Under the pieces are notes generated by a model. The model searched no databases. It was not told where the DNA came from and was given only the letters and a program-made list of their open reading frames with translations. Shown piece after piece: positions 1-64,000 of a DNA stretch of 64,000 nt; the stretch's first letter is position 1, and every line of letters starts with the position of its first letter. Location: the IMG/VR virus record IMGVR_UViG_3300024239_000015, positions 1 through 64,000 of that record. One strand, given 5' to 3'. A program made the position numbers and the translations under genes.

Positions 1-200
1 GTCATAAACCGTTGTAACCACGCATCGTCTTCTACAATACTGTTCGTGTGCTGTGACATCAATAACCGTAACGTCAGTAACGTCGACGGATAGTGTTCAC
101 GGTACACTTTCCTCGCTAACAGAAAGTTTTCAAACAGTAATCGATACTGTTTGACGTACTCTGTAAACTCTAGCTGTAACTCATTACTCGTAACAATCAC
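1..200 (-). CDS. Hypothetical protein, partial (runs off the window edge)
   Basis: AAGGAG RBS, then GTG at 200; the frame stays open (VIVTSNELQLEFTEYVKQY...) to position 1. Confidence 0.6.
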   Translation of the reverse strand, partial: MIVTSNELQLEFTEYVKQYRLLFENFLLARKVYREHYPSTLLTLRLLMSQHTNSIVEDDAWLQRFM

Positions 201-222
201 GTCTGTCTCCTTTTCACTAAAC

Positions 223-254
223 GGCACAGTGGGAGAGTTTCCTCCCCCACAGCC
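223..254 (-). terminator. Hairpin downstream of the helicase
   Basis: Imperfect inverted repeat gtgggagag-ttt-cctcccccac just past the helicase stop. Confidence 0.45.
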
Positions 255-257
255 TTG

Positions 258-2357
258 TTACACTTTCATTGGGGTAGGTAACGTCGTGTGTGACAACACC
301 CGATGCTGGAATAACTCCATCTTTTTCTGATGGTAATTCCGATGCGGAGGAACATCCAAACACGTTAAGTAGAAGAACTTCGGTTTCAGCGTAGGCCACA
401 GTTTCAACTGACGTAACCGTCCGATGATCTGTAGGTTCGCTTGACTGCCACTCACCGCTGTGGTTAAAATACACACCGTTAAGTTAGCGATGTCAACCGC
501 CGTACCTGCACTTCCGTACGTAGAGACAGAGATATCCGACGTCATCAAAACCTCGTAGTCTTCATCACTCGTGTACTTCGAAACCGTTAAGTCCCCCACC
601 CGGTCATCAATGTATTTCGCAATTGCGTCACACATCTCCACCTGAGCAGCTAACAACAAACACCGCTGCCCTTCCACGTACTCTGCAATAAAGCCATGTT
701 TCACCACACTCCAGATTAACTCCAAGTACCGCTTGAGTCGCTCTGGTTTGCGCATGATCCATTTCTCATACTCAATGTGACTGTACTGCCCTTTCCCGTT
801 CTTAAAGTTCAGTCCCTTCCGTTCCAGTAACTGATACTCGATGTTTCGAACGTGCGTGTACTTGATATATGCACCGCCATTCTGCCTCAAGTGCAGTGGA
901 TACGCAATCTGATACATCTTGTCAATGAAAGGGTCGTCCGACTCTAGCGTCGCTGACAGATACAACGCTTTCGGGATATGCGTGTACAAGTCAATCTTAA
1001 AGTTCGCATGAAAGTTCTGGTGACACTCGTCCAGTATACGAAACCCTACCTTCAACTCTTTATAGATGTCTTCCGGCGGGACTAGGTACTTTGGCATTCC
1101 CAAGAACTTCGTCTGCTCGTACAGACGGATGTAGTCAGAGATCGTATCCGTTGTCACGAGGATCGCTTGACAGTTGTCTGGAATGGCGTCGTTATCTGCT
1201 TGTTCCAAAATAGAGTGCAACTGTTTCTGTCCACGGACCGTGATTAACTCCTGTGGTTTTAACCCATAGTTTTCAATCAAGTCCCCTTTCCACTTGTCGA
1301 AATACCGACCTAACACCATCACTAACAAACGTGTACCGATACGCTCGTTGGCTTTGAGCGCACACGCTGTGTTGTGAGTGACGACGTGATTTTCAAAGAC
1401 ATATAAGGCGTCTGGATGATCGACTTCGATACACGTAGCTGGTGCCTCGTGTGAATATTCAATCGAAACGATTCGTAGTCCCGGCGCGTCCGGATACACA
1501 CTTCCGGTAACGCTCCACAGCCCATCTTCTTCTTTTAGCGTTGCGACACCACCGGCTTGCCACACGAGTTGTTGGTGTGCGATCGCAGCAGCTTTAGAAG
1601 TACTTACGTAGTTAGCGTTATCGAGATGGTCTTCGCCTAATAAACCTCCCTTATAGAAAGGAATGTAGCAGCGATTGTGTTTTAACCAATCCCCTATAGT
1701 GTTTGTATCGATCACCGCTTCGCTGGAATCGTCCAGTAACACTTTCCAGAGATGCTCCCCACCCGCGTAAATAAAACGTCCGTCTTCGAATAACACGCGG
1801 TGTAATTTAGACACACCGTGCGGGTATACGTTAAGGACTTTCGTGTGGGTTCCATCAGGTGCGATTACGTACTCTCCAACTCGAATGTCACCCAATTGCT
1901 TCCAACCGCCAGGGATTTTGACTAGAGTTCTGTTATCTCCTAGCTTTCCCCTGCCGGTCTGAAGGGTTACAACCTTGGTGTGTCCTTCCTCAACGATGTA
2001 GTCGATGATGGGACCTTGGTCTTCTCGAGCCACCCAACTCTCAGGCATTTTCACTTGTGACGTCGCTAAAGGGTACAGCGGATGTTCGATAATCTCCAGC
2101 TGGTCTAAGGTGTAGCCTCGTTTGGTGAACTCCGCTAAAAGTTTGTCGTACTGGTGTTTATGAAACCGCCACTCTGCTTTGTCTTCAGAGCGCGCAGCAA
2201 ATACCCGTGTGGCAGTCCGTACAAAACGCTGTCGTACTTTCTCCATGGTGTACTGCACCAGACTGTAGGTAAAGTCTTTAAGCACCAAAGCGGCTGGTGC
2301 TTCGACTTTAGTCACCTTCACTCCATGACTGTACACATCTATTCTACAAATCTTCAC
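258..2357 (-). CDS. Superfamily 2 (DEAD/UvsW-like) helicase, phiKZ gp75-like, containing an intein
   Basis: Walker A TGRGK|T is restored after intein removal; ILDECH, LSAT and QIIGRLR motifs; lies directly downstream of nvRNAP beta'-C as in phiKZ. Confidence 0.9.
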   Translation of the reverse strand: MKICRIDVYSHGVKVTKVEAPAALVLKDFTYSLVQYTMEKVRQRFVRTATRVFAARSEDKAEWRFHKHQYDKLLAEFTKRGYTLDQLEIIEHPLYPLATSQVKMPESWVAREDQGPIIDYIVEEGHTKVVTLQTGRGKLGDNRTLVKIPGGWKQLGDIRVGEYVIAPDGTHTKVLNVYPHGVSKLHRVLFEDGRFIYAGGEHLWKVLLDDSSEAVIDTNTIGDWLKHNRCYIPFYKGGLLGEDHLDNANYVSTSKAAAIAHQQLVWQAGGVATLKEEDGLWSVTGSVYPDAPGLRIVSIEYSHEAPATCIEVDHPDALYVFENHVVTHNTACALKANERIGTRLLVMVLGRYFDKWKGDLIENYGLKPQELITVRGQKQLHSILEQADNDAIPDNCQAILVTTDTISDYIRLYEQTKFLGMPKYLVPPEDIYKELKVGFRILDECHQNFHANFKIDLYTHIPKALYLSATLESDDPFIDKMYQIAYPLHLRQNGGAYIKYTHVRNIEYQLLERKGLNFKNGKGQYSHIEYEKWIMRKPERLKRYLELIWSVVKHGFIAEYVEGQRCLLLAAQVEMCDAIAKYIDDRVGDLTVSKYTSDEDYEVLMTSDISVSTYGSAGTAVDIANLTVCILTTAVSGSQANLQIIGRLRQLKLWPTLKPKFFYLTCLDVPPHRNYHQKKMELFQHRVLSHTTLPTPMKV
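1371..1943 (-). mobile_element. 191-aa class-3-type intein in the helicase Walker A motif
   Basis: Block A LGDNRTLVKIPGGWKQLGDIRVGEYV; block B EHLW; block F TCIEV; block G VVTHN followed by extein Thr; W-C-T triad present. Confidence 0.9.
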
Positions 2358-2383
2358 GTGTTGCTCCCACTAAAGACGAAAAG

Positions 2384-2415
2384 CACAGGGGGAGGTTTTG
2401 TCACCTCCCCCTGTG
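2384..2415 (-). terminator. Intrinsic terminator-like hairpin between beta'-C and the helicase
   Basis: Perfect 12-bp stem cacagggggagg/cctccccctgtg, followed by CTTTT on the minus strand. Confidence 0.7.
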
Positions 2416-2426
2416 TGACGGTTGAG

Positions 2427-4406
2427 TTACACAGTCGGGTTGATGATTGGATCAAACGGATGCGGAGTGCGTAATCGTCTCAAGAACGCTGCAGGGTCTG
2501 AGAACACTGCATGCTGCTCTTGGTACGCTGCTTGTGCAGCCAAACTACGCCCACCAATGATTTCGCTGTACCGACCGAATTGTGCTTCCCCTCCTGGTAA
2601 AGGTAAACGGAAGTCTCCTCGGCTTTTCGAACGAATCATCGTTGCTTTGAGAATCACCTCTAACAACGCAATGTTGATCACAAACTTACCGCTGACCAAG
2701 TCATAGAAATCAGCCAACGCAATTGCAAGGCTGTTGTGGTCTGAAAGATCCAAGTGTTCTTTTGCTTGGTTGTCTCCATTGCCTTTGATCAATGACTTGA
2801 CGTCTGCCATAAACTCAATCATACTGGATTGTTTCTTCGGTAGTACAAACAACGGTTGGTTGTGTGTCCAGCCTGCTAAACTCACCTTGATGTACTTCGC
2901 ATCGGTTTCGTACCCTACGCGAGCAATGTGCTCTAAGAACTCTTTGCTGAAACTAGAGAGACGAGACCCCATACAGACTGACACAGGTGTGGTTTCTCCA
3001 AACCCGTCGTCGTCTTCTGTAATAAACTGCACAGAAGAGAGTTGGGAGATTCGAGAGATACTCAAGTCGGAGATATCACACAACGCGATGTCATTTAAGT
3101 TAGGGACTTCTTCTCGTAGCACAGCAATCGTTGTGCGTTTGGGTTTGATCTTCGAGGAAATCGCTATACTGACCCGATCAGGTAACACAGCGATGTAGGG
3201 TTCGTCGTAGGTAGGTACGATAAACTCATCCACGAGCGCACTACCGTTTAAGTGTTTAGTAGACAGTACGTTTTGGGACACTGCAGAGCAGAGCTCAATA
3301 ACCGCCATATGACCTAAACTGGTTTCTTCATCGATACTCAGACCAATGTCCCCTAAGCACGCTAGACACACTCCTTTAGGGGAGATGTGTTTACATTGCA
3401 TAGGAGAGCGTAGAAAGATCGTGGTATTGACTAAGTGCGTTTCGTTCCCTAAGATTCGTTTGATACTACCGTCTGCAAGTACGTGGTTTTTACCTGCAAG
3501 AGAAGGGAGGTGTTTCTCTTTGACTGTCCAAGGAACGTAGTCTGTGGAACCACAGTCGTAATTCACAACGTGGTCGATGATGTTCCCAACCAGCTGTAGT
3601 TCACGGTTGAAATACTCAACATCCGCCAGTGGATCTTTCTGTAAGAACAGAGCAAGTGATGCAGCTCTGGATTCCATCATCGAATCCGCCAGAGTCACTA
3701 AGCCGTGTGCAAACCCATACACGATCGGTTTGTTAAACACGTTGTAACTGATGTCTTGTAGAATCCCCCGTGGACCAAACACCTGCTGGATTTGTCCAAT
3801 CTTTAAAAGAGCAGACTTGATCCCTTCCGCTACACGGTTTCCTCGTAACTCCGTGGGAGAGTTCAGAGTTTTCCCTACCACCTTATACACGTCACGGATA
3901 TGCATGTCCGCTTGTTCGCACAGCTCAGGGTCGTCCCAGTTCATGGATTGAATGCGTTCGTTTGCGGCGTAGATGTCTGGATGCTCTAACACTTCCAGAT
4001 AATCCAACGCACTGACAGACGTTACGTACGCACCCAACAACCCATTGCAGTCGTTCACTAACGTGTTGACTTGTTCGTACGCTTCTTTGCGTAAGTCCAA
4101 TACATGCACACGCCCTTGCGTGTAGTCGTGGATATCAAACATCACTCGCTCAAACAACCGTGGTGTGGTTTGAGCAGTGAGTCGTTCATTCCCAATGTGG
4201 TGACGTTTACAGATGGGTACCTCAGGCGCTCGTTTGAAGAAACTCCAGTGGTACCACGAGTAGATCGTCTCACGGATTGTCGTGGTTAACAACCCATCGT
4301 CAAAGTGGACGACACAGGGTAAGTTCTCCCCATCAATCGCTTGTGGAAGTGCCCAGATCTGCCAGCGTGTGTACTGCAGTAAATCCCGTACGTTGTACTC
4401 TAGCAT
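2427..4406 (-). CDS. Non-virion RNA polymerase beta'-like subunit, C-terminal part (phiKZ gp74-like)
   Basis: KIGQIQQVFGPRG, SRAAS..L, Zn-site RSPMQC..VC..C and SQNVLSTKH (trigger-loop region); synteny. Confidence 0.88.
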   Translation of the reverse strand: MLEYNVRDLLQYTRWQIWALPQAIDGENLPCVVHFDDGLLTTTIRETIYSWYHWSFFKRAPEVPICKRHHIGNERLTAQTTPRLFERVMFDIHDYTQGRVHVLDLRKEAYEQVNTLVNDCNGLLGAYVTSVSALDYLEVLEHPDIYAANERIQSMNWDDPELCEQADMHIRDVYKVVGKTLNSPTELRGNRVAEGIKSALLKIGQIQQVFGPRGILQDISYNVFNKPIVYGFAHGLVTLADSMMESRAASLALFLQKDPLADVEYFNRELQLVGNIIDHVVNYDCGSTDYVPWTVKEKHLPSLAGKNHVLADGSIKRILGNETHLVNTTIFLRSPMQCKHISPKGVCLACLGDIGLSIDEETSLGHMAVIELCSAVSQNVLSTKHLNGSALVDEFIVPTYDEPYIAVLPDRVSIAISSKIKPKRTTIAVLREEVPNLNDIALCDISDLSISRISQLSSVQFITEDDDGFGETTPVSVCMGSRLSSFSKEFLEHIARVGYETDAKYIKVSLAGWTHNQPLFVLPKKQSSMIEFMADVKSLIKGNGDNQAKEHLDLSDHNSLAIALADFYDLVSGKFVINIALLEVILKATMIRSKSRGDFRLPLPGGEAQFGRYSEIIGGRSLAAQAAYQEQHAVFSDPAAFLRRLRTPHPFDPIINPTV

Positions 4407-7000
4407 TTCTGTTTCCTCGCTTCTTGACGTTTACGCGTCGTAAAACGACGACCACTACATTCCATCACGTGATTCACAAACAAGTAACTCCGACCGTTCC
4501 CACGTTTGACTACGTGTTTGTCCCACACGGCTTGGATGTCCATCGGGTTGTCAGCCGTCAGTAGTTTATACGCAATCGCTTTTTGTGCTGCAGGAGAGTT
4601 TTGCATCTCCAAGAAGTCCGCTGTGGCTTGAGGTCCAATCTTTGCAACCAGCAAACGGATTTCTGCTTCACCCAGTATCCGTGTCGGGTTTTCACGCCAC
4701 GGTTTACTGTTACGATCGTTCTGCGTGAGTTTCGCTAAGATCCCATAGTGCTGACGTTTGAAGCTGCTGCCCGCTGCAGCGTCATCGCCAATCTTCTCTA
4801 ACAACATCACGTACATACTACCAATCAACACAGGGTCTTTCGTCGTGTACTCTTTCCCAGCGTAATCCTTATACGTCACAGGACCGATAGGAATAGGAAA
4901 CGACTCTCTGAGCTGTTGGATTTGTGGAGCACCAATGTTAGGACTGTGGGGTGGGAGCAACAACCTCACCACAGGCTGGCTGACCGCAAACTCCGGATGG
5001 CGATGTTGGTGAATCTGCTCATTTAACTCTTTGAGCTTTTCAGCTGGACTGAGTTTGAAGCTTAAGTACTCCTCATATTGCAACGGAGAAGCAACCGAGT
5101 AATACGCCATCAAATACCGCCACGCATCGTCCACACGTCCTCGATCCATAAACTTGATCAAGTTCTGTCGCACCCACCAACTGGTTGCGTTGACGTAATG
5201 TTCGTAAATAATACCCGGATTCATTCGTTTGGTGACCGAGTCGCCACAGAAAACCAGATGTGCTCTACGTCCCCATTGGTCTATAGGCATATCTTCCCAT
5301 TTTCTGATATCTACCAATACCCCTTTCTTTTTGTCCAGTTATGTCGCTACCATAACCCGGTGTGCTAAGACACCCGCCCTTACTTTCATAAGGGAACAGA
5401 CTATATCAATCCCACAGCGGTACGGTTTATGTACCCTGGTTGGGCCTCTCGTTTGGGGCGGCCAATCGCTTGCCGCTCTACAGGGTGGTCCAGTCCCTTA
5501 GTCGTTGAACACATCCCATACCTGTAAATAGGGTTAGGGACTTCGATGCGGATTGCCCCGACGTTACTACAGTAACGCTCTATGTCTCTTTTACCATACC
5601 TGAGTAGTTAGTTCAGCCACCGTGGAGTGATGTAAACATCACTCGATCACTGTTTCCAGCACGGCTTGGTGTACATAGTTTCTAGGGTGTTCCCGTCAGT
5701 TAGATGAGTGGCATCTAAGAATTACTTCCTAGACGAACAAAGCCTTACCGCTCATTGAGCCATAAGTTCCGTTACCAAGTAAGCCTACAGCTTTTGAACC
5801 TACATTCGGTGTGTACTTGTAGGTGTATTTGATCTTTACCCACCAATCATCCAGAGGTGCAGCACGATACGTTCTCGTTACGATCGCTTTGGCATTCTTT
5901 GGATTATTCGGTAGGGCTTCTAGTGCAAGGAAACGTTCCAGTTCAGGTGTGGTTTGCACCCGTTCCGGTTGGTACTTTCCATTTCCTATACGCCGTACGT
6001 AATCTCGATACGTTTGGATGACCTCACTGTAAAACTCATCCTGCGCAGTTTGATACCGCTGTGGTTGAGTTTCCATCCCCACTGGCGTCGGTGGGGTTTG
6101 GTTTGTAAAGTCATGGAGTACTTCGATGTCAGTGACGATCGCACCACCTTTAGCGTACACGCGTTTATCGAACTTGTAGTCGATTTCCCGTAACGCTTTA
6201 AGCGACATTTGACATGGTCCTAAGAGTTCATCGTAAGGTCGCATGACAAACAGTAACCCATCGTCTCTTATTTTCTCCCCTACGTCTGGATACGGTTTGT
6301 AATTCTCATCGTCCCCATAAAGGTTTAACAAGAAGAACTTTTTACCATAACTACAGACAGCCTCTCCAAACGCCGTAGCGCGATTGGCTTTACACCACGT
6401 ATCGGAGGCAACGATACCGTCCTCGATGATCTCTGGGATCGTCATGAACGCAATATCGGTTTCTACCCCGTACATATACTCCCCATCGTCAGTGACGTTG
6501 GGAGAGTCTGCAAACACGTATCCTTTAGGGATAATGTCCCCTGGTTTAAATTTGTTAAAGCTGTTCTGTAACTGATCCGCTCTGTATTTAAACCCGAAGG
6601 TTTGGTGCGCACAGTGGTGTGTACGTAAAAGCACCATCCCTAAGGAATGGATTCCATTTTGTAGTTTCTCCATCTCCTCGTAGATCAGGATCGTCGTGGG
6701 GTTACTGCGAAATGGAAAGCCTCCTAGTTTCTTTGGAAACTTATGGATTACTTTTAACAACCGTCCGGTGGTAGGCATCGTTTGTTTAAAAGTAGTTTGT
6801 GCGTATTCAAACTCGTGTCCTGCGATCAAGTTAGGTCGCGTAGGACAATCCACCACTAAACTTTGTGCCTGATGACCTCCCCGCATGGATAAACGCGGGG
6901 AAGACGCACAGGCGATATAGTTTACTAAATCGGTGGTGTTCCCGAGCAATTGGGGATGCAGCTCGTTTTTAGACCTGTGTACCAAGGGTCTCAAAATCAT
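4400..7000 (-). CDS. Non-virion RNA polymerase beta-like subunit, C-terminal part (phiKZ gp71-73-like), two exons: about 7000-5771 and 5326-4400
   Basis: Exon 1 ends GSKAVGLLG(N); exon 2 starts KGVLVDIRKWEDMPID, rebuilding the beta motif GDK.AGRHGNKGV..I...EDMP; KRMNPG, GSMYVMLLEK and GEAEIR follow. Confidence 0.9.
5327..5773 (-). mobile_element. Group I intron without ORF in nvRNAP beta-C
   Basis: R element GTTCAACGAC (5501-5510), S element GATATAGTC (5399-5407), P3 GCCACTC/GAGAGGC, P2 with GTAA loop, P9 CCCTTAT-GAAA-GTAAGGG; 5' boundary uncertain (5770 or 5773). Confidence 0.88.
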
Positions 7001-7104
7001 GCAGTTCTCTTCCTTTTGTTTTTTTGTATGCTCATGGATCTACCTTCCAGCAACCTAGTATGGAAGGGGTCACACTGACACTTTTGTACTACGTGTCCAG
7101 AATG

Positions 7105-7116
7105 ATAATATAGACT
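7105..7116 (-). promoter_or_regulatory. Variant of the AT-rich promoter motif, upstream of beta-C
   Basis: Minus strand AGTCTATATTAT resembles the recurring AGATATAnATTAT motif. Confidence 0.4.
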
Positions 7117-7142
7117 TCAAATCACGACGAGTAGAAACAACC

Positions 7143-7487
7143 ATGACGTTTACCGTGCAAGGGTATAGACAGCCACTTGGAGACCCGTTGTATTACAGCG
7201 ATGGATTTCTCCTGCTGTTTGAAGACCACATTGACATCCTAAAGAAAAGCCCCAATACACAACAGCTCCCGATTGCTGCAGACTTAGCTGCTCGGTTTCA
7301 GTATAATTTTATGGGACTTTTACACTTTCTCAAACCCACTCCCCCATTTGCATTTCACTTACTCATGAGACTGAATGGTCTGTCGACACCAGACCAATTC
7401 GACGTAGGGTTTGACACGTTACTCGTGCCGAACGAAGACGAGATAGAGCGCTTACGACAAGCGTATCTACGATCGTACGCAGAATAA
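7143..7487 (+). CDS. Hypothetical protein (114 aa)
   Basis: Fills the gap between two minus-strand genes and ends at a convergent hairpin. Confidence 0.7.
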   Translation: MTFTVQGYRQPLGDPLYYSDGFLLLFEDHIDILKKSPNTQQLPIAADLAARFQYNFMGLLHFLKPTPPFAFHLLMRLNGLSTPDQFDVGFDTLLVPNEDEIERLRQAYLRSYAE

Positions 7488-7546
7488 TAAGTGTTGGCTG
7501 TAAAAACCAACATCGCTCTGTAAAAAAGTGAGAAACACAGCACATC

Positions 7547-7575
7547 GCCGGAGGTTTTCACCTCCGGCTTTATGC
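7547..7575. terminator. Hairpin at a convergent junction, followed by TTTATGC
   Basis: gccggagg-ttttca-cctccggc. Confidence 0.7.
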
Positions 7576-7583
7576 GGTCTTAC

Positions 7584-8954
7584 TTACATTGGGCGTTGAT
7601 ACCCTGCTGGAGCTACTGATGCTTGTGGGGCACCGTAGTTATAGGCAGGTTGGTGGTACGCCTGCTGATACCCAGTAGCTACGTTCTGATACCCCGACTG
7701 AACATTCTGGTAACCCGGTTGTTGGTACACGTTCTGCTGGTACCCCGTCTGTGGAGCAGCTCCATAATTTCCATACGTAGCAGGTTGGATATACGCATTG
7801 CGATTCTCTTCCTGACGTTGGATCTCACGCAGTTGCCGTGGGGTCAAAGGTGTTGCTTGCATGGGAGCTTGGTGGTAGCTCGGTGTGTAGACGTTAGGGC
7901 TTTGATACCCTCCAGCAACTGGTGCTTGGTAAGCCGGAGGTTGGCTTACTGCCGAAGCCCAGGTCTTCGGCGCTTCGGTACTCACTGGAGTTGTAACAGG
8001 CGCTACTGACGTCGCTGCCTTATTCAGTGTTCCATTGTTGTTCACCGCCGTGACTTTCGACTCTTCCCCTTCCCCTTTGTTACCTGCCAGTGGAGGAATC
8101 AGACTACCGAGTTCACGAAACTCCGTCAGGTCTTGTTCCAACTGGTCTAAGTGAGGTGTGGTCCACTCCGCTAAGTCTGGACACACGTCAGAGTACAGCT
8201 CGATCACACGGTTGTAGTCTCGCATGACTTTGATATAACTCGTCAGTAGACAGTGGAAGTTCGGAGCTGTTTTATCACGAGAACCAGCGCTGTAGAATCG
8301 CTCTGGGTCTAACGCACCTGGGAGGATAAACTGCAGTAAGTCAAAGAATGCTTTCTTATCCTTCACTCGCATTTTCTTCCCGTAGATGGCGTGTTCTTTC
8401 GTGACTTTTGCTTTGAGAACATCAAAGCTCACTAACGCTGCACGTAACCACTCTGCGCCATCTAGCACTTTGTTTCGACCTACGTACGTGGAGATCAGTT
8501 TCTTATCTCCTGTACCACAGATCACGTCAAAAAGATCCACAAAGGCTTTGACCATCGTCTCGTCTGCTTCTGGCAGTACAGACAGTAACTCCGCTTGGTC
8601 CGGACTGAGTGTTTTGTGACGCTCAGTCTCAGCAGCCAGCTGCGCCAACTCAGTAAACAGAATCGCTGCTACAGAGGTTTGTCGTACGGTAAATGCGCGA
8701 CGTAACCACTTGAGTACGTCCGACTCCACACGGTCTAACGCCTCCCCCAGAGGAGCAAACGCGAGCTCCTCTTTTAAGCCCGCGGTTAAGCGTGCTTGAG
8801 TGGGCAGCACCAGAGGAAGCTTTGCAACCTGTACAGGGATTGCTCCTTTTCCAGATTGCACCAGCACGTCTGCGTTCGTGCCAATCTGTAAGCCACTGGC
8901 TTCAATGACACGACGATAAAACTCAACCACGTCATTGACTGTTTTTAACCCCAT
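7584..8954 (-). CDS. Nucleus-block protein (phiKZ gp70-like position) with a Y/Q/G-rich low-complexity C-terminus
   Basis: Lies between the PicA-like gene and beta-C; long ORF; assignment by gene order only. Confidence 0.6.
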   Translation of the reverse strand: MGLKTVNDVVEFYRRVIEASGLQIGTNADVLVQSGKGAIPVQVAKLPLVLPTQARLTAGLKEELAFAPLGEALDRVESDVLKWLRRAFTVRQTSVAAILFTELAQLAAETERHKTLSPDQAELLSVLPEADETMVKAFVDLFDVICGTGDKKLISTYVGRNKVLDGAEWLRAALVSFDVLKAKVTKEHAIYGKKMRVKDKKAFFDLLQFILPGALDPERFYSAGSRDKTAPNFHCLLTSYIKVMRDYNRVIELYSDVCPDLAEWTTPHLDQLEQDLTEFRELGSLIPPLAGNKGEGEESKVTAVNNNGTLNKAATSVAPVTTPVSTEAPKTWASAVSQPPAYQAPVAGGYQSPNVYTPSYHQAPMQATPLTPRQLREIQRQEENRNAYIQPATYGNYGAAPQTGYQQNVYQQPGYQNVQSGYQNVATGYQQAYHQPAYNYGAPQASVAPAGYQRPM

Positions 8955-10441
8955 CTTGTTCTCCCTGCTTCTGTGTGCGGTGTGTAGTTTTGCATAGGCA
9001 TGTTATCCATCCCTACGTGTGAAAGTAAATTGTCTACGTCAGCAGACAATGAAACCAACGACTGACGGTCGGTACCGATCAGCGGTGTGTACAGACTATT
9101 GGCGAATGTCGGTGCAATAAAACGCACGAACGGTTGACCGTTGATACTGACGTCAATGGTGGTCGTACCCATCAAGTCAGAGAACACATTCAGTGTAACA
9201 ACCAATGCACCCTGACGAGTTAAACCTGGCATCAGCTCCCGTGTAATACACTGACCAAAGTGCGCTACGTATTGAGAGATATCCAAGTTACGTACGTAAG
9301 AACGTGGAGCATCCGAACCACTGGGGTCGTTCGAGATCACGTTAAAACGATACGAACCATCGTGTGTGGCGTTAGTCAAAGTAAAGTTACAGTACCCTAA
9401 CATAAACTTCCACATCATCGATGCCATCACAGACAATACCATACTGGCAGCCACCTGTTCGTTGGAGTTACCTTCCCAATTACAGGAGTGTCCTGGCGTG
9501 TAAGCTGCCATACGCTCTGCTTGACTGAATGGGAAAACTTCTGTCACGTGCGACAAATGCGCACACAGACCTTCCAATTCACACAGCTGAATGTAACCAC
9601 GACTACGCCAGTCGTATGCGTAGGACATCGTATCCAGCACACCGATGTTACTGACTTGGTTCTCAGCAACAATGCCTCGTGCGTGACGATGTAGGTCGCG
9701 TTGTTCTGCGTCCATCACGTCCACGCTGGTAGACGCTGCTGTAAAGCCTTGGAAAACTTTCTCAGCCCAGCGGCTAGGAATCGCGTTATCCGTACGGCTT
9801 AACTGCGCACCCGCTTGGAAGCTGGTACGTCCGTCAAACAGTTGTATCCCCGGCTGGTTGTATTGCGAAGGGATGGCTAGACTGGAGAACACATCCACGG
9901 GACGTAACGCTTGCTCGTTGCGTAAACCTGACTGATACCCACTGGCAGCTAAGCCTTTGAGAATCATGTCAGCATCCAGCAGGGTTGTGATTGTCTGTGG
10001 TCCGTTTGGTCCATTAACGATCTGATCTCGTACCCGAATGACATTGGTGAAATACAAGGCCATCTTCGGATCAAGTGCCGTACTACCTGGAGCGTACCCG
10101 TAGTGGTCCGTGTAGCCCGTCAGGATTGTACGTAACCCCACACCCATCGCGTTCTCTTGTAGTTCCATAATGAAACGAAACCGTGCTTCAGACCAGCCGT
10201 TGATGATCCCTGGCGTACGGAACGTCTCAGCACTTGGCATGATAAACTGACCTGCGACACCAGACAACGTCGTGTGGTCTAAGAACTGACCGTGCTGAGT
10301 CGCTTCTTGAAACGCATTCAGTACCTGCCCCGTTACGTGACTCGTGAGCGGACGCCCCACCATCTCTGCAAATCGGTCGGTTTCAAACAACTGAAACATA
10401 GTCACGTGCAGTTGTTGTGAATTCCCATTGACTTGGCTCAT
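8945..10441 (-). CDS. picA: Probable nuclear import factor PicA/Imp1 (phiKZ gp69-like)
   Basis: 498 aa, directly downstream of the sigma-like nvRNAP subunit, matching the conserved gp67-68-69 order; GWSEARFRFIMEL-type N-terminal motif. Confidence 0.65.
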   Translation of the reverse strand: MSQVNGNSQQLHVTMFQLFETDRFAEMVGRPLTSHVTGQVLNAFQEATQHGQFLDHTTLSGVAGQFIMPSAETFRTPGIINGWSEARFRFIMELQENAMGVGLRTILTGYTDHYGYAPGSTALDPKMALYFTNVIRVRDQIVNGPNGPQTITTLLDADMILKGLAASGYQSGLRNEQALRPVDVFSSLAIPSQYNQPGIQLFDGRTSFQAGAQLSRTDNAIPSRWAEKVFQGFTAASTSVDVMDAEQRDLHRHARGIVAENQVSNIGVLDTMSYAYDWRSRGYIQLCELEGLCAHLSHVTEVFPFSQAERMAAYTPGHSCNWEGNSNEQVAASMVLSVMASMMWKFMLGYCNFTLTNATHDGSYRFNVISNDPSGSDAPRSYVRNLDISQYVAHFGQCITRELMPGLTRQGALVVTLNVFSDLMGTTTIDVSINGQPFVRFIAPTFANSLYTPLIGTDRQSLVSLSADVDNLLSHVGMDNMPMQNYTPHTEAGRTRWG

Positions 10442-10454
10442 ACGACTCCTTTTT

Positions 10455-12002
10455 CTATTGGTTAATACGGATGACTAAACTGGCTAAAAAGACTTTGATA
10501 TCCGCAGGGAATACTTTTCCATGAGGGTTGGTTAACCAATTGGTTTTCTCCAATAACTCTGGAGGACCATTCAGCTCCCACACTAAGTCGTTTCCTAACG
10601 TCACTACCGCGTCAATCCCACGGATAGCTTCATTGTGAACGATCTCTTTCTTTCCTACCCCTTGGATCTGAGCGTGTTTACTCAGAGTTTTCCCTTTGAG
10701 TTGCTGGTAGTAAGGAAACAGCTTACGTAACTGCTCTACCTGCTCATCAGTGATTGGGTTTCGACGACTCCCGTAGATGGTATCTTCCGGAGTTCGTTTC
10801 CAGAACGCGCTAATAAGTGCAGCTAGATCGTAATACTCCCAATGCCACAGGACTGCCTTTACTGCAGCAAACACTTTGATTGTTTCTTCTGCATCCAAGT
10901 GTGGAATGGCATGCGGAGAAAGATCAGCGAGCTTCACCAGCCACTGCACCAGCGTTTGTTGGATAGGGTGAGGTGCGTACCGTGCAGATTCCCACAACAC
11001 CGCCCAGCACCGATCTACGTACGCCTCAGGCACCGTAGAATCGATTCTACGGGCAAATACCAACGCGTTCTGAGTATGGACCTTATACAACTGAGAATCC
11101 AACTCCGTCACGTCTGTGCGGTTTTTGTAGCCTTCGGGTAAAGACGTGTTATCAGGTTCGTTGTCGTTCCCGTCCTGAGGTTTCTTGTTGCGAATTGCAC
11201 CACCGTATTTGTTGTTCAGCCCATCTAAAGTAGACCTTACAAAGTTGTAAAGCGTTGCTACCAGATTCACAGGCTCCGTGTCTTCTCCTTTATAAGGGAG
11301 TTCACAGGTTGTGAGTTTACGAACGATCGCCATCGCAGTCACGTAGTCTGGTAATGTCACTGTCCCTAAGGAGTTTAACACCGCGGCTTCAGAACGGTCT
11401 GCGTTCTCCACGTGGTGTCGGATATACAGAAACATGCGTTCGTACGCTTCTGATGTCACGTAATCCGTGTCCTCCAGAATACTCGCAGCATGATACTCTT
11501 TGAACTGCACGCCGTACGAGTCTTTCACGTTTGCGCAGTACACTGCAAACAAAGGCAGCAGTGGTCGACTACGTAACACTAACGCCAGTAACGCACGGTA
11601 CTCTGATGTCACGTACGTGATCTCTTTTGGGAAACCGTCGTCGTAGTGCTCTTTGATGTCAGGGTGGTATTTGATCTGACATTCGTTTTCTGCCCAGAGT
11701 ATGGTTTCTTCAATCGGGTGGTTGTCCATCAACATTCGAAAGTCTTCAATCAACCGTTCGTGCATCCGGTCGGGGTTTTCAATGTTGTGGAGTTTGTAGT
11801 GCATGTCCTTGTAAGTGTCAAAGATCAACTGTTGGCGGTGCTGTGGTATTTTACTCCAGTAGTGGTTAATGTCCCGTACGACACGGTCGGGTCGGTCTGT
11901 GGCTAAAAACCCAGACACTACCCAACGCAGCTGCTCTCCTTGGTGCTCTAAGACCAATGTCTTGGTGGGAGACATCGGGCAGTAAGCGGTATGAAAATGC
12001 AT
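10455..12002 (-). CDS. Non-virion RNAP fifth (sigma-like) subunit, phiKZ gp68-like
   Basis: 515 aa, helical, positioned between the ChmC-like and PicA-like genes. Confidence 0.7.
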   Translation of the reverse strand: MHFHTAYCPMSPTKTLVLEHQGEQLRWVVSGFLATDRPDRVVRDINHYWSKIPQHRQQLIFDTYKDMHYKLHNIENPDRMHERLIEDFRMLMDNHPIEETILWAENECQIKYHPDIKEHYDDGFPKEITYVTSEYRALLALVLRSRPLLPLFAVYCANVKDSYGVQFKEYHAASILEDTDYVTSEAYERMFLYIRHHVENADRSEAAVLNSLGTVTLPDYVTAMAIVRKLTTCELPYKGEDTEPVNLVATLYNFVRSTLDGLNNKYGGAIRNKKPQDGNDNEPDNTSLPEGYKNRTDVTELDSQLYKVHTQNALVFARRIDSTVPEAYVDRCWAVLWESARYAPHPIQQTLVQWLVKLADLSPHAIPHLDAEETIKVFAAVKAVLWHWEYYDLAALISAFWKRTPEDTIYGSRRNPITDEQVEQLRKLFPYYQQLKGKTLSKHAQIQGVGKKEIVHNEAIRGIDAVVTLGNDLVWELNGPPELLEKTNWLTNPHGKVFPADIKVFLASLVIRINQ

Positions 12003-12060
12003 AGCTTGTACCTTCTTTTATTTATCCAGCCTTCGCGATTGATTGGGGCTAGTCCTAACA

Positions 12061-12073
12061 ATAATGTATATCT
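12061..12073 (-). promoter_or_regulatory. Putative early promoter motif AGATATAnATTAT
   Basis: 23-bp block gtcctaacaataatgtatatctg (12052-12074) is identical to 61472-61494. Confidence 0.6.
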
Positions 12074-12141
12074 GAAAACTTGTCGAGTGCTGAGGAACAT
12101 AGAAGAGGAGAGCGAAATGCTCTCCTCAGTATGTTGTTTAC

Positions 12142-12921
12142 TTAGAACGGTAAACCGTCGTCGGCGTCATCCCAACCGCCGCCTGCTGCAGGTTTGTCAC
12201 CACCGGAGTCTCCTCCTTTGTTGTACCCACCGCCGTTACCGCCTTTGTTGTAGCCACCTTTATTGTAGCCACCACCACCGCCTTTGTTATAACCGCCACC
12301 GCGGTTGGCTTTGTTGGCTTCTTTCGCTGCTTCGATTTCTTCTTTGGTTTGGAAACCATCGTGGTAGTTTTGACGGACTAAGTATTCCATCCGCGCAGCG
12401 TACTCACGCGCCAAATACATCGACACGTCTGCTTCACTTAATGAATTGCCGTCAGCGTCTACCAGAGCAAACCATTCATCGTCCGTAAACGCGAATTGAA
12501 TCATCGGACGGTTTTGGTACTCAGGAGCTACACACGCGATGTATACCACACCGTCTTTGTTTTTCCCTACGTACAGCTTAGAGATCTCTTCAGGTTTCTC
12601 TGAGCGCTTTCCGTTCGGATACGTGAAGTTACGGTTTAATACCGCAATGCGTTTGCCTGCTGGCCACTCTGGTTTAGACGCGTCTTTGATCAACTCAATG
12701 AACGCACCAAAGATAGGCAGTGACATGTTTGCTTCAATCACGCCTTTGTTTTTATCCCCTGCTACACCCGTGTACACTTTCGCTTGCACTTGGTTGTAGC
12801 GAATCGCTACACGAAAGACCGGTTTGATAGGACGATCATCGCGTTGCTCTGCGTTGCGATGGGCTGGCGCTGTCAGTGATAACTTCCATTCGCCTAATGA
12901 GTTTTTTGTCGTTTCGGACAT
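12142..12921 (-). CDS. chmC: Probable ChmC (nucleus-associated single-stranded nucleic acid-binding protein, phiKZ gp67-like)
   Basis: 259 aa directly upstream of the gp68-like gene; beta-rich core plus a Gly-rich tail of GGYNK repeats ending DDADDGLPF. Confidence 0.65.
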   Translation of the reverse strand: MSETTKNSLGEWKLSLTAPAHRNAEQRDDRPIKPVFRVAIRYNQVQAKVYTGVAGDKNKGVIEANMSLPIFGAFIELIKDASKPEWPAGKRIAVLNRNFTYPNGKRSEKPEEISKLYVGKNKDGVVYIACVAPEYQNRPMIQFAFTDDEWFALVDADGNSLSEADVSMYLAREYAARMEYLVRQNYHDGFQTKEEIEAAKEANKANRGGGYNKGGGGGYNKGGYNKGGNGGGYNKGGDSGGDKPAAGGGWDDADDGLPF

Positions 12922-12988
12922 AGAACCTTTCCTTTTATTAAAAGTAGTTTTGATGTGTGTCGTCCTATTATTACACGCTCTGTGTAAA

Positions 12989-13810
12989 TTAAGACGTTAA
13001 GACTTTCAGAAGCATCATTCGTTCCACAGGGTCTTTGTGTTTGTTGATAGAAGCACGTATCCGATCGTCGCTGGACATACTCGTCCAGTGGTCAGCTTTT
13101 GCCATCCCCAGCACCAGCTGTTTGACCTTAAAGGGTTTTTGTTTCAGTAGCGTGTTGTTATCCCCAAAGATCTGCAAGCCAAATCGCCCAAAAGGAATAC
13201 AGTCGAGCTCTTTCCCGTTAGTGTACTTCGTGTGCCACAACGTGTACCCTTTGATTGCTCCTGTGTGAGACTCTAAAAGTTGCAACTGTGGGAAGTAAGG
13301 TTTCGCTAACAAGTCACAAGGACTATGGGTTAGGATCGTCGTCGCTTGCTTGAGTCCGGGATGACGAGTCGCTACGCGTTCCCACGGTTCTGTTTTCTGA
13401 CGCTGTAGATGCGCAAAGACGTGTTGTTCTAACGCCACTTGAAACTTCTGAGCAGGAGTGGTGATTTCCCGAAGCTCAGCGTAAGGAAGTATCCGCTGTA
13501 AGTCGGAGTACGTCGGGTAGTAAAACTGCACTTGCGTGACTTGCCCTGTTAAAGGCGGAAGCTCACGATGGATAAACGCGAGCTCATCCAGTAGCACCGT
13601 CGCTAAGTCTTCCGCCTTTACACGCAACAGGACGTCTTTCTCTACGGATTCCATTAAGTTACGCAGAACCGTCCGCACGTTCACCAAAAGAAAAGGCGTT
13701 TGTGTTTTTTTCTCTTTTACGTAGGCTTCGATGGCCAACGCTGTCCCAATCGACAGCGTGGACATTTCTTCTCCACACGCTCTGCTTTGTAACGCTAAGA
13801 CACCTCGCAT
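12989..13810 (-). CDS. Conserved jumbo-phage protein (gp66-like position)
   Basis: 273-aa ORF between the SbcD-like and ChmC-like genes; likely start at MSTLSIGT. Confidence 0.6.
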   Translation of the reverse strand: MRGVLALQSRACGEEMSTLSIGTALAIEAYVKEKKTQTPFLLVNVRTVLRNLMESVEKDVLLRVKAEDLATVLLDELAFIHRELPPLTGQVTQVQFYYPTYSDLQRILPYAELREITTPAQKFQVALEQHVFAHLQRQKTEPWERVATRHPGLKQATTILTHSPCDLLAKPYFPQLQLLESHTGAIKGYTLWHTKYTNGKELDCIPFGRFGLQIFGDNNTLLKQKPFKVKQLVLGMAKADHWTSMSSDDRIRASINKHKDPVERMMLLKVLTS

Positions 13811-14934
13811 TGCAAGTCCTCCAGTAATTGTACCACACGTAACTGTAGCTCAGCCGTAACACCTGTACGCGTCATACGTTCTTTCACTAAGTGAGGTAAG
13901 TTTGTTGCGGTGAGTGACGTGCCACGAAATACAGGAACGTCTGTAGGGTCTACACGACTCTCTGTTAGCTCTTCTTCACGTACCCCTTTGGTGTCCCAAT
14001 AGAACTGAGGAAACTCTTGTCGTAAAGCTGCTACGCCCCTTAGAATCGAGTCTGTACTACTGGCTTTGACACGTAAGTAACTACGAGCAGGAGTGCTCTG
14101 TGCGATTTCACGTATCTCGTCATACGCCGCTTCTAACGACAGACCGATGCAGTCAATCGTTCGGTACACTTTCGCTTCTGCGTTCTCTACAAACGCCCAC
14201 CCTTTACGAGAGCCTCTCACCCACACTCGTAAGTGTCCTTTCGGTGCTTCTTCGTTATGGGCGAGTCGGTTGTGGGAACCCGCCACGAGGATGTTCCCAC
14301 GGTGTGAGTGTTGGTGGATATGCCCACAGAGTATGTACTGCCTAGCTAACGGCTGCCACTCACTGCTACTGTGCGTAGCGTGTGGTACATGCGGTGGGAG
14401 TTGATACTCAAACGCGCCATGCATGAAAATGAAATCCACTTGCGCTAAGCCGTGAGACTCTAAAAGGCGCACCGCTTGACGGTGTGTATCCGCTGGATCG
14501 ATGCTCCACTCATCCGGTACGTATAAAACCGTCATCCCGTTCGGGAGGGTTTCGATTTCTAACTGCTCTGCGTAATAGAGCTCACAGTCTATTCGCAGTA
14601 GACGGTTTAATGTCACTAAAAGTCTGGACTGTTTCCAATCGTGGCTCGGTGTACCTTCCAGTACCCGTAACCAAATGTCGTGTTCTTTGCAGTAGCGGAG
14701 TAACCATTCAAAAAACTCATGAATGTCAGTCACACAGTGCGCACTTAATTGCAAGTCACGGTCAAACAAGTCCCCTTGAAACGCAATACAACTCACCAGC
14801 TTGGGGTTCTCAGCAAGGATTGCTTTCTTTACCCCAGCGATGATCTCTTCCGTCGGAGTCCGGTGGTGTCCTAAGTGGACGTCGTGAAAACTTAATAACG
14901 TGAATCCCTCACGCCCAATCGTCGTCTGTGTCAT
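13795..14934 (-). CDS. SbcD/Mre11-like metallophosphoesterase nuclease (phiKZ gp65-like)
   Basis: FHDVHLG, GDLFD, GTPSHD, FMHG and GHIH motifs. Confidence 0.88.
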   Translation of the reverse strand: MTQTTIGREGFTLLSFHDVHLGHHRTPTEEIIAGVKKAILAENPKLVSCIAFQGDLFDRDLQLSAHCVTDIHEFFEWLLRYCKEHDIWLRVLEGTPSHDWKQSRLLVTLNRLLRIDCELYYAEQLEIETLPNGMTVLYVPDEWSIDPADTHRQAVRLLESHGLAQVDFIFMHGAFEYQLPPHVPHATHSSSEWQPLARQYILCGHIHQHSHRGNILVAGSHNRLAHNEEAPKGHLRVWVRGSRKGWAFVENAEAKVYRTIDCIGLSLEAAYDEIREIAQSTPARSYLRVKASSTDSILRGVAALRQEFPQFYWDTKGVREEELTESRVDPTDVPVFRGTSLTATNLPHLVKERMTRTGVTAELQLRVVQLLEDLQCEVS

Positions 14935-15469
14935 CGTCAGTCAGCCATGTCTGTGACAACGCCTGTGTGCTCACGCTCGACTCCGTCGTCCCAGTGACGA
15001 TTCCATACCGTTGCAAAATCGCAGCCCACGCTTTGGAGTGGTCTGGAGTTTGCTCTCTACGGGTGGTGTAAAGCCCCTGTAAGGTTTTAGGAAGGGCGAT
15101 ATCCATCGAAAGGTTAAACGCTCTGGCTTTACTTTGGAGTTGGTCTACGACCGTAGAGATGCTTTGTCTCTCGTCGTATTTCGTGTAGGTAGTAGGCGTT
15201 GCAAATAAAGGAGGTACAGTAAATAAGAGCTGCCCGTTTTTTACAACGTGTACAGGTTTGAATTGTCCTCCTTGGAACCCTCCTCCTGCTAACTCTACCC
15301 AAGGCGTTAAGTCGACTTTCTGAGTCGCTGTGAGTAAAGGTAAGTACTTACTGACAAACACATGCTCTTCTACACTTACGATTCGACTTCGGTTTTCATT
15401 AATGAGCGTATCCATCGCTTCATTCATTTCTATCAACCCTAAGTCTTCTAAACTACGTGCGTTAGCCAT
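14909..15469 (-). CDS. Hypothetical conserved protein (186 aa, acidic C-terminus)
   Basis: Coupled overlaps with both neighbours. Confidence 0.7.
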   Translation of the reverse strand: MANARSLEDLGLIEMNEAMDTLINENRSRIVSVEEHVFVSKYLPLLTATQKVDLTPWVELAGGGFQGGQFKPVHVVKNGQLLFTVPPLFATPTTYTKYDERQSISTVVDQLQSKARAFNLSMDIALPKTLQGLYTTRREQTPDHSKAWAAILQRYGIVTGTTESSVSTQALSQTWLTDDDTDDDWA

Positions 15470-15875
15470 TGATCACCTCAATCAAGTCCTGTAGTTTCCC
15501 ATTACTGAGTTCTAACACTTTTGATAAGTCATACACGATCCCGTCTCGTTGAACTTGGATCGACAAGTTGATGTTATACCGTGCTGCTTCTATGTTATTA
15601 GGATACGTCACCGCTGTGCTCACACTGACTGTTGTAAACCAACGTGACAAATACGACGTCAGTACAGAGTCCAGTTGCGTACTAAACGCTTCTGGGTCTT
15701 GTCCATACTCACCCACTAAATACGCCATACTACTGATACTTCCAGCATACAGCTCAGACTTCGAATACTTTGCGGTAAGAAAGTCAGCCATGCACTGATC
15801 CAACGTTTCAATCGTTCCTGTCAACCACCCTTTTCCACCTAGGTTTATACCTACTGCTACCATACCTTCCTCCAC
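15462..15875 (-). CDS. Hypothetical conserved protein (137 aa)
   Basis: ORF with stop/start overlap to the downstream gene. Confidence 0.7.
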   Translation of the reverse strand: MEEGMVAVGINLGGKGWLTGTIETLDQCMADFLTAKYSKSELYAGSISSMAYLVGEYGQDPEAFSTQLDSVLTSYLSRWFTTVSVSTAVTYPNNIEAARYNINLSIQVQRDGIVYDLSKVLELSNGKLQDLIEVING

Positions 15876-15886
15876 GTCATTCCACC

Positions 15887-15925
15887 AAAAAAAAAAGAAA
15901 GAGCCCGAAGGCTCTTTGCTTTTTT
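15887..15925 (-). terminator. Intrinsic terminator (A- and T-runs on both sides)
   Basis: aaaaaaaaaagaaagagc-ccgaag-gctctttgctttttt. Confidence 0.75.
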
Positions 15926-15931
15926 ATTCAT

Positions 15932-16540
15932 TTACCCCAATGCCCCATTGAGCTCATCGGTGGTGTCAATCCCTTCTGCAAATCCAGCTACCATAACATC
16001 GATACTGTACCGAATGTCTAGTTTCTGTTGCGTACTTAAAGGAATCTCGTCGTCGTCCCCTACGACACAAACCCGTACTAAAGGTCCTTCGTCGTCAAAG
16101 TTGACTTGTCCACTGTAAACACGACAGTAGTCATCGTGGTCCCAACGAGACACACCCGGCTGTAGGTCGACATACCGCTCTCCAAACCCATGACAGCGTT
16201 GGTCGTGGTACACGTCCCGGATCTCAGGAGCCACCATCAACCACCGTACCATTTCTTGTGGAGCGTTCTGTACCTCTTCATACGTTGACAACCGATGGAT
16301 ACTGTTGACTTGTGTGAAGCTTTCCGTCCGAGCACGTAACGCGTCTGCAATCACTAACGCGTGTGAGTCAACCAAAGTTGACGCGTGTGCAATCGCTTGG
16401 TCGTACTGAGCCCGTCCAAGCTCAGTTAACCCACTGACGTAATCGTGTCGTTGTGTCTCTACGTACTGGAGTACGTTTTGATGTGGACGTCCGTAAGCCG
16501 CAGCATGTTGCAGCGCACGGCCTCCTTCTACCACTCGCAT
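15932..16540 (-). CDS. Conserved nucleus-block protein directly downstream of beta'-N
   Basis: ATG abuts the TAA of the reconstructed beta'-N exon 3 (GGAGG RBS inside that exon). Confidence 0.7.
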   Translation of the reverse strand: MRVVEGGRALQHAAAYGRPHQNVLQYVETQRHDYVSGLTELGRAQYDQAIAHASTLVDSHALVIADALRARTESFTQVNSIHRLSTYEEVQNAPQEMVRWLMVAPEIRDVYHDQRCHGFGERYVDLQPGVSRWDHDDYCRVYSGQVNFDDEGPLVRVCVVGDDDEIPLSTQQKLDIRYSIDVMVAGFAEGIDTTDELNGALG

Positions 16541-16804
16541 TTATACCTCCAGGTTTTTAAATTGCGCCAGTTGGTGGTCTGGGTCATACCGTTCTATAGG
16601 CAACTCAAACCGTTTTGCTGACGCTTCATCTCGATACAGCCAGTTAGCTATCGTAGCAATAGTTGCACTGTGTAGTGCAATTACACGACTGACTTTACGA
16701 GGCGTACCGTGGTCTAATACCCCTTTGTGAGGCGCTAGTTTCCTAAGCGCTTCAAATTGCTCCCTGTCTAATGCGACAAGGGCATTTAATGCATCACCGT
16801 CAAA
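16541..16804 (-). CDS. beta'-N exon 3 (87 aa, not in the ORF track)
   Basis: TTT GAC GGT GAT GCA = FDGDA... open to TAA at 16541; preceded by the intron terminal G at 16805. Confidence 0.9.
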   Translation of the reverse strand, partial: FDGDALNALVALDREQFEALRKLAPHKGVLDHGTPRKVSRVIALHSATIATIANWLYRDEASAKRFELPIERYDPDHQLAQFKNLEV

Positions 16805-19800
16805 CCATGTATGTTCGGAGAGTTCGCAAGGCTCTCCCGCGTCTCACGCTTCACAGCGTGGGTACGCAGCTGTAGGCTTTCCCTACAGTGCAGACTATAC
16901 CATCTACTCTCCTTTATAGAAGAGCAGCACCACATTTCGAAGTACCTTGAGTTTTCACTCTAGCTTGTACCCCTACTCCCCGCTACGGGACAGTCGTTGA
17001 ACACACTCCGTAATCTGTGTAAACAAACCCTTAGGAGCTTCGCTGCTGATTGACCATTTTACCTTTCGGTTTCTTTTTCATCCCCTTAGCGCCGTTTCCG
17101 GTTTCTTTTCAGCATAGGGCATCTCTACGATTGTTTCTGGGTTTCCCCACCTGACGTTCAGAAGACTCGCGCCGTCCTAGTGATCTCCGTGTACCGCACT
17201 TGCTGCCAAGTACTGTAGTTTACTGTTTCCAGCACGGTGTTGGTTGCAGAGCTTTAGGCTTTTCCAGCGTTTAGTGGTGTACGCATCCACCCTCGCGGAT
17301 AGATGGGACTTTAACATACTAACTAACGTTAACGTATTCGATTTGATATATTGACCATCTACCCCCGTTGATGGACATTCCCCTTTGTACCGTATTTCTT
17401 CGAGCTCCCACTTCCGCACAAAAGTCCAGAGTCGACGCGTAGTGCTTAACTTCGCCGGTCAACTTATTGGTTACTTTTATCGGAAAGGCCGGACGTCGCG
17501 AGTTAGGTGACATTTTCTTAGGCTTTCTCTTAACGACAGTTCCCACAGAACCTTCCTTCTCGTCAAGATGTTTTGCTAGGAATAAACCCCTGACTCTAGT
17601 CCCCCTATTTATCGACTGCCATATCGAACTCGTAGACACATTGAAGTATCTGGCAGCTTCCCCGTAGCTCTCGAAGATATAAACTTCTTTTCCATCCTTA
17701 GAAGTCAATACAACTTCGCGCGGGGCACCATTTGGTTTCTCGCCGACATTACTGGAATCGATTTGTTTCCAACTCGAGTCCGCGTAACGCACGTTGTATT
17801 TTTTCAAGAACGGAGTTTGCTGTGTGGAGTTCAGATAAACGTGTAACCTACTCTGGGACGCTTTCAGCCACGCGGCTGCTTTGTTTAAACCCAAGAACGA
17901 ATTAACTTCCTGCGTGGTTAAGTCTAAGACCTCTACAGGACGATTATCTTTCTTCAGCCCTAACTCGTAAGCGTGCCATAAGTTTCTTTTCCTATCGACC
18001 CATTCTAGGTTACTGGCTCTGTTGTTAAATTTATCGCCATCGATGTGATTCGTGACGTAGTGGTCGTGTTCTTTGTGATGGAACGTTTCGGCGACAAGAC
18101 GATGGTGTGTCATCGTGCCTTTACCGCGTATGTTCATCACGTTATACCCGAAATGTGAGTTGAAGTACGCTAAGGGACAATAATCTAACAAAACATCAAT
18201 TACTATCCCTTCTTCGGAAATCACAATCCGAGGAATCTGGGGGTGGTGGTAATACTTAGGGTATCTTTTCGATTCTATCAAACCTTCGCGCATCTTTCAT
18301 TTCCTTCTCATGCTAGTCGCATAAGATAGATGCATGTTAAGTTAATTAATGTTATTTCATCGCAGTTCATGCCGGTTATACAGTGAGTGGATACACTGAC
18401 TGAGTTTATAGCCGGGTCTTTCTTTATCCTGCTGATAAAGAATTGCTGCATGGATAGTTCATGCAGTGTGGGCTTTGCTTTCACGTAGGGCGCGACACCT
18501 ACGCAGTTCTTAAAAGAACGTCCCCAGAATTACCTGGGATAAAAGACTATATCTTCATCCGTTATAAGTAGGGATAACGGAGCTCCTCGTTTCGCATAGT
18601 TTTAAACTACTTAGCGCTAGGCTAACCACCTGACCTTTCGATCGCTTGCGGGCTACTCTACTCCCTTCTCTTTCTTATTGCAAGAAAGCGGTTTCGATAG
18701 TCGTTGAACACATTCCGTAATGTATACTGCTGATACACCCTTAGGAACTTCGCTGCTGATAGACCCAGACTCTTTGTTTTCAAACCGTCACGTAGACCGT
18801 TTCCAGTTGCGTTGTGGTAAAGAGTTTTAGATAGATCGTCCCAGCAGTTAGAGGAGTTTGGCGTTACTGTTACCAGTAAAGGAAACCTAAGTCAATTTCG
18901 ATGGAAAATACACGGGATACCACGGATCTCTCGATGTTCGTGGGGTTGTGTACCGATGGGGTTATAAACACCAACGACGTAAGGGGAGTCGCTGATTAAC
19001 TCATCAAAGAGTGCATCCAGCTCTGGGTTGTAAGTGTGAGCGTTTTCAGACAGGAATTTCTCAATCTGATTCGGACCCCACCCACGTTTCAAAAGCTTAT
19101 TGGTGAGCTGTGCTTGCAATACAGCAATCGCAGTCGTCCACGGAATCTCCAGCTCTGAGTATAAGTGCCATCCTGTCAAGGAGTTCACGACGTTACGGAA
19201 GCTGTAGTTTGCACGTGTACCGAAGATGTGTTTACGGAACCATCCCTTCTTCCCACCTAGAATGTTCTTGTACAGGTTGTTGTAGTACGCACTGAGTTGT
19301 ACCACACACACCGTTGCACGACTCTCTGCTTTCTTTAACCGTACGTTCTGGTACGCTTCCCCTAAGTCGAGAATGGTGTAGGCTGCATCAATCGCGTCTA
19401 CCATTCCGAAGTCGGCGTAGGTACCCACCGCTGTTTTCTCTGTAATAAACGCAATCTTGTTTGGGATTGGTAGATATGGAGTAAACACCAAGTCACGGTT
19501 CTCACGCACCAGCTCCATGACGTTGTCTTTGCGATCGGGTGAGCCTGAGTACAATCGGTTATCCACGAGGATACTTAAGTACAGGTCAAAGTGATCAAAG
19601 AAGTTATTCAACCCCCGTTGAAACCCATACGCTTCCAGTTGTTCTCCAAACGCACTATGACCACTCGGGATACGGTAGTAGGGGTCACATAACCACCGCA
19701 TGATACTGATCCCGTTCTTCTTAAACAGTTGGTCTAAGATGTACCAGATTGTTGGGTTAATCAACGCTTTCACGCCCCGTGGTGCGCGTATCCATAACGT

Positions 19801-20097
19801 AGACTCGATTGGACGCTCGAGAATACTCATGGGAACGGTACCACACAGCTCACAGCGCAGTTTAATGCTTGCTGCATACTGCCCTGTGGTATGCCCACAC
19901 CCACACGACGGGAGGACGCTGACTTGGTCTCCATCGTACTCTGTCCGTATTAAATTGGACAGAAATTGTTTTGCTTGCACGGTACGTGCGTCGATGTCAT
20001 TGATACACACCGGTGGCACGGACTGTGCGCCGTACATTTCCACGTAATCGACGAGTTCTAGATAGACGCCATCGTCGTTTTCGTTTGTTTCTACCAC
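16541..20097 (-). CDS. Non-virion RNA polymerase beta'-like subunit, N-terminal part (phiKZ gp55-like), three exons: 20097-18895, 18472-18359, 16804-16541; 526 aa when spliced
   Basis: Zn finger C.CG..C..C; KKGWFRKHIFGTR; spliced junctions read IFHRN|PTLH and GMNCD|FDGDALN, restoring the NADFDGD-type active-site motif. Confidence 0.92.
16805..18358 (-). mobile_element. Group I intron 2 of beta'-N, carrying an HNH endonuclease in the P1 loop
   Basis: 5' site GAT| (U) pairs with IGS GTCCCA; P4 GCTG/CAGC; P3 CACCAC/GTGGTG; R GTTCAACGAC (16993-17002); S GTATAGTC (16893-16900); ends in G. Confidence 0.9.
17319..18293 (-). CDS. Intron-encoded HNH homing endonuclease with NUMOD1-type DNA-binding repeats (I-HmuI-like)
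   Basis: HRLVAETF..VTNHIDGDKFNNRASNLEWV; C-terminal repeats such as FESYGEAARYFNVSTSSI; AAGGA RBS. Confidence 0.92.
   Translation of the reverse strand: MREGLIESKRYPKYYHHPQIPRIVISEEGIVIDVLLDYCPLAYFNSHFGYNVMNIRGKGTMTHHRLVAETFHHKEHDHYVTNHIDGDKFNNRASNLEWVDRKRNLWHAYELGLKKDNRPVEVLDLTTQEVNSFLGLNKAAAWLKASQSRLHVYLNSTQQTPFLKKYNVRYADSSWKQIDSSNVGEKPNGAPREVVLTSKDGKEVYIFESYGEAARYFNVSTSSIWQSINRGTRVRGLFLAKHLDEKEGSVGTVVKRKPKKMSPNSRRPAFPIKVTNKLTGEVKHYASTLDFCAEVGARRNTVQRGMSINGGRWSIYQIEYVNVS
18359..18472 (-). CDS. beta'-N exon 2 (114 nt, 38 aa, not in the ORF track)
   Basis: Translates PTLHELSMQQFFISRIKKDPAINSVSVSTHCITGMNCD, matching the beta' segment (R.)PTLH...N.D. Confidence 0.9.
18473..18894 (-). mobile_element. 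Group I intron 1 of beta'-N (422 nt, no ORF)
   Basis: 5' site GAAAT| pairs with GTTTC including the U-G wobble; R GTTCAACGAC (18700-18709); S AAGATATAGTC (18545-18555); ends AAAG before CCC ACA CTG. Confidence 0.9.
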
Positions 20098-20157
20098 AGT
20101 GACTCCCTGAGTGAATTGAAACGAATTTTAAAGAAAAGAAAAGGAAAAGCGGCAAAG

Positions 20158-20186
20158 AAAACAGGGAGCGGAGTGCTCCCTGTTTC
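20158..20186 (-). terminator. Terminator after chmA
   Basis: aaacagggagc-ggagt-gctccctgttt, with a T-rich tract downstream on the minus strand. Confidence 0.75.
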
Positions 20187-20206
20187 TTCGTCACGAGGAG
20201 TAAAGC

Positions 20207-22003
20207 TTACCAGCGAGACTGGAAGCTTTGACCGTTGTTAAACGTCGGTGCGTTGTAGCCAGTGCTGAATGCATTTGCAGACAGACCGCCAGACAACACG
20301 TCTACGTTTGCACGAGGTACGACGCGAGTTTCGTTTTGTGTGTACTCTGGAGTCAGAGCCGCACCTACTTCACCCAACGCAGTCACCAGGGCTAACAGAA
20401 CGCGATCGTTTAACATCACTTCAGTAGCGTAGTCAGTGATCACCACGTCACCTAAGTATTTCTTCTGCAGCTGACACAGTACAGTCAGACGTTCTTCGGT
20501 AGAGGCACGACGTGGATCGTAACACTCATCGAAACGGTAGACTTGGGTTAAGTCTTTGTCACCTTCCATAGCAGAGATTGCCATGTGGTCGAAGTCACGG
20601 ATGTCGGACTTCACAGAGTGGCCATTGGTGTAGTAACCTAACGGAACCCGTGTAGGGACGACTTTACCGATAGGACCAGAACCTAAGCGCTGGAACACTT
20701 CAGAGAACTTACCAGAGGTCAGGTTATCACACGCTTGTGTGAAACGCTTCACTGCCGTGTCAGAACCCGCACAGGCGTCACGTAACAGACTCAGTAACCA
20801 GGTGTCTTCACCTGTTTCTGGGATGTGTACTACGACCGCTACTTCTGGGTGAACGAATTCAGCGAAGAAGCGGTTTACGTCGAACGTAGGTTCGTTAGCA
20901 CCCACACGAGTACCTGCTGGCAGTAAACCTTCAGCGGCCATTTCAGCAGACAGCACGTCTAAGCTACGCTCAGCGCCATGGCGGTGGAACGTGTTGATGT
21001 ACTGACGGCTACGGATTGGTTCAGCAGCTAACGCTAATGCCAACACCATGTGCTCAGGCGTGGTCACACCGGCGTTCAGTGACAGATCGGTGACAACCAT
21101 ACGCGCTTGGAAGTGCTGAGTAGTAGCACGAGCTGGCTGGTATGGCGTTTCGATCATGCGTGGGCCTACGTAGACTAAGTCTAAGAAGGCAGACAGCTGA
21201 GCCATGTTACGAGATTGACCCGCTAACAAACCACCATTGGTGTTGGTGTTCACCAACGCAACAGAAGCAGTGATGTCACGACGTACGGGTAAACCACCTG
21301 CTGTTTTAGCAGGAGCTGACGCTAACTCTACACGGCTACGTAATTGGAAGCCTGCTTGGTTTGCACCTTTCATAGAAACGATGTACTGACCTGCTTCCTG
21401 TAACGCTGCTTTTAAGTTGTACTGTAAAGCAGACATTGCACGGACTAACACGTCGCGTACGGCTTTGGCATCGCCTGGAGCAGTTTCACGGGGTACTACA
21501 CTGAAGCCTACGAATGACGCCGTTGGCGGTAAACCTGCTAACGCTTTAGACACCAGTGGTTGGAACTGAGGATCACGTGTTAAGTCACCTACGGTTTGTG
21601 GGTACAGTAACTCACGTTGACCTAAGTTGATGCTGTCGTTGCGTTTGGCTAACATCGGCAGTTCTTCTGCAGTACCTGCTAATAACATCAGGTACACCGC
21701 AACTTGCTTTTTGTACTCACCCACGATCGCTACAGCTGACACTGGGATCAGAGTCGTTTGTTGATCCAGTTCCAGCATGGTGAACTTGAAGTTGTCACGG
21801 TTGGCAGAGTCTACCATTGGCTTCAGAGTTTCTAAGTAGCCAGACAGCACTTGACTGTGTGGGCTTAACGGCATCACACCGCTGGTTTGTGCTGCAAACA
21901 TAGCAGCTAAGTTTTGAGCGACTGGTTGTTCACCAGTGAACGTTTGTTGTTGTTCTGCTTGTGCCTGAGTCGACTTCTGGCTGGCAGTGTTCAGTTCTTT
22001 CAT
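20207..22003 (-). CDS. chmA: Chimallin, major nuclear shell protein (phiKZ gp54-like)
   Basis: 598 aa directly upstream of beta'-N; Q-rich flexible N-terminus; RVPLGYY..DIRDFDHMAI-type motifs; strong high-expression codon bias. Confidence 0.82.
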   Translation of the reverse strand: MKELNTASQKSTQAQAEQQQTFTGEQPVAQNLAAMFAAQTSGVMPLSPHSQVLSGYLETLKPMVDSANRDNFKFTMLELDQQTTLIPVSAVAIVGEYKKQVAVYLMLLAGTAEELPMLAKRNDSINLGQRELLYPQTVGDLTRDPQFQPLVSKALAGLPPTASFVGFSVVPRETAPGDAKAVRDVLVRAMSALQYNLKAALQEAGQYIVSMKGANQAGFQLRSRVELASAPAKTAGGLPVRRDITASVALVNTNTNGGLLAGQSRNMAQLSAFLDLVYVGPRMIETPYQPARATTQHFQARMVVTDLSLNAGVTTPEHMVLALALAAEPIRSRQYINTFHRHGAERSLDVLSAEMAAEGLLPAGTRVGANEPTFDVNRFFAEFVHPEVAVVVHIPETGEDTWLLSLLRDACAGSDTAVKRFTQACDNLTSGKFSEVFQRLGSGPIGKVVPTRVPLGYYTNGHSVKSDIRDFDHMAISAMEGDKDLTQVYRFDECYDPRRASTEERLTVLCQLQKKYLGDVVITDYATEVMLNDRVLLALVTALGEVGAALTPEYTQNETRVVPRANVDVLSGGLSANAFSTGYNAPTFNNGQSFQSRW

Positions 22004-22074
22004 GTATTTCTTCCTTTTGTTTTACGTACATTTCGATTGCAATCGAGCTAGGTTTTATCCTAGTGCTCAACTCT

Positions 22075-22087
22075 ATAATCTATATCT
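22075..22087 (-). promoter_or_regulatory. Putative early promoter motif upstream of chmA
   Basis: ctcaactctataatctatatctgtaaa is nearly identical to 53097-53123. Confidence 0.6.
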
Positions 22088-22221
22088 GTAAATTTTTCGA
22101 GTCGTCTACGGATATAGGAATTTGGGGGTTTAGCCGCATAGAGAGTGGCTGTGCAGGCACTTTTTACAAAGCCTGCTGTGTTTTCTACATAGTATAACTA
22201 CAGCAGTAAAAATAAACACTG

Positions 22222-23397
22222 ATGGTATGTGCGAAAACGTCTTCAAGACTCATGTTTACCAAGGAGCAGATTGTGCTGACTTTATTTTTGTCTCCGAGTG
22301 TAAAGGCTTACGGAGGCGTCCGTCTCGGACAGTATCCGTATATAGAAAGACGATTCAGTGAAAACTTTCGAACGGTAAGGGACCATTACCGGACGAGAAA
22401 CCTAGCGGTGAAGAACACACACTTCCTCGTGACTGCATTAGACTCTTTACCGATTGCAGATACAGGTTCACCACATCGCTTTGCAGACGTAGCTGCATCC
22501 TTAGCTCCCAACTTACTGAATCGGTTTGGAGTAGGAAGTGACCGTTACGTAGGAAAGTTTCAAGCCACCCAACGGTTCTTTGGAAGTAACGTCTACGAGT
22601 ACCTGTACTTAACACAAAGTTACTACGACGAGTTTACACTCAAACCGAGCGAGTGGATGTACTTACGTCCTATCCAAGTGCTGAGCCATCCTCGTACAGA
22701 TTTTGATTACTCTATCCTCGCAGGACAGATTACCACCGAAGAATCAGGGCACGCGTTTATTACCATTGACTTTGGTTTACTGGCATTCCAGTACCACTGT
22801 TGGCGTAAAGAACACTTGAGGAAAAACGGTGGAGTCTTTTTGGGGTCAGTACGACAGTTTCTAGTGCAATACCCATTAGCGAACTTAATCCCAAGTTACA
22901 ACAACATCGCATGGTACAACACGGTGTTTCGTAGTGCCATAGGGTACACGCCTGCGTTATCAGTCAATCGTCCGCCTCTCGCGATTCCTGACTCGTACAC
23001 CTACGTGAGGGAAACTGCAGCACAGTTTCACGCAAACTTAACGCGTACAGGACGAGCTTTGCAAGCAGAAGCGTTACTCCAGTGGATACCGAGTGTGGAC
23101 ATGTATGCAAGTAATGCAGCTGAGGACACCTACTGTTACCCTACAAGAGTGCACTCCACTCCCGCAGAAGTCGCGCGATGGTTTTGTCAACTCGATTGGT
23201 GTGAAACGGTTTTTGGAATTCTGTTTCAAAACGAAGCGATCAAGAACAACCGTGCGTTAGTGAACGAGTACTTAAAAGACTACCGTCGGTTAGTGAATAC
23301 AAAACTGTTACAGGACGTTGCGATGCCGTTAGATGCACGCGACTACTTAAACAGAAAGTTAGACACGATACTCGCGTACATAACGGAGGGAGCGTAG
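22222..23397 (+). CDS. Conserved jumbo-phage protein (phiKZ gp52-like position)
   Basis: 391-aa ORF divergent from chmA, as in phiKZ-like genomes. Confidence 0.6.
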   Translation: MVCAKTSSRLMFTKEQIVLTLFLSPSVKAYGGVRLGQYPYIERRFSENFRTVRDHYRTRNLAVKNTHFLVTALDSLPIADTGSPHRFADVAASLAPNLLNRFGVGSDRYVGKFQATQRFFGSNVYEYLYLTQSYYDEFTLKPSEWMYLRPIQVLSHPRTDFDYSILAGQITTEESGHAFITIDFGLLAFQYHCWRKEHLRKNGGVFLGSVRQFLVQYPLANLIPSYNNIAWYNTVFRSAIGYTPALSVNRPPLAIPDSYTYVRETAAQFHANLTRTGRALQAEALLQWIPSVDMYASNAAEDTYCYPTRVHSTPAEVARWFCQLDWCETVFGILFQNEAIKNNRALVNEYLKDYRRLVNTKLLQDVAMPLDARDYLNRKLDTILAYITEGA

Positions 23398-23459
23398 TGC
23401 TCCCTCCTTATGCTTGTCATTTTATGGACTGTTTAGAATTTAACCAAAAGGGTGTGTGT

Positions 23460-24692
23460 ATGTCAAAAAAATTAAACCGATTTTTAGCGCTGGAAAGTGC
23501 TGAGGTCGTAGAACAACGTTTGGTCGGTTCGGAAGAGCCTACGGTCGATGTAGAGACTGCAGCCGCAGAATTAGGTGAAGTAGAAGAAGCATTAGACGAA
23601 TCGTTAGACGTCCATGACGAACTGTCGGCTTTAGCAAACCAAGTACAGACTGACGCAGACAACGGTAAACTGTCTCAGGAAGCGTTAAGCTACGCGAACG
23701 CGTTGGCGCGTGTACATCTGAACCGCGTAGGTTTAGGCGGATTGCGCACCGGTATGGAGAGCACTTACTCTCCAGAGTCGATCGGTAAACGCGTGAAAGA
23801 CGTGTGGGAGATGGTGAAGAAGTTCTTCGCAGAGATGCTCAAGAAGTTGAAAGCTTTCTTCAGTAGTTCTAGCAAAAAGTCGGAAGAACTAAAAGAAGAG
23901 ATAAAGCAACAAAAAGTAAAACTTCAGGAACTAGATAAAGAGATCAAAGCCGCAAAAAGCGACAAGGCTGAATCCAAACAGATCCCTGTAAAGTTTACAA
24001 CAAAGAGCCGTGAGGTTCTCTTTCTGGTCGACTCTGATGGTAAACTACCTGATTTAAACAAAGCCATGTTGAGTTTAGATGAAGCTCTCGGTATCGTCAT
24101 GGATTCCTACTCGGAACGCTTAGACCAGTTCACGCGAGTGAGTAAAGACATCCAAGCGGCGACACAAGGAACGGCTGTTCCAGAATACACCAGCGCCGAT
24201 TTCAAGTTATCCTTAAAAGGTATGACCGTAGTGAAAGATGCTGTGAGTGGATACCCCACTCACAGATTAGATTTGGAGTACGGTAATGTAGCTTTGGGGT
24301 GTTATGAACCACTCGGTGATATCAGACCTTCGAACTTCGTAGAGAGGAGTCAATTCGCTCTGCTTCACGCGGAATCGGGCCTGGCGCACCAAGAGTGTAC
24401 TGTACCAATCCCCTCCATTTCTGAACTCGACTCCCTCTTAAATTCCGCCGAAAGACTATTGGCTGTATCTGAAACACTCGACCAGGCTATGGTAGGCTTC
24501 GCGCGAACTCTGGAGAATAAAGAATTTCCAGATGAAGTATGGGATGCCGCAGAAGATGCTGTTATGTTAGCGACTAAACTATCCAGTTCGGCTGCGTCCT
24601 ACGCTGTCTTTATACAAAAACAGAAAATCAGACTCTGTCGAGCGATTATCACTTACGTCGAGTTGGCTAAGGCTGAATTAGCTAAGTCGTAA
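23460..24692 (+). CDS. Probable internal head protein with prohead-protease-type propeptide
   Basis: Start MSKKLNRFLALES; acidic N-terminal region with A/S/G-x-E sites (ALE, SQE, GME), typical of phiKZ-type processed head proteins. Confidence 0.6.
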   Translation: MSKKLNRFLALESAEVVEQRLVGSEEPTVDVETAAAELGEVEEALDESLDVHDELSALANQVQTDADNGKLSQEALSYANALARVHLNRVGLGGLRTGMESTYSPESIGKRVKDVWEMVKKFFAEMLKKLKAFFSSSSKKSEELKEEIKQQKVKLQELDKEIKAAKSDKAESKQIPVKFTTKSREVLFLVDSDGKLPDLNKAMLSLDEALGIVMDSYSERLDQFTRVSKDIQAATQGTAVPEYTSADFKLSLKGMTVVKDAVSGYPTHRLDLEYGNVALGCYEPLGDIRPSNFVERSQFALLHAESGLAHQECTVPIPSISELDSLLNSAERLLAVSETLDQAMVGFARTLENKEFPDEVWDAAEDAVMLATKLSSSAASYAVFIQKQKIRLCRAIITYVELAKAELAKS

Positions 24693-24706
24693 GTAAACTC
24701 ACCAAA

Positions 24707-24739
24707 CATACGAGGGAGGCGTAAAGCCTCCCTCTATGC
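24707..24739. terminator. Convergent-junction hairpin flanked by CATA/TATGC
   Basis: cata-c-gagggaggc-gtaaa-gcctccctc-tatgc. Confidence 0.65.
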
Positions 24740-24744
24740 TGCTC

Positions 24745-27054
24745 CTACTCTTCGCTGTTCCAAACCACCATCGGAGTCATGTCACGTGACTCCCAACCTT
24801 CTATTACAGGAGGTGTGCCGTCTACCCCCCACGAAGGAGGGAAGTAGTCTGATACCATTTTCGTTAGATGTTTCTCGTGGGTGTAATACCCCAAGGACTC
24901 TAAGATCAAATAGTAACTGGTCATTAACCCATAGATCAATTTCCGGTAGTTCATCATCTCCAGTAACTCTTCTGGGATTCCGTGGACTTCAGCATAACTG
25001 ATGGGTAGGTAGATAGTCGTTAAATACTTTTTGTTGTATTTACGCATCCACTGACGGAATCGTTCGGCTAAGTCTTGGTCGGGCAGGGAATCCAACCACG
25101 TGTTGACTTTGTTCGGTGTATTAGTCAACATCGACATCTTAATCGCACGGTACGGAGGTTCGGTGATGACTCCGTATTTCGGTGCAAAGACCTCCTGCCA
25201 TAACGTGTAGTTCAAATACGGAGAGTTTTCGTTTTTGTACCCCTTCGCAGGTTTGATGGTTGCTGTGGAGAAAAACAACGAATCGCCGTTTCCAATCCCG
25301 TGTTTAATACGGTGTTCTTCGTCTGCGACTTGCTGCAGTATTGCGCGCAGCTCTATTTTCTTCCCACTGGAAATCGTCGTCAGTATCGTTTCAATGAGTT
25401 CATCCGACTTGTCCATTAAGTACGTAGGGGCTTTGGAGTTCCGTAACGTCGCTCCTTTGATCTCCAGTTCGTGTTTCTTAAAGACAATCCCTTCTTTTAC
25501 GGCTTGGCTTGCAAAGTAGTGTTTTGCCATACTGGTTAAAAAGAACACAGGGAAACTGTATTCATTTTTCATTGCCAGCATGTGGATTTTCTCTGTCACC
25601 ACACCCATGTTCGCTGACATCAACGCCAGTAGGTGTACGGTCAACTGAGAACACAAATAAGTGACCGCAGCACTCACGTTTGCGCTACGTTCACCAAACT
25701 CCAACTCCCCGACATACCACTCTGTCCAGTACTGGGTAGAGAAGATACTGGAGTCAGTATCTGACGCCACCACACACCTACGTATCGATTCAGGAAAGTG
25801 AGCCATACTCGCTGGCATGTTGGGTGTACGCCAAAACGCACGGATGAAGTCTGCGTAGTCCTGTACGGTTTCGTACAACTGCTTCGCTAACGCACCAATC
25901 CAACCGTAATGTGGTCCGTTCACAACGTCATCGTCCTTGAGTTTTTTCCCGTCGAGCTCGCGGTGTGCGATGATCACTAGCAGGATCTGAGCGTCTTCGT
26001 CTAACTTTTTAATCCACCCAGCCGTTTCTTCCGCTGGGATGTGTTGTGTAGGTTTCTCAGATAAACCACCAAGTAGACGTCGTACAAACTCAGGATGTAA
26101 CTCCGCTAAGCTGTACATACACCCCGTATAGACATACGCGGCTCTTTCGATGTCCGATAACGCTTCTACCAACAACCGCAGCTTCTCTTCGAGTTCTGGA
26201 CTTCTCCAGTACAACCGCGTGGAACGTAACACGTGTTCAAACGTGTACTCTACACTTGGATACCCAAGTTTATATTTTTGCATCGCAGCGCGTATAGCGT
26301 CGTAGTCGGAGTGGTTGACAATACTGACGATATTCTGCTGTGCGATTTCATAGCTCCAGTAGTGACGGTTTCCTAACAGAAAACGCTCTACGTTCGCGTT
26401 TGTATTGGAAGACGCGCTACGACACGTACTGGTGAGTGTACTGTGAGCTGAGACCAAACACAATACAGACGACTTCGTACCATGCGCACCTGAGACTGAG
26501 TTACACTTGATCTTGTTTCGGTTCTGTCGGTTGTTGTAGATGTTCTGCATCAGTGTGTTCCCCGCACGTTTCGCGTCAAACATCAACCCTTTGTTTTTGT
26601 TTCGGTTAGCAAGCTCGCCTACTAAGTAACGTCCGGTTAGAGACTCTTTGACTTTTGGGTTCGCGTACACCGTTAAGTTAGGAGCAATCGCAGACCCTAA
26701 ACGTACTGCTTTTTTGAGAATCTCTGTTAAAGGGACTAATTTCTGTTCACGATCCCCGTCAACCTCACGTTCCAGTATCTTTACCTTCGGGTCTACAAAA
26801 GGAAACTTTCCTGTATTCCCAGGTTTGGTGTTCGCTACTACCCATTTTAAAACTTCTTCGAAGGGTTTCCCTGTACGCAAGCTGATGTACTTCGCAACGT
26901 CACGTGCGTACGTTTTATAAAAATCTAACGAGCGCTTATACTCTTCAGGCGCTAGAACAAATGGATTGGACATCGTAAACGTCTCTTGTAATTTCAGTGC
27001 ACTAAACGATAGACCGTAAAGGTCAAAAAAGACAGACGGCATAAAAGGAAGCAT
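24745..27054 (-). CDS. Family B DNA polymerase, polymerase domain (phiKZ gp50-like)
   Basis: KIKCNSVSG (KxxxNS.YG-like) and VASDTDSS (DTDS) motifs; likely true start MSNPFV at 26973. Confidence 0.9.
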   Translation of the reverse strand: MLPFMPSVFFDLYGLSFSALKLQETFTMSNPFVLAPEEYKRSLDFYKTYARDVAKYISLRTGKPFEEVLKWVVANTKPGNTGKFPFVDPKVKILEREVDGDREQKLVPLTEILKKAVRLGSAIAPNLTVYANPKVKESLTGRYLVGELANRNKNKGLMFDAKRAGNTLMQNIYNNRQNRNKIKCNSVSGAHGTKSSVLCLVSAHSTLTSTCRSASSNTNANVERFLLGNRHYWSYEIAQQNIVSIVNHSDYDAIRAAMQKYKLGYPSVEYTFEHVLRSTRLYWRSPELEEKLRLLVEALSDIERAAYVYTGCMYSLAELHPEFVRRLLGGLSEKPTQHIPAEETAGWIKKLDEDAQILLVIIAHRELDGKKLKDDDVVNGPHYGWIGALAKQLYETVQDYADFIRAFWRTPNMPASMAHFPESIRRCVVASDTDSSIFSTQYWTEWYVGELEFGERSANVSAAVTYLCSQLTVHLLALMSANMGVVTEKIHMLAMKNEYSFPVFFLTSMAKHYFASQAVKEGIVFKKHELEIKGATLRNSKAPTYLMDKSDELIETILTTISSGKKIELRAILQQVADEEHRIKHGIGNGDSLFFSTATIKPAKGYKNENSPYLNYTLWQEVFAPKYGVITEPPYRAIKMSMLTNTPNKVNTWLDSLPDQDLAERFRQWMRKYNKKYLTTIYLPISYAEVHGIPEELLEMMNYRKLIYGLMTSYYLILESLGYYTHEKHLTKMVSDYFPPSWGVDGTPPVIEGWESRDMTPMVVWNSEE

Positions 27055-27069
27055 CCGCTTCCCTAGTCT

Positions 27070-27100
27070 AAAAAAAAGAGGGGGTCAGCAAACCCCCTTT
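27070..27100 (-). terminator. Intrinsic terminator
   Basis: Stem agggggt/accccct, followed by T8 on the minus strand. Confidence 0.7.
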
Positions 27101-27219
27101 GTCTCTAAGGCATTGGGGAAAGCCAAAGACGAGGTTCAGGTACATGTCGTATTCCACCGCCGAAAGGACACCCAGCGTGGTCTACATACCATAGTCGTCA
27201 ATGTCAAAAAAAAAACGTG

Positions 27220-27248
27220 AAAAAAGAGAGGAGCGTATAGCTCCTCTC
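27220..27248 (-). terminator. Intrinsic terminator
   Basis: gagaggagc-gtata-gctcctctc, followed by T6 on the minus strand. Confidence 0.75.
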
Positions 27249-27417
27249 GTGGTGGTTTATCAAACCCAATTTTCATGAAGGAAGAATTGCGTAAAACTAA
27301 ACAACGAGCTGTAGACTCCCCAGGAGGCGAGGATGACCTCCGAAGTGGAACCGGTTTAGAGACTACACGAAAAGTACGGACTCTAAAACTTCTCACCTCA
27401 GAGGTAACTACATAGTA

Positions 27418-27843
27418 TTACGACTGTATTTTAAAAGACGTAATGGTAAACCCATTACTCTGTAACGCTTCTTCTACCAATGGACGTTTCAGTGGATCGA
27501 CGCCATCGAGTTCAATCACAAACTTTGTTGTCGTGTGGACTTCGATACTCGATTCCACCAGCCACGGTAAGCCAATGAATCGTGTACTGCCATCCATCGT
27601 TTTGATCTTCAACCACTCGTAGTCATACGGACTGTTTGGTTTTGGATCTGGTAAGAAAGGTAGGATGTTCGCATGCAGTGCAGCAACGTCCGTTCCTGCC
27701 TGTGCGGCTGTTTCGGTATCGGCAATCGACAATGCTTTTGCTCGAATAATCGGTGGGATTACACTCGGCGCGCACGTCGTCGCTGAGATGGTATTACGCA
27801 GTTGGAAATAGTCTTGCCAAGCCATACAGGGCTCCTCTTTCAA
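27418..27843 (-). CDS. Conserved hypothetical protein upstream of DNA polymerase (gp49-like position)
   Basis: 141-aa ORF; DYEWLKIKTMDGSTRFIGLPWL beta-rich core. Confidence 0.7.
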   Translation of the reverse strand: MKEEPCMAWQDYFQLRNTISATTCAPSVIPPIIRAKALSIADTETAAQAGTDVAALHANILPFLPDPKPNSPYDYEWLKIKTMDGSTRFIGLPWLVESSIEVHTTTKFVIELDGVDPLKRPLVEEALQSNGFTITSFKIQS

Positions 27844-28145
27844 AATTCAATAGCGACGGTGTCGTCTTCCCATAACATCACCCGATACGGCGGATTGCCT
27901 AACCGATACACCCGCAGTACTTTCTCTAATAAACACTTCCCAGTCAAGTACACGTCTCTGAGTATACCGTAGGGATCAGTGAACACCCCTAAAGCAATCT
28001 CCGTTAAGAGTTGTGAAAACGACAGGTTTAATGCAACGTGTGAGCGTGGGTCATCGACGTACTCCGAGTACGTGAGCATGGCCGCACAAAGAAAGTCATT
28101 GTACTCAGACTCCACCTCACGTAGATCGACTATAAGCACACCCAT
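27840..28145 (-). CDS. Small protein, paralog-array member
   Basis: 101 aa; VLIVDL ... EDDTVAIEF; 4-nt overlap with the next gene. Confidence 0.7.
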   Translation of the reverse strand: MGVLIVDLREVESEYNDFLCAAMLTYSEYVDDPRSHVALNLSFSQLLTEIALGVFTDPYGILRDVYLTGKCLLEKVLRVYRLGNPPYRVMLWEDDTVAIEF

Positions 28146-28524
28146 GGTATTCCCTTTTGATCATTTCGCCAAACAACACAAAATCAGACACGCCGTCTAA
28201 ACGGATGTCCCGCCACTGCACTCCCGCATCGAAGATTCCATACCGAGCAAAGAGATCTCCTACGCGACGGACACAGTCTCGCATGACCTCTGCTTTTAAC
28301 GGGTCCATCCCCACGTGTTCTTTGATCCAATAGCCTCGATGTGCATTGACCGCACACAACGCTGCTTCCACCAGTACGTCTTCGACTCTTACGTCAAACC
28401 ACCCCAACGAGAGGAGGTCGTCGTAAAGTCGTTCGTACTCGCCCTCCACGGGGATATACGTCACAGTCGCGTTGGTGTACGCTTTGACCGTTTCCCCGAC
28501 TTCATTGGTTTTGTACAGACTCAT
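28117..28524 (-). CDS. Small protein, paralog-array member
   Basis: 135 aa; VTYIPV ... DGVSDFVLFG. Confidence 0.7.
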   Translation of the reverse strand: MSLYKTNEVGETVKAYTNATVTYIPVEGEYERLYDDLLSLGWFDVRVEDVLVEAALCAVNAHRGYWIKEHVGMDPLKAEVMRDCVRRVGDLFARYGIFDAGVQWRDIRLDGVSDFVLFGEMIKREYHGCAYSRST

Positions 28525-28530
28525 GGTTGA

Positions 28531-28932
28531 CTATGCCTCATTCACTGGATAAAACACCACATAAAGATCACCTGCGACTTCATGAACCTCTGCTGGAGTG
28601 TAGTCGTACATATCTACGACGTTCATACTAAAGAAGTGCCTCAGTTCCGGCTCTAGTATCTGAGCCATTTGCATGATCTTGTTCCAAATTTCACTTTGTA
28701 CTTTCTCCATTTCTACACCTGGATGGTCCCGACAGTAGAGTTCCGTCTGTTGGTAGATGTGCTCCCACAGCTGATCGCGAGTCCCCATGTGCACCGCGTG
28801 ATGGTTATCCGGGTGCATGTAGTACTGGATCACCAAGAACAACATATCACTGTCGTTAAACACAGGGTTTCTTCCTAGTTGCAGTACGTGCTCTAAAAGA
28901 TGAGACGTACCGAATATAAACATCTTTTTCAT
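28531..28932 (-). CDS. Small protein, paralog-array member
   Basis: 133 aa; MFIFGT ... AGDLYVVFYP. Confidence 0.7.
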   Translation of the reverse strand: MKKMFIFGTSHLLEHVLQLGRNPVFNDSDMLFLVIQYYMHPDNHHAVHMGTRDQLWEHIYQQTELYCRDHPGVEMEKVQSEIWNKIMQMAQILEPELRHFFSMNVVDMYDYTPAEVHEVAGDLYVVFYPVNEA

Positions 28933-28989
28933 AGCGGGTGGGATTCCTTTTTTCTAAACCAAAGCAAGAGGAGCATAGCGTCGGAGTAC

Positions 28990-29391
28990 TTAGACTCCGA
29001 CGGGTTGGTGTGTACCAAACGTCACGTAAAGCTCACTGGTGGGTTTTCCATATGAGCTTCCTACGTGTTCTACGCCCCAAGGTTTTTGTAAGTAGGGTTT
29101 TAAGTAAAGAGAGAAGATCGGATCTTTACGGAGGATCTCGATCTCTATAGCGATTGCTGTTTCTTCACTTAACCGATAAAGACTTTCTTGGTCGAGGGTG
29201 TGCTGTTGACTCAAGTAATGATCCAACACACTGCTGTATAACTCTCCTGGTACTTCGTAGGGAGCTTCGACAAAAAGCTCCCATCCACGAACCACCATGT
29301 CCCAATACAGCCCTGTTCCTAAGTACCGTCCAAACGGTGCGCGTAAGTCTTCAAAAGGAACCACCACTACGTATTTCTCCGTGGGGGTCAT
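28990..29391 (-). CDS. Small protein, paralog-array member
   Basis: 133 aa; YVVVVPF ... SELYVTFG. Confidence 0.7.
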   Translation of the reverse strand: MTPTEKYVVVVPFEDLRAPFGRYLGTGLYWDMVVRGWELFVEAPYEVPGELYSSVLDHYLSQQHTLDQESLYRLSEETAIAIEIEILRKDPIFSLYLKPYLQKPWGVEHVGSSYGKPTSELYVTFGTHQPVGV

Positions 29392-29834
29392 AAGTCCTCC
29401 GGTAAGACTGGGGTTTCAGTATCCACAGTAACGGTTGTACAGGAGTACTCCAGTTCACGAAACCCTACCGCTAACCACTCGTCGTTGAGTAAACGGTAGT
29501 CGTGCAGTAGATAGTTGGGTGTGTACTGGATGTGATCGGCAATTAAACAGATCAACGTGTTGATCGCTTGGTTGTGATACTCTTGCAGCAACTGCCACTC
29601 TTTAAAGTTTGCAGCACAACGGTGATACACTCGTGCAAGCTCTACGTCAATGTAGTCTTGTTTGGAGCGTTGAGCAAACACCACTTCCAGTAGACTGCGT
29701 AAGACGTCTTCTCTGTCTTTGATCCAGAACGGTTCTCCGCCTAGAAGAGTTTTAACGTTCTGTGCTAGTGTGGTGTGTACTCCCGCAACGTAAAGCACGT
29801 GACCACTGTACTCAGGGGACACGGGATGCATCAC
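29388..29834 (-). CDS. Small protein, paralog-array member
   Basis: 148 aa; HVLYVAG ... NDEWLAVGF. Confidence 0.7.
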   Translation of the reverse strand: MMHPVSPEYSGHVLYVAGVHTTLAQNVKTLLGGEPFWIKDREDVLRSLLEVVFAQRSKQDYIDVELARVYHRCAANFKEWQLLQEYHNQAINTLICLIADHIQYTPNYLLHDYRLLNDEWLAVGFRELEYSCTTVTVDTETPVLPEDL

Positions 29835-30679
29835 GCCACCCCAAGGACACGTTTAAGGACCGCGGAGAGTTCTTCCAGCGCGTAGGTGGTTTCTACTGCT
29901 TGAGAGATCAGTTTTGCTTGTGCTCCGCCTACGTACGTAAAGAGCACGGTGTCGTTGACCAATACGTCAAACTTAGCCTCGTTCTCACCTTGAGCCAACT
30001 GAACTTTAAATGACTCTTTTCCTTCGGTGGGTTCTGCTAGGAAACCACTGTAACTACTGTGTGCCACGTAAAACGATTCATTGCTCTGCAGTAAGTCCAT
30101 GACTTGTCTTACGGACAGAATACGTTCTTTCGGAGCAATTGGTTTGAGTACTGTCTCTACCTCATGTTTGAAAAGCCGTAGTTGTAAATCGGTCGTAACC
30201 TGCTCTTTCGTTCGTTTGGCTTGCTGTAATTCCCACTCGATGATTCGTGCGTCTCCTAAGTACTGAATGTACAGACTAGAACCATCGCAGTGCACCGACC
30301 ACACGGAGTGAGGAGCGACTTTAAGCGCACGAGAGAGTTCATCCAGTAACTGGTCTTTCAAAGGAACCAGTAGACGATCGTACACACGTGTCGAGTACTC
30401 GTGGTTATCGATCCCATCGAAGATAAACGCAGGGTGTAAGTCATGGACTGCTAACAACCACGCTTCTTCTAACCGTACGTAATCCCCCACGCAACTCGCA
30501 TCGTCCAGTATAAACCGTACGGTGTGTTCTACGATACGATCTGCAACGTCCCCTGTAGGTGTGGCGTCCCAACGAAACTCTGGAAAGAGCGCCTGGTGGA
30601 TCACTTGGATGTGTGACCACACGTCAAACATATACGTTTTTTTCTGTGCAGATTTATCGGGTATGCTTAACTGATTCAT
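29831..30679 (-). CDS. Two-domain protein, paralog-array member with a C-terminal extension
   Basis: 282 aa; TYMFDVW ... DGSSLYIQY, then about 130 extra residues. Confidence 0.7.
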   Translation of the reverse strand: MNQLSIPDKSAQKKTYMFDVWSHIQVIHQALFPEFRWDATPTGDVADRIVEHTVRFILDDASCVGDYVRLEEAWLLAVHDLHPAFIFDGIDNHEYSTRVYDRLLVPLKDQLLDELSRALKVAPHSVWSVHCDGSSLYIQYLGDARIIEWELQQAKRTKEQVTTDLQLRLFKHEVETVLKPIAPKERILSVRQVMDLLQSNESFYVAHSSYSGFLAEPTEGKESFKVQLAQGENEAKFDVLVNDTVLFTYVGGAQAKLISQAVETTYALEELSAVLKRVLGVA

Positions 30680-30697
30680 GTCTAGTGGGTTTCCTTT

Positions 30698-31162
30698 TTA
30701 GTCTTCTAACCGATACCATACGACGGTACGAGATTCAAACGACATCTCGTCATAGATCTCAACCACTAACATCCCATCGGGGCTAGTGATGAGCGACGCG
30801 ATGCTTTCGAAGTAATCCTGATACTCTTGCGCTCTTGGATAGATCGCATCAAGGATATCGGAGATCACTGCATTAAACGCTTCGTCGTCTTCTATTTGTC
30901 CTTCCAACGACCTGTACAGGGAATTATGCAATAAACTGTACCACGTTCCTCGCTTGTGTTCCACGAACGATTCCACCAACACGCTATACACCATGTAGTG
31001 ACTTGCATCCAAGCGTTCTAACAACTCCTCAGTACGTGGTCCTAAGAAATTCTCTGGAATCTCTTCTATATAAGCAGGATGTCCATCCTTTAGAATGGTG
31101 GCTAGTTCTTCTTTTGTTTTAAACATTTCATTTCCTCCAGCATACAGCAACGTTCCCGTCAA
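30698..31162 (-). CDS. Small acidic protein, probable paralog-array member
   Basis: Likely start MFKTKEE after a GGAGG RBS; ends SRTVVWYRLED. Confidence 0.65.
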   Translation of the reverse strand: MTGTLLYAGGNEMFKTKEELATILKDGHPAYIEEIPENFLGPRTEELLERLDASHYMVYSVLVESFVEHKRGTWYSLLHNSLYRSLEGQIEDDEAFNAVISDILDAIYPRAQEYQDYFESIASLITSPDGMLVVEIYDEMSFESRTVVWYRLED

Positions 31163-31538
31163 AGGTATCGTAGAAACTCACGTCAGGTACGTGGTGGTGT
31201 TCATACGCCATGGTTGAGACAGGGTGTAACTCACGGTACACGTCAACGAACACCAGCTCCAAAAGTTCCATCCGTAAAGTAGAGCACTGTACGAGTTCGT
31301 GGTATACGTGACGTTCTCCTGCGAGAGAACGGATGTGTAAGTACTCATCTGCAATCTGGTCGATTGCGCCTAGCCAAATCCCACGCACGATAGCCTCTAG
31401 TCCTCGAAAGAAAGGATGTTCTAACCAGATGGGGTGTTGTCCTTGCTGTGTGTGTACAATCTGTTGGATGCGGTGGTGCATCCGAGTGTACGCTGGAAGT
31501 AAGTCTACTATAAAGGTAGCACGCAAACGTTCGTCCAC
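31128..31538 (-). CDS. Small protein, first gene of the paralog array
   Basis: 136 aa; TFIVDLL ... DGNVAVCWRK; promoter motif at 31584-31596. Confidence 0.7.
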   Translation of the reverse strand: MDERLRATFIVDLLPAYTRMHHRIQQIVHTQQGQHPIWLEHPFFRGLEAIVRGIWLGAIDQIADEYLHIRSLAGERHVYHELVQCSTLRMELLELVFVDVYRELHPVSTMAYEHHHVPDVSFYDTFDGNVAVCWRK

Positions 31539-31583
31539 TGAGACCTCTTCTATTTATTACGAAAGATGGTTAATGTCATTGAA

Positions 31584-31596
31584 ATAATATATATCT
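31584..31596 (-). promoter_or_regulatory. Putative early promoter motif upstream of the paralog array
   Basis: ataatatatatct equals AGATATATATTAT on the minus strand. Confidence 0.55.
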
Positions 31597-31651
31597 CAAC
31601 GACGTTCCACATGTGATATGCGTTTATCGTAAATATAAACGCTTTAGAGCG

Positions 31652-31681
31652 GCATACTAGGGTAGGTCTACCCTACCCTAG
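31652..31681 (-). terminator. Hairpin after phuZ, followed by TATGC
   Basis: ctagggtagg..cctaccctag, then TATGC on the minus strand. Confidence 0.6.
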
Positions 31682-31689
31682 CTGGTCGA

Positions 31690-32709
31690 CTACAAAATCA
31701 AACCTGAGCCCGTAGAATCGCTCTCACCACCTAAGGCGGACGTCTCTGGCAGACTGGCTTGTTGTTGTTGGATGGCAGTTAAACGCTCTTTAGCGATGGA
31801 GTACAGTTTCTCCACACCTACAGTCGTGATCACTAACTGTAGTTGTTTCAGGTCGTCGTCGTTTCCTGCTGGAGCTAATAACCCATCGCAGATGTACCCA
31901 GCAGCGACCGGTGGGTAGTAGTCTGGGTTACTGGACAAACTGAATAAACTGATTGGGAACTCCACGTCTTTGAGTTCGTCGTCGTTTAGACAGTAGTCAA
32001 TTAAAGCCAGTTGAGGTTTGACCTGAGTCACACGGTTGTAGAACACCCAGTTGATCACGTCCGAACTATCTACACGAGAGTTCTCACCAGAGACCGCACG
32101 AGAAATATACGACACTAAACGTCGTGCTTCTGAGTCGGCTTCTGTTGCAGTATAACCATCATTCAGTGGATCAGTCAGCACATAGAACATCGACATCGGT
32201 ACGTTACGTCCCCGTGCCATTTTGTCTAACGACTCGATGACCTTGACGTTGTTCTGTGCGCTCAGCGCAGATTCTGCTGAACCGATAAAGATCGCCACCA
32301 CAGGGATACCTAACTCTAACAAACGAGCCTGCAGTAACGATGCAGCGACGTTTCCACTTCCGCCTGTCGTAGAGGCCAGTACGATATTAAAATCGCCCGG
32401 TGCGTGTTTCTGAAGGATTTGTGGGATGTGCTTCTCAATATCAGAAGCCAACTGACCACGGACTTTACCTGCACCATCTTTCTTATCACCCAGTGGAACG
32501 ATATACACCGACTCCGTAGGAATAGCGTCGGTTAAGTTCGCTTTGGAGGTGTCGATATACGCGATTTCTAATTCCGCGTGTCCTGGGACTTGCTGCTCTA
32601 CCGCACTTTGAAAGTACGCTGCGTTGTTGATCCCCGCGCCACCACAGCCATAAATACGTAATGTTTTCTTCATTCTAGTTTCCTTCTTCAGTGTAAACCT
32701 ATGAGCCAA
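31690..32709 (-). CDS. phuZ: Phage tubulin PhuZ
   Basis: GCGGAGIN, IDTS, DGAGKVR, TTGGSG and DSSDVIN tubulin/FtsZ motifs; likely start MKKTLRIYG. Confidence 0.93.
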   Translation of the reverse strand: MAHRFTLKKETRMKKTLRIYGCGGAGINNAAYFQSAVEQQVPGHAELEIAYIDTSKANLTDAIPTESVYIVPLGDKKDGAGKVRGQLASDIEKHIPQILQKHAPGDFNIVLASTTGGSGNVAASLLQARLLELGIPVVAIFIGSAESALSAQNNVKVIESLDKMARGRNVPMSMFYVLTDPLNDGYTATEADSEARRLVSYISRAVSGENSRVDSSDVINWVFYNRVTQVKPQLALIDYCLNDDELKDVEFPISLFSLSSNPDYYPPVAAGYICDGLLAPAGNDDDLKQLQLVITTVGVEKLYSIAKERLTAIQQQQASLPETSALGGESDSTGSGLIL

Positions 32710-32757
32710 AAGACGAGCTGTCTACATAAGACTAGAGCCGTCGTTAGTTTTTAACCG

Positions 32758-33639
32758 ATGGAGTTCCTGATGAACGCAATTCAGTATTTACTCAACCGAA
32801 TCAAACAGGAGATTCCTCCTCAGATTATCGAACGGGTGTTCGCTCCACAAGTGATCCGTTCTGTACGTCAAGCTGCGCCTGCTTATGGATTCCAATTTGC
32901 AAATAGCATCGATGCGCAATTAATAGACAAGGTCATCGAAGGGCGTTTGCGTCCTGACTTAGACTACGCAGGCGGTACGTCTGTGGATATCTCCTTAGAC
33001 GGTTTAGCTCACCAAGAGCTGGATTCTCCATTTGCATACGAAGGACGCTTTAACGTCATCTATCAAATTCCAAAGAGTAGAACCAATGGTTTAGAGATCA
33101 CCGCTGTGCATGCGTTTATCTACGGGATTAACTCACAGGTAGGGAGCACGTCGTACTCGGGTGGGCAATGGCCTTACACCACAGCGAACTCCACGATCAT
33201 CCAGCAAGGGATGCAAGGGATGCTGAACGCAGTGTCGCCTATTCCTATCTCTCAGTCTGCTAACACTACGATCATTGGTCCAAACACCATTCTGATCACC
33301 GACTGGACTCCTTTAGTCAGAAATGGATACATGTCTGTGCTTTTAGGGTACGACAGTCAATTTGCGACTATTCCTTCGAAGTACTACCACGCGCTTTCTA
33401 AGTTAGCGATCCTCGCCACCAAAGCGTGGATCTACAACAACTACTTATTAGAGATGGGCGAGCAAGAGTTGTTCTACGGGATGACGTTAGATCGTTTCAC
33501 CAGTATCATCGAACGGTACGAAGACGCGAATGACCTGTACGCAGAGTACTTAGCAACACAGTGGAAAGCGATGGCGCTCTTAGCCGATCCAAAGTCGGCA
33601 ATGAAACACTACCGGATGTTAATCGCCGGTGGACAATAA
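32758..33639 (+). CDS. Conserved probable virion structural protein
   Basis: 293-aa ORF divergent from phuZ; MNAIQYLLNRIKQEIP..I start typical of phiKZ-like structural genes. Confidence 0.55.
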   Translation: MEFLMNAIQYLLNRIKQEIPPQIIERVFAPQVIRSVRQAAPAYGFQFANSIDAQLIDKVIEGRLRPDLDYAGGTSVDISLDGLAHQELDSPFAYEGRFNVIYQIPKSRTNGLEITAVHAFIYGINSQVGSTSYSGGQWPYTTANSTIIQQGMQGMLNAVSPIPISQSANTTIIGPNTILITDWTPLVRNGYMSVLLGYDSQFATIPSKYYHALSKLAILATKAWIYNNYLLEMGEQELFYGMTLDRFTSIIERYEDANDLYAEYLATQWKAMALLADPKSAMKHYRMLIAGGQ

Positions 33640-33644
33640 GACAA

Positions 33645-33677
33645 CATAAAGAGGGAGGCTCGAGCCTCCCTCTATGC
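33645..33677. terminator. Convergent-junction hairpin flanked by CATA/TATGC
   Basis: cataaa-gagggaggc-tcga-gcctccctc-tatgc. Confidence 0.65.
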
Positions 33678-33681
33678 TGGT

Positions 33682-34770
33682 TTAAACCACTACTATAGTG
33701 ATCTGTAAAAAAAGGTCATTCACAACAAAGGTATCAAGGGCTTCAGCTGTTAGTGTAAACTGATAGGTCCCCGTAGGGATGGCTCCATTCAAAGGAGGAG
33801 TGACCCCTAAGAAAGGCACCACTAACCGTCCGTACAGTACCGTCTGCACCACGGTAGTCTCTGGGGTAGTTGTAGACAACGCAGGAATGTTAGAGACATC
33901 CCCCACCCACGCGTATTCACCGGCTTCTTCGTTCAGTACCCACGCGCGGCTTCCTACGATAACCTCGTCCTCTAAGTACGACACGGTGAGAGTCGTGTGG
34001 TACTGGTCTTTTAGACTCACAATACGTTCTTTGGTTAACAAAGAAATCGTGACTGGTACGAACCAACCCAACGGGTCTTCACTACTAACGTAATAGGTAG
34101 AAGTAATGAAGTAAGGTAGAACACCCGAACGATCGCTGCGTGCACACATGGCGAGCTCACATTCTAAATTCGTGACTGCGACGTGTCCCCCTGCGAGTAT
34201 TCCAATTCCGTGTTCTAGCTCTGGTGGGTCTGTAGGCACAACACCCAGTGAAGGTTGGACCTCACTGCTGTAGTTGATTGGAATGGGGTACTCAAATCCC
34301 GGAAACGCAACCGTCCCTGTAGGCTCCACACCGTGATCCAAAACACGAATGTCTAGACCTGTACGGTAAGCTAAAGACTGCTCAGGCGTTAACGTCAGCT
34401 CCAGTGGATACGTCCCTTCGGTGTAACGCTGGTTATAAAACTCATTGAGCTCCAATACGGTGTCAAACCGACCATTGATGTAGTCTAGTATCCCTACCGT
34501 GTCTAAACGCGACAGTGCGTGACGTGGAATCTGGAGTACAGGAGTGTCTACACCCACACGAAAGAGTTCAGGGAATAAAAAACGATCATACGTGAATACT
34601 ACCACGTCTTCTCGTTTCCCTTGGATAAACCCAGCGATCACCGACGTGTTAGGCGTACCTTCTAAAACCTGAGGGATTCCAAAACGCAGTTGCTCTACAG
34701 CAAACTCTTTGCCGTTGGCTTGGTTGATCGCAGCAGTCACTAAACCCGCTGAGCTGGTTGATCGTTGCAT
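33682..34770 (-). CDS. Probable virion (tail fibre/baseplate-type) protein
   Basis: N-terminal INQANG..QLRFGIP..NTSV..FTYDR module recalled from phiKZ-like structural proteins; beta-rich C-terminus. Confidence 0.5.
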   Translation of the reverse strand: MQRSTSSAGLVTAAINQANGKEFAVEQLRFGIPQVLEGTPNTSVIAGFIQGKREDVVVFTYDRFLFPELFRVGVDTPVLQIPRHALSRLDTVGILDYINGRFDTVLELNEFYNQRYTEGTYPLELTLTPEQSLAYRTGLDIRVLDHGVEPTGTVAFPGFEYPIPINYSSEVQPSLGVVPTDPPELEHGIGILAGGHVAVTNLECELAMCARSDRSGVLPYFITSTYYVSSEDPLGWFVPVTISLLTKERIVSLKDQYHTTLTVSYLEDEVIVGSRAWVLNEEAGEYAWVGDVSNIPALSTTTPETTVVQTVLYGRLVVPFLGVTPPLNGAIPTGTYQFTLTAEALDTFVVNDLFLQITIVVV

Positions 34771-35348
34771 GTTCTACCCTCTGTCTGTTTTTTGTGTTCT
34801 AAATACGCGACATTAGCGTACGCTTTACAAAGTAGTTGTTCCAAGTACCCTTCGTGCTCACGGGGGGTGTTCTCCAAAAGTACACTGACGTAATACCGAT
34901 CGGTCGGTTTACCGTCAGGATGAGCTTGCATGTCGTACGCAGTCCCTCCAGCACTATACATTGGACTGATACATCCCAGTACGTGTTGGTCAATCAAAAA
35001 GAGACTCGTAGTCCCTTTGAACAGGTTTCGGATGGTGCCGATGTAGTACCGGTCCAGCGGTTGGTGGTTTACTTGTAGAAACCACTGAGAGAACTTATAC
35101 AGCACGCTGTGGATACGGGCGGTATCGTCTACGGTGAGTAACGCATACACCGTAGGTTTCTTGCCGTACAGGTATACAGAAGGATACCCTAAGAGTATCC
35201 CTAAACCAACTTGCGCAACCAACGTCTCACCGACAAAAACATCCACTACCGTCGTGTGGGTTGGGTCCTTCTTAGGAATAAAAACGTATTCGGGAGTGTT
35301 CATACTCTGTCCTTTTCTAACGGTCAGATCTCCTCTGACGCATAGCAT
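34740..35348 (-). CDS. Hypothetical protein (202 aa)
   Basis: Long ORF overlapping the downstream start; likely start MNTPEY. Confidence 0.6.
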   Translation of the reverse strand: MLCVRGDLTVRKGQSMNTPEYVFIPKKDPTHTTVVDVFVGETLVAQVGLGILLGYPSVYLYGKKPTVYALLTVDDTARIHSVLYKFSQWFLQVNHQPLDRYYIGTIRNLFKGTTSLFLIDQHVLGCISPMYSAGGTAYDMQAHPDGKPTDRYYVSVLLENTPREHEGYLEQLLCKAYANVAYLEHKKQTEGRTCNDQPAQRV

Positions 35349-35375
35349 TAATTCGGGTGCACGATCCTGTGTGTC

Positions 35376-37427
35376 GTGGGGTTATACGTTAATCTCATGT
35401 GGTTAATTTATATAAAAAGGAAGGGGTTCATTGTGCTTAGCTCCGTATTAAAACGTTTTGTCGGGTATGTCACTGTAGAAGAAATCGGAGATCAAATTCA
35501 CGTAGAGGGCCTCAACAACCAACGTCTTTCTCAGCTGATCTACAAAACGTGGAAGACCTCGAAAATTGAATCAGGGATCTTTCGCGAACACAACAAGTTT
35601 GGCTTTAAACTCCACAAGTTCTTTGCGGTAGAGCTTTTGTATATCGTAGAGAAACTCTTTCTCCAGTACAAAGGTACACAAGGCTTTGCTAAAACCCTCC
35701 TCAGTATCAAAGCGGGCTTATTGGAACACACGTGGCTTAAGAACACCCTCGTAGAACCAGAGTCTCCTTTATTAGACCGTAGTCAGTTTAAACTCCTGAA
35801 GAAGAAACCGTATCCGCATCAGGAAGCGTTCTTTAAAGAGTACGAGCGTAACGCACAGCAGTACGGTCTACGTGGTTATATGTTAGCCTCCCCACCGGGT
35901 TCTGGGAAAACCCTAATGTCCGCGTGGTTGTCGTATGGGTTAAAAACCGACCACACCATCGTCGTGTGTCCGAAGAACGCGTTAACTGATCCATGGGCGA
36001 GTACGTTGGATAAAGAGTTTGTGTCACCTCCCACGTATTGGACTTCTGCGGTAGGTACACCACCACCTCCTAACAAACGGTTTTATATCCTCCACTACGA
36101 GTACTTAGTCAAGTTCTTAGAGGAAGCAAAGTTCTTAAAAGGGAAAAGAGTCAACCTCGTCCTAGACGAGTGCCACAACTTTAATGACCCTGACTCTATC
36201 CGTACAGATGCCTTTGTGACGTTAGCAAAACTACTCAACCCAGTCTCTACGCTCTGGATGTCGGGAACGCCGATCAAAGCGTTAGGAAAAGAAGTCATTC
36301 CTTTCTTACGGACGATCGACCCACTCTTTACTCAAGAAACAGAGACTGCGTTTCGAACGATCTATGGTCTAGACTCTGCACGAGCTCTGGATATCTTAGC
36401 CAATCGTATCGGTAAGACCACCTACCGAATCGACAAAAGCCAGATCATCGAACGTGCTCCGATCGTTAAAGAGATTCGCGTAAAGATTCCCAAAGCAGAA
36501 CGGTACACCTTAGATGTGATTCGTGTAGCAATGACCGAGTATATCACAGAACGGTTAAAGTACTACCAGAAAGACTTTGACCACTACGTAAAACTCTTTG
36601 AGGAGTGTATCCGGTACCACAAAGACCGAATTGCGCTCAAGTCACAGTCTCAACAACACGAGTTCTCCAAGTACTTAACTTTACTGAGAATCATCCGTAA
36701 GAGTACCGACTACCGTCACTTAGGACCAGAGATCAAGTTTTGTAACCTTTACGAGAAACACGAATTGATTCCTTCTTTACCAGATGCCCTAGCGCGTCAG
36801 TTTAAGGAAGTGAAAAGTATCGTGAAGTACTTACCTTTGAAAGTACGTGGAGAGTGTTTAGGAAACCTCCTCAATCGTAAACGCGTGGAGTGCGCGATCG
36901 AGGTGATGGAAAATCTAGACTTAAAAGACTTAGTGGATTCGTCCATTAAGAAAACTTTACTCTTTACGTCCTACGTAGATGTTGTCAAAGCAACAGACAC
37001 ACGACTTAAAGGGTTAGGGTACAAACCTCTCACGGTCTTTGCAGAAACCAACAAAGACTTAGACGGTATCTTAGAACGTTACAAGAAAGGTAGTGAGAAC
37101 CCTCTGGTAGCGACCTTAGACAGTTTATCCACCGCAGTCCCTATCCTTGCTGCGAACACCGTTGTGTTTCTGAACTCCCCGTTTAGACCCCACGAACGAG
37201 AGCAAGCGATTGCTCGAGCGGATCGGATCGGACAAGACCAGCAGGTCTACGTGTTTGATGTGTTCTTAGATACTGGGAACGTCCCTAACATTTCTACTCG
37301 TTCTAAAGAGATCCTCGAGTGGGCACAAGGACAGATCGACCAGTTGATGGGGACCACAGGAACGGTCTCTACCGAAGACTACGGTTTAGACACTGGGGTG
37401 AGAATGCCAGTTAGTTTTTACTGGTAG
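35376..37427 (+). CDS. SNF2-like superfamily 2 helicase
   Basis: SPPGSGKT, VLDECH, MSGTP and QAIARADRIGQ motifs. Confidence 0.88.
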   Translation: MGLYVNLMWLIYIKRKGFIVLSSVLKRFVGYVTVEEIGDQIHVEGLNNQRLSQLIYKTWKTSKIESGIFREHNKFGFKLHKFFAVELLYIVEKLFLQYKGTQGFAKTLLSIKAGLLEHTWLKNTLVEPESPLLDRSQFKLLKKKPYPHQEAFFKEYERNAQQYGLRGYMLASPPGSGKTLMSAWLSYGLKTDHTIVVCPKNALTDPWASTLDKEFVSPPTYWTSAVGTPPPPNKRFYILHYEYLVKFLEEAKFLKGKRVNLVLDECHNFNDPDSIRTDAFVTLAKLLNPVSTLWMSGTPIKALGKEVIPFLRTIDPLFTQETETAFRTIYGLDSARALDILANRIGKTTYRIDKSQIIERAPIVKEIRVKIPKAERYTLDVIRVAMTEYITERLKYYQKDFDHYVKLFEECIRYHKDRIALKSQSQQHEFSKYLTLLRIIRKSTDYRHLGPEIKFCNLYEKHELIPSLPDALARQFKEVKSIVKYLPLKVRGECLGNLLNRKRVECAIEVMENLDLKDLVDSSIKKTLLFTSYVDVVKATDTRLKGLGYKPLTVFAETNKDLDGILERYKKGSENPLVATLDSLSTAVPILAANTVVFLNSPFRPHEREQAIARADRIGQDQQVYVFDVFLDTGNVPNISTRSKEILEWAQGQIDQLMGTTGTVSTEDYGLDTGVRMPVSFYW

Positions 37428-37600
37428 GGTAATGGTATGGTGCGATTACGTACGTTTCTCAAAAACGCCCGTGAATGGTTCCCGTCCTACTCGTAGTTTT
37501 ACTCCTTTTTAGCTACGTAGTCCCTCTGTTGCAGGATGGTGGTGAGGGCGTTGGTTGGTGGTTACCAAAGCCCACTGTACCTAAAGCGCACCGTTTAGCT

Positions 37601-37632
37601 GGTGGAGGGGGTTGAGGCCCCCTCCACTATGC
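37601..37632 (+). terminator. Hairpin followed by TATGC
   Basis: gtggaggggg..ccccctccac-tatgc. Confidence 0.55.
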
Positions 37633-37670
37633 TGCATTTTATGTAGACGTTCTAACAGGAGTGTAAGCCC

Positions 37671-38966
37671 ATGTCGGCTCAATTAAAAGAACTATTCGAT
37701 CGTGTATGCAGTCACTTGAAATACGATCGTCGGATGGCTGGGTCTTTACAGCACACCGTACAAGCGTTTAAAACAAAGAACGAAGATCACTTGATGTTTT
37801 TTGGGACAGGTCTTTTAGGCGTGTACCCAGTCAAGTTCACTGGGGAAGACCGAGACTGGTTGTTTGATGAAGTCTTTCGGATTGACGAGTACGCACTGCG
37901 ACAAGACTTATTGAAACTCAAAAGCCCTAAAGATCCCTCAGAGCCGTTGATTCCCGAAGAGTACAATGTTCTGTCTGATCCACTGAACCACTTGCTGCTG
38001 TATACCGTGTATCGGTTTAAAGACTCCGACTTAAGTCAAAGCGTCTCCTTACAAGCCCAGCAAGACTGTGTGCGTTTATTGCACTACAAGTTTAGCTCTT
38101 CGTTACTCTCAGAGTACTTCCACTACCCAGCTGACCCTGCGGTTGCTAAAGTCGCTTTTGAAAACTTTGACTCTGTAGTAGCGCGTTTACTGAAAGACCA
38201 TCCCACGGAACTTTCAGAAGAGTCGTTGAGTCAACGGTTTGACATCAAACGCTTAGGGACGTGGTCGGCGCTCTTTGACTCCAGAGCAGAGCACTTTGTC
38301 TCTCGTGAAGGTTTACACGTACAAACCTTACTGAAGTACGGACCAGACGAAGCGTGTTTGTATATGGTATCAGACATGCAGACACGGATACGCAACGTAA
38401 TCAAAGACTACACCAAAGTCTTCTACGACGTCCGTAGCTCCAATAGTCGTGTGGTCACGACAAGCTCTGTGATTGAGTCTTCAGAAGGGACGTTTATCCG
38501 TGACGTCTCACGTGTGTACCATGACTTGATGCGTTACTTACAACAGGTAGCATTAGAGCCAAAGAACTTTGTACGACAAGAGCTGATCGACGTGGTGGCA
38601 GTAGCAATTCCTTCTATAGACAAAAAAGTCTTTGAAGCAGCGCTTTACTACCTAAGTGAAAACCTCACGAATCCAAAGAAAGCGTACCTACAAGAACTCC
38701 TAACAGAAACCTTACTCTACACCATCGAGTTTATGGCTTCACGGAGAATCAAAACGTCCGACTTAGCGTTTTTGATTGAACGACTCAAAGCCATGTACAT
38801 GGGTTCACGTATCAACGACAAGAATGTCATGCACTTACGGAAGCTTGGGGATCGTTTAGTCCAAGACTTGAAACTCAGGAAGTCGACCGTCCCTACCGCC
38901 CCAGAGCGGAGTGGCGTGATGCTCTACATTGCACTCAGAGCCCTCACGAAACACTACTTTAAGTAA
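37671..38966 (+). CDS. Conserved virion head-associated protein (phiKZ gp32-like)
   Basis: 431 aa; NEDHLMFFGTGLLGV motif; AGGAG RBS; preceded by TATGTAG. Confidence 0.6.
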   Translation: MSAQLKELFDRVCSHLKYDRRMAGSLQHTVQAFKTKNEDHLMFFGTGLLGVYPVKFTGEDRDWLFDEVFRIDEYALRQDLLKLKSPKDPSEPLIPEEYNVLSDPLNHLLLYTVYRFKDSDLSQSVSLQAQQDCVRLLHYKFSSSLLSEYFHYPADPAVAKVAFENFDSVVARLLKDHPTELSEESLSQRFDIKRLGTWSALFDSRAEHFVSREGLHVQTLLKYGPDEACLYMVSDMQTRIRNVIKDYTKVFYDVRSSNSRVVTTSSVIESSEGTFIRDVSRVYHDLMRYLQQVALEPKNFVRQELIDVVAVAIPSIDKKVFEAALYYLSENLTNPKKAYLQELLTETLLYTIEFMASRRIKTSDLAFLIERLKAMYMGSRINDKNVMHLRKLGDRLVQDLKLRKSTVPTAPERSGVMLYIALRALTKHYFK

Positions 38967-38970
38967 ACCA

Positions 38971-39004
38971 GCATAGAGGGAGGCGCTTGCCTCCCTCTTT
39001 ATGC
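38971..39004. terminator. Convergent-junction hairpin flanked by GCATA/TATGC
   Basis: gcata-gagggaggc-gctt-gcctccctc-tttatgc. Confidence 0.65.
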
Positions 39005-39721
39005 GTCTTCGGTATCTAAGTCGAGCTGTAACTCATCGATGGCTTGTTCGTAGTTGTGTATCCATGGCGTAATCCCTGTACACACAAACCGACGTTTAAA
39101 GTCACACGGGAGTTCTCCTTTACGGTAGATCCCAGTAAAGAGGGCTTTGAAGAAAGAAACAGTAAACCCAGCTGGGTAGTCAAACACTAACTCAATTCCA
39201 CCGTAAGGTAAAGTTGTGCAGGTGTCTAAATCCAACTGGTGTTTCAGTAACGTCCCTCGATGTCCGCCTATGAAAGTTTTTGTACTGAACCAGTCGCTAA
39301 CACGCAACACCAGTGTGTCACCGTAAGCGTGTTCTTGTACGTGGACTCGCTCTGGTGTGACTAACCCCAGTAACTCGTCGGCTAATTTTAAACCCCCTAA
39401 CCAGATCTCTGGTGCGGGGTACACAAACCGATGAAAGAATCGCCCTACTGCAAGTACTCGTATTTCACGCCCCGACTCTTCTTTTGCTCGGTTAAAGAAG
39501 TACTCCACGTTCGCCTTGGTGTAGGAAGAAATGTCGTGAAACACTAGCCCCAGTAGACGCTGTACGCCAGCGTCTTCAATCCACACGTACGCTTGACAAT
39601 CACACAACCGAGTGTGATGTAAGTCAAACGTCCGTAACCAGATACACTCGGTCTCTGGGTCTCTTAAGGTAAAGGTCGGTTGCGTACTTAAAAGGTACGT
39701 CTCCAATGCTTTTTGTCCCAC
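38999..39721 (-). CDS. Hypothetical protein (240 aa)
   Basis: ORF directly downstream of terminase. Confidence 0.65.
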   Translation of the reverse strand: MGQKALETYLLSTQPTFTLRDPETECIWLRTFDLHHTRLCDCQAYVWIEDAGVQRLLGLVFHDISSYTKANVEYFFNRAKEESGREIRVLAVGRFFHRFVYPAPEIWLGGLKLADELLGLVTPERVHVQEHAYGDTLVLRVSDWFSTKTFIGGHRGTLLKHQLDLDTCTTLPYGGIELVFDYPAGFTVSFFKALFTGIYRKGELPCDFKRRFVCTGITPWIHNYEQAIDELQLDLDTEDA

Positions 39722-39737
39722 GTCCCAGTCCTCCCGT

Positions 39738-41906
39738 TTAGTGGACGTACACCCCTTGGTAATACCCAGGAGCGGTTGTGCGTTGGAAAGGATTCCGATA
39801 CAGCGAATCTTTCTGTTGACGTTCGCGATCTTTCAGCTCACGGTCTAACCCGGCCATGGTTTTCACCTCTCCTCCATTGGCGGTCAATTGCTGCCGCACT
39901 TGGTTCAAACGATGTGTTGTGAGGATTTTCTGGTGTGGGTCTTTAGCTTGTTTCAACGTCTCTGTGAGTGTATCGAATTCATCCTGCAAAGTTTCAATCA
40001 ACGCTTGACGTTTACGTTGTTCGTCTTCAAAACGCACGTCTTCGTCAAACACTTTTGACATCACTCTCCTAGGATCGATTCCGTACTGTTCTAAATTACG
40101 TCCAAACATCAGTAACCACTGGCCTAGTAACCACGCAACAACTAAGTCATCATGTCCGCCGAGTTGGTGGTCAATCCTTCCATTACGCATTTCCAGCTTA
40201 CGAATCTGACCCGAGAGTTTCCGGTCTTTGATTTGTGTGGCTGTACGTTTGGCTGCGGTTTTCAGTACACGACCATAGAGGATCTCACGGCTTGCGCCTG
40301 TGGTGATGAAACCAAACATCTTCCGGTGTTCGTTCACAAGCTCTGCGTTGGCGGGACGTTTCATAATCAAAGCAAACAGGTCTTTGTGGTTATCCCGGTC
40401 ATCCACGACTTTGTTAAAGATTCTCTGGAATGGGCACATCCCTGCACTCAGTAACTCGAGGATCGCTAAGTCGATAAACGTCTGAGCTGAACTCTTCCGC
40501 TCAGGGATAAACGTCACGGTGGGGTACTTCACCAGAATGTTTGCTACAAACGTCGCTGCTGGAATCAGGTTCGATTTGTTGATGGTCGCAGAGGCTACTG
40601 GAGCGCCTGTTTCTACGTCGACAAGCACCAGAGCACAGTCATCGTTTCCGATGGCGTCTGACGTATCAAGCCCCAAGATAAACCGACCTTCCTGCATCCT
40701 GCGTTGTTTCTCCGACTCAGGGATATACCACTTGAGTACAAAGCGAGTCCGTTCGTCGATGTCGTACCACTCTGGATCAACTTCTGATTTTAAGATCTTC
40801 TCGAGGATGGCTGTAGGCAGTGGGTTTGATAAACCACCGGTTGTCCATCTATTAAAGTAGTCACGATCTGCGTCCTCACCAGTAGAAGCCGTCTCGATGA
40901 TCTTCCCGTACAGCCATTCATCCGTGTATCCCAACTGACGGTGATTCCATACACCAAGGATCATCAGCTTCTTACCGCGTGACGTCCCTTCAATCACCTG
41001 CACTAATTCCGTACGGTCTTTTAAGTCTAATAAACGCTCTGTCCAGTCAGCAGAGTTGTTCATAAACTCGTACATGTACTTCCCTTCAGGTGTGTCGAGT
41101 TTCCCTGCGGTGGTTGTAAAGATAGCACCATTGGGGTAGCCGTGTAAACGCGCTTCGTCGCGCACGGCGTTCATCGCAGTCATCGCTGCAGGTAGTGTCT
41201 TGTGGATGTACTTCGTAAACGGACCCTCGTCTCCATGCAGGTAGCCTACTGACGCACCCCGTCCTGTTTTGTTGGCGTCGTCTTCAGAGTTCTGTCCTAC
41301 CGCAGTTAAGTACCGGTTCTTGTTCGTGTTGTACGTCAGCATCGTCTGGTTGTTGGCGTCATTCGGATCTTTCACCACCAACCACTCCGGTAAGTACGAG
41401 CGCATCTTCTGTAACCGGTTCACGTTCTCTACACGGATCGTGTTGTCTTTGGTGATCAGTAAGGATCTCGAGTTACGTAACCAGAATAAATACATCCCTT
41501 GGGACAAGCAGTCAGTAGAGACCGATTTACCCGTCTGACGAGGTTGCACTAAGAAATAGTCGATGTTGTTGAAGAACGTCCAGAATAAAGAAATGTTCGC
41601 ACGGTTCGCTTTAAACGGAATCGGGTCATCTGACGCGTTCGGTGGTATCCTTACGACTTCACGTAAGTAGTACCACGGGTTCCATCTGACCTCCATCTGG
41701 ATGTCAAGTTTGATCTCACGAGACAGGTGTTCAGAATAAACATTCACCCCAGACAGGTGAGGTTGGTGTAACGCTAAACAGAAGTCACTGTTTTTGACAC
41801 CCATCAGTACGAGTAAACGAGCGTACTCTAAAAAGCTTTTGTTATTCGTTTTATAGTCGCGAATAGCGGTTGGGTATTTGTCCCAATCTTCGGCATAAAG
41901 TATCAT
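39738..41906 (-). CDS. terL: Terminase large subunit
   Basis: Walker A PRQTGKS, Walker B LHGDEG, TTTAG coupling motif, nuclease LGLDTSD..GNDD and HDDLVVA. Confidence 0.93.
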   Translation of the reverse strand: MILYAEDWDKYPTAIRDYKTNNKSFLEYARLLVLMGVKNSDFCLALHQPHLSGVNVYSEHLSREIKLDIQMEVRWNPWYYLREVVRIPPNASDDPIPFKANRANISLFWTFFNNIDYFLVQPRQTGKSVSTDCLSQGMYLFWLRNSRSLLITKDNTIRVENVNRLQKMRSYLPEWLVVKDPNDANNQTMLTYNTNKNRYLTAVGQNSEDDANKTGRGASVGYLHGDEGPFTKYIHKTLPAAMTAMNAVRDEARLHGYPNGAIFTTTAGKLDTPEGKYMYEFMNNSADWTERLLDLKDRTELVQVIEGTSRGKKLMILGVWNHRQLGYTDEWLYGKIIETASTGEDADRDYFNRWTTGGLSNPLPTAILEKILKSEVDPEWYDIDERTRFVLKWYIPESEKQRRMQEGRFILGLDTSDAIGNDDCALVLVDVETGAPVASATINKSNLIPAATFVANILVKYPTVTFIPERKSSAQTFIDLAILELLSAGMCPFQRIFNKVVDDRDNHKDLFALIMKRPANAELVNEHRKMFGFITTGASREILYGRVLKTAAKRTATQIKDRKLSGQIRKLEMRNGRIDHQLGGHDDLVVAWLLGQWLLMFGRNLEQYGIDPRRVMSKVFDEDVRFEDEQRKRQALIETLQDEFDTLTETLKQAKDPHQKILTTHRLNQVRQQLTANGGEVKTMAGLDRELKDRERQQKDSLYRNPFQRTTAPGYYQGVYVH

Positions 41907-41994
41907 AAATCCATCCTACACACTTTCATGAAAAGAAAGTGAGTTGCTGTATAACGGTCATAAGGATGAGGGCGCAACCCCTCATCCTTACTCC

Positions 41995-43638
41995 TTAGTT
42001 TACATGCACGATGACAAACGGACTGGCAGCAAGCTGCAGTACCGTCGTACCAATCCGACGTTCGAAGTGGACCACGGCTGCAGCGCCCACGACTCCAGGA
42101 GACGTGATCTGCAAGTCTTGGTTCCACTGGTCGATCGGGAACGTGTACTGTAAACCATCCAAGGTCAACACGAAGTGAGTCGGCGCTGGTGGACGGTTTG
42201 GTTCGTTGAACGGGTCTCTGAGTGGAATCGTTGGGTAGTACACTTTCTCTAACCACTCTGCAAGTGTGCCAGAACCAGTCGCTTCCAAACGAACCGTAGA
42301 GTCACCAATCGCAATGCGTGTGACACGTGCGGATAAGCCTCCACCGTATTGTGGATCTTGTCCTTCCATATACCGGATGTACCACGGAGTACGGTCTTGG
42401 ATGCCGTCTCCCACTAACGTAATCCGTACGTTTTGTACGTGATAGAAGTCTGTGTAGTCCCCTGGGATATCCGCGAGGTTTAACACGTACGTCACGGATT
42501 GTTCTACGCCATACGTCAGTGGTTGGAAGGCTGCTGAGCCTACCGCTAACTGCACGTGCGGTGTTACGTATTGATACGCTGTCCGCTCTAAGTTGTAGAG
42601 GTACCAGTCTAAACGCCAGCCTGTCAACGCACCTGTCCAGTACGGCACCACAAACAGTTTCGTGTTGTACGCACCTTGCACCGGTAAGACTTCGACTTCA
42701 TACGCTACCGCGATCTTATTCAGATTCGGACCCGTCGCTAATGAAGACGTTTCGTCAGAACCTAAGGTGTACTGAAGCACCAAGTCTTGACGTTGTCCTG
42801 CGTTGGTCCCTACGTACTCGTTCATGCCGATCAGTTCCATCCGCCCAGAGTCTAACGCCACCCGTACGGGGTTGCCTACACTGTACGTGACGATCCCCAT
42901 CAGTGGAACAGAGCTCAAAGGGACGTTCACTGGAATCTGCAACAGCTTATCGTCCGATAACGACAAGTACGGAGACTCTAACGCAATACCGGTAACGTAT
43001 CGCTCTGGGGTGTCTGCTGCTTTAACAAATGCAGAGTCTTCTACACGTAAACGACACAGACTGAGTACGACTCCTGCATCGTCGTAGACGACTGCAGTGA
43101 CGATCTCACCGGTAGGTAACGGCATGGTACTCCATCCATTTGCGGGGACTTTCACAGAGACATTATTCGCATCGGGTAATACCGCAGTAACCAGAGGAAT
43201 CAAGTCTCCTGTAGGAACCCCACTGGAGTTGTACATAATGGAGATTACTTCACCGTCATTGCTGATGTCGTACCCTTTAAAGACACGAATCGACGACGCA
43301 CTGGACGTTGCGTACACTTTCAGCTGGGAGTCAAACGACATCCGGTACGGCTGGCGTAACGTATCGATAAAGATCCGATAGCTTTGTTGGGTAAAGTCAT
43401 CCGACACGCCCAGTAAAAGGTTTTCTGTGGTAATGCCAGTTTCTTGAGGTTTCGTCCAAGGGACTGATTGGTAGATCAGGTCGACGACACCACTGACTCG
43501 CTCAAACCCTACGTCGTAGTCAATGATCAAGTCATTGACGTTTGGAACGAACCGTCCCGTGCCTGTAGGGCCTGTGTACAGCTGTGGTTTCAACCAGACG
43601 TTAAATCGATCGTCTTGGGGTAATATAGGTTGTGCCAT
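41995..43638 (-). CDS. Virion structural protein (phiKZ gp26-like, baseplate region)
   Basis: 547-aa beta-rich ORF; terminase-gp26-gp27-gp28/sheath-tube synteny. Confidence 0.65.
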   Translation of the reverse strand: MAQPILPQDDRFNVWLKPQLYTGPTGTGRFVPNVNDLIIDYDVGFERVSGVVDLIYQSVPWTKPQETGITTENLLLGVSDDFTQQSYRIFIDTLRQPYRMSFDSQLKVYATSSASSIRVFKGYDISNDGEVISIMYNSSGVPTGDLIPLVTAVLPDANNVSVKVPANGWSTMPLPTGEIVTAVVYDDAGVVLSLCRLRVEDSAFVKAADTPERYVTGIALESPYLSLSDDKLLQIPVNVPLSSVPLMGIVTYSVGNPVRVALDSGRMELIGMNEYVGTNAGQRQDLVLQYTLGSDETSSLATGPNLNKIAVAYEVEVLPVQGAYNTKLFVVPYWTGALTGWRLDWYLYNLERTAYQYVTPHVQLAVGSAAFQPLTYGVEQSVTYVLNLADIPGDYTDFYHVQNVRITLVGDGIQDRTPWYIRYMEGQDPQYGGGLSARVTRIAIGDSTVRLEATGSGTLAEWLEKVYYPTIPLRDPFNEPNRPPAPTHFVLTLDGLQYTFPIDQWNQDLQITSPGVVGAAAVVHFERRIGTTVLQLAASPFVIVHVN

Positions 43639-43669
43639 CAGGCGACTCCTTTTAAAACGTGTGTCGTGA

Positions 43670-46183
43670 TCACACGATCACCACGGAAGGTGTGAGGTCT
43701 AACACCCCACGTAAGTACGTGGTGTTTAACCGTTCTAAAAACGCGTATTCTACCGCTGAGACTTCCATCAGTGTTAACCGTGGATGCGGTACAGGGAGGA
43801 CGTACTCCTCGTTGTATCCTTCCACACACGGATCAAAGTCCAGTAGGTATTTATACGGCGTCACCAACTGTTCGATTTCTTGTCCTGTTGCAGAGCTTGC
43901 AGGAGCGGTCAGTAAACCCCGTTCTAACAAAGAAAGAATCTTCGCCATAAACGGACTGACGACTTTATACAGTCCTGTAATAGGAGACGGACCTTCCCAC
44001 TCTGGAGGAGGTATCTTCGCGGTTAAGTAATCACTCACCCGTTGGTCTAAGTCTAAAGACTCTGGACGGAAAGGGTAGGTGTTATACGGGGTAAGTCCAC
44101 GTAAAGGGACCAGTACTGCATCAATACAGTACGGCTGACCGTTTTGTAGACCAGGAACCGTAACTTCCCGCATGTTCTCAGCAAACGACAACTGATCCGG
44201 CGTATAGAACCGACCACCTACAACACAACGGATAGCGCGATCGTTCCGTAGGTTGTACGTACTTCCCACAGAGATCGTTTCGTGTTCTACAAACCCAAGC
44301 TCACTAGGAGTCTCACGCGTCATGTCGTCTTTACAGAATCCTGTTCCACGCACCACCAGCTGTTGTGACAACGTCTGGGACAAGTAATCACGATTCACGA
44401 CAACGACTTTCTTGCCACGAACAAAAAAATCCACCGTCTCTACTAAGGGATGTCCGTTTAACCAGATGTCGAGTTTCGCAGGTAAAACCGTAAGCTCATT
44501 CCCAGGCGCAGTGTCCAGTAAAGTAAATTCCCACACGAGTTCGGTGTTGTTCAGTGACAACGAGTAACACGTGAACTTCGAGTCTCCTTTGACTAAGCCT
44601 CGTTTGTACACCGGGTTGAACAACCAGTTCACACGACCGTCTGTTCCGATGGTGTACACCGACGTATCGCCCGTAACGTCCACCCATGCATTGGTAGGCT
44701 CTCCGTTTTGTAAGTCACAGATGTAGAACCGATACCCTACGTTCGGGTTTAAGAACTTCTCTGTGGTAGAATACGTCAGGTCTAACGCTAACCCACCTTC
44801 TCCATCAAAGACTTCAATGTACTCACAGGCTGGGAATAAAGGAACGTAGTTCTCTACCCCTACCACCGTCCGGTAGCCTAACAATAACCCACTGGCGTTG
44901 TACTCAAACACCGTAGACGTGCCTGTGTATAAAGAAGCTAATTGGAAGTACCCATCCGTTTTAGTCCCGTAGGGTTTACCGAGGATCTTCGTCATGGCGT
45001 TGTACCCAAAGAGTGCAGGCGTTTGACTTCGGTAGGTCTCTGGGTGTACAGCCGACATCAATGCGCAGTACGTGCTGTTTTCTAAGTTCGCTGCTCTCCA
45101 CTCGACGATCGTAGAGTCAATACCAATCAACGCGGCCTGGATTTGACTGTCTGTCATCTCGTACAAGTCTTGGATACGCTGGTGTTCGTCTACCAAAGGA
45201 CGGTTGTTGAGCGTATGACGGATCAGTAACCGTACAGTAACGTCTGGCTCTGAGTTCCACCCATTGGCAATTTTGATATTGTCGATGTGGGAGACTGGAA
45301 TGCTGTAGTCGTTGTGTGTGACCATACGCATCGAGCGATCGATGTTACGGTGATAATACACGCCGGTTTCTACCGAGCCTGCCGTGTTGAGCAAAAAAAT
45401 CTCTACGTCGTCTTTGTACTGGATGTAATCGTTTTCTTTCTTTGGTGGGTGGAGTAAGTACTTCGCTTGACTATCCACTGTAGAGATAAACGACTGTAAA
45501 GACTCCAACGGGAAGTCTATCACTTCCGCTACTGTCGGGTCATACACCCACTCAATCACGTCACCGTTGACGTAGGAGCCAGGAATGAAGTCAGACACCA
45601 CCCGGCCGTTCTTGTACGCAGTCACGTACCCTACCCGCTCGCGTGCTAAGTGATACTGTTGCTGCAAGGTTAAGCCCTGAGCCGATGAAAGGATTGTTCC
45701 ACCTTTGACTTCAATCGGAGGTAAGTCAGTAGGTTTGTTACTGGATTGGAAATACGCGCTGCTGTAAAACCGCATGTACAAAAGCTGTGTATCGAGATTA
45801 CCAATCTTTGGCTGTATCCGCACAGCGAGTAAATACGTTTTGTCTGGCGTGCGTAAAAGGAATGATTCCGTCTTTGGAAACATCAACCCATTTTCTAAGT
45901 ACAGGTCAATCACTAAATTCCGTGCTTCCATAACCTGAGCGCAGCTCACCCAGCTGCGTTGTGTGGCAGCTAGATTCAAACGGTTGGGTGCAGTCTGCCC
46001 TAACGAGTAGATGTGGTAGGAGTGGGTAGAATCCGGTAAATAGTACTGCTGACGGCCATACTCAAAATAAGAGCGACGCCCTCCTACAGGCGTCGCTCTA
46101 CGGAGTTGGATGATCGCCTGCAGATCCTGATAAGGACTACACCAAATGTTAGAGATGGCGTAATCGGTCAGTTGATCAAGCAT
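43670..46183 (-). CDS. Virion structural protein (phiKZ gp27-like)
   Basis: 837 aa; YAISNIWCSPYQD.Q start motif; synteny. Confidence 0.7.
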   Translation of the reverse strand: MLDQLTDYAISNIWCSPYQDLQAIIQLRRATPVGGRRSYFEYGRQQYYLPDSTHSYHIYSLGQTAPNRLNLAATQRSWVSCAQVMEARNLVIDLYLENGLMFPKTESFLLRTPDKTYLLAVRIQPKIGNLDTQLLYMRFYSSAYFQSSNKPTDLPPIEVKGGTILSSAQGLTLQQQYHLARERVGYVTAYKNGRVVSDFIPGSYVNGDVIEWVYDPTVAEVIDFPLESLQSFISTVDSQAKYLLHPPKKENDYIQYKDDVEIFLLNTAGSVETGVYYHRNIDRSMRMVTHNDYSIPVSHIDNIKIANGWNSEPDVTVRLLIRHTLNNRPLVDEHQRIQDLYEMTDSQIQAALIGIDSTIVEWRAANLENSTYCALMSAVHPETYRSQTPALFGYNAMTKILGKPYGTKTDGYFQLASLYTGTSTVFEYNASGLLLGYRTVVGVENYVPLFPACEYIEVFDGEGGLALDLTYSTTEKFLNPNVGYRFYICDLQNGEPTNAWVDVTGDTSVYTIGTDGRVNWLFNPVYKRGLVKGDSKFTCYSLSLNNTELVWEFTLLDTAPGNELTVLPAKLDIWLNGHPLVETVDFFVRGKKVVVVNRDYLSQTLSQQLVVRGTGFCKDDMTRETPSELGFVEHETISVGSTYNLRNDRAIRCVVGGRFYTPDQLSFAENMREVTVPGLQNGQPYCIDAVLVPLRGLTPYNTYPFRPESLDLDQRVSDYLTAKIPPPEWEGPSPITGLYKVVSPFMAKILSLLERGLLTAPASSATGQEIEQLVTPYKYLLDFDPCVEGYNEEYVLPVPHPRLTLMEVSAVEYAFLERLNTTYLRGVLDLTPSVVIV

Positions 46184-46187
46184 GGTG

Positions 46188-47096
46188 TTAGTTCCCTAAT
46201 TGACGAACCAGACTGACGAAAGAACGGTCAAACTGTTCTAACGCTTCACGTTTCAAGAAACGCTGAGTGGATAAAAAGATTGGAGTTTTGTTGTACACAC
46301 GTTCGTTCACTACCGTGTGGAGTAAAGCAATCCACGTTGGTGGGTGCTCTAATGCCACAGAGACCGACTCTTTTGCGGTGGGAGTACCAAACCAGCTAGA
46401 CGCCATGATCGAGTAGAACACGCCATTCGTGAAGTGCTCTAGTTTCAAACTCCCTAAACGCTGCACGGCGTTACTGAACGCGTCGGTGTCAGCTAAGTAC
46501 CCTAAGGCTACGGCTTCACGGCACTCTTCAATACCTTGATCACTCACACGACTTAAACGTACGGCTAACGCGTCTTGGTCAGACTCTAGCTCGTTTTCGT
46601 TAAAATGTAGGCAGAGGTAAAACCACGCTGCTAATGCAGTCAGTTTCATTTGAGCGGTGTAATCCAACGCTAAACGACGCGTGACTAACTCGCCGATCCA
46701 GTTGGCGTAGCCTTTTATAGGTAAGCTACTGAACAACCAAAGACTCTGACGATCAGCGCGGTCTTCCGTCCACGCAGTCTGGAGAATAGCTTGTTTGATT
46801 AAAAACGCAGCAGCACCTTCTTTCGGTGCTTTGTATTGACCAGAAGTTAACACTTGACTGTTGTAGCTACGTAAGTCAACGTACGTGTACTCACCGTCTA
46901 CCACAGGGTGACCGAAGGCTGGGATACGATCTAACGCAACACCACGTCCTGCAACAGCGAAGATCTTTGGAAAACGTTCATCGGCTTGCACTAGCGCACC
47001 TTCAGTCCGTGCGTAGTTCAATTCTGATACCACTTTACGTTCGATCACTCCAGCAGAGTGTGCCGCTATTGTGGTGTTATAAGGCGTTAAAAACAT
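46188..47096 (-). CDS. Virion structural protein (phiKZ gp28-like)
   Basis: 302 aa; MFLTPYNTT start and FGHPVV..Y.D.R motif; divergent from the sheath gene. Confidence 0.65.
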   Translation of the reverse strand: MFLTPYNTTIAAHSAGVIERKVVSELNYARTEGALVQADERFPKIFAVAGRGVALDRIPAFGHPVVDGEYTYVDLRSYNSQVLTSGQYKAPKEGAAAFLIKQAILQTAWTEDRADRQSLWLFSSLPIKGYANWIGELVTRRLALDYTAQMKLTALAAWFYLCLHFNENELESDQDALAVRLSRVSDQGIEECREAVALGYLADTDAFSNAVQRLGSLKLEHFTNGVFYSIMASSWFGTPTAKESVSVALEHPPTWIALLHTVVNERVYNKTPIFLSTQRFLKREALEQFDRSFVSLVRQLGN

Positions 47097-47245
47097 AAAA
47101 AGGTATCCTTAATAAAGAAAGTTAATCATGTGCGTCTTTTTCGTCTTCGCTCGGTAGTACGTAAAAACCGAATTCTATGAAGTCGTACGCAGTATGGCCA
47201 TACGATACAAAAGCTTCACCCGTTAACGGAATCAGGAGTACACCC

Positions 47246-49309
47246 ATGACAATTAACTCAGCCAATCCGGCGTTCCGGTACCAAGGCGCGGACGATCAGT
47301 CCACAGCCACAGTGCCGGTCGAGGCGAGACCGTCCCCGGTCTTTTTGGCTTATAGCCCTTTATTCACCCAGCGTGGTCCCACTGATCCGAACTACGGTCC
47401 GATCATTGTGGATAAGGCTGACTTTGACAAAATATTCGGTGCTGAATCTTTACAGTATCGCAGTAAGTACATGACCCACCAAGCGGTTCTGACACGTGCT
47501 TTGTTAGAAGCCGGTGGTTTAGTTGCAGTAGAACGTATTGCACCCAACGACTTAACCGACTTGCCAAAAACTGCAATGATCAACTTAGCGGTTGACGTGC
47601 TGGCGATGAACATCCCTCAGTACGAACGCAACACCGACGGTTCGTTTAAGTACGACGAAGACGGTCTGAAGATTCCTTTGGGTACGACCAAACCTGGTTA
47701 CAAATACAAGTTTGTGTTGGCTCCTTTAGTAGGTGCTGTAGGCGCTGAAGTAGAACGTGTAGGTAGCATGACCGAAGGTGCCACACAGTCTACGATCAAA
47801 CCGTTGATGGATATACCAGCTGCGTACTTTGGTATCGACGGCAACAATATCGGTTTCTCTTTGTTTGCCCCTACGGATGCGTCGTCTGAACCCGTAGACC
47901 GTGACCGTATCGAACGTGTTGGTAGTTACATCAACCGCTTCGCTGCGATCCGTCGTGCGTCTACTACAAGCTTAGGTACCGTAGCACCGACAATCAACGG
48001 TGAGCGTTTCGTGGAGTTCTCTTTAGACCCAGACGCGTTCGATCCACTGACTGAAAGTGAATTAGCGTTCGATCGCGTCATTGCGGATAACTACCGTAAC
48101 CTGATGCCAAACGATGGTAGTGCTCCAGTGTTTGGTCCATACGGCGACATTTACGTCTACCGTGACAAACTGGACGGTTTACTGGAAGACTTACACAGCG
48201 CAGAAGCGGGTGAGCCTACGTTAGCTTCCGATACTGGTATCTACGCGTTCAACTTGTTTGGTGCTGCGTCTCCTTCAGGTGAGCCGTACTACACTGCACA
48301 GATCGTTGGTGTGTTGGATGGTGGCGTGGAATTCACTGAAACGTCTAACTTCTATTTAGAAGGTGGTAAAGACGGTTTGATGACGGCTGCTCATTACGAA
48401 GCACGCGTTGGTGAGATCTTCGACAATATGTCGACTGGTTTTGTTCGCTACGAAGACATGGGTCGTTACCCGTTCACCTGTGTGGTCGACTCTGGTTTTA
48501 CGTTACCGACGAAGAACAAACTACCACAGATCATGTCTGTGCGTCGTGACGTGGTCGTCTTAGAAGCCACACAAGACGTAGCACAACCTCAGAACACCAT
48601 TTCTGAAGAGTCGTCTATCGCTGCTGCACTGCGTAGTGCGCTGCGCTTACATCCTGAATCCACTTACTACGGTACACCAACGTGCCGTGGTGCGATTATT
48701 GGTCAGTCCAGCTACCTGCTGAACTCCACGTATCGTAAACTGGTTCCAGGTACGTTTGAAGTGGCGTTGAAGTTACAACGGTACATGGGTGGGGATCGCT
48801 TCCAGAACTCTGCAAGCCTGAACTTACCACAGAACCGTAACTTACAGTTCTTAGCACCGCAGTACATGAACTGCACCAGCAAACCAAACACCACGTTAAC
48901 CGCGGATTGGTCGTTAGGTTTAGTGTCTGCTCGTTTCAAAGACGACAACACGTTGTTCTACCCTGCATTCAAAACCGTGTACGATGACGACACCAGTGTG
49001 CTGAACAGCATCCTGATTGCGTTCATCTTAGGTGACGTGGTGCGTGGTTGTTACTACGTGTGGACACAGCTGACCGGTCGTGAAGACTTGTCAGAAGAGC
49101 AGCTGGCTCAGGAATCAGACCGTTTGATTCTGCTGTGGGTACAGAACAAGTACGACAATCTGGTGGAAATCACTCCACGGACTAACTTCACTACGGCAGA
49201 CCGTGCTCGTGGTTACAGCTGGTCTACGGAAGTGACGATTCGTGGTCGCGGTCAGAAGAACGTGAACACGACGACAATCATCGCACGCCGTATCGAGGAG
49301 GAGGTGTAA
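47246..49309 (+). CDS. Contractile tail sheath protein (phiKZ gp29-like)
   Basis: AGGAG RBS before ATG 47246; GADDQS start; LEGGKDG and YPFTCVVDSGF sheath motifs; directly upstream of the tube gene. Confidence 0.88.
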   Translation: MTINSANPAFRYQGADDQSTATVPVEARPSPVFLAYSPLFTQRGPTDPNYGPIIVDKADFDKIFGAESLQYRSKYMTHQAVLTRALLEAGGLVAVERIAPNDLTDLPKTAMINLAVDVLAMNIPQYERNTDGSFKYDEDGLKIPLGTTKPGYKYKFVLAPLVGAVGAEVERVGSMTEGATQSTIKPLMDIPAAYFGIDGNNIGFSLFAPTDASSEPVDRDRIERVGSYINRFAAIRRASTTSLGTVAPTINGERFVEFSLDPDAFDPLTESELAFDRVIADNYRNLMPNDGSAPVFGPYGDIYVYRDKLDGLLEDLHSAEAGEPTLASDTGIYAFNLFGAASPSGEPYYTAQIVGVLDGGVEFTETSNFYLEGGKDGLMTAAHYEARVGEIFDNMSTGFVRYEDMGRYPFTCVVDSGFTLPTKNKLPQIMSVRRDVVVLEATQDVAQPQNTISEESSIAAALRSALRLHPESTYYGTPTCRGAIIGQSSYLLNSTYRKLVPGTFEVALKLQRYMGGDRFQNSASLNLPQNRNLQFLAPQYMNCTSKPNTTLTADWSLGLVSARFKDDNTLFYPAFKTVYDDDTSVLNSILIAFILGDVVRGCYYVWTQLTGREDLSEEQLAQESDRLILLWVQNKYDNLVEITPRTNFTTADRARGYSWSTEVTIRGRGQKNVNTTTIIARRIEEEV

Positions 49310-49310
49310 T

Positions 49311-50174
49311 ATGTCTCGTTTAACTAATGCTATTTTAGCAGAAGGTACGGCGTACTTAGGTGACTTTGGTAGCAACACCACACTGAACCCAGAACTTGGG
49401 AACAGCCATGGTTTTATACCGTCGTACAAAGCGTACGTCAGTACTGCTCACCACATTCGCAAGAACCTCATTGCCGTGGTCATTAACTCCCCTCGTGGTT
49501 TTAATGACCTACCAGAACCACAACGCTGGCATGCTGCGTTTAAAGCAATCATTGAAGAAGGTTCTATCCGCATCAGCGGTCTGAACGCGACTCTGACTGT
49601 GGATAACGCAGAAACCGCGTACGGTAGCAATGAGATGTTCCAGGACCCTACAAAAGTGAACCGTCAGCGTAGTACGCCAACGCACACACACGTAGAGAAA
49701 TACGGCAAGCCATACAACCGTTTCTACACGGGCTGGATTACGTATTTGATTGGTCATCCAGACACAGGTGTTCCTGCGATCTCTCAGATTGCGGGTACTC
49801 AACCTGCGGATCTGTTACCTGACTACATCGGTGCCACGGTACTGTATTTCGAACCAGACGCAACCCACACGAAAGTGGTGGAAGCGTGGCTGTGTACGAA
49901 CATGCGTCCGAACACTGCTGGTCCTGTGGAAGGTTCTCGTGACTTACAAGCTCCAGGTCAGACCATCGAGTTTGACGTCGAGTTCACTGCACTAACTCAG
50001 CACGGCTTAGGTGTGAAACAGTTCGCTCAGCAGATCTTCGACGAGATCCTGCAGACTGGTCTGAACCCGAACCGCATCGAAGCGTTCACCAACGCGATCG
50101 ACGCTGACGTGAAACGTGGTGAGTATGGTTACGCTGAAGGCGTGAAACGCGCTCAAGCTGAAACCATCGCGTAA
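49311..50174 (+). CDS. Tail tube protein (phiKZ gp30-like)
   Basis: 287 aa directly after the sheath; strong codon bias; EAWLCTNM.P motif. Confidence 0.8.
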   Translation: MSRLTNAILAEGTAYLGDFGSNTTLNPELGNSHGFIPSYKAYVSTAHHIRKNLIAVVINSPRGFNDLPEPQRWHAAFKAIIEEGSIRISGLNATLTVDNAETAYGSNEMFQDPTKVNRQRSTPTHTHVEKYGKPYNRFYTGWITYLIGHPDTGVPAISQIAGTQPADLLPDYIGATVLYFEPDATHTKVVEAWLCTNMRPNTAGPVEGSRDLQAPGQTIEFDVEFTALTQHGLGVKQFAQQIFDEILQTGLNPNRIEAFTNAIDADVKRGEYGYAEGVKRAQAETIA

Positions 50175-50198
50175 GCCAAAAAAAGTAAGGCGTAGAAA

Positions 50199-50232
50199 CA
50201 TACAGGGAGAGCTTCGCGCTCTCCCTGTATGC
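50199..50232. terminator. Convergent-junction hairpin flanked by CATA/TATGC
   Basis: cata-cagggagagc-ttcgc-gctctccctg-tatgc. Confidence 0.7.
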
Positions 50233-50235
50233 CGT

Positions 50236-50688
50236 CTAACACGTTCCCCGTAACACACCCCACGCGAATTTTAAACGTTGTTTAAATGTGGTTGGTTTAC
50301 CTAACACACCATTCAACCCGTAGGAGTCCATTCGAGGCGATGTCCAAAAACAAATCAACCCTTTGGTCGTTTTGATGTAACGCGCCACAACAACCTTGTC
50401 GGTTTGATCAACTAAAGTCACGACCTCATACCCGTACTGTTTAAACGCATTACACGCCGAAGGAACAAGCGAAGCGTCTATGGTCAATAAAAGCGCGGGT
50501 GCTTTGATCAACACGTCGATTAAGACCATACGGATGTCAGAGGAGTACTTACACGGGCAGTAGTATTTCTCTAACTGGGGTAAATCTCGTGGTGACGCTA
50601 AAACACCCCCATCGGGCACGAAGTTGTGTTGGCTTAAGTAATCCAACTCTTTGATCAGAAATTCAATCGTGTTTTTATTCACTGACAT
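50236..50688 (-). CDS. Hypothetical protein (150 aa)
   Basis: ORF overlapping the upstream stop. Confidence 0.65.
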   Translation of the reverse strand: MSVNKNTIEFLIKELDYLSQHNFVPDGGVLASPRDLPQLEKYYCPCKYSSDIRMVLIDVLIKAPALLLTIDASLVPSACNAFKQYGYEVVTLVDQTDKVVVARYIKTTKGLICFWTSPRMDSYGLNGVLGKPTTFKQRLKFAWGVLRGTC

Positions 50689-51064
50689 TGAAGGTCTCCT
50701 TGGTTAGTTCTCCACGGTCTACAAATGGGAGGTTATTAGAAAGGCAGCATTTCTCAAAGTACGTTTTGAGTAAGTGACGATGACAGAACGTACCGGGAGG
50801 ACAGTAACACGCAATCGCTACTTTCGGAGTAGCACAGACGGCTAACCAGCGTTCTTTACTACGCTGGTAGCTTTGCTGCATGAGTTGCCGGTAGACATTC
50901 GTGTATTGGGTTTCTGTAAGCTTTCCTGACTTCACTCCAAGGACGATGTCCCACGTCGGTGAGAACACACGCTCTCCTGACTTCACGGTGGTGTCAAGAA
51001 GCAGTATGCCGCTCTCTGGCGTCACGAGGCGGTGTTGTGACAGTTGAATGGTGTAACACTCCAC
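50675..51064 (-). CDS. DUF488-like protein
   Basis: VAIACYC..GTFCHRHLL resembles the L.C.E....CHR motif of DUF488. Confidence 0.5.
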   Translation of the reverse strand: MECYTIQLSQHRLVTPESGILLLDTTVKSGERVFSPTWDIVLGVKSGKLTETQYTNVYRQLMQQSYQRSKERWLAVCATPKVAIACYCPPGTFCHRHLLKTYFEKCCLSNNLPFVDRGELTKETFNVSE

Positions 51065-51202
51065 GTAACCTCCTTAAACCTCGTACGGTGAGTTCTAGAG
51101 CGGTTGCAAGGACCACGCTGATAACTGCGATGAATTTCCCTAACTCTAGTAAAAGAGGGAAGAGGAATTTTAATTCTACCAACGACATCTGGTCTGCTGC
51201 TC

Positions 51203-51643
51203 TTAGTAAATTAACGAATGAAGTTTCTGTAACACCAACCCGCGTTGTTCATCTGGAATCAGTTGGATCAGACGGGCAATACGTTCTGCTTTACGTTGGC
51301 ACAAACCGTCTTCGTCTTCAGCGACAGCGTTGTTGTAAAGTCTCGGATCTAACTCCGGCAGATCTCCCACTTTGAGTTCTTCAAAGTAGGTAAACACACC
51401 ACTGGGTTGTAACACGGCGTGGTGTTCGTGAATCACGACTTCCATCTCAGCAAACATACTCGGAGGAATCTCTGGAACACACCCCAACGGGTTTACAGCT
51501 TCCGGAGCGTGAGATTGACTACGGATGATGTTTAGGTCGTTCACGCCAGTAGCGACTAATGTTTCTTGGATCAGATCAGCGATTGCTGTTTTACCAGATC
51601 CGGCAGCTGCGTGTACTTTGATAACAATTTGCTTTTTGCGCAT
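51203..51643 (-). CDS. Hypothetical protein with an N-terminal P-loop
   Basis: IVIKVHAAAGSGKTAIA. Confidence 0.6.
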   Translation of the reverse strand: MRKKQIVIKVHAAAGSGKTAIADLIQETLVATGVNDLNIIRSQSHAPEAVNPLGCVPEIPPSMFAEMEVVIHEHHAVLQPSGVFTYFEELKVGDLPELDPRLYNNAVAEDEDGLCQRKAERIARLIQLIPDEQRGLVLQKLHSLIY

Positions 51644-51683
51644 AGCTTACCCTTTCAAAAAAGAATCAAACAGAAATAGCAGA

Positions 51684-51711
51684 CAGAAGGGAGGGTTTCC
51701 CCTCCCTTCTG
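51684..51711 (-). terminator. Terminator hairpin
   Basis: cagaagggaggg-tttc-ccctcccttctg. Confidence 0.7.
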
Positions 51712-51725
51712 CTGTACACCAGGAC

Positions 51726-52208
51726 TTATTCGCCAGACAGGATTGCAGCAGCGTATTGATGCACAATCGTCTTCGCTTTCTTCAGTTCACCACGAGAAGC
51801 ACCAGCAGCACTCACGTCGTAGTTGACTTTCAGTTGACCAGGGATTTCTTTCTTCTCACCAGTGCCAGGACCAGCGTTTACTAAACCTGAACGTAAGTTT
51901 TTCACAGTCAGTTCGTTGTCGCCCATTTGTACTGTGGTGGTTGCAGAGTCTAACGACTTGTCGCCTGACATCGCACCGACGTTCGCCATGCCGCCAGCTA
52001 AAGTAGCAGCAGCGATGAAGCTACGTTCCCAGTTTTGGTAAGAAGGGATGTGTGGACGTAAGTCTTCAGGAGCCAGGTCTACGAATGGATTGCCTTCGGC
52101 TTTAGCCACGCCAGCTTCGTGTGTAGCAATTACGATCTGTTCGGCTAAGCTTACGTCAGCTTTGTTTTCGGCAGCAATGTCTTTTACTTGTTGATTAATG
52201 GTTGTCAT
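51726..52208 (-). CDS. Hypothetical Ala/Gly-rich protein (160 aa), probably abundant
   Basis: AAGGA RBS, own terminator, codon bias similar to chmA and tube. Confidence 0.75.
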   Translation of the reverse strand: MTTINQQVKDIAAENKADVSLAEQIVIATHEAGVAKAEGNPFVDLAPEDLRPHIPSYQNWERSFIAAATLAGGMANVGAMSGDKSLDSATTTVQMGDNELTVKNLRSGLVNAGPGTGEKKEIPGQLKVNYDVSAAGASRGELKKAKTIVHQYAAAILSGE

Positions 52209-52295
52209 GATTGACGGTTTCCTTTTTTAGGTTTAGAGAAAAGTTGTGGTTTACGAGGACCACGCAACAGATGTGCGGTGTCCGGTATTTATTTA

Positions 52296-52382
52296 CTACG
52301 ATTGGATGTTCTGTTTCAGCGCTTGTAGGCGTGTACGTACCCGGTCGAGCAATTCAGCCGTCGGGTGGTGGGGTTGGTTCAT
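52296..52382 (-). CDS. Small ORF (28 aa), not in the ORF track
   Basis: AAGGA RBS; MNQPHHPTAELLDRVRTRLQALKQNIQS. Confidence 0.4.
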   Translation of the reverse strand: MNQPHHPTAELLDRVRTRLQALKQNIQS

Positions 52383-52401
52383 GGTGGTTTCCTTTTTACA
52401 G

Positions 52402-53073
52402 TTAAGCGTTTACAAACACCACAGGTTTGACATACCCTGTAAGGTGTTGTGGTTTTTTGCTGAGTAACACCGATTCGTGGTGCTGTCGGTTGTGGTTTAG
52501 AAAGTGCCGTAGCAGCACACAGACAACAGTCAGGTGTCGTTGTAAGAACGTACGTATTTCCCGTTCGTTGTACTTCGTGGTGAATCGATCTACTCCGTCC
52601 AGTGTGGCGAGTAACACAATCAGTGTACCGACGACCACGTCAGCCCGAAGCCACACGCTTTGTTTACCACCGACTGACCACTCGATGTAGTTTGGATGTG
52701 GATGAGGGATTGCAAGATCGGTATGTAAAGGAGGGGTGATTCCTTTACTGGGCCACAGCAGGTACGTGGTGATGTAGTCTAAAAGGTCCGCAGGAGCTCT
52801 TACGTGAGACTCAGTGAAGTTTTGTAGACCTGTGAGTACCAACGTATTACTACAGCCTAACAACTCGTTGTAACAGATCTTGGTGGTTTGTACGCGGTCT
52901 ATCGGTAACACCACCGTTTGATTCCCACGACCGTTCGTGTGGATCTTATCCCGTAACGACTGAGGCCAGTCGAGCTCTAAAGGTTTTACACCAAGTACCG
53001 AGACGGTATCAAGGTCAAACCCAAGTGGCGGTAACGCCTGTAGTTCTTCTTCTTTTAAAACGCGCATTAGCAC
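52402..53073 (-). CDS. Hypothetical protein (223 aa)
   Basis: AGGAG RBS; promoter motif upstream. Confidence 0.7.
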   Translation of the reverse strand: MLMRVLKEEELQALPPLGFDLDTVSVLGVKPLELDWPQSLRDKIHTNGRGNQTVVLPIDRVQTTKICYNELLGCSNTLVLTGLQNFTESHVRAPADLLDYITTYLLWPSKGITPPLHTDLAIPHPHPNYIEWSVGGKQSVWLRADVVVGTLIVLLATLDGVDRFTTKYNEREIRTFLQRHLTVVCVLLRHFLNHNRQHHESVLLSKKPQHLTGYVKPVVFVNA

Positions 53074-53105
53074 TCCTTTGAATTGCGGGGCAAATTCTCA
53101 ACTCT

Positions 53106-53118
53106 ATAATTTATATCT
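53106..53118 (-). promoter_or_regulatory. Putative early promoter motif
   Basis: Near-identical copy of the chmA upstream block. Confidence 0.6.
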
Positions 53119-53138
53119 ATAAAACTTTCGAGACGGCA

Positions 53139-53162
53139 CAGGGAGAGCCGAAGCCCTCCCTG
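53139..53162 (-). terminator. Hairpin after the Tad1-like gene
   Basis: cagggagagc-cgaa-gccctccctg. Confidence 0.5.
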
Positions 53163-53166
53163 ATAT

Positions 53167-53790
53167 TTATTCAACCGCTTTCTCAAACTCTTCTGTCGTA
53201 TGCAGAAGCGCCAAGTCCTTTAAAAGCTGTGGGTCGGTGACGTGATCAAACAGCCGTTGGATGAGCTCGTAGCCAGCGTCATCCTTCACCCACCGTTTGT
53301 GTTCTTCTGTGGCACCGTCGGTGTAGACAGACACAAACCAGAACATCCCGTCGTCATAGTCGTCTGAGCAGAACCGTATCAGACGTTTCTCTGTAGAGTC
53401 TACCTGTGTCGTGCCTTCCGTACCGGCTGCCGTACGGCGCTCTGTACGCGCTCTTAAAGCGTGTTGTGCGCTACGTAACCCACGGATAGCGGTGGTGTTC
53501 TCAGGGCACGCAAACGCGGTTTGCTGATAGCACTGTAAGCGATGTTCGGCGATCGCTAATAAGTCTTCTACAAACACTCCATTAGCGCCTACTTCCTTTA
53601 GAGGACCTGTTTGAAACTTCACAGACCCTAAACTACCGTTTACTGTTTCGGGGTCTACTACGATATACTCGTCATACAGCGGCGCTCTTTCCGTCGTCCC
53701 GGTCCCAACGATTTTATTTGGAGACTGCGGTAACGGTGGTATTACAGCGCTTGCATTTTCTAAACTTAAGAGTTTTTCTCTGAGTGACAT
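53167..53790 (-). CDS. tad1: Tad1-like anti-defence nucleotide-signal sponge with a C-terminal extension of about 77 aa
   Basis: Y.EY.V..VKFQTGPLKEVGANGVFVEDLLAIAEHRLQCYQQTAFACPEN..A..L..RTERR..GTEGT matches the Tad1 pattern as recalled (IKFQKG..GV..SDLLEIVRDRL..FQ.GPF..REN..RR..DR..R.V.GT). Confidence 0.8.
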   Translation of the reverse strand: MSLREKLLSLENASAVIPPLPQSPNKIVGTGTTERAPLYDEYIVVDPETVNGSLGSVKFQTGPLKEVGANGVFVEDLLAIAEHRLQCYQQTAFACPENTTAIRGLRSAQHALRARTERRTAAGTEGTTQVDSTEKRLIRFCSDDYDDGMFWFVSVYTDGATEEHKRWVKDDAGYELIQRLFDHVTDPQLLKDLALLHTTEEFEKAVE

Positions 53791-53885
53791 TCTTCTTCCT
53801 CCACGAACAAGACCTTTAACAAAGCATGCCCTCCCATTGCAATGAGTGACATCGCTGCAATGAAGACCAACACCCCTTCTATCAT
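53766..53885 (-). CDS. Small single-pass membrane protein (39 aa), not in the ORF track
   Basis: MIEGVLVFIAAMSLIAMGGHALLKVLFVEEEE; coupled to both neighbours. Confidence 0.5.
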   Translation of the reverse strand: MIEGVLVFIAAMSLIAMGGHALLKVLFVEEEECHSEKNS

Positions 53886-53886
53886 T

Positions 53887-54225
53887 TTACTCCCCTCTCC
53901 ATACTCGATACCCATTCCCAGGCTCTTCGTAATACCGCATGGCTACACTCCAACGGATTAAAAAGTGTTCTGGGTAGTGCTGTAAAAAACGATCCCGTAC
54001 ACGGATATACTCCTCTGTGTGCTCCTCGCTAGGAAGCACACAAGGTCCTACTAAACATACAGTCACTAGCTGGTCGTGTTCTTTGACTCGCGTTAGTGTG
54101 GCGTAGTACAGTGTTTGTCTGGCTTTGTGATACCAGTACACTGTACTGCCTCCGATGACGTACGCGATCCCTGCTGTCAGTAGTAACTCCCACCCCATCT
54201 CTGTACCTCCCAGCCTCCGGTGCAC
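53887..54225 (-). CDS. Membrane-anchored hypothetical protein
   Basis: Likely start MGWELLL after a GGAGG RBS; N-terminal hydrophobic helix. Confidence 0.6.
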   Translation of the reverse strand: MHRRLGGTEMGWELLLTAGIAYVIGGSTVYWYHKARQTLYYATLTRVKEHDQLVTVCLVGPCVLPSEEHTEEYIRVRDRFLQHYPEHFLIRWSVAMRYYEEPGNGYRVWRGE

Positions 54226-54237
54226 AGAATTGGAGCG

Positions 54238-54753
54238 TTACGAGAATACAGCAGCGTCTGTATGAGGAGTAATCGCCTCGATGATCCAGGTGTGGTGTGG
54301 AGCAGACTCAGCAAGGATCAAAAACGCGGGAATGGACTTTGCCGGAACGTCCTGCAGATAGAAACACTGAGGTTCCAGTTTCAACACGTGGTTGTTCAAT
54401 CGAATCCCTAGTTCGATCATTCCTGTTTCTGTGGTAAGTCCTGCGCCGCCTGTAGGTGTCATCAAACGGATACGGTCTATTTGTTCCGCTGTGAGGAAAC
54501 TATTGAACGCTTTTAGGGTGTCGTTCACGACGACTTTATCGTGACCTGCGACGTGAACTTGCGACTCGGCAGAGTGGTGCTCTGCGATGAATTGTAAAAT
54601 CAGCGCTTTGGCTTTGAGGGTTTTACCTGTTTGACGTTTACCAACGATGACGTTTACAGTGTTATGCATGGTACTCTCCTTTTTTTGGTTAAAGTGCCGG
54701 GTTTTTGAGCACCCGATAATCGATAAGGTTGATGGCTTTCCAAACACCTTCAC
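54238..54753 (-). CDS. Hypothetical protein with a P-loop
   Basis: VNVIVGKRQTGKT; likely start MHNTV after an AAGGAG RBS. Confidence 0.6.
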   Translation of the reverse strand: MKVFGKPSTLSIIGCSKTRHFNQKKESTMHNTVNVIVGKRQTGKTLKAKALILQFIAEHHSAESQVHVAGHDKVVVNDTLKAFNSFLTAEQIDRIRLMTPTGGAGLTTETGMIELGIRLNNHVLKLEPQCFYLQDVPAKSIPAFLILAESAPHHTWIIEAITPHTDAAVFS

Positions 54754-55105
54754 GTTTTTGTAACACGATGGGTTGGTAGAACGCTTGGTATAAAGAAGGG
54801 TTGTTGATCAACTCGTGGGAATCATCAATCACAGTAAACCCATATAGCGCAAGCTCATCCGAATGCGCGCAGTGCGCGTTAACGTTGATGTGTATGTAAT
54901 TGTGGTTAGTGGATCGAGCACGGATAATCACTACGCAGCTAGGGTCTTCCGCGACACGTCGACTGGCAGTTTCAGCTTTCTCCCCAAACCACGCGTACGT
55001 ACCCTTAGGGTTTTCAAATTTCGGTGGTTGTGTGGTGCGTGGTTCACCGCACCCTAAGAACAACACCGCCAACATGAGTAAAGCGCCCGTTAGAAACGAT
55101 TTCAT
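54689..55105 (-). CDS. Predicted lipoprotein (paralog 1)
   Basis: Signal MKSFLTGALLMLAVLFLG-C. Confidence 0.7.
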   Translation of the reverse strand: MKSFLTGALLMLAVLFLGCGEPRTTQPPKFENPKGTYAWFGEKAETASRRVAEDPSCVVIIRARSTNHNYIHINVNAHCAHSDELALYGFTVIDDSHELINNPSLYQAFYQPIVLQKREGVWKAINLIDYRVLKNPAL

Positions 55106-55107
55106 TA

Positions 55108-55509
55108 TCAGACTCCTTTCGTCTGTTCTATCTCAGGAATGTTAGTGATCACCCAATGGGTTCCGTTATGTTTCAGTACCAGTGGTCGGTAAAATACATA
55201 CCTCATTCCCAGATCGTCAGATCTCGAAACTGTCGGTTTAGTGACGTTAAATCCGAAGATTTTTTGTGTGGTGGTTGTTAGTCCGTCGTAACATTTTTTG
55301 TGTACGACGAAATTTGTATGCGGCCAACCACCAACGTCAGTATAACTGATCACCACACTACACTGGGATGGTTTCTGTACCAGTTGTTTGTCGTGTAATT
55401 CAACAACCCGCATTATTTCGTAGACAGAAAATTCCCTGAGTTCATTTGGGTCATCCGAACACCCAGTTAAAGTTAGTACCCCTATCAGGGCTAACAAAAA
55501 CACCTTCAT
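55108..55509 (-). CDS. Predicted lipoprotein (paralog 2)
   Basis: Signal MKVFLLALIGVLTLTG-C (LTGC lipobox). Confidence 0.75.
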   Translation of the reverse strand: MKVFLLALIGVLTLTGCSDDPNELREFSVYEIMRVVELHDKQLVQKPSQCSVVISYTDVGGWPHTNFVVHKKCYDGLTTTTQKIFGFNVTKPTVSRSDDLGMRYVFYRPLVLKHNGTHWVITNIPEIEQTKGV

Positions 55510-55569
55510 AGTTCACACCCCAATGTAACGTCGTTTGGTTATAACAATAAACGCGAGTACTAACCCCAT

Positions 55570-55743
55570 TTATTCCCACTCCGCCGACTTCGGTTTTTGT
55601 TTAGGTTGAAACTTCCCAGCGGCTTTATCAGCCGCTACGAATTCTTTTGCAACCTCCCGAGGAATCTCTGTTTTCTCAGAGAGTTCCTTGTCGTGCGCAA
55701 CCGCTTGCATTAAGTCGTGCTGCTGTTTACTTTTAGACGGCAT
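55570..55743 (-). CDS. Small conserved phage protein (57 aa)
   Basis: MPSKSKQQHDLMQAVAH..IPREVAKEFVAAD, a pattern recalled from many phage genomes. Confidence 0.65.
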   Translation of the reverse strand: MPSKSKQQHDLMQAVAHDKELSEKTEIPREVAKEFVAADKAAGKFQPKQKPKSAEWE

Positions 55744-55753
55744 GCGTAACCCC

Positions 55754-56272
55754 CTATAAACCAAATTGTCGTAACACAGGGGTAAAGTCACACCCGATGA
55801 GTTCTTGGTCTCCCACTGGAGCGCCAGCACACGCGACGACTGTACGTTGGTCCGATGCTAGATCGATAACCAAACATTCACTATCCGAGTGCTTGAGTGC
55901 CGCAAGTGTGTAAGTGCACGTAGCTGCTTTGGCTTGTAACACGCCATTTCGAATGCGTCGCGGCGCATCGGTCAAAGTCCCTTCATCGAACAATAACACA
56001 TCGTTCTCCTCTTCGTCTCCTTTTAAGAAAACGTCAATGACCGCAAAGTCACTTTTTTGCCCCGGTACCGTTGCGTGGATGTACGGTACTCCCGGATTCC
56101 GAGGCACCTGTGCGATGTACAGTAAGTTCGTAAAACGAATCAACGCGTATTCAAACCCTTCTGCTAAAGGGTGCACAGTGTGGTCGTTAAACATCGCCAG
56201 TGGAACACCGTCGTAATTCCGAATGGTTGCGTTGCCGCCCTCAACTAAATAGATCTTTAATACGTCGGACAT
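55754..56272 (-). CDS. Hypothetical protein (172 aa)
   Basis: GGAGGA RBS; beta-rich. Confidence 0.65.
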   Translation of the reverse strand: MSDVLKIYLVEGGNATIRNYDGVPLAMFNDHTVHPLAEGFEYALIRFTNLLYIAQVPRNPGVPYIHATVPGQKSDFAVIDVFLKGDEEENDVLLFDEGTLTDAPRRIRNGVLQAKAATCTYTLAALKHSDSECLVIDLASDQRTVVACAGAPVGDQELIGCDFTPVLRQFGL

Positions 56273-56451
56273 TTCAATCCTCCAGACACTAAGTAAAGTA
56301 ATACGAACAGTTGCCCTACTGCGAATAAGAACAACGCGATAAACAGAAACCCGCGAGGACTGATGTTCTCGTTGATAATCCGTTTCGGTGGTGGCTCTGG
56401 GGGTGCCACCACCCCCAGGTTAGGTCGCGTTTCAGAAGCGTTCCGCGCCAT
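56257..56451 (-). CDS. Small membrane protein (64 aa)
   Basis: C-terminal hydrophobic helix FLFIALFLFAVGQLFVLLYLV; AGGAG RBS. Confidence 0.6.
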   Translation of the reverse strand: MARNASETRPNLGVVAPPEPPPKRIINENISPRGFLFIALFLFAVGQLFVLLYLVSGGLKCPTY

Positions 56452-57586
56452 CTTCGGGCTCCTCTAAATCGTCCAACGTAGACTTTAAGGTTTGTTTCAG
56501 GTGGTTGACTTTCCCTGAGAGTTTCTTACGTTCCTCTTCACGGATCTGCTCAGCAAAGTCCTGACGACACTTCAGTGTGGTTAAGTACTTGTGCACACGT
56601 TGGTTGATCAGGATGTAGTCTGGTACACTGTGATCAATCAGTGTTTGCCAGAATACTCGAGCCAGCGGTAGTAACTCAGGATCGGTAGGAGTCAGGTCGA
56701 TACGTAACTGTTTCTGTAACGTCTCCAGTAACAGCCCTACTCGTTGTTGATACAACCCTGCCCCAAAGAACTGGATGATATCTGCTGCATTTCCTGCCCG
56801 TACCTGCTCGTAGAAAAAGTCAGGAGACTTGGAATCCATCGCGTCTCTTGCCCACTGAGGAATCTCGCGTGTGGGGTCTTTGATCACCACCCGACGATGC
56901 ACCCACTTCAACCAAAACGCTTCGTTGATGTAGTCCCAGTGAGGTAAGGTTTTTAACACCTCACGATACGTTTGGAAGTTGGTAGAAAGTTCCATTGGAG
57001 CGCCGTAGGCCATCGCTAGGATAGAGCCGATAAAGATAGGCTCACCAGCGTCGGCTCCCCAGACTGCGTCTTTGACGACACCGATTTGTTTATCGAAACT
57101 ACGGACGTAGACCTCAAACGTACGAATGTCCATCGACTCATCCAGTATGAAACGTAGAGTATTCGCGCCTTTGCGGTCAAACAAGAGTTCTGCTAACTGG
57201 GTTTTACTACACACGTTACGAACCAGCTCCGCGTTCTCTGGTAGCCGTACGTCCCGCGAGAACGCTTGGAGTAACTCATACGCGTACTCGTCGCTGTACG
57301 CAGCGTTGTATAACGATTGGTACAGCTCAGGCCAACGACTATCAGGTTTGATTTTCGTTAATTCTAAAGCTTCAATGGCTTTGAGGAATGCGATCTCGCA
57401 TTCCGTTCCTGTAAAGGTGTTGAGTTGCGATAAAGCGTCTTTAAAACTTTGTGGTTGTAGGAACAGCTCACGTCGTACGAGGCGGCTGCTATGGGTTGGA
57501 TAGAAACTATCGTCTTGTTCTGGTTGTGCTATGAGTTCTTTTGCGAACTCTACGAACAGTTTTAGTAATGTTTGAAAATCTTGCAT
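56432..57586 (-). CDS. Hypothetical helical protein (384 aa)
   Basis: Long ORF with an AGGAG RBS. Confidence 0.75.
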   Translation of the reverse strand: MQDFQTLLKLFVEFAKELIAQPEQDDSFYPTHSSRLVRRELFLQPQSFKDALSQLNTFTGTECEIAFLKAIEALELTKIKPDSRWPELYQSLYNAAYSDEYAYELLQAFSRDVRLPENAELVRNVCSKTQLAELLFDRKGANTLRFILDESMDIRTFEVYVRSFDKQIGVVKDAVWGADAGEPIFIGSILAMAYGAPMELSTNFQTYREVLKTLPHWDYINEAFWLKWVHRRVVIKDPTREIPQWARDAMDSKSPDFFYEQVRAGNAADIIQFFGAGLYQQRVGLLLETLQKQLRIDLTPTDPELLPLARVFWQTLIDHSVPDYILINQRVHKYLTTLKCRQDFAEQIREEERKKLSGKVNHLKQTLKSTLDDLEEPEDGAERF

Positions 57587-57589
57587 TGG

Positions 57590-58534
57590 TTAGTTCTCCT
57601 TTAGGACAAAGTAGTTCGGTAGGGTCTCAACGAAAGTAAGTCCTTCCGTTGTAAACTCTCTTCGTTTTTTGGTCGTTCTCTGATCCGCAAGCCGCGACAC
57701 GACACCCAATGTTAATCCCACGTTAGTGTCGTAACCCACCTTTGTTTTCAGTAGGTGCTGTAAAACGTCACGTACGAAGGTAGGTCCGCCCACCCATGTC
57801 GTATTTGGAGTCAAAATGGTTATATCTCCAAGTGTGGGGTGGTTGTAGGTCGAGTACATCAGCTCTTCGATCTGCTTGTTTCTACAGGACAGAAGCCATC
57901 TGCGTGCCTGCAGGAGTGTTTCCTCAGGCACGGAAAGATCGACTTGTTTTCTTAAGTACGTGAGATCGCAAACTTCGATGTTCTCTCTTTCTCTGTCGTA
58001 ATCTCTAGGAGATACGTTATGGAGATGTTTAAAGAAATATCCGCGATTTGCACAGAGGTCTACCGCAAGTGAATCGAGACTCTCTATCCCTAACGTTGTA
58101 TCGATTCCTTGGATTGTTCTGAATGCCACGTCGCCGCTGTAAAGTAGTTCGACAGCTTCTCTTGGGAACGTGCGTAAGCGGTTGAGTTCGTAGTCTTTAC
58201 GTACAGCACCGATCACCACAGAACGAGAAGGTACTACAGCAACATCGTAAGGCCAACCACGTCCTGCGTAGGTTGTTCCAGTCGCCACTAAGAACACCCC
58301 ATATTCTTCGTTTTCCTGAAGTTCCACTTTACGATCAAACCGGATGCGGATATACGGACCATTGAAGTTGATCAGATCTCCCTGAGCATTAACACGTATC
58401 TGAAATTCATCGTCTTCAGTGTAAACGTACTGTAGTTCAAATACAGGTTGTTTTAAAGGTCGTAATTCATCGACTTCTGACACTGCTATTACTCCTTTAA
58501 TTTCGTTCAGTACGGTAATACACAAGTACGTCAC
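57590..58534 (-). CDS. Hypothetical protein (314 aa)
   Basis: Long ORF in the same operon. Confidence 0.75.
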   Translation of the reverse strand: MTYLCITVLNEIKGVIAVSEVDELRPLKQPVFELQYVYTEDDEFQIRVNAQGDLINFNGPYIRIRFDRKVELQENEEYGVFLVATGTTYAGRGWPYDVAVVPSRSVVIGAVRKDYELNRLRTFPREAVELLYSGDVAFRTIQGIDTTLGIESLDSLAVDLCANRGYFFKHLHNVSPRDYDRERENIEVCDLTYLRKQVDLSVPEETLLQARRWLLSCRNKQIEELMYSTYNHPTLGDITILTPNTTWVGGPTFVRDVLQHLLKTKVGYDTNVGLTLGVVSRLADQRTTKKRREFTTEGLTFVETLPNYFVLKEN

Positions 58535-58805
58535 TCGTGGTACGCACTAACCCTTCTTTATCAATCCACTCATCCTGCTGGTCTTCAGGTAGGTGTGGGT
58601 TGTTGTATGCCGTGAAGTCCACAGTGCGAGGGCGTAAGTACCCACCAATGATCGACTGGGCTGTGACTAACAGTAAAGAGTCTACAGAGACGCCGTCGTC
58701 CAGAAATACATCCAGCAGCATTCTACAGCGTTTTAAAGACCCTTTGAATGCTAAAGGGCGATGTACATCAGACGCGATATTTACAACGTGTGTTAAGTTC
58801 GACAT
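58497..58805 (-). CDS. Hypothetical protein (102 aa)
   Basis: AGGAGG RBS before MSNLTH at 58805. Confidence 0.55.
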   Translation of the reverse strand: MSNLTHVVNIASDVHRPLAFKGSLKRCRMLLDVFLDDGVSVDSLLLVTAQSIIGGYLRPRTVDFTAYNNPHLPEDQQDEWIDKEGLVRTTSDVLVYYRTERN

Positions 58806-59113
58806 AAAACCTCCTGAGTTTTCTTGACCCACGCACGCACGTCGTACATTAATGACGTCACGCGCTGATCGTGGGTTAGTCCAGCTGACTGTTGTTTGAC
58901 GTATTCGCCCCACTGTGCTTCTGGTGCCTTTGCGAAAAGTTCCCAATACCGATTCAACAACGTAACCGATCGTTGGTAGAAATCGATTTTAGGAAACCGC
59001 AGCGCGTACCCTAAAGACACCAATGCTTGAGTTGTGAAGTTGTATTCAAACACTTTACCTCCTAGTACCGTTTCTCTGGTACGTTCAGTAAACCATTGTT
59101 TTGTGAATGGCAA
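58793..59113 (-). CDS. Hypothetical protein
   Basis: Probable start at the VFEYNF codon after AGGAGG. Confidence 0.5.
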   Translation of the reverse strand: MPFTKQWFTERTRETVLGGKVFEYNFTTQALVSLGYALRFPKIDFYQRSVTLLNRYWELFAKAPEAQWGEYVKQQSAGLTHDQRVTSLMYDVRAWVKKTQEVLCRT

Positions 59114-59625
59114 GGTTGAAAGATTGGGTTTTGGTCAGCTAATGCAATAGCCTCGTCCAACGAGTAAATACGTTGCTGTGTATCCCACCCGACGTCTAAC
59201 GACTTCCCGTGATGTTTGTACCGACCGTGACAATGTCCGAATAGGTGGATTGCGCCGTGGTGTCCTTGGTTCCATTCCGTCATCGGCATGTGGGACAACA
59301 CCACCTTTCGTTTGAAGTGTTTAATTTCAATAATAGGTGATGTCTGCCCGTATACAGCGAAGACGTCACTTAACCGATGGTCGTGGTTTCCGGGAGTAAA
59401 CACTAACTTCAGAGTCAACTTAAAACGTTTCAATAAACGATGTAAGTTTTCTGGTCGGTGTTGTACGACGAAGTCACCAAGGATATACAGTGTGGCATTG
59501 TCTGGTAATGCATTGGCCTGCTCGAAGAAATAGTCCTCGAACTCAGCGAGAGTTGAGAAAGGACGGTTGTTGAGCGTTAGTGCTTTCTCGTGGTCGAGAT
59601 GCGTATCAGAAGTAACGTACTGCAT
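59062..59625 (-). CDS. Calcineurin-like metallophosphoesterase
   Basis: SDTHLDH, LGDF, GNHD, LSHMP and GHCH motifs. Confidence 0.88.
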   Translation of the reverse strand: MQYVTSDTHLDHEKALTLNNRPFSTLAEFEDYFFEQANALPDNATLYILGDFVVQHRPENLHRLLKRFKLTLKLVFTPGNHDHRLSDVFAVYGQTSPIIEIKHFKRKVVLSHMPMTEWNQGHHGAIHLFGHCHGRYKHHGKSLDVGWDTQQRIYSLDEAIALADQNPIFQPCHSQNNGLLNVPEKRY

Positions 59626-59626
59626 C

Positions 59627-60070
59627 TTACTCTACACCCAATCGCATTAACTTTGCAACTAGTCTTTTCCTTAAACTGAAGAACACGGAAAACAACACAG
59701 CGTTCAACACCACGATTAAGTAGATAGCGGAGTAATGTACGTTATTCCCTTCACCGTACGGGTCCGGACACCTCACTCTTCCGTAATCACTACTTTTCTC
59801 ACACACAAAAGTAACCCGACTCCCCACTACCGCGTTCATGTACGTAACGCGATCGACATAAAACTCTTCTCCTTTTGTACCAATTAAGTAATACTCAGGA
59901 CCAGTGCGAGTTTCTTCCTGCACTTTGTGTTTTACGGTAATAGTTACATTACCAGCGGCCATCACCGCGTCGAATTTCTTTGTGGTGTTTTCTTTCTCTA
60001 AAACTAAAGTCCACCACGCAAATGTAAGTAACGCTACTAACAGCACTACGTTAATCAACTTCTCTTTCAT
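59627..60070 (-). CDS. Two-TM membrane protein
   Basis: N- and C-terminal hydrophobic helices flanking a beta-rich loop. Confidence 0.7.
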   Translation of the reverse strand: MKEKLINVVLLVALLTFAWWTLVLEKENTTKKFDAVMAAGNVTITVKHKVQEETRTGPEYYLIGTKGEEFYVDRVTYMNAVVGSRVTFVCEKSSDYGRVRCPDPYGEGNNVHYSAIYLIVVLNAVLFSVFFSLRKRLVAKLMRLGVE

Positions 60071-60402
60071 TACTCTTCTCCATTTTCACGTGAGTGTGCC
60101 TCAGGCCATTTCATGAACTGGTGTTTGCATTCAAAGAACAGAGGACGATTTGTTTTACCCGCACCTTTAGGTAGTTCCAGAACTCTACTATCCGTAGGTC
60201 CAAAACGATTTAAGAACATGTCATAATCTAATACCCACACCGTACCCGCTGGACTGTCGTCTGTAGGTTTTAGATTCGTATACACCACCATCGGACGACT
60301 GCAGTCTTGTGCGTGTCTGGCTATACTCTTCACCAACACTAACGTCTTTGTACGTTTCGACACATAACTACGTCCTTCCTCCACCTCGTAAATTTCATTC
60401 AT
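60070..60402 (-). CDS. DUF1653-like small beta-barrel protein
   Basis: Y...V..IARH......MVVY..L....VWV....MF..RF pattern. Confidence 0.65.
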   Translation of the reverse strand: MNEIYEVEEGRSYVSKRTKTLVLVKSIARHAQDCSRPMVVYTNLKPTDDSPAGTVWVLDYDMFLNRFGPTDSRVLELPKGAGKTNRPLFFECKHQFMKWPEAHSRENGEE

Positions 60403-60959
60403 TGTACGTTTCCTTCTTTAGAGACAACCCAAATGACTGGACTTGCTTTTGTTACCAATTCGAACAGTAAACGATGTCCTAAACGACACTTAAACCACGC
60501 TTCCGTGTCAAGCGGCATAAAAGCGCGTATGGCATTCATCTTCGATAACCCATACCTCGCACCTAAGACGTACTTATCTACACCACTGTTTTCGTACAGA
60601 GTACGGAGGTGTCGGTGTAACACCTCTCGTCCGTTATTCGGTGTGCTGGTGTACCGTGGTGTGTTCTCTTCTATTACCCCTAGATGTAATTCAAACGGCT
60701 CCACACGACTAGCTAAACGGATCAGTTTCAATATACCAAATTGATCTAAGTACTCTTTGATTTTGGTTTCTGAAGCTAAAGCTCTTAACACAGAACACTC
60801 TTTGGTGGTTAATCTCAAGTGTCTGCTTAAAGACTCGTTCTCCAGTTGCGTGCTGATGATCAACTTCGCTAAGTCTTGTTTCAGTCGGGCGATGTTCAGA
60901 AATTTGATCACTCGCATTTTAAAGGCTCCGTGCTTGTGATAACAAACCGCGTAGGACAC
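60399..60959 (-). CDS. Putative tandem-HTH protein (paralog 1)
   Basis: Likely start MRVIKF at 60917; LKQDLA and LYENSGVDKYVLGARYGL. Confidence 0.65.
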   Translation of the reverse strand: MSYAVCYHKHGAFKMRVIKFLNIARLKQDLAKLIISTQLENESLSRHLRLTTKECSVLRALASETKIKEYLDQFGILKLIRLASRVEPFELHLGVIEENTPRYTSTPNNGREVLHRHLRTLYENSGVDKYVLGARYGLSKMNAIRAFMPLDTEAWFKCRLGHRLLFELVTKASPVIWVVSKEGNVQ

Positions 60960-61438
60960 TGAGCCGCCACAACTGTCAATAGTGTCGTCAACCCCACGTG
61001 GTCTTTTTTAGTGATCTTTTCGTCACGCGCGGCCACTACCCGGCGTATTGCTGAAACGGTTAACCCCCACCGATACGCTAACTGCGGAGCCGTCTTTCCC
61101 GTCTTTTTGTAACACTCGCGTAACAACACAAAGAGTGAATGTTTGAATCGCGCATCGGTTGTCTGATAAGCAACTGTCGGTTCTTTTCCCACCGTGATCT
61201 CCACTGAAGTGAGACGCAAAAGGCTATTTAAGATACGATCGGTTTTGATCGCTTTTGTTTGTTCGCGATCTTTCCTCTGACTGAGATAGTGTATTCCGGC
61301 AATAGCTCTGTTGTCTATCCCTAGTTCTGTGTACACTCTTTTCACCATTCTCGTGCGCCGACGGACTTCAACCGAGAGCGCTCTCGCTAAGTCTTGTTTG
61401 AATTGTACTGGGTTTTCAAATACGATTTCTACCGACAT
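60908..61438 (-). CDS. Putative tandem-HTH protein (paralog 2)
   Basis: MSVEIVFE..FKQDLA and CYKKTGKTAPQLAYRWGL. Confidence 0.7.
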   Translation of the reverse strand: MSVEIVFENPVQFKQDLARALSVEVRRRTRMVKRVYTELGIDNRAIAGIHYLSQRKDREQTKAIKTDRILNSLLRLTSVEITVGKEPTVAYQTTDARFKHSLFVLLRECYKKTGKTAPQLAYRWGLTVSAIRRVVAARDEKITKKDHVGLTTLLTVVAAQCPTRFVITSTEPLKCE

Positions 61439-61480
61439 TCTTTCACGTGTCCTTATTGTTGGTGTGGTTAGGTCCTAACA

Positions 61481-61493
61481 ATAATGTATATCT
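61481..61493 (-). promoter_or_regulatory. Putative early promoter motif
   Basis: Within a 23-bp block identical to 12052-12074. Confidence 0.6.
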
Positions 61494-61518
61494 GTTTTAA
61501 ATTCCATTTCTATAAGGC

Positions 61519-61552
61519 AAAAAAAGAGGAGACCGAAGTCTCCTCTTTATGC
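61519..61552 (-). terminator. Terminator hairpin
   Basis: aaagaggagac-cgaa-gtctcctcttt; T-tract on the minus side, TATGC on the plus side. Confidence 0.75.
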
Positions 61553-61935
61553 TACTTCAAAAGCTCTAATTTCAGATGGTGTTCGACCTCGATTGAGTCC
61601 CAATTAAACTTCAGGGATAAAAGCCACGAGTCACCCTCTAGAGGTCTCCACTTTAATTCCAACCAATAGTCGCCGGTACATTGTTGTTCCATCGCGTGTA
61701 TTCGTTTAATCGAGTAGAGATAAAAGAGAATCTGGCGTAACCTCCGGGTCAACGCATCTGAGAACACATCTGGGTGTCGTTGAGTTATGGTCCACAGATG
61801 TGCATCCGCCCAACTAGAATAGTCGCCTTCGTTGGCGTAGGCGTCGTGTACTTCCGGTAATCCAAACACTACGTCTAGGCCGACTGGCATTAGAGTGAAG
61901 TTTTGCTCGACTAAACCACGTCGCCTTTTCGTCAA
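61552..61935 (-). CDS. Hypothetical protein
   Basis: ORF ends at the terminator; start uncertain (TTG 61935 or ATG 61890). Confidence 0.55.
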   Translation of the reverse strand: MTKRRRGLVEQNFTLMPVGLDVVFGLPEVHDAYANEGDYSSWADAHLWTITQRHPDVFSDALTRRLRQILFYLYSIKRIHAMEQQCTGDYWLELKWRPLEGDSWLLSLKFNWDSIEVEHHLKLELLK

Positions 61936-62112
61936 AAAGTGCGGCGATGTTGTCTATGTGTATTTTGACTTCATCGAGAAGAGGGCGTAGATGACTGACG
62001 TTCGTTTTCTAACTGATTTAAGATTAAAGCGGTTTGTACTAAACGCACAAACGCTTTGTGGTCTTGATTTCTTTGTTCTTTCGTCATAGTACTCTTCCTT
62101 CTTTCTTATCGT

Positions 62113-62619
62113 TTAACGAATTTCAATCACCACCGGAAGATGGTCTCTTAAGAAATCCAACAGAACAGGTAAAGACGCACGATTGTCCTGCCAATTTGGA
62201 TTGCTTGGTTTGATTAACAGTTTCTTCACAAACTCTAAAGGAACTCCCCATTGCAGCGCTAAGTCACTATACCGCAGTCTCGACTCTTTGTAGTACCTAC
62301 GGATAAATAGGTAAAGATCCAGGTGGAGATTCAGATTGGTAGTCTTGATTTCCCCTGGAGTTTCACTTTCACCCACGAGTACACGAAACGGAGCTAACGT
62401 CGCTGAGAAGTCTACGAGCGTTTGAATACAATACCGTGTTTGGTAATACACGCTACGGTCTAACGCTAAACCACGGAGGTTCGTGATCTCTTTCTCTTCA
62501 GTGTCGAGTTTCCTTGCTCGCTCTGCGTTGTCTTTACATGTCATTAGGTGTGACATCACAAAGATGGCGAGCCTACGCCTGAACTGAGGTTTCGTCTCGT
62601 ACTCAATTTCTACTAACAT
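62113..62619 (-). CDS. Putative tandem-HTH protein (paralog 3)
   Basis: Start MLVEIEYE..FRRRLA; YYKESRLRYSDLALQWGV. Confidence 0.65.
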   Translation of the reverse strand: MLVEIEYETKPQFRRRLAIFVMSHLMTCKDNAERARKLDTEEKEITNLRGLALDRSVYYQTRYCIQTLVDFSATLAPFRVLVGESETPGEIKTTNLNLHLDLYLFIRRYYKESRLRYSDLALQWGVPLEFVKKLLIKPSNPNWQDNRASLPVLLDFLRDHLPVVIEIR

Positions 62620-62621
62620 AC

Positions 62622-63002
62622 TTAATCCATTAACTTGATTACTAACACAGCCGCTCTGTGGGGGTTTGTCCAATGCCCGTCTTCGAACACTTCTAAGAAG
62701 CACAATAGAAAACGACGACCATCTTTATACCGCACTTCTATTCTATCTTCTACTGGTATTTGAGTCGGGTAGTGGATGTTCAGCAGCACACGGCTAGAAG
62801 AACTAACACAAAGAAGTCCTAAATAAGGTTCTTCGCCGTACGTACGTGTGATTTCAACTGAAGGAAACGCGATGGAGTCGCTGGTCAGTGAGGGTATCTG
62901 ATCCAGTAACCAACTCGATACCTGGGACGGAATCCCGTGTTTTGTAACCACCGAAACTTCAAAGTTATCCGTCGAGAATACCTGATTTACAAAGTCTGTC
63001 AT
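62622..63002 (-). CDS. Hypothetical protein (126 aa)
   Basis: GGGAG RBS; 4-nt overlap with the upstream gene. Confidence 0.65.
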   Translation of the reverse strand: MTDFVNQVFSTDNFEVSVVTKHGIPSQVSSWLLDQIPSLTSDSIAFPSVEITRTYGEEPYLGLLCVSSSSRVLLNIHYPTQIPVEDRIEVRYKDGRRFLLCFLEVFEDGHWTNPHRAAVLVIKLMD

Positions 63003-63190
63003 GTTTTGTCTCCCAATGGAAGTGAGTTCCCTCTATTAGCTAACTTCCTGTACGTCTCTACCGCTAACGTCAGGTGTTTGTTTAACGCGTCGAACTTACG
63101 GTTTTTCCAGAGTTCATGTGCTTCAGAACCCGGAGCGATACACAGTTCCCCGTGTTGAGGGTGTTGGTAAGTGATAGTTGCTTTATTCAT
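62999..63190 (-). CDS. Hypothetical protein (63 aa)
   Basis: Coupled to both neighbours; RBS-like GGAG upstream. Confidence 0.6.
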   Translation of the reverse strand: MNKATITYQHPQHGELCIAPGSEAHELWKNRKFDALNKHLTLAVETYRKLANRGNSLPLGDKT

Positions 63191-63192
63191 CG

Positions 63193-63933
63193 CTACTCCG
63201 CTGGGATTAAGTCGATTGTGATTAACTTAAAGCTACCGTCTGCTGTTTGGATTCCACGTAAACCCATTTTCACCTCCCCTTTCTGTATACCTTCATACGC
63301 CGTCTGGGTGATTGGTTGTACGTGAGCTACATACGTGTGTGGATGTACGCGAGTAAGTTCTACTGTAGCCCCAACACGCTCAGGTTTAACTTCAAACGCA
63401 CGACGCTCCCATTCCTCGTCTGACATCTCAGGCGTGCGGATAGGGCGTCCGTATTCGGCGTGAAACGTTTTCTCTAAAGGAAATTCGTATTTCTCCAACT
63501 CCCGTGTAACGACATCTATCGGAATCCCCTTTGCTACAGCAAATCCGTTCAGATCACCTAACATTATCGTCGTGTACCCTTTTGGTAAGTAAGGGTCTAT
63601 CGCGACCGGTGTATCAAACATTTTGCTGCATTCCCATAACGCACGAGTGGCTTCTTTTACACCGTGTGTGTTTGCTAGGAATAGCAAAGTTGCTTCAGCG
63701 CCACCAGCGCGGATCGTAGTATCGGGGATAACCACACAGTAACCAATACCGTGATAGCATGCTCTGAGTATCGCGATAGGGTCGTGTTCTACAACAACGT
63801 CGATATGAAACCATTTCTGTGGTTTATGCCCTTCAGCGGTGGTTAAACACGCCCCTTTACGTAAGTTCGTCTGGGCGTACGTCGTGTCCGGCGGCGATTG
63901 AAATTTCCCGTACCACTTTAGTAAATGAAACAA
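63193..63933 (-). CDS. Protein with a C-terminal, apparently inactive prohead-protease-like domain
   Basis: GYTTIMLGDLN..AEYGRP..PEMSDEEWERR..V..V..GLRG..LITIDL resembles phiKZ gp175/T4 gp21-type proteases; start uncertain. Confidence 0.5.
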   Translation of the reverse strand: MFHLLKWYGKFQSPPDTTYAQTNLRKGACLTTAEGHKPQKWFHIDVVVEHDPIAILRACYHGIGYCVVIPDTTIRAGGAEATLLFLANTHGVKEATRALWECSKMFDTPVAIDPYLPKGYTTIMLGDLNGFAVAKGIPIDVVTRELEKYEFPLEKTFHAEYGRPIRTPEMSDEEWERRAFEVKPERVGATVELTRVHPHTYVAHVQPITQTAYEGIQKGEVKMGLRGIQTADGSFKLITIDLIPAE

Positions 63934-64000
63934 ACCCGCAGTGGTTTCGAATGGAACGTGAAATTTCTGCTTTCCCTTGAACGCATCGATGACAAGGTAG

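Follow-up and report, generated by a model that had tools for sequence, protein, structure and literature searches.

The Tad1 protein of the nucleus-forming jumbo phage phiKZ is gp184, a minor capsid protein associated with the inner body, which is cleaved by the head protease gp175, injected, and reported to be active against both CBASS and Thoeris. It has been resolved within the vertex-binding complex (PDB 8Y6V, chain I), in which an unrelated N-terminal module, and not the Tad1 part, has been described as wedged in the capsid; the gp184 gene is dispensable for growth. According to a published description, jumbo phages have so far yielded no anti-defence protein other than Tad1, which they deliver ready-made in the virion. 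Canonical Tad1 proteins, including CbTad1 (7UAV/8SMD), CmTad1 (8KBB) and that of SBSphiJ7, consist of about 120-150 amino acids and end at the lid of the ligand pocket. A related sponge for cyclic nucleotides is Acb2, whose helical hairpin belongs with that of Tad1 to the joint Pfam family PF24729 (Acb2_Tad1_hairpin). A precedent for delivery with the virion is found in the internal proteins of phage T4 (e.g., IPIII), which carry an N-terminal propeptide of about ten residues that ends in x-x-E, directs the protein into the prohead and is then cut off by the head protease; T4 IPI* is an injected anti-restriction protein that is ejected with the DNA and is able to act immediately.

The gene described here resembles these systems in part. 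It lies in a 64-kb window (the whole stretch of DNA that was analysed) from an uncultured chimallivirus, that is, a nucleus-forming jumbo phage, known from metagenomic contigs alone. Chimallin, PhuZ, a multisubunit RNA polymerase and a phiKZ-type sheath are all encoded within the window, with profile matches for chimallin, PhuZ and the polymerase to phrog_4795 (E=6e-49), phrog_4733 (E=2e-70), phrog_3015 (E=5e-162) and phrog_2987 (E=2e-109), in line with the nucleus-forming host phage assumed in the initial annotation. Identical (100%) copies of the gene occur on a contig of 233,377 bp (IMGVR_UViG_3300024239_000015 / Ga0247724_1000005) and on one of 116,042 bp (IMGVR_UViG_3300024308_000022). 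The open reading frame list gives an intact gene with an ATG start and zero internal stops, and its parts are as follows.

53798..53802, minus strand: Shine-Dalgarno sequence GGAGG, 7 nt 5' of the ATG, read from the sequence
53167..53790, minus strand: complete coding sequence, 207 amino acids plus stop codon, in the order leader, linker, Tad1 core, C-terminal domain
53758..53790, minus strand: leader MSLREKLLSLE (residues 1-11), a candidate capsid-targeting propeptide with an S-x-E head-protease site at its end
53719..53757, minus strand: linker (residues 12-24), poorly conserved and predicted to be disordered
53401..53718, minus strand: Tad1 core (residues 25-130), three beta strands and a two-helix hairpin with a GTEGT lid at the end
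53170..53400, minus strand: orphan acidic C-terminal domain (residues 131-207, 77 residues), beta-beta-beta-alpha-alpha
53347..53364, minus strand: invariant DDYDDG (residues 143-148) at the predicted turn of the beta1-beta2 hairpin, codons checked by eye

The protein belongs to a family of six members of about 200 amino acids each, all from one uncultured chimallivirus clade, and the five others are 40-93% identical to it. The reading towards which we lean, although with little more than even confidence, is that it is a Tad1-type sponge delivered with the virion and extended by a lineage-specific accessory domain. A pocket in the dimer interface of the core would sequester gcADPR made by TIR proteins, and possibly cyclic dinucleotides as well, and this sequestration would blunt abortive infection of the Thoeris type, and perhaps of the CBASS type, which the phage nucleus cannot block. 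The 11-residue leader would act as a capsid-targeting propeptide, to be cut off by the head maturation protease; packed in the head, the mature protein would leave the virion along with the DNA and would then work ahead of all phage gene expression, as has been reported for phiKZ gp184/Tad1. That Tad1 occurs in phiKZ was already known; what is new here is the architecture, with a leader and an orphan domain of 77 residues.

Sequence and profile searches identify residues ~25-130 as homologous to Tad1, a relationship that the initial annotation had drawn from a motif string, which is indeed present. In phmmer searches of the PDB, CmTad1 (8kbb) matches residues 55-130 (E=3e-11) and CbTad1 (7uav/8kbg) matches residues 35-127 (E=5e-5); phrog_2428 matches in a profile search (E=1.7e-25), and the tblastn matches include a protein of Bacillus phage SBSphiJ7 that is annotated as Tad1. 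The local Pfam-A library returned zero families for the protein, for its close relatives and for the core alone, and this copy apparently lacks the PF24729 model; because relatives carry a precomputed PF24729 annotation in the source database, this blank result is a gap in the library and not counter-evidence to Tad1. The core is 45-57% identical to single-domain Tad1s of ordinary phages, versus 39% to phiKZ gp184.

The predicted structure agrees with this assignment, and the Tad1 fold expected in the initial annotation was recovered. The AF2 model places strands at residues 26-30, 41-45 and 53-58 and helices at residues 74-89 and 96-121, that is, a beta-beta-beta-alpha-alpha order over residues 26-121, so that residues ~25-130 are predicted to take the Tad1 topology of a beta-sheet followed by a helical hairpin. 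The best 20 Foldseek matches in the PDB are Tad1 throughout, with a probability of 1.00; the TM-scores to Tad1 are just 0.42-0.46 with large RMSD, the monomer model lacks the Tad1 geometry, and the full-length model is mediocre overall (pLDDT 70, pTM 0.47). Acb2 is not known to have the N-terminal beta-sheet that is predicted here at residues 26-58, and no Acb2 structure is found among the PDB sequence or Foldseek matches, all of which are Tad1; within the Acb2/Tad1 superfamily, the protein thus sides with Tad1, although the hairpin and the proposed sponge function are shared with Acb2.

Likeness to canonical Tad1 extends from sequence and predicted fold to the GTEGT-type lid and the pocket for gcADPR and cyclic dinucleotides. 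With the 11 contact residues of CbTad1 given by Leavitt et al. as reference, 8/11 positions are kept in the alignment, namely G62, R84, Y88, F93, N98, R115, R119 and G126 (CbTad1 G55, R78, F82, F87, N92, R109, R113 and G120), and the changed contacts (3/11) are H29 to D40, R57 to L64 and N122 to T128. A role in the pocket has been validated by mutagenesis for CbTad1 F82, N92, R109 and R113, and all four are kept here, as Y88, N98, R115 and R119. G62, R84, N98, R115, R119 and G126 do not vary within the family, and every member has aromatic residues at positions 88 and 93. By this alignment, most of the residues through which CbTad1 contacts gcADPR and cyclic dinucleotides are retained.

The cyclic-trinucleotide (CTN) site, which is formed by R90/T97 in CbTad1 and by R88/T95 in CmTad1, is altered (R90 to P96, T97 to R103), and the hexamer-interface residues Q98/E99/M102/W103/K106 of CmTad1 correspond to S106/A107/H110/A111/A114. 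Because neither the R/T phosphate-binding pair nor the M- and W-containing hexamer interface of canonical Tad1 is conserved, trinucleotide binding in the manner of CbTad1 and CmTad1 is probably absent, and both the oligomeric state and the ligand range may depart from those of characterised Tad1s. Substitutions at the CTN site have been reported in 6% of Tad1 homologues, and thus constitute a subfamily trait rather than a ground for exclusion. The initial annotation had pointed to several differences in the pocket region (QTAFACPEN versus AGPFSSREN); these strings are correct, but the R-to-P change falls in the CTN site, whereas the gcADPR and cyclic-dinucleotide pocket is largely conserved.

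These same losses might suggest that the Tad1 fold now serves as a structural block of the capsid or inner body and no longer sequesters any signal. In addition, phiKZ gp184 is resolved in the vertex-binding complex, and several Tad1 homologues of Bacillus and Lactococcus phages are annotated as 'structural protein'. However, a gcADPR pocket that is mostly kept among members of only ~40% identity would be hard to explain without ligand binding, and the part of gp184 that is wedged in the phiKZ capsid is the unrelated N-terminal module of a protein whose gene is dispensable for growth. A purely structural role is therefore very improbable in our view.

The idea of delivery with the virion comes from the N-terminus. 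Residues 1-23 have pLDDT <50 in the AF2 model, and M1, S2, L3, L8, S9 and E11 are invariant in a family that is only ~40% identical overall, and the leader is 11 residues long and ends in S-[LIV]-E throughout the family. The head protease motif of phiKZ is S/A-x-E, and a comparable leader is found on phiKZ gp93, gp94, gp95, gp97 and gp184, all five of which have been validated as injected, with cleavage of gp93 documented at SLE-13. An ending of the form L-x-S-L-E is common to gp184, where A-S-L-E closes the leader at residue 13, and the present protein, where L-S-L-E does so at residue 11. In phiKZ, over the 86 kb covered, 6/25 structural proteins versus 1/79 others carry the pattern (Fisher p~6e-4), and the regular expression gives false positives such as gp209 and internal ATGs. 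Within the window, the pattern is carried by the present protein and by one other.

23460..24692, plus strand: homologue of an internal head protein with the same type of leader, MSKKLNRFLALE, matching phrog_2497 'internal head protein' (E=1.9e-7)

A further leader-like match at 12989-13765 lies inside a phrog_3229 protein whose profile begins upstream, and is not a leader. No head protease gene was found within the 64-kb window. Likeness to the T4 internal proteins is a mechanistic analogy only, with no kinship in sequence, and the protease motifs differ (L/I-x-E in T4 versus S/A-x-E in phiKZ). The putative packaging in the virion is read from leader similarity, and the leader shared with injected head proteins of phiKZ points in this direction. 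The initial annotation had missed both this invariant leader and phiKZ gp184, a chimallivirus Tad1 already known to be head-internal and injected; virion delivery is more specific than the mechanism proposed there.

The leader could also be read in another way, in that the likeness to head-protein leaders would be coincidental and the N-terminus would be conserved for some other purpose, for example as a degron, as a small amphipathic helix or as context for translation initiation, the protein being a two-domain cytoplasmic sponge that is newly made in infection and never packaged. Canonical Tad1 proteins act once they are expressed in the infected cell, and the gene, preceded by a strong Shine-Dalgarno sequence, lies in a block of small function-unassigned genes and not in a head-gene cluster; moreover, the leader pattern spans few residues and also turns up in the background, and the capsid-anchor module of gp184 is absent. 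Against this, six invariant leader positions stand beside a poorly conserved, disordered stretch, and the leader precisely matches the injected phiKZ set (p~6e-4) and is found on the phage's own internal-head-protein homologue as well. A cytoplasmic sponge is accordingly considered rather unlikely.

The comparison with gp184 itself brings out both similarities and differences. Both genes belong to nucleus-forming jumbo phages, the Tad1 cores are 39% identical over 71 residues (BLASTP, E=2e-13), and both carry a FAC-x-EN variant without the CTN arginine. In gp184, however, the order is leader, acidic linker, capsid-anchor module and then Tad1 at the C-terminus, whereas here the leader is followed by a short linker, Tad1 and the DDYDDG domain. 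The capsid-anchor module of gp184 (TTKDLP...YHVNGVDW...GIYGHE, residues ~57-108), the boundary of which leads us to infer cleavage after GHE-108, is absent from the present protein. In addition, gp184 adjoins gp181-183, whereas the present gene lies near sheath and tube genes. Orthology with gp184 is not established, since the core is closer to the single-domain Tad1s of ordinary phages.

The most conspicuous departure from canonical Tad1, apart from the leader, is the C-terminal domain. The initial annotation had recognised an acidic alpha/beta addition at residues 131-207, and this description holds: its pI is 4.3-4.6 in 6/6 family members, and the closest single-domain relatives (P0007-P0009) stop directly after GTEGT, whereas the present protein of 207 amino acids continues for 77 residues beyond the lid. 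The domain starts ~9 residues past the ligand lid and the fusion point is constant. When modelled alone by AF2, it gives a pLDDT of 87 and a pTM of 0.73, and DDYDDG, V153, Y156, D158, G159, E175, L176, L180 and T198 are invariant in 6/6 members. Judged by this conservation, the domain is a genuine and selected addition.

Its relatives are confined to the family. An exhaustive HMMER (phmmer) search found proteins of the same architecture only, and the stand-alone gene for which the initial annotation had suggested a search was absent from every library covered (exhaustive phmmer, a profile search over 44-140 amino acids, tblastn against GenBank phages, and IMG/VR and JGI metagenomes). In tblastn, alignments to GenBank phage records do not reach into the C-terminal part, searches of PDB HMM, NCBIfam, Pfam and PHROGs returned nothing for the domain, and Foldseek against PDB and BFVD gave nothing at E<=0.001. 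The BFVD entry A0A1S6L1M7 can be regarded as a lead only (TMq 0.68, RMSD 3.2 A, E=0.096, 12% identity). Other candidates were rejected. A match in the 500-residue protein P0006 (E=4.6e-4, five stretches) is spurious, as it consists of identical tandem repeats that share only the common word 'KDDAGY'; a match to Cronobacter phage CR5 in tblastn (E=5) is not significant and lies inside a virion protein of ~1,340 amino acids; and matches in the ESM Atlas are noise, with scores of ~0.54. The domain is neither a duplication of the Tad1 core, despite the same beta-beta-beta-alpha-alpha order (hhalign probability 0.3%, no Tad1 among the Foldseek matches), nor a relocated capsid-anchor module of gp184 (hhalign probability 0.1%).

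The C-terminal domain is a lineage-specific accessory module, most likely with a role either in docking to or retention in the head, where it would take over the task that the unrelated capsid-anchor module has in gp184, or in modulation of the adjacent pocket or of oligomerisation. It might instead provide a second anti-defence activity or tune ligand specificity, whichever the route of delivery, by capping the gcADPR and cyclic-dinucleotide pocket, by forming a second site for a small molecule or metal around the DDYDDG loop, or by binding an immune protein of the host. Its position, ~9 residues past the ligand-covering lid known from CbTad1, would suit such a role, as would the invariant acidic hairpin, the strong conservation and the confident independent fold, and a compensating function is conceivable given that the core has lost its CTN site. 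However, searches of PDB, BFVD, Pfam, PHROGs and NCBIfam revealed no similarity to sponges, enzymes or inhibitors already described, and the domain is found neither alone nor in other fusions, which one would not normally expect of a self-contained anti-defence module; we therefore hold a second activity to be unlikely. It is similarly doubtful that the DDYDDG domain represents a new functional module in its own right, that is, a head-docking and ejection adaptor for arbitrary anti-defence cargo or a second ligand- or protein-binding unit. Should the adaptor reading be true, leader, Tad1 and accessory module would constitute a general architecture for pre-loaded counter-defence in jumbo phages, in which the accessory modules alternate by clade (an anchor in gp184, the DDYDDG domain here), and should the domain be a second binding unit, the range neutralised by a Tad1 sponge would be wider. 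In either case, a compact domain that is predicted to be well folded, strongly conserved and located beside the lid is tractable for questions of head retention or sponge specificity.

If the virion-delivered sponge that we favour is correct, this protein would be a second, architecturally different Tad1 with a leader, in a deeply divergent clade of uncultured chimalliviruses. This would suggest that nucleus-forming phages commonly use injected signal sponges where the nuclear shell, which is ineffective against signalling-based abortive infection, leaves a gap, and that such cargo is recruited by means of the short S-x-E leader, which would serve as a transferable tag.

Finally, two features flank the gene.

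53887..54225, minus strand: conserved upstream neighbour of ~110 amino acids with a hydrophobic N-terminal segment
53139..53162, minus strand: GC-rich hairpin of 10 bp with a UUCG tetraloop, 4 nt past the stop codon

In L001, L002 and L004, too, a homologue of the upstream neighbour (BLASTP, E 1e-10 to 2e-13) lies immediately upstream of the family member. The hairpin has an RNA folding energy of -19.3 kcal/mol (z = -2.56) and no U-tract, and is likely a transcript-end or stabilising structure.

The protein under study is encoded by an intact ORF with an ATG start, and GGAGG can be read 7 nt upstream of this start codon.

53167-53790, minus strand: target ORF, 207 codons

The residue pattern that led the initial annotation to propose a Tad1-like sponge is found in this ORF, and that observation is therefore confirmed. 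The family assignment was also right, as the target matches CmTad1 (8KBB, E=3e-11) and CbTad1 (7UAV and 8KBG, E=5e-5, spanning target residues 35-127) in a phmmer search of PDB sequences and phrog_2428 among PHROGs (E=1.7e-25), and the 86 phage records matched by tblastn include SBSphiJ7 with its annotated Tad1. In an AlphaFold2 model built from nine sequences, three strands span residues 26-58 and two long helices come after them (74-121), and the best 20 Foldseek matches in the PDB are all Tad1 structures (20/20, probability 1.00), with TM-scores of only 0.42-0.46; the monomer model therefore gives the topology and not the exact geometry. Proteins listed under PF24729 (Acb2_Tad1_hairpin) in the protein database got no family from a Pfam-A scan, and an empty Pfam result would have been misleading here. 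Several single-domain Tad1 homologues of Bacillus and Lactococcus phages (e.g., OK499977, MN150686, and EU081845) are annotated "structural protein", a hint that Tad1-family proteins may also be associated with virions outside the jumbo phages.

Published contact residues were transferred to the target through HMMER alignments to PDB Tad1 sequences, with numbering offsets verified on every residue named in the papers. Eleven residues of CbTad1 contact gcADPR.

Table. gcADPR-contacting residues of CbTad1 and their target counterparts
G55: G62, kept
R78: R84, kept
F82: Y88, kept (aromatic)
F87: F93, kept
N92: N98, kept
R109: R115, kept
R113: R119, kept
G120: G126, kept
H29: D40, differs
R57: L64, differs
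N122: T128, differs

The arginine at CbTad1 R57 is also missing from CmTad1. Mutation of F82/N92 or R109/R113 abolishes gcADPR binding by CbTad1, and all four positions are kept in the target; across the target family of six proteins of the same architecture, position 88 holds an aromatic residue throughout, and N98, R115, and R119 do not vary. CbTad1 R90/T97 (CmTad1 R88/T95) bind cyclic-trinucleotide phosphates and support the hexamer, and the target has P96/R103 at these positions, while the CmTad1 hexamer-interface residues Q98/E99/M102/W103/K106 are replaced by S/A/H/A/A. Because the gcADPR contacts are mostly kept and the R90/T97 pair and hexamer interface are changed, the target is predicted to be a gcADPR/cyclic-dinucleotide sponge without canonical trinucleotide binding, and may also lack the canonical hexamer.

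The added acidic alpha/beta segment described in the initial annotation is a real, conserved, orphan domain (residues 131-207), and it is the genuinely new element of the finding. The nearest single-domain relatives end at the GTEGT lid and have no such domain. Modelled alone, it forms three strands and two helices (pLDDT 87, pTM 0.73), and it is acidic in 6/6 family members (pI 4.3-4.6). These members share 40-93% identity, and the invariant residues of the domain (n=6) are DDYDDG (143-148, at the first hairpin turn of the model), V153, Y156, D158, G159, E175, L176, L180, and T198. When residues 131-207 were searched exhaustively with HMMER against 1.84 billion representative proteins, the only matches were P0002-P0005, which are family members of 199-207 aa carrying the domain at the same position, and one repeat protein, discarded as spurious; a dedicated profile search likewise found no stand-alone copies. 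No significant match was obtained in PDB (HMM), NCBIfam, Pfam, PHROGs, GenBank phages, or the ESM Atlas, nor by Foldseek against PDB and BFVD. The domain is neither a duplication of the Tad1 core (hhalign probability 0.3%) nor a copied anchor module of phiKZ gp184 (0.1%). The 114-aa viral protein A0A1S6L1M7 of BFVD superposes on the domain model (TMq 0.68, RMSD 3.2 Å, probability 1.0, but E=0.096 and 12% identity) and is a possible distant structural relative; the second-ranked BFVD match, A0A1S6L1P8, belongs to the same accession series. The ligand-covering lid of CbTad1 (116-122) corresponds to positions 122-128 of the target, which puts the attachment point of the domain no more than about nine residues from the mouth of the pocket.

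The second-best PDB match of the target is phiKZ gp184 (capsid structure 8Y6V). The literature places this minor capsid protein in the inner vertex-binding complex, names gp175 as the head protease that processes it, and reports that it interacts with the inner body; its injection has been validated by western blot. It has been explicitly identified as Tad1, and its N-terminus is described as wedged in the capsid while the C-terminal part is set free and injected; a chimallivirus Tad1 is therefore already known. It is reported to act on CBASS and Thoeris, and as the sole anti-defence protein known to date from jumbo phages. The Tad1 cores are alike (39% identity, E=2e-13), but the architectures differ: gp184 runs from a leader through an acidic linker and a capsid-anchor module (about residues 57-108) to Tad1 as its last element. 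This module is portable, judging from its occurrence in the following proteins.

L009:13470-14162: phiKZ gp184, module (TTKDLP...YHVNGVDW...GIYGHE) fused to Tad1
L013:661-1626: PhiPA3 gp096, module fused to another C-terminal region
L014:1096-2538: large PS119XW protein, module fused to another C-terminal region
L015:1057-1335: D6, stand-alone module of about 92 aa, ending exactly at the YGH boundary
L016:1057-1332: Psa21, stand-alone module of about 92 aa, same end

The end of the D6 and Psa21 proteins at this boundary suggests that cleavage after GHE-108 would free a Tad1-sized product in phiKZ.

The N-terminus of 6/6 target-family members reads M-S-L-x-x-x-[LI]-L-S-[LIV]-E, with six invariant positions, and is followed by a poorly conserved stretch predicted to be disordered. 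The same leader style, with S-L-E ending at residue 11-13, occurs in phiKZ gp93, gp94, gp95, gp97, and gp184, all five of which have been shown to be injected; the phiKZ head protease recognises an S/A-x-E motif and cuts behind its Glu, and gp93 has a documented cut at SLE-13. Scored at the annotated starts of 104 phiKZ genes, the leader regex matched 6/25 structural proteins vs 1/79 others (Fisher p about 6e-4). At plausible start codons in the window, it matched the target and the internal-head-protein homologue, and a third match fell on a small candidate ORF.

23460-24692, plus strand: internal-head-protein homologue (phrog_2497, 410 aa), internal ATG, begins MSKKLNRFLALE
14909-15415, minus strand: 168-aa candidate, ATG start, begins MDTLINENRSRIVSVE, S-V-E at residue 16

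The mechanical ORF of the head-protein homologue is 23397-24692 (plus strand), with GTG at 23397; because a phiKZ-style leader begins at ATG 23460, the latter codon is probably the true start. The 168-aa product may carry a true leader as well, or its match may be due to chance. In T4, a 10-residue capsid-targeting sequence is removed by the head protease, which provides a mechanistic precedent. From the invariant leader, the injected phiKZ proteins, the regex enrichment, and this precedent, we infer, at a chance we put at about even or somewhat better, that the target would be loaded into the head, cut after E11, and ejected along with the DNA. The best-supported overall reading is a putative Tad1-type sponge that is delivered with the virion and bears an accessory domain specific to its lineage; an ordinary two-domain sponge of the cytoplasm is the main rival. 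Two points overlooked in the initial annotation, the precedent of gp184 and the leader of packaging type, are the most informative additions to it.

Besides chimallin and PhuZ tubulin, the window encodes several subunits of multisubunit RNA polymerases, a DNA polymerase of phiKZ type, tail sheath, tail tube, and the internal-head-protein homologue.

20210-22003: chimallin (phrog_4795, E=6e-49)
31693-32709: PhuZ tubulin

This gene content therefore marks a nucleus-forming jumbo phage. Megablast of the window gave zero matches in GenBank phages, the sheath shares only 33-37% identity with those of the nearest isolates, and a 100% identical copy of the target gene sits on a metagenomic viral contig of 233,377 bp; the phage is uncultured and has diverged deeply. 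On a phiKZ-like contig of 206.6 kb, the genes around P0003 follow the same local order as in the window (upstream ~110-aa gene, target, small genes, tail tube, sheath, PhiKZ_VTX, DUF7193), and BLASTP found the neighbours conserved at three related loci (L001, L002, and L004); the gene is therefore stable in one uncultured chimallivirus clade. P0009, the closest single-domain relative with context, adjoins terminase genes on a contig from a metagenomic phage; the stretch of it that was inspected has no marker genes of jumbo phages. The target core is 45-57% identical to such single-domain proteins, above gp184, and it may be either a gp184 orthologue or an independent recruitment.

Small genes and other elements of the window are as follows.

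53887-54225, minus strand: ~110-aa protein, N-terminal segment hydrophobic, directly upstream of the target
54689-55105, minus strand: 138-aa protein, signal-peptide-like hydrophobic start, then Cys
55108-55509, minus strand: 133-aa protein, similar start, then Cys; weak phrog_9091 match
53139-53162, minus strand: GC-rich 10-bp hairpin, UUCG tetraloop, no U-tract, -19.3 kcal/mol, 4 nt past the target stop codon
51683-51712, minus strand: second GC-rich hairpin, directly 3' of a minus-strand gene
17322-18293, minus strand: HNH endonuclease gene (phrog_59, E=3e-27)

The first is kept as a neighbour in 4/4 related loci (E 1e-10 to 2e-13) and is a possible functional partner of the target. The next two are adjacent, only the second has a PHROG match, and their N-termini (LGC or LTGC across the pair) look like lipoprotein signals. 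The two hairpins may be transcript-end or stabilising elements of the clade. The HNH gene lies just downstream of the chimallin gene and of an RNA polymerase beta-subunit gene (18895-20097), and its product could be a homing endonuclease of mobile origin.
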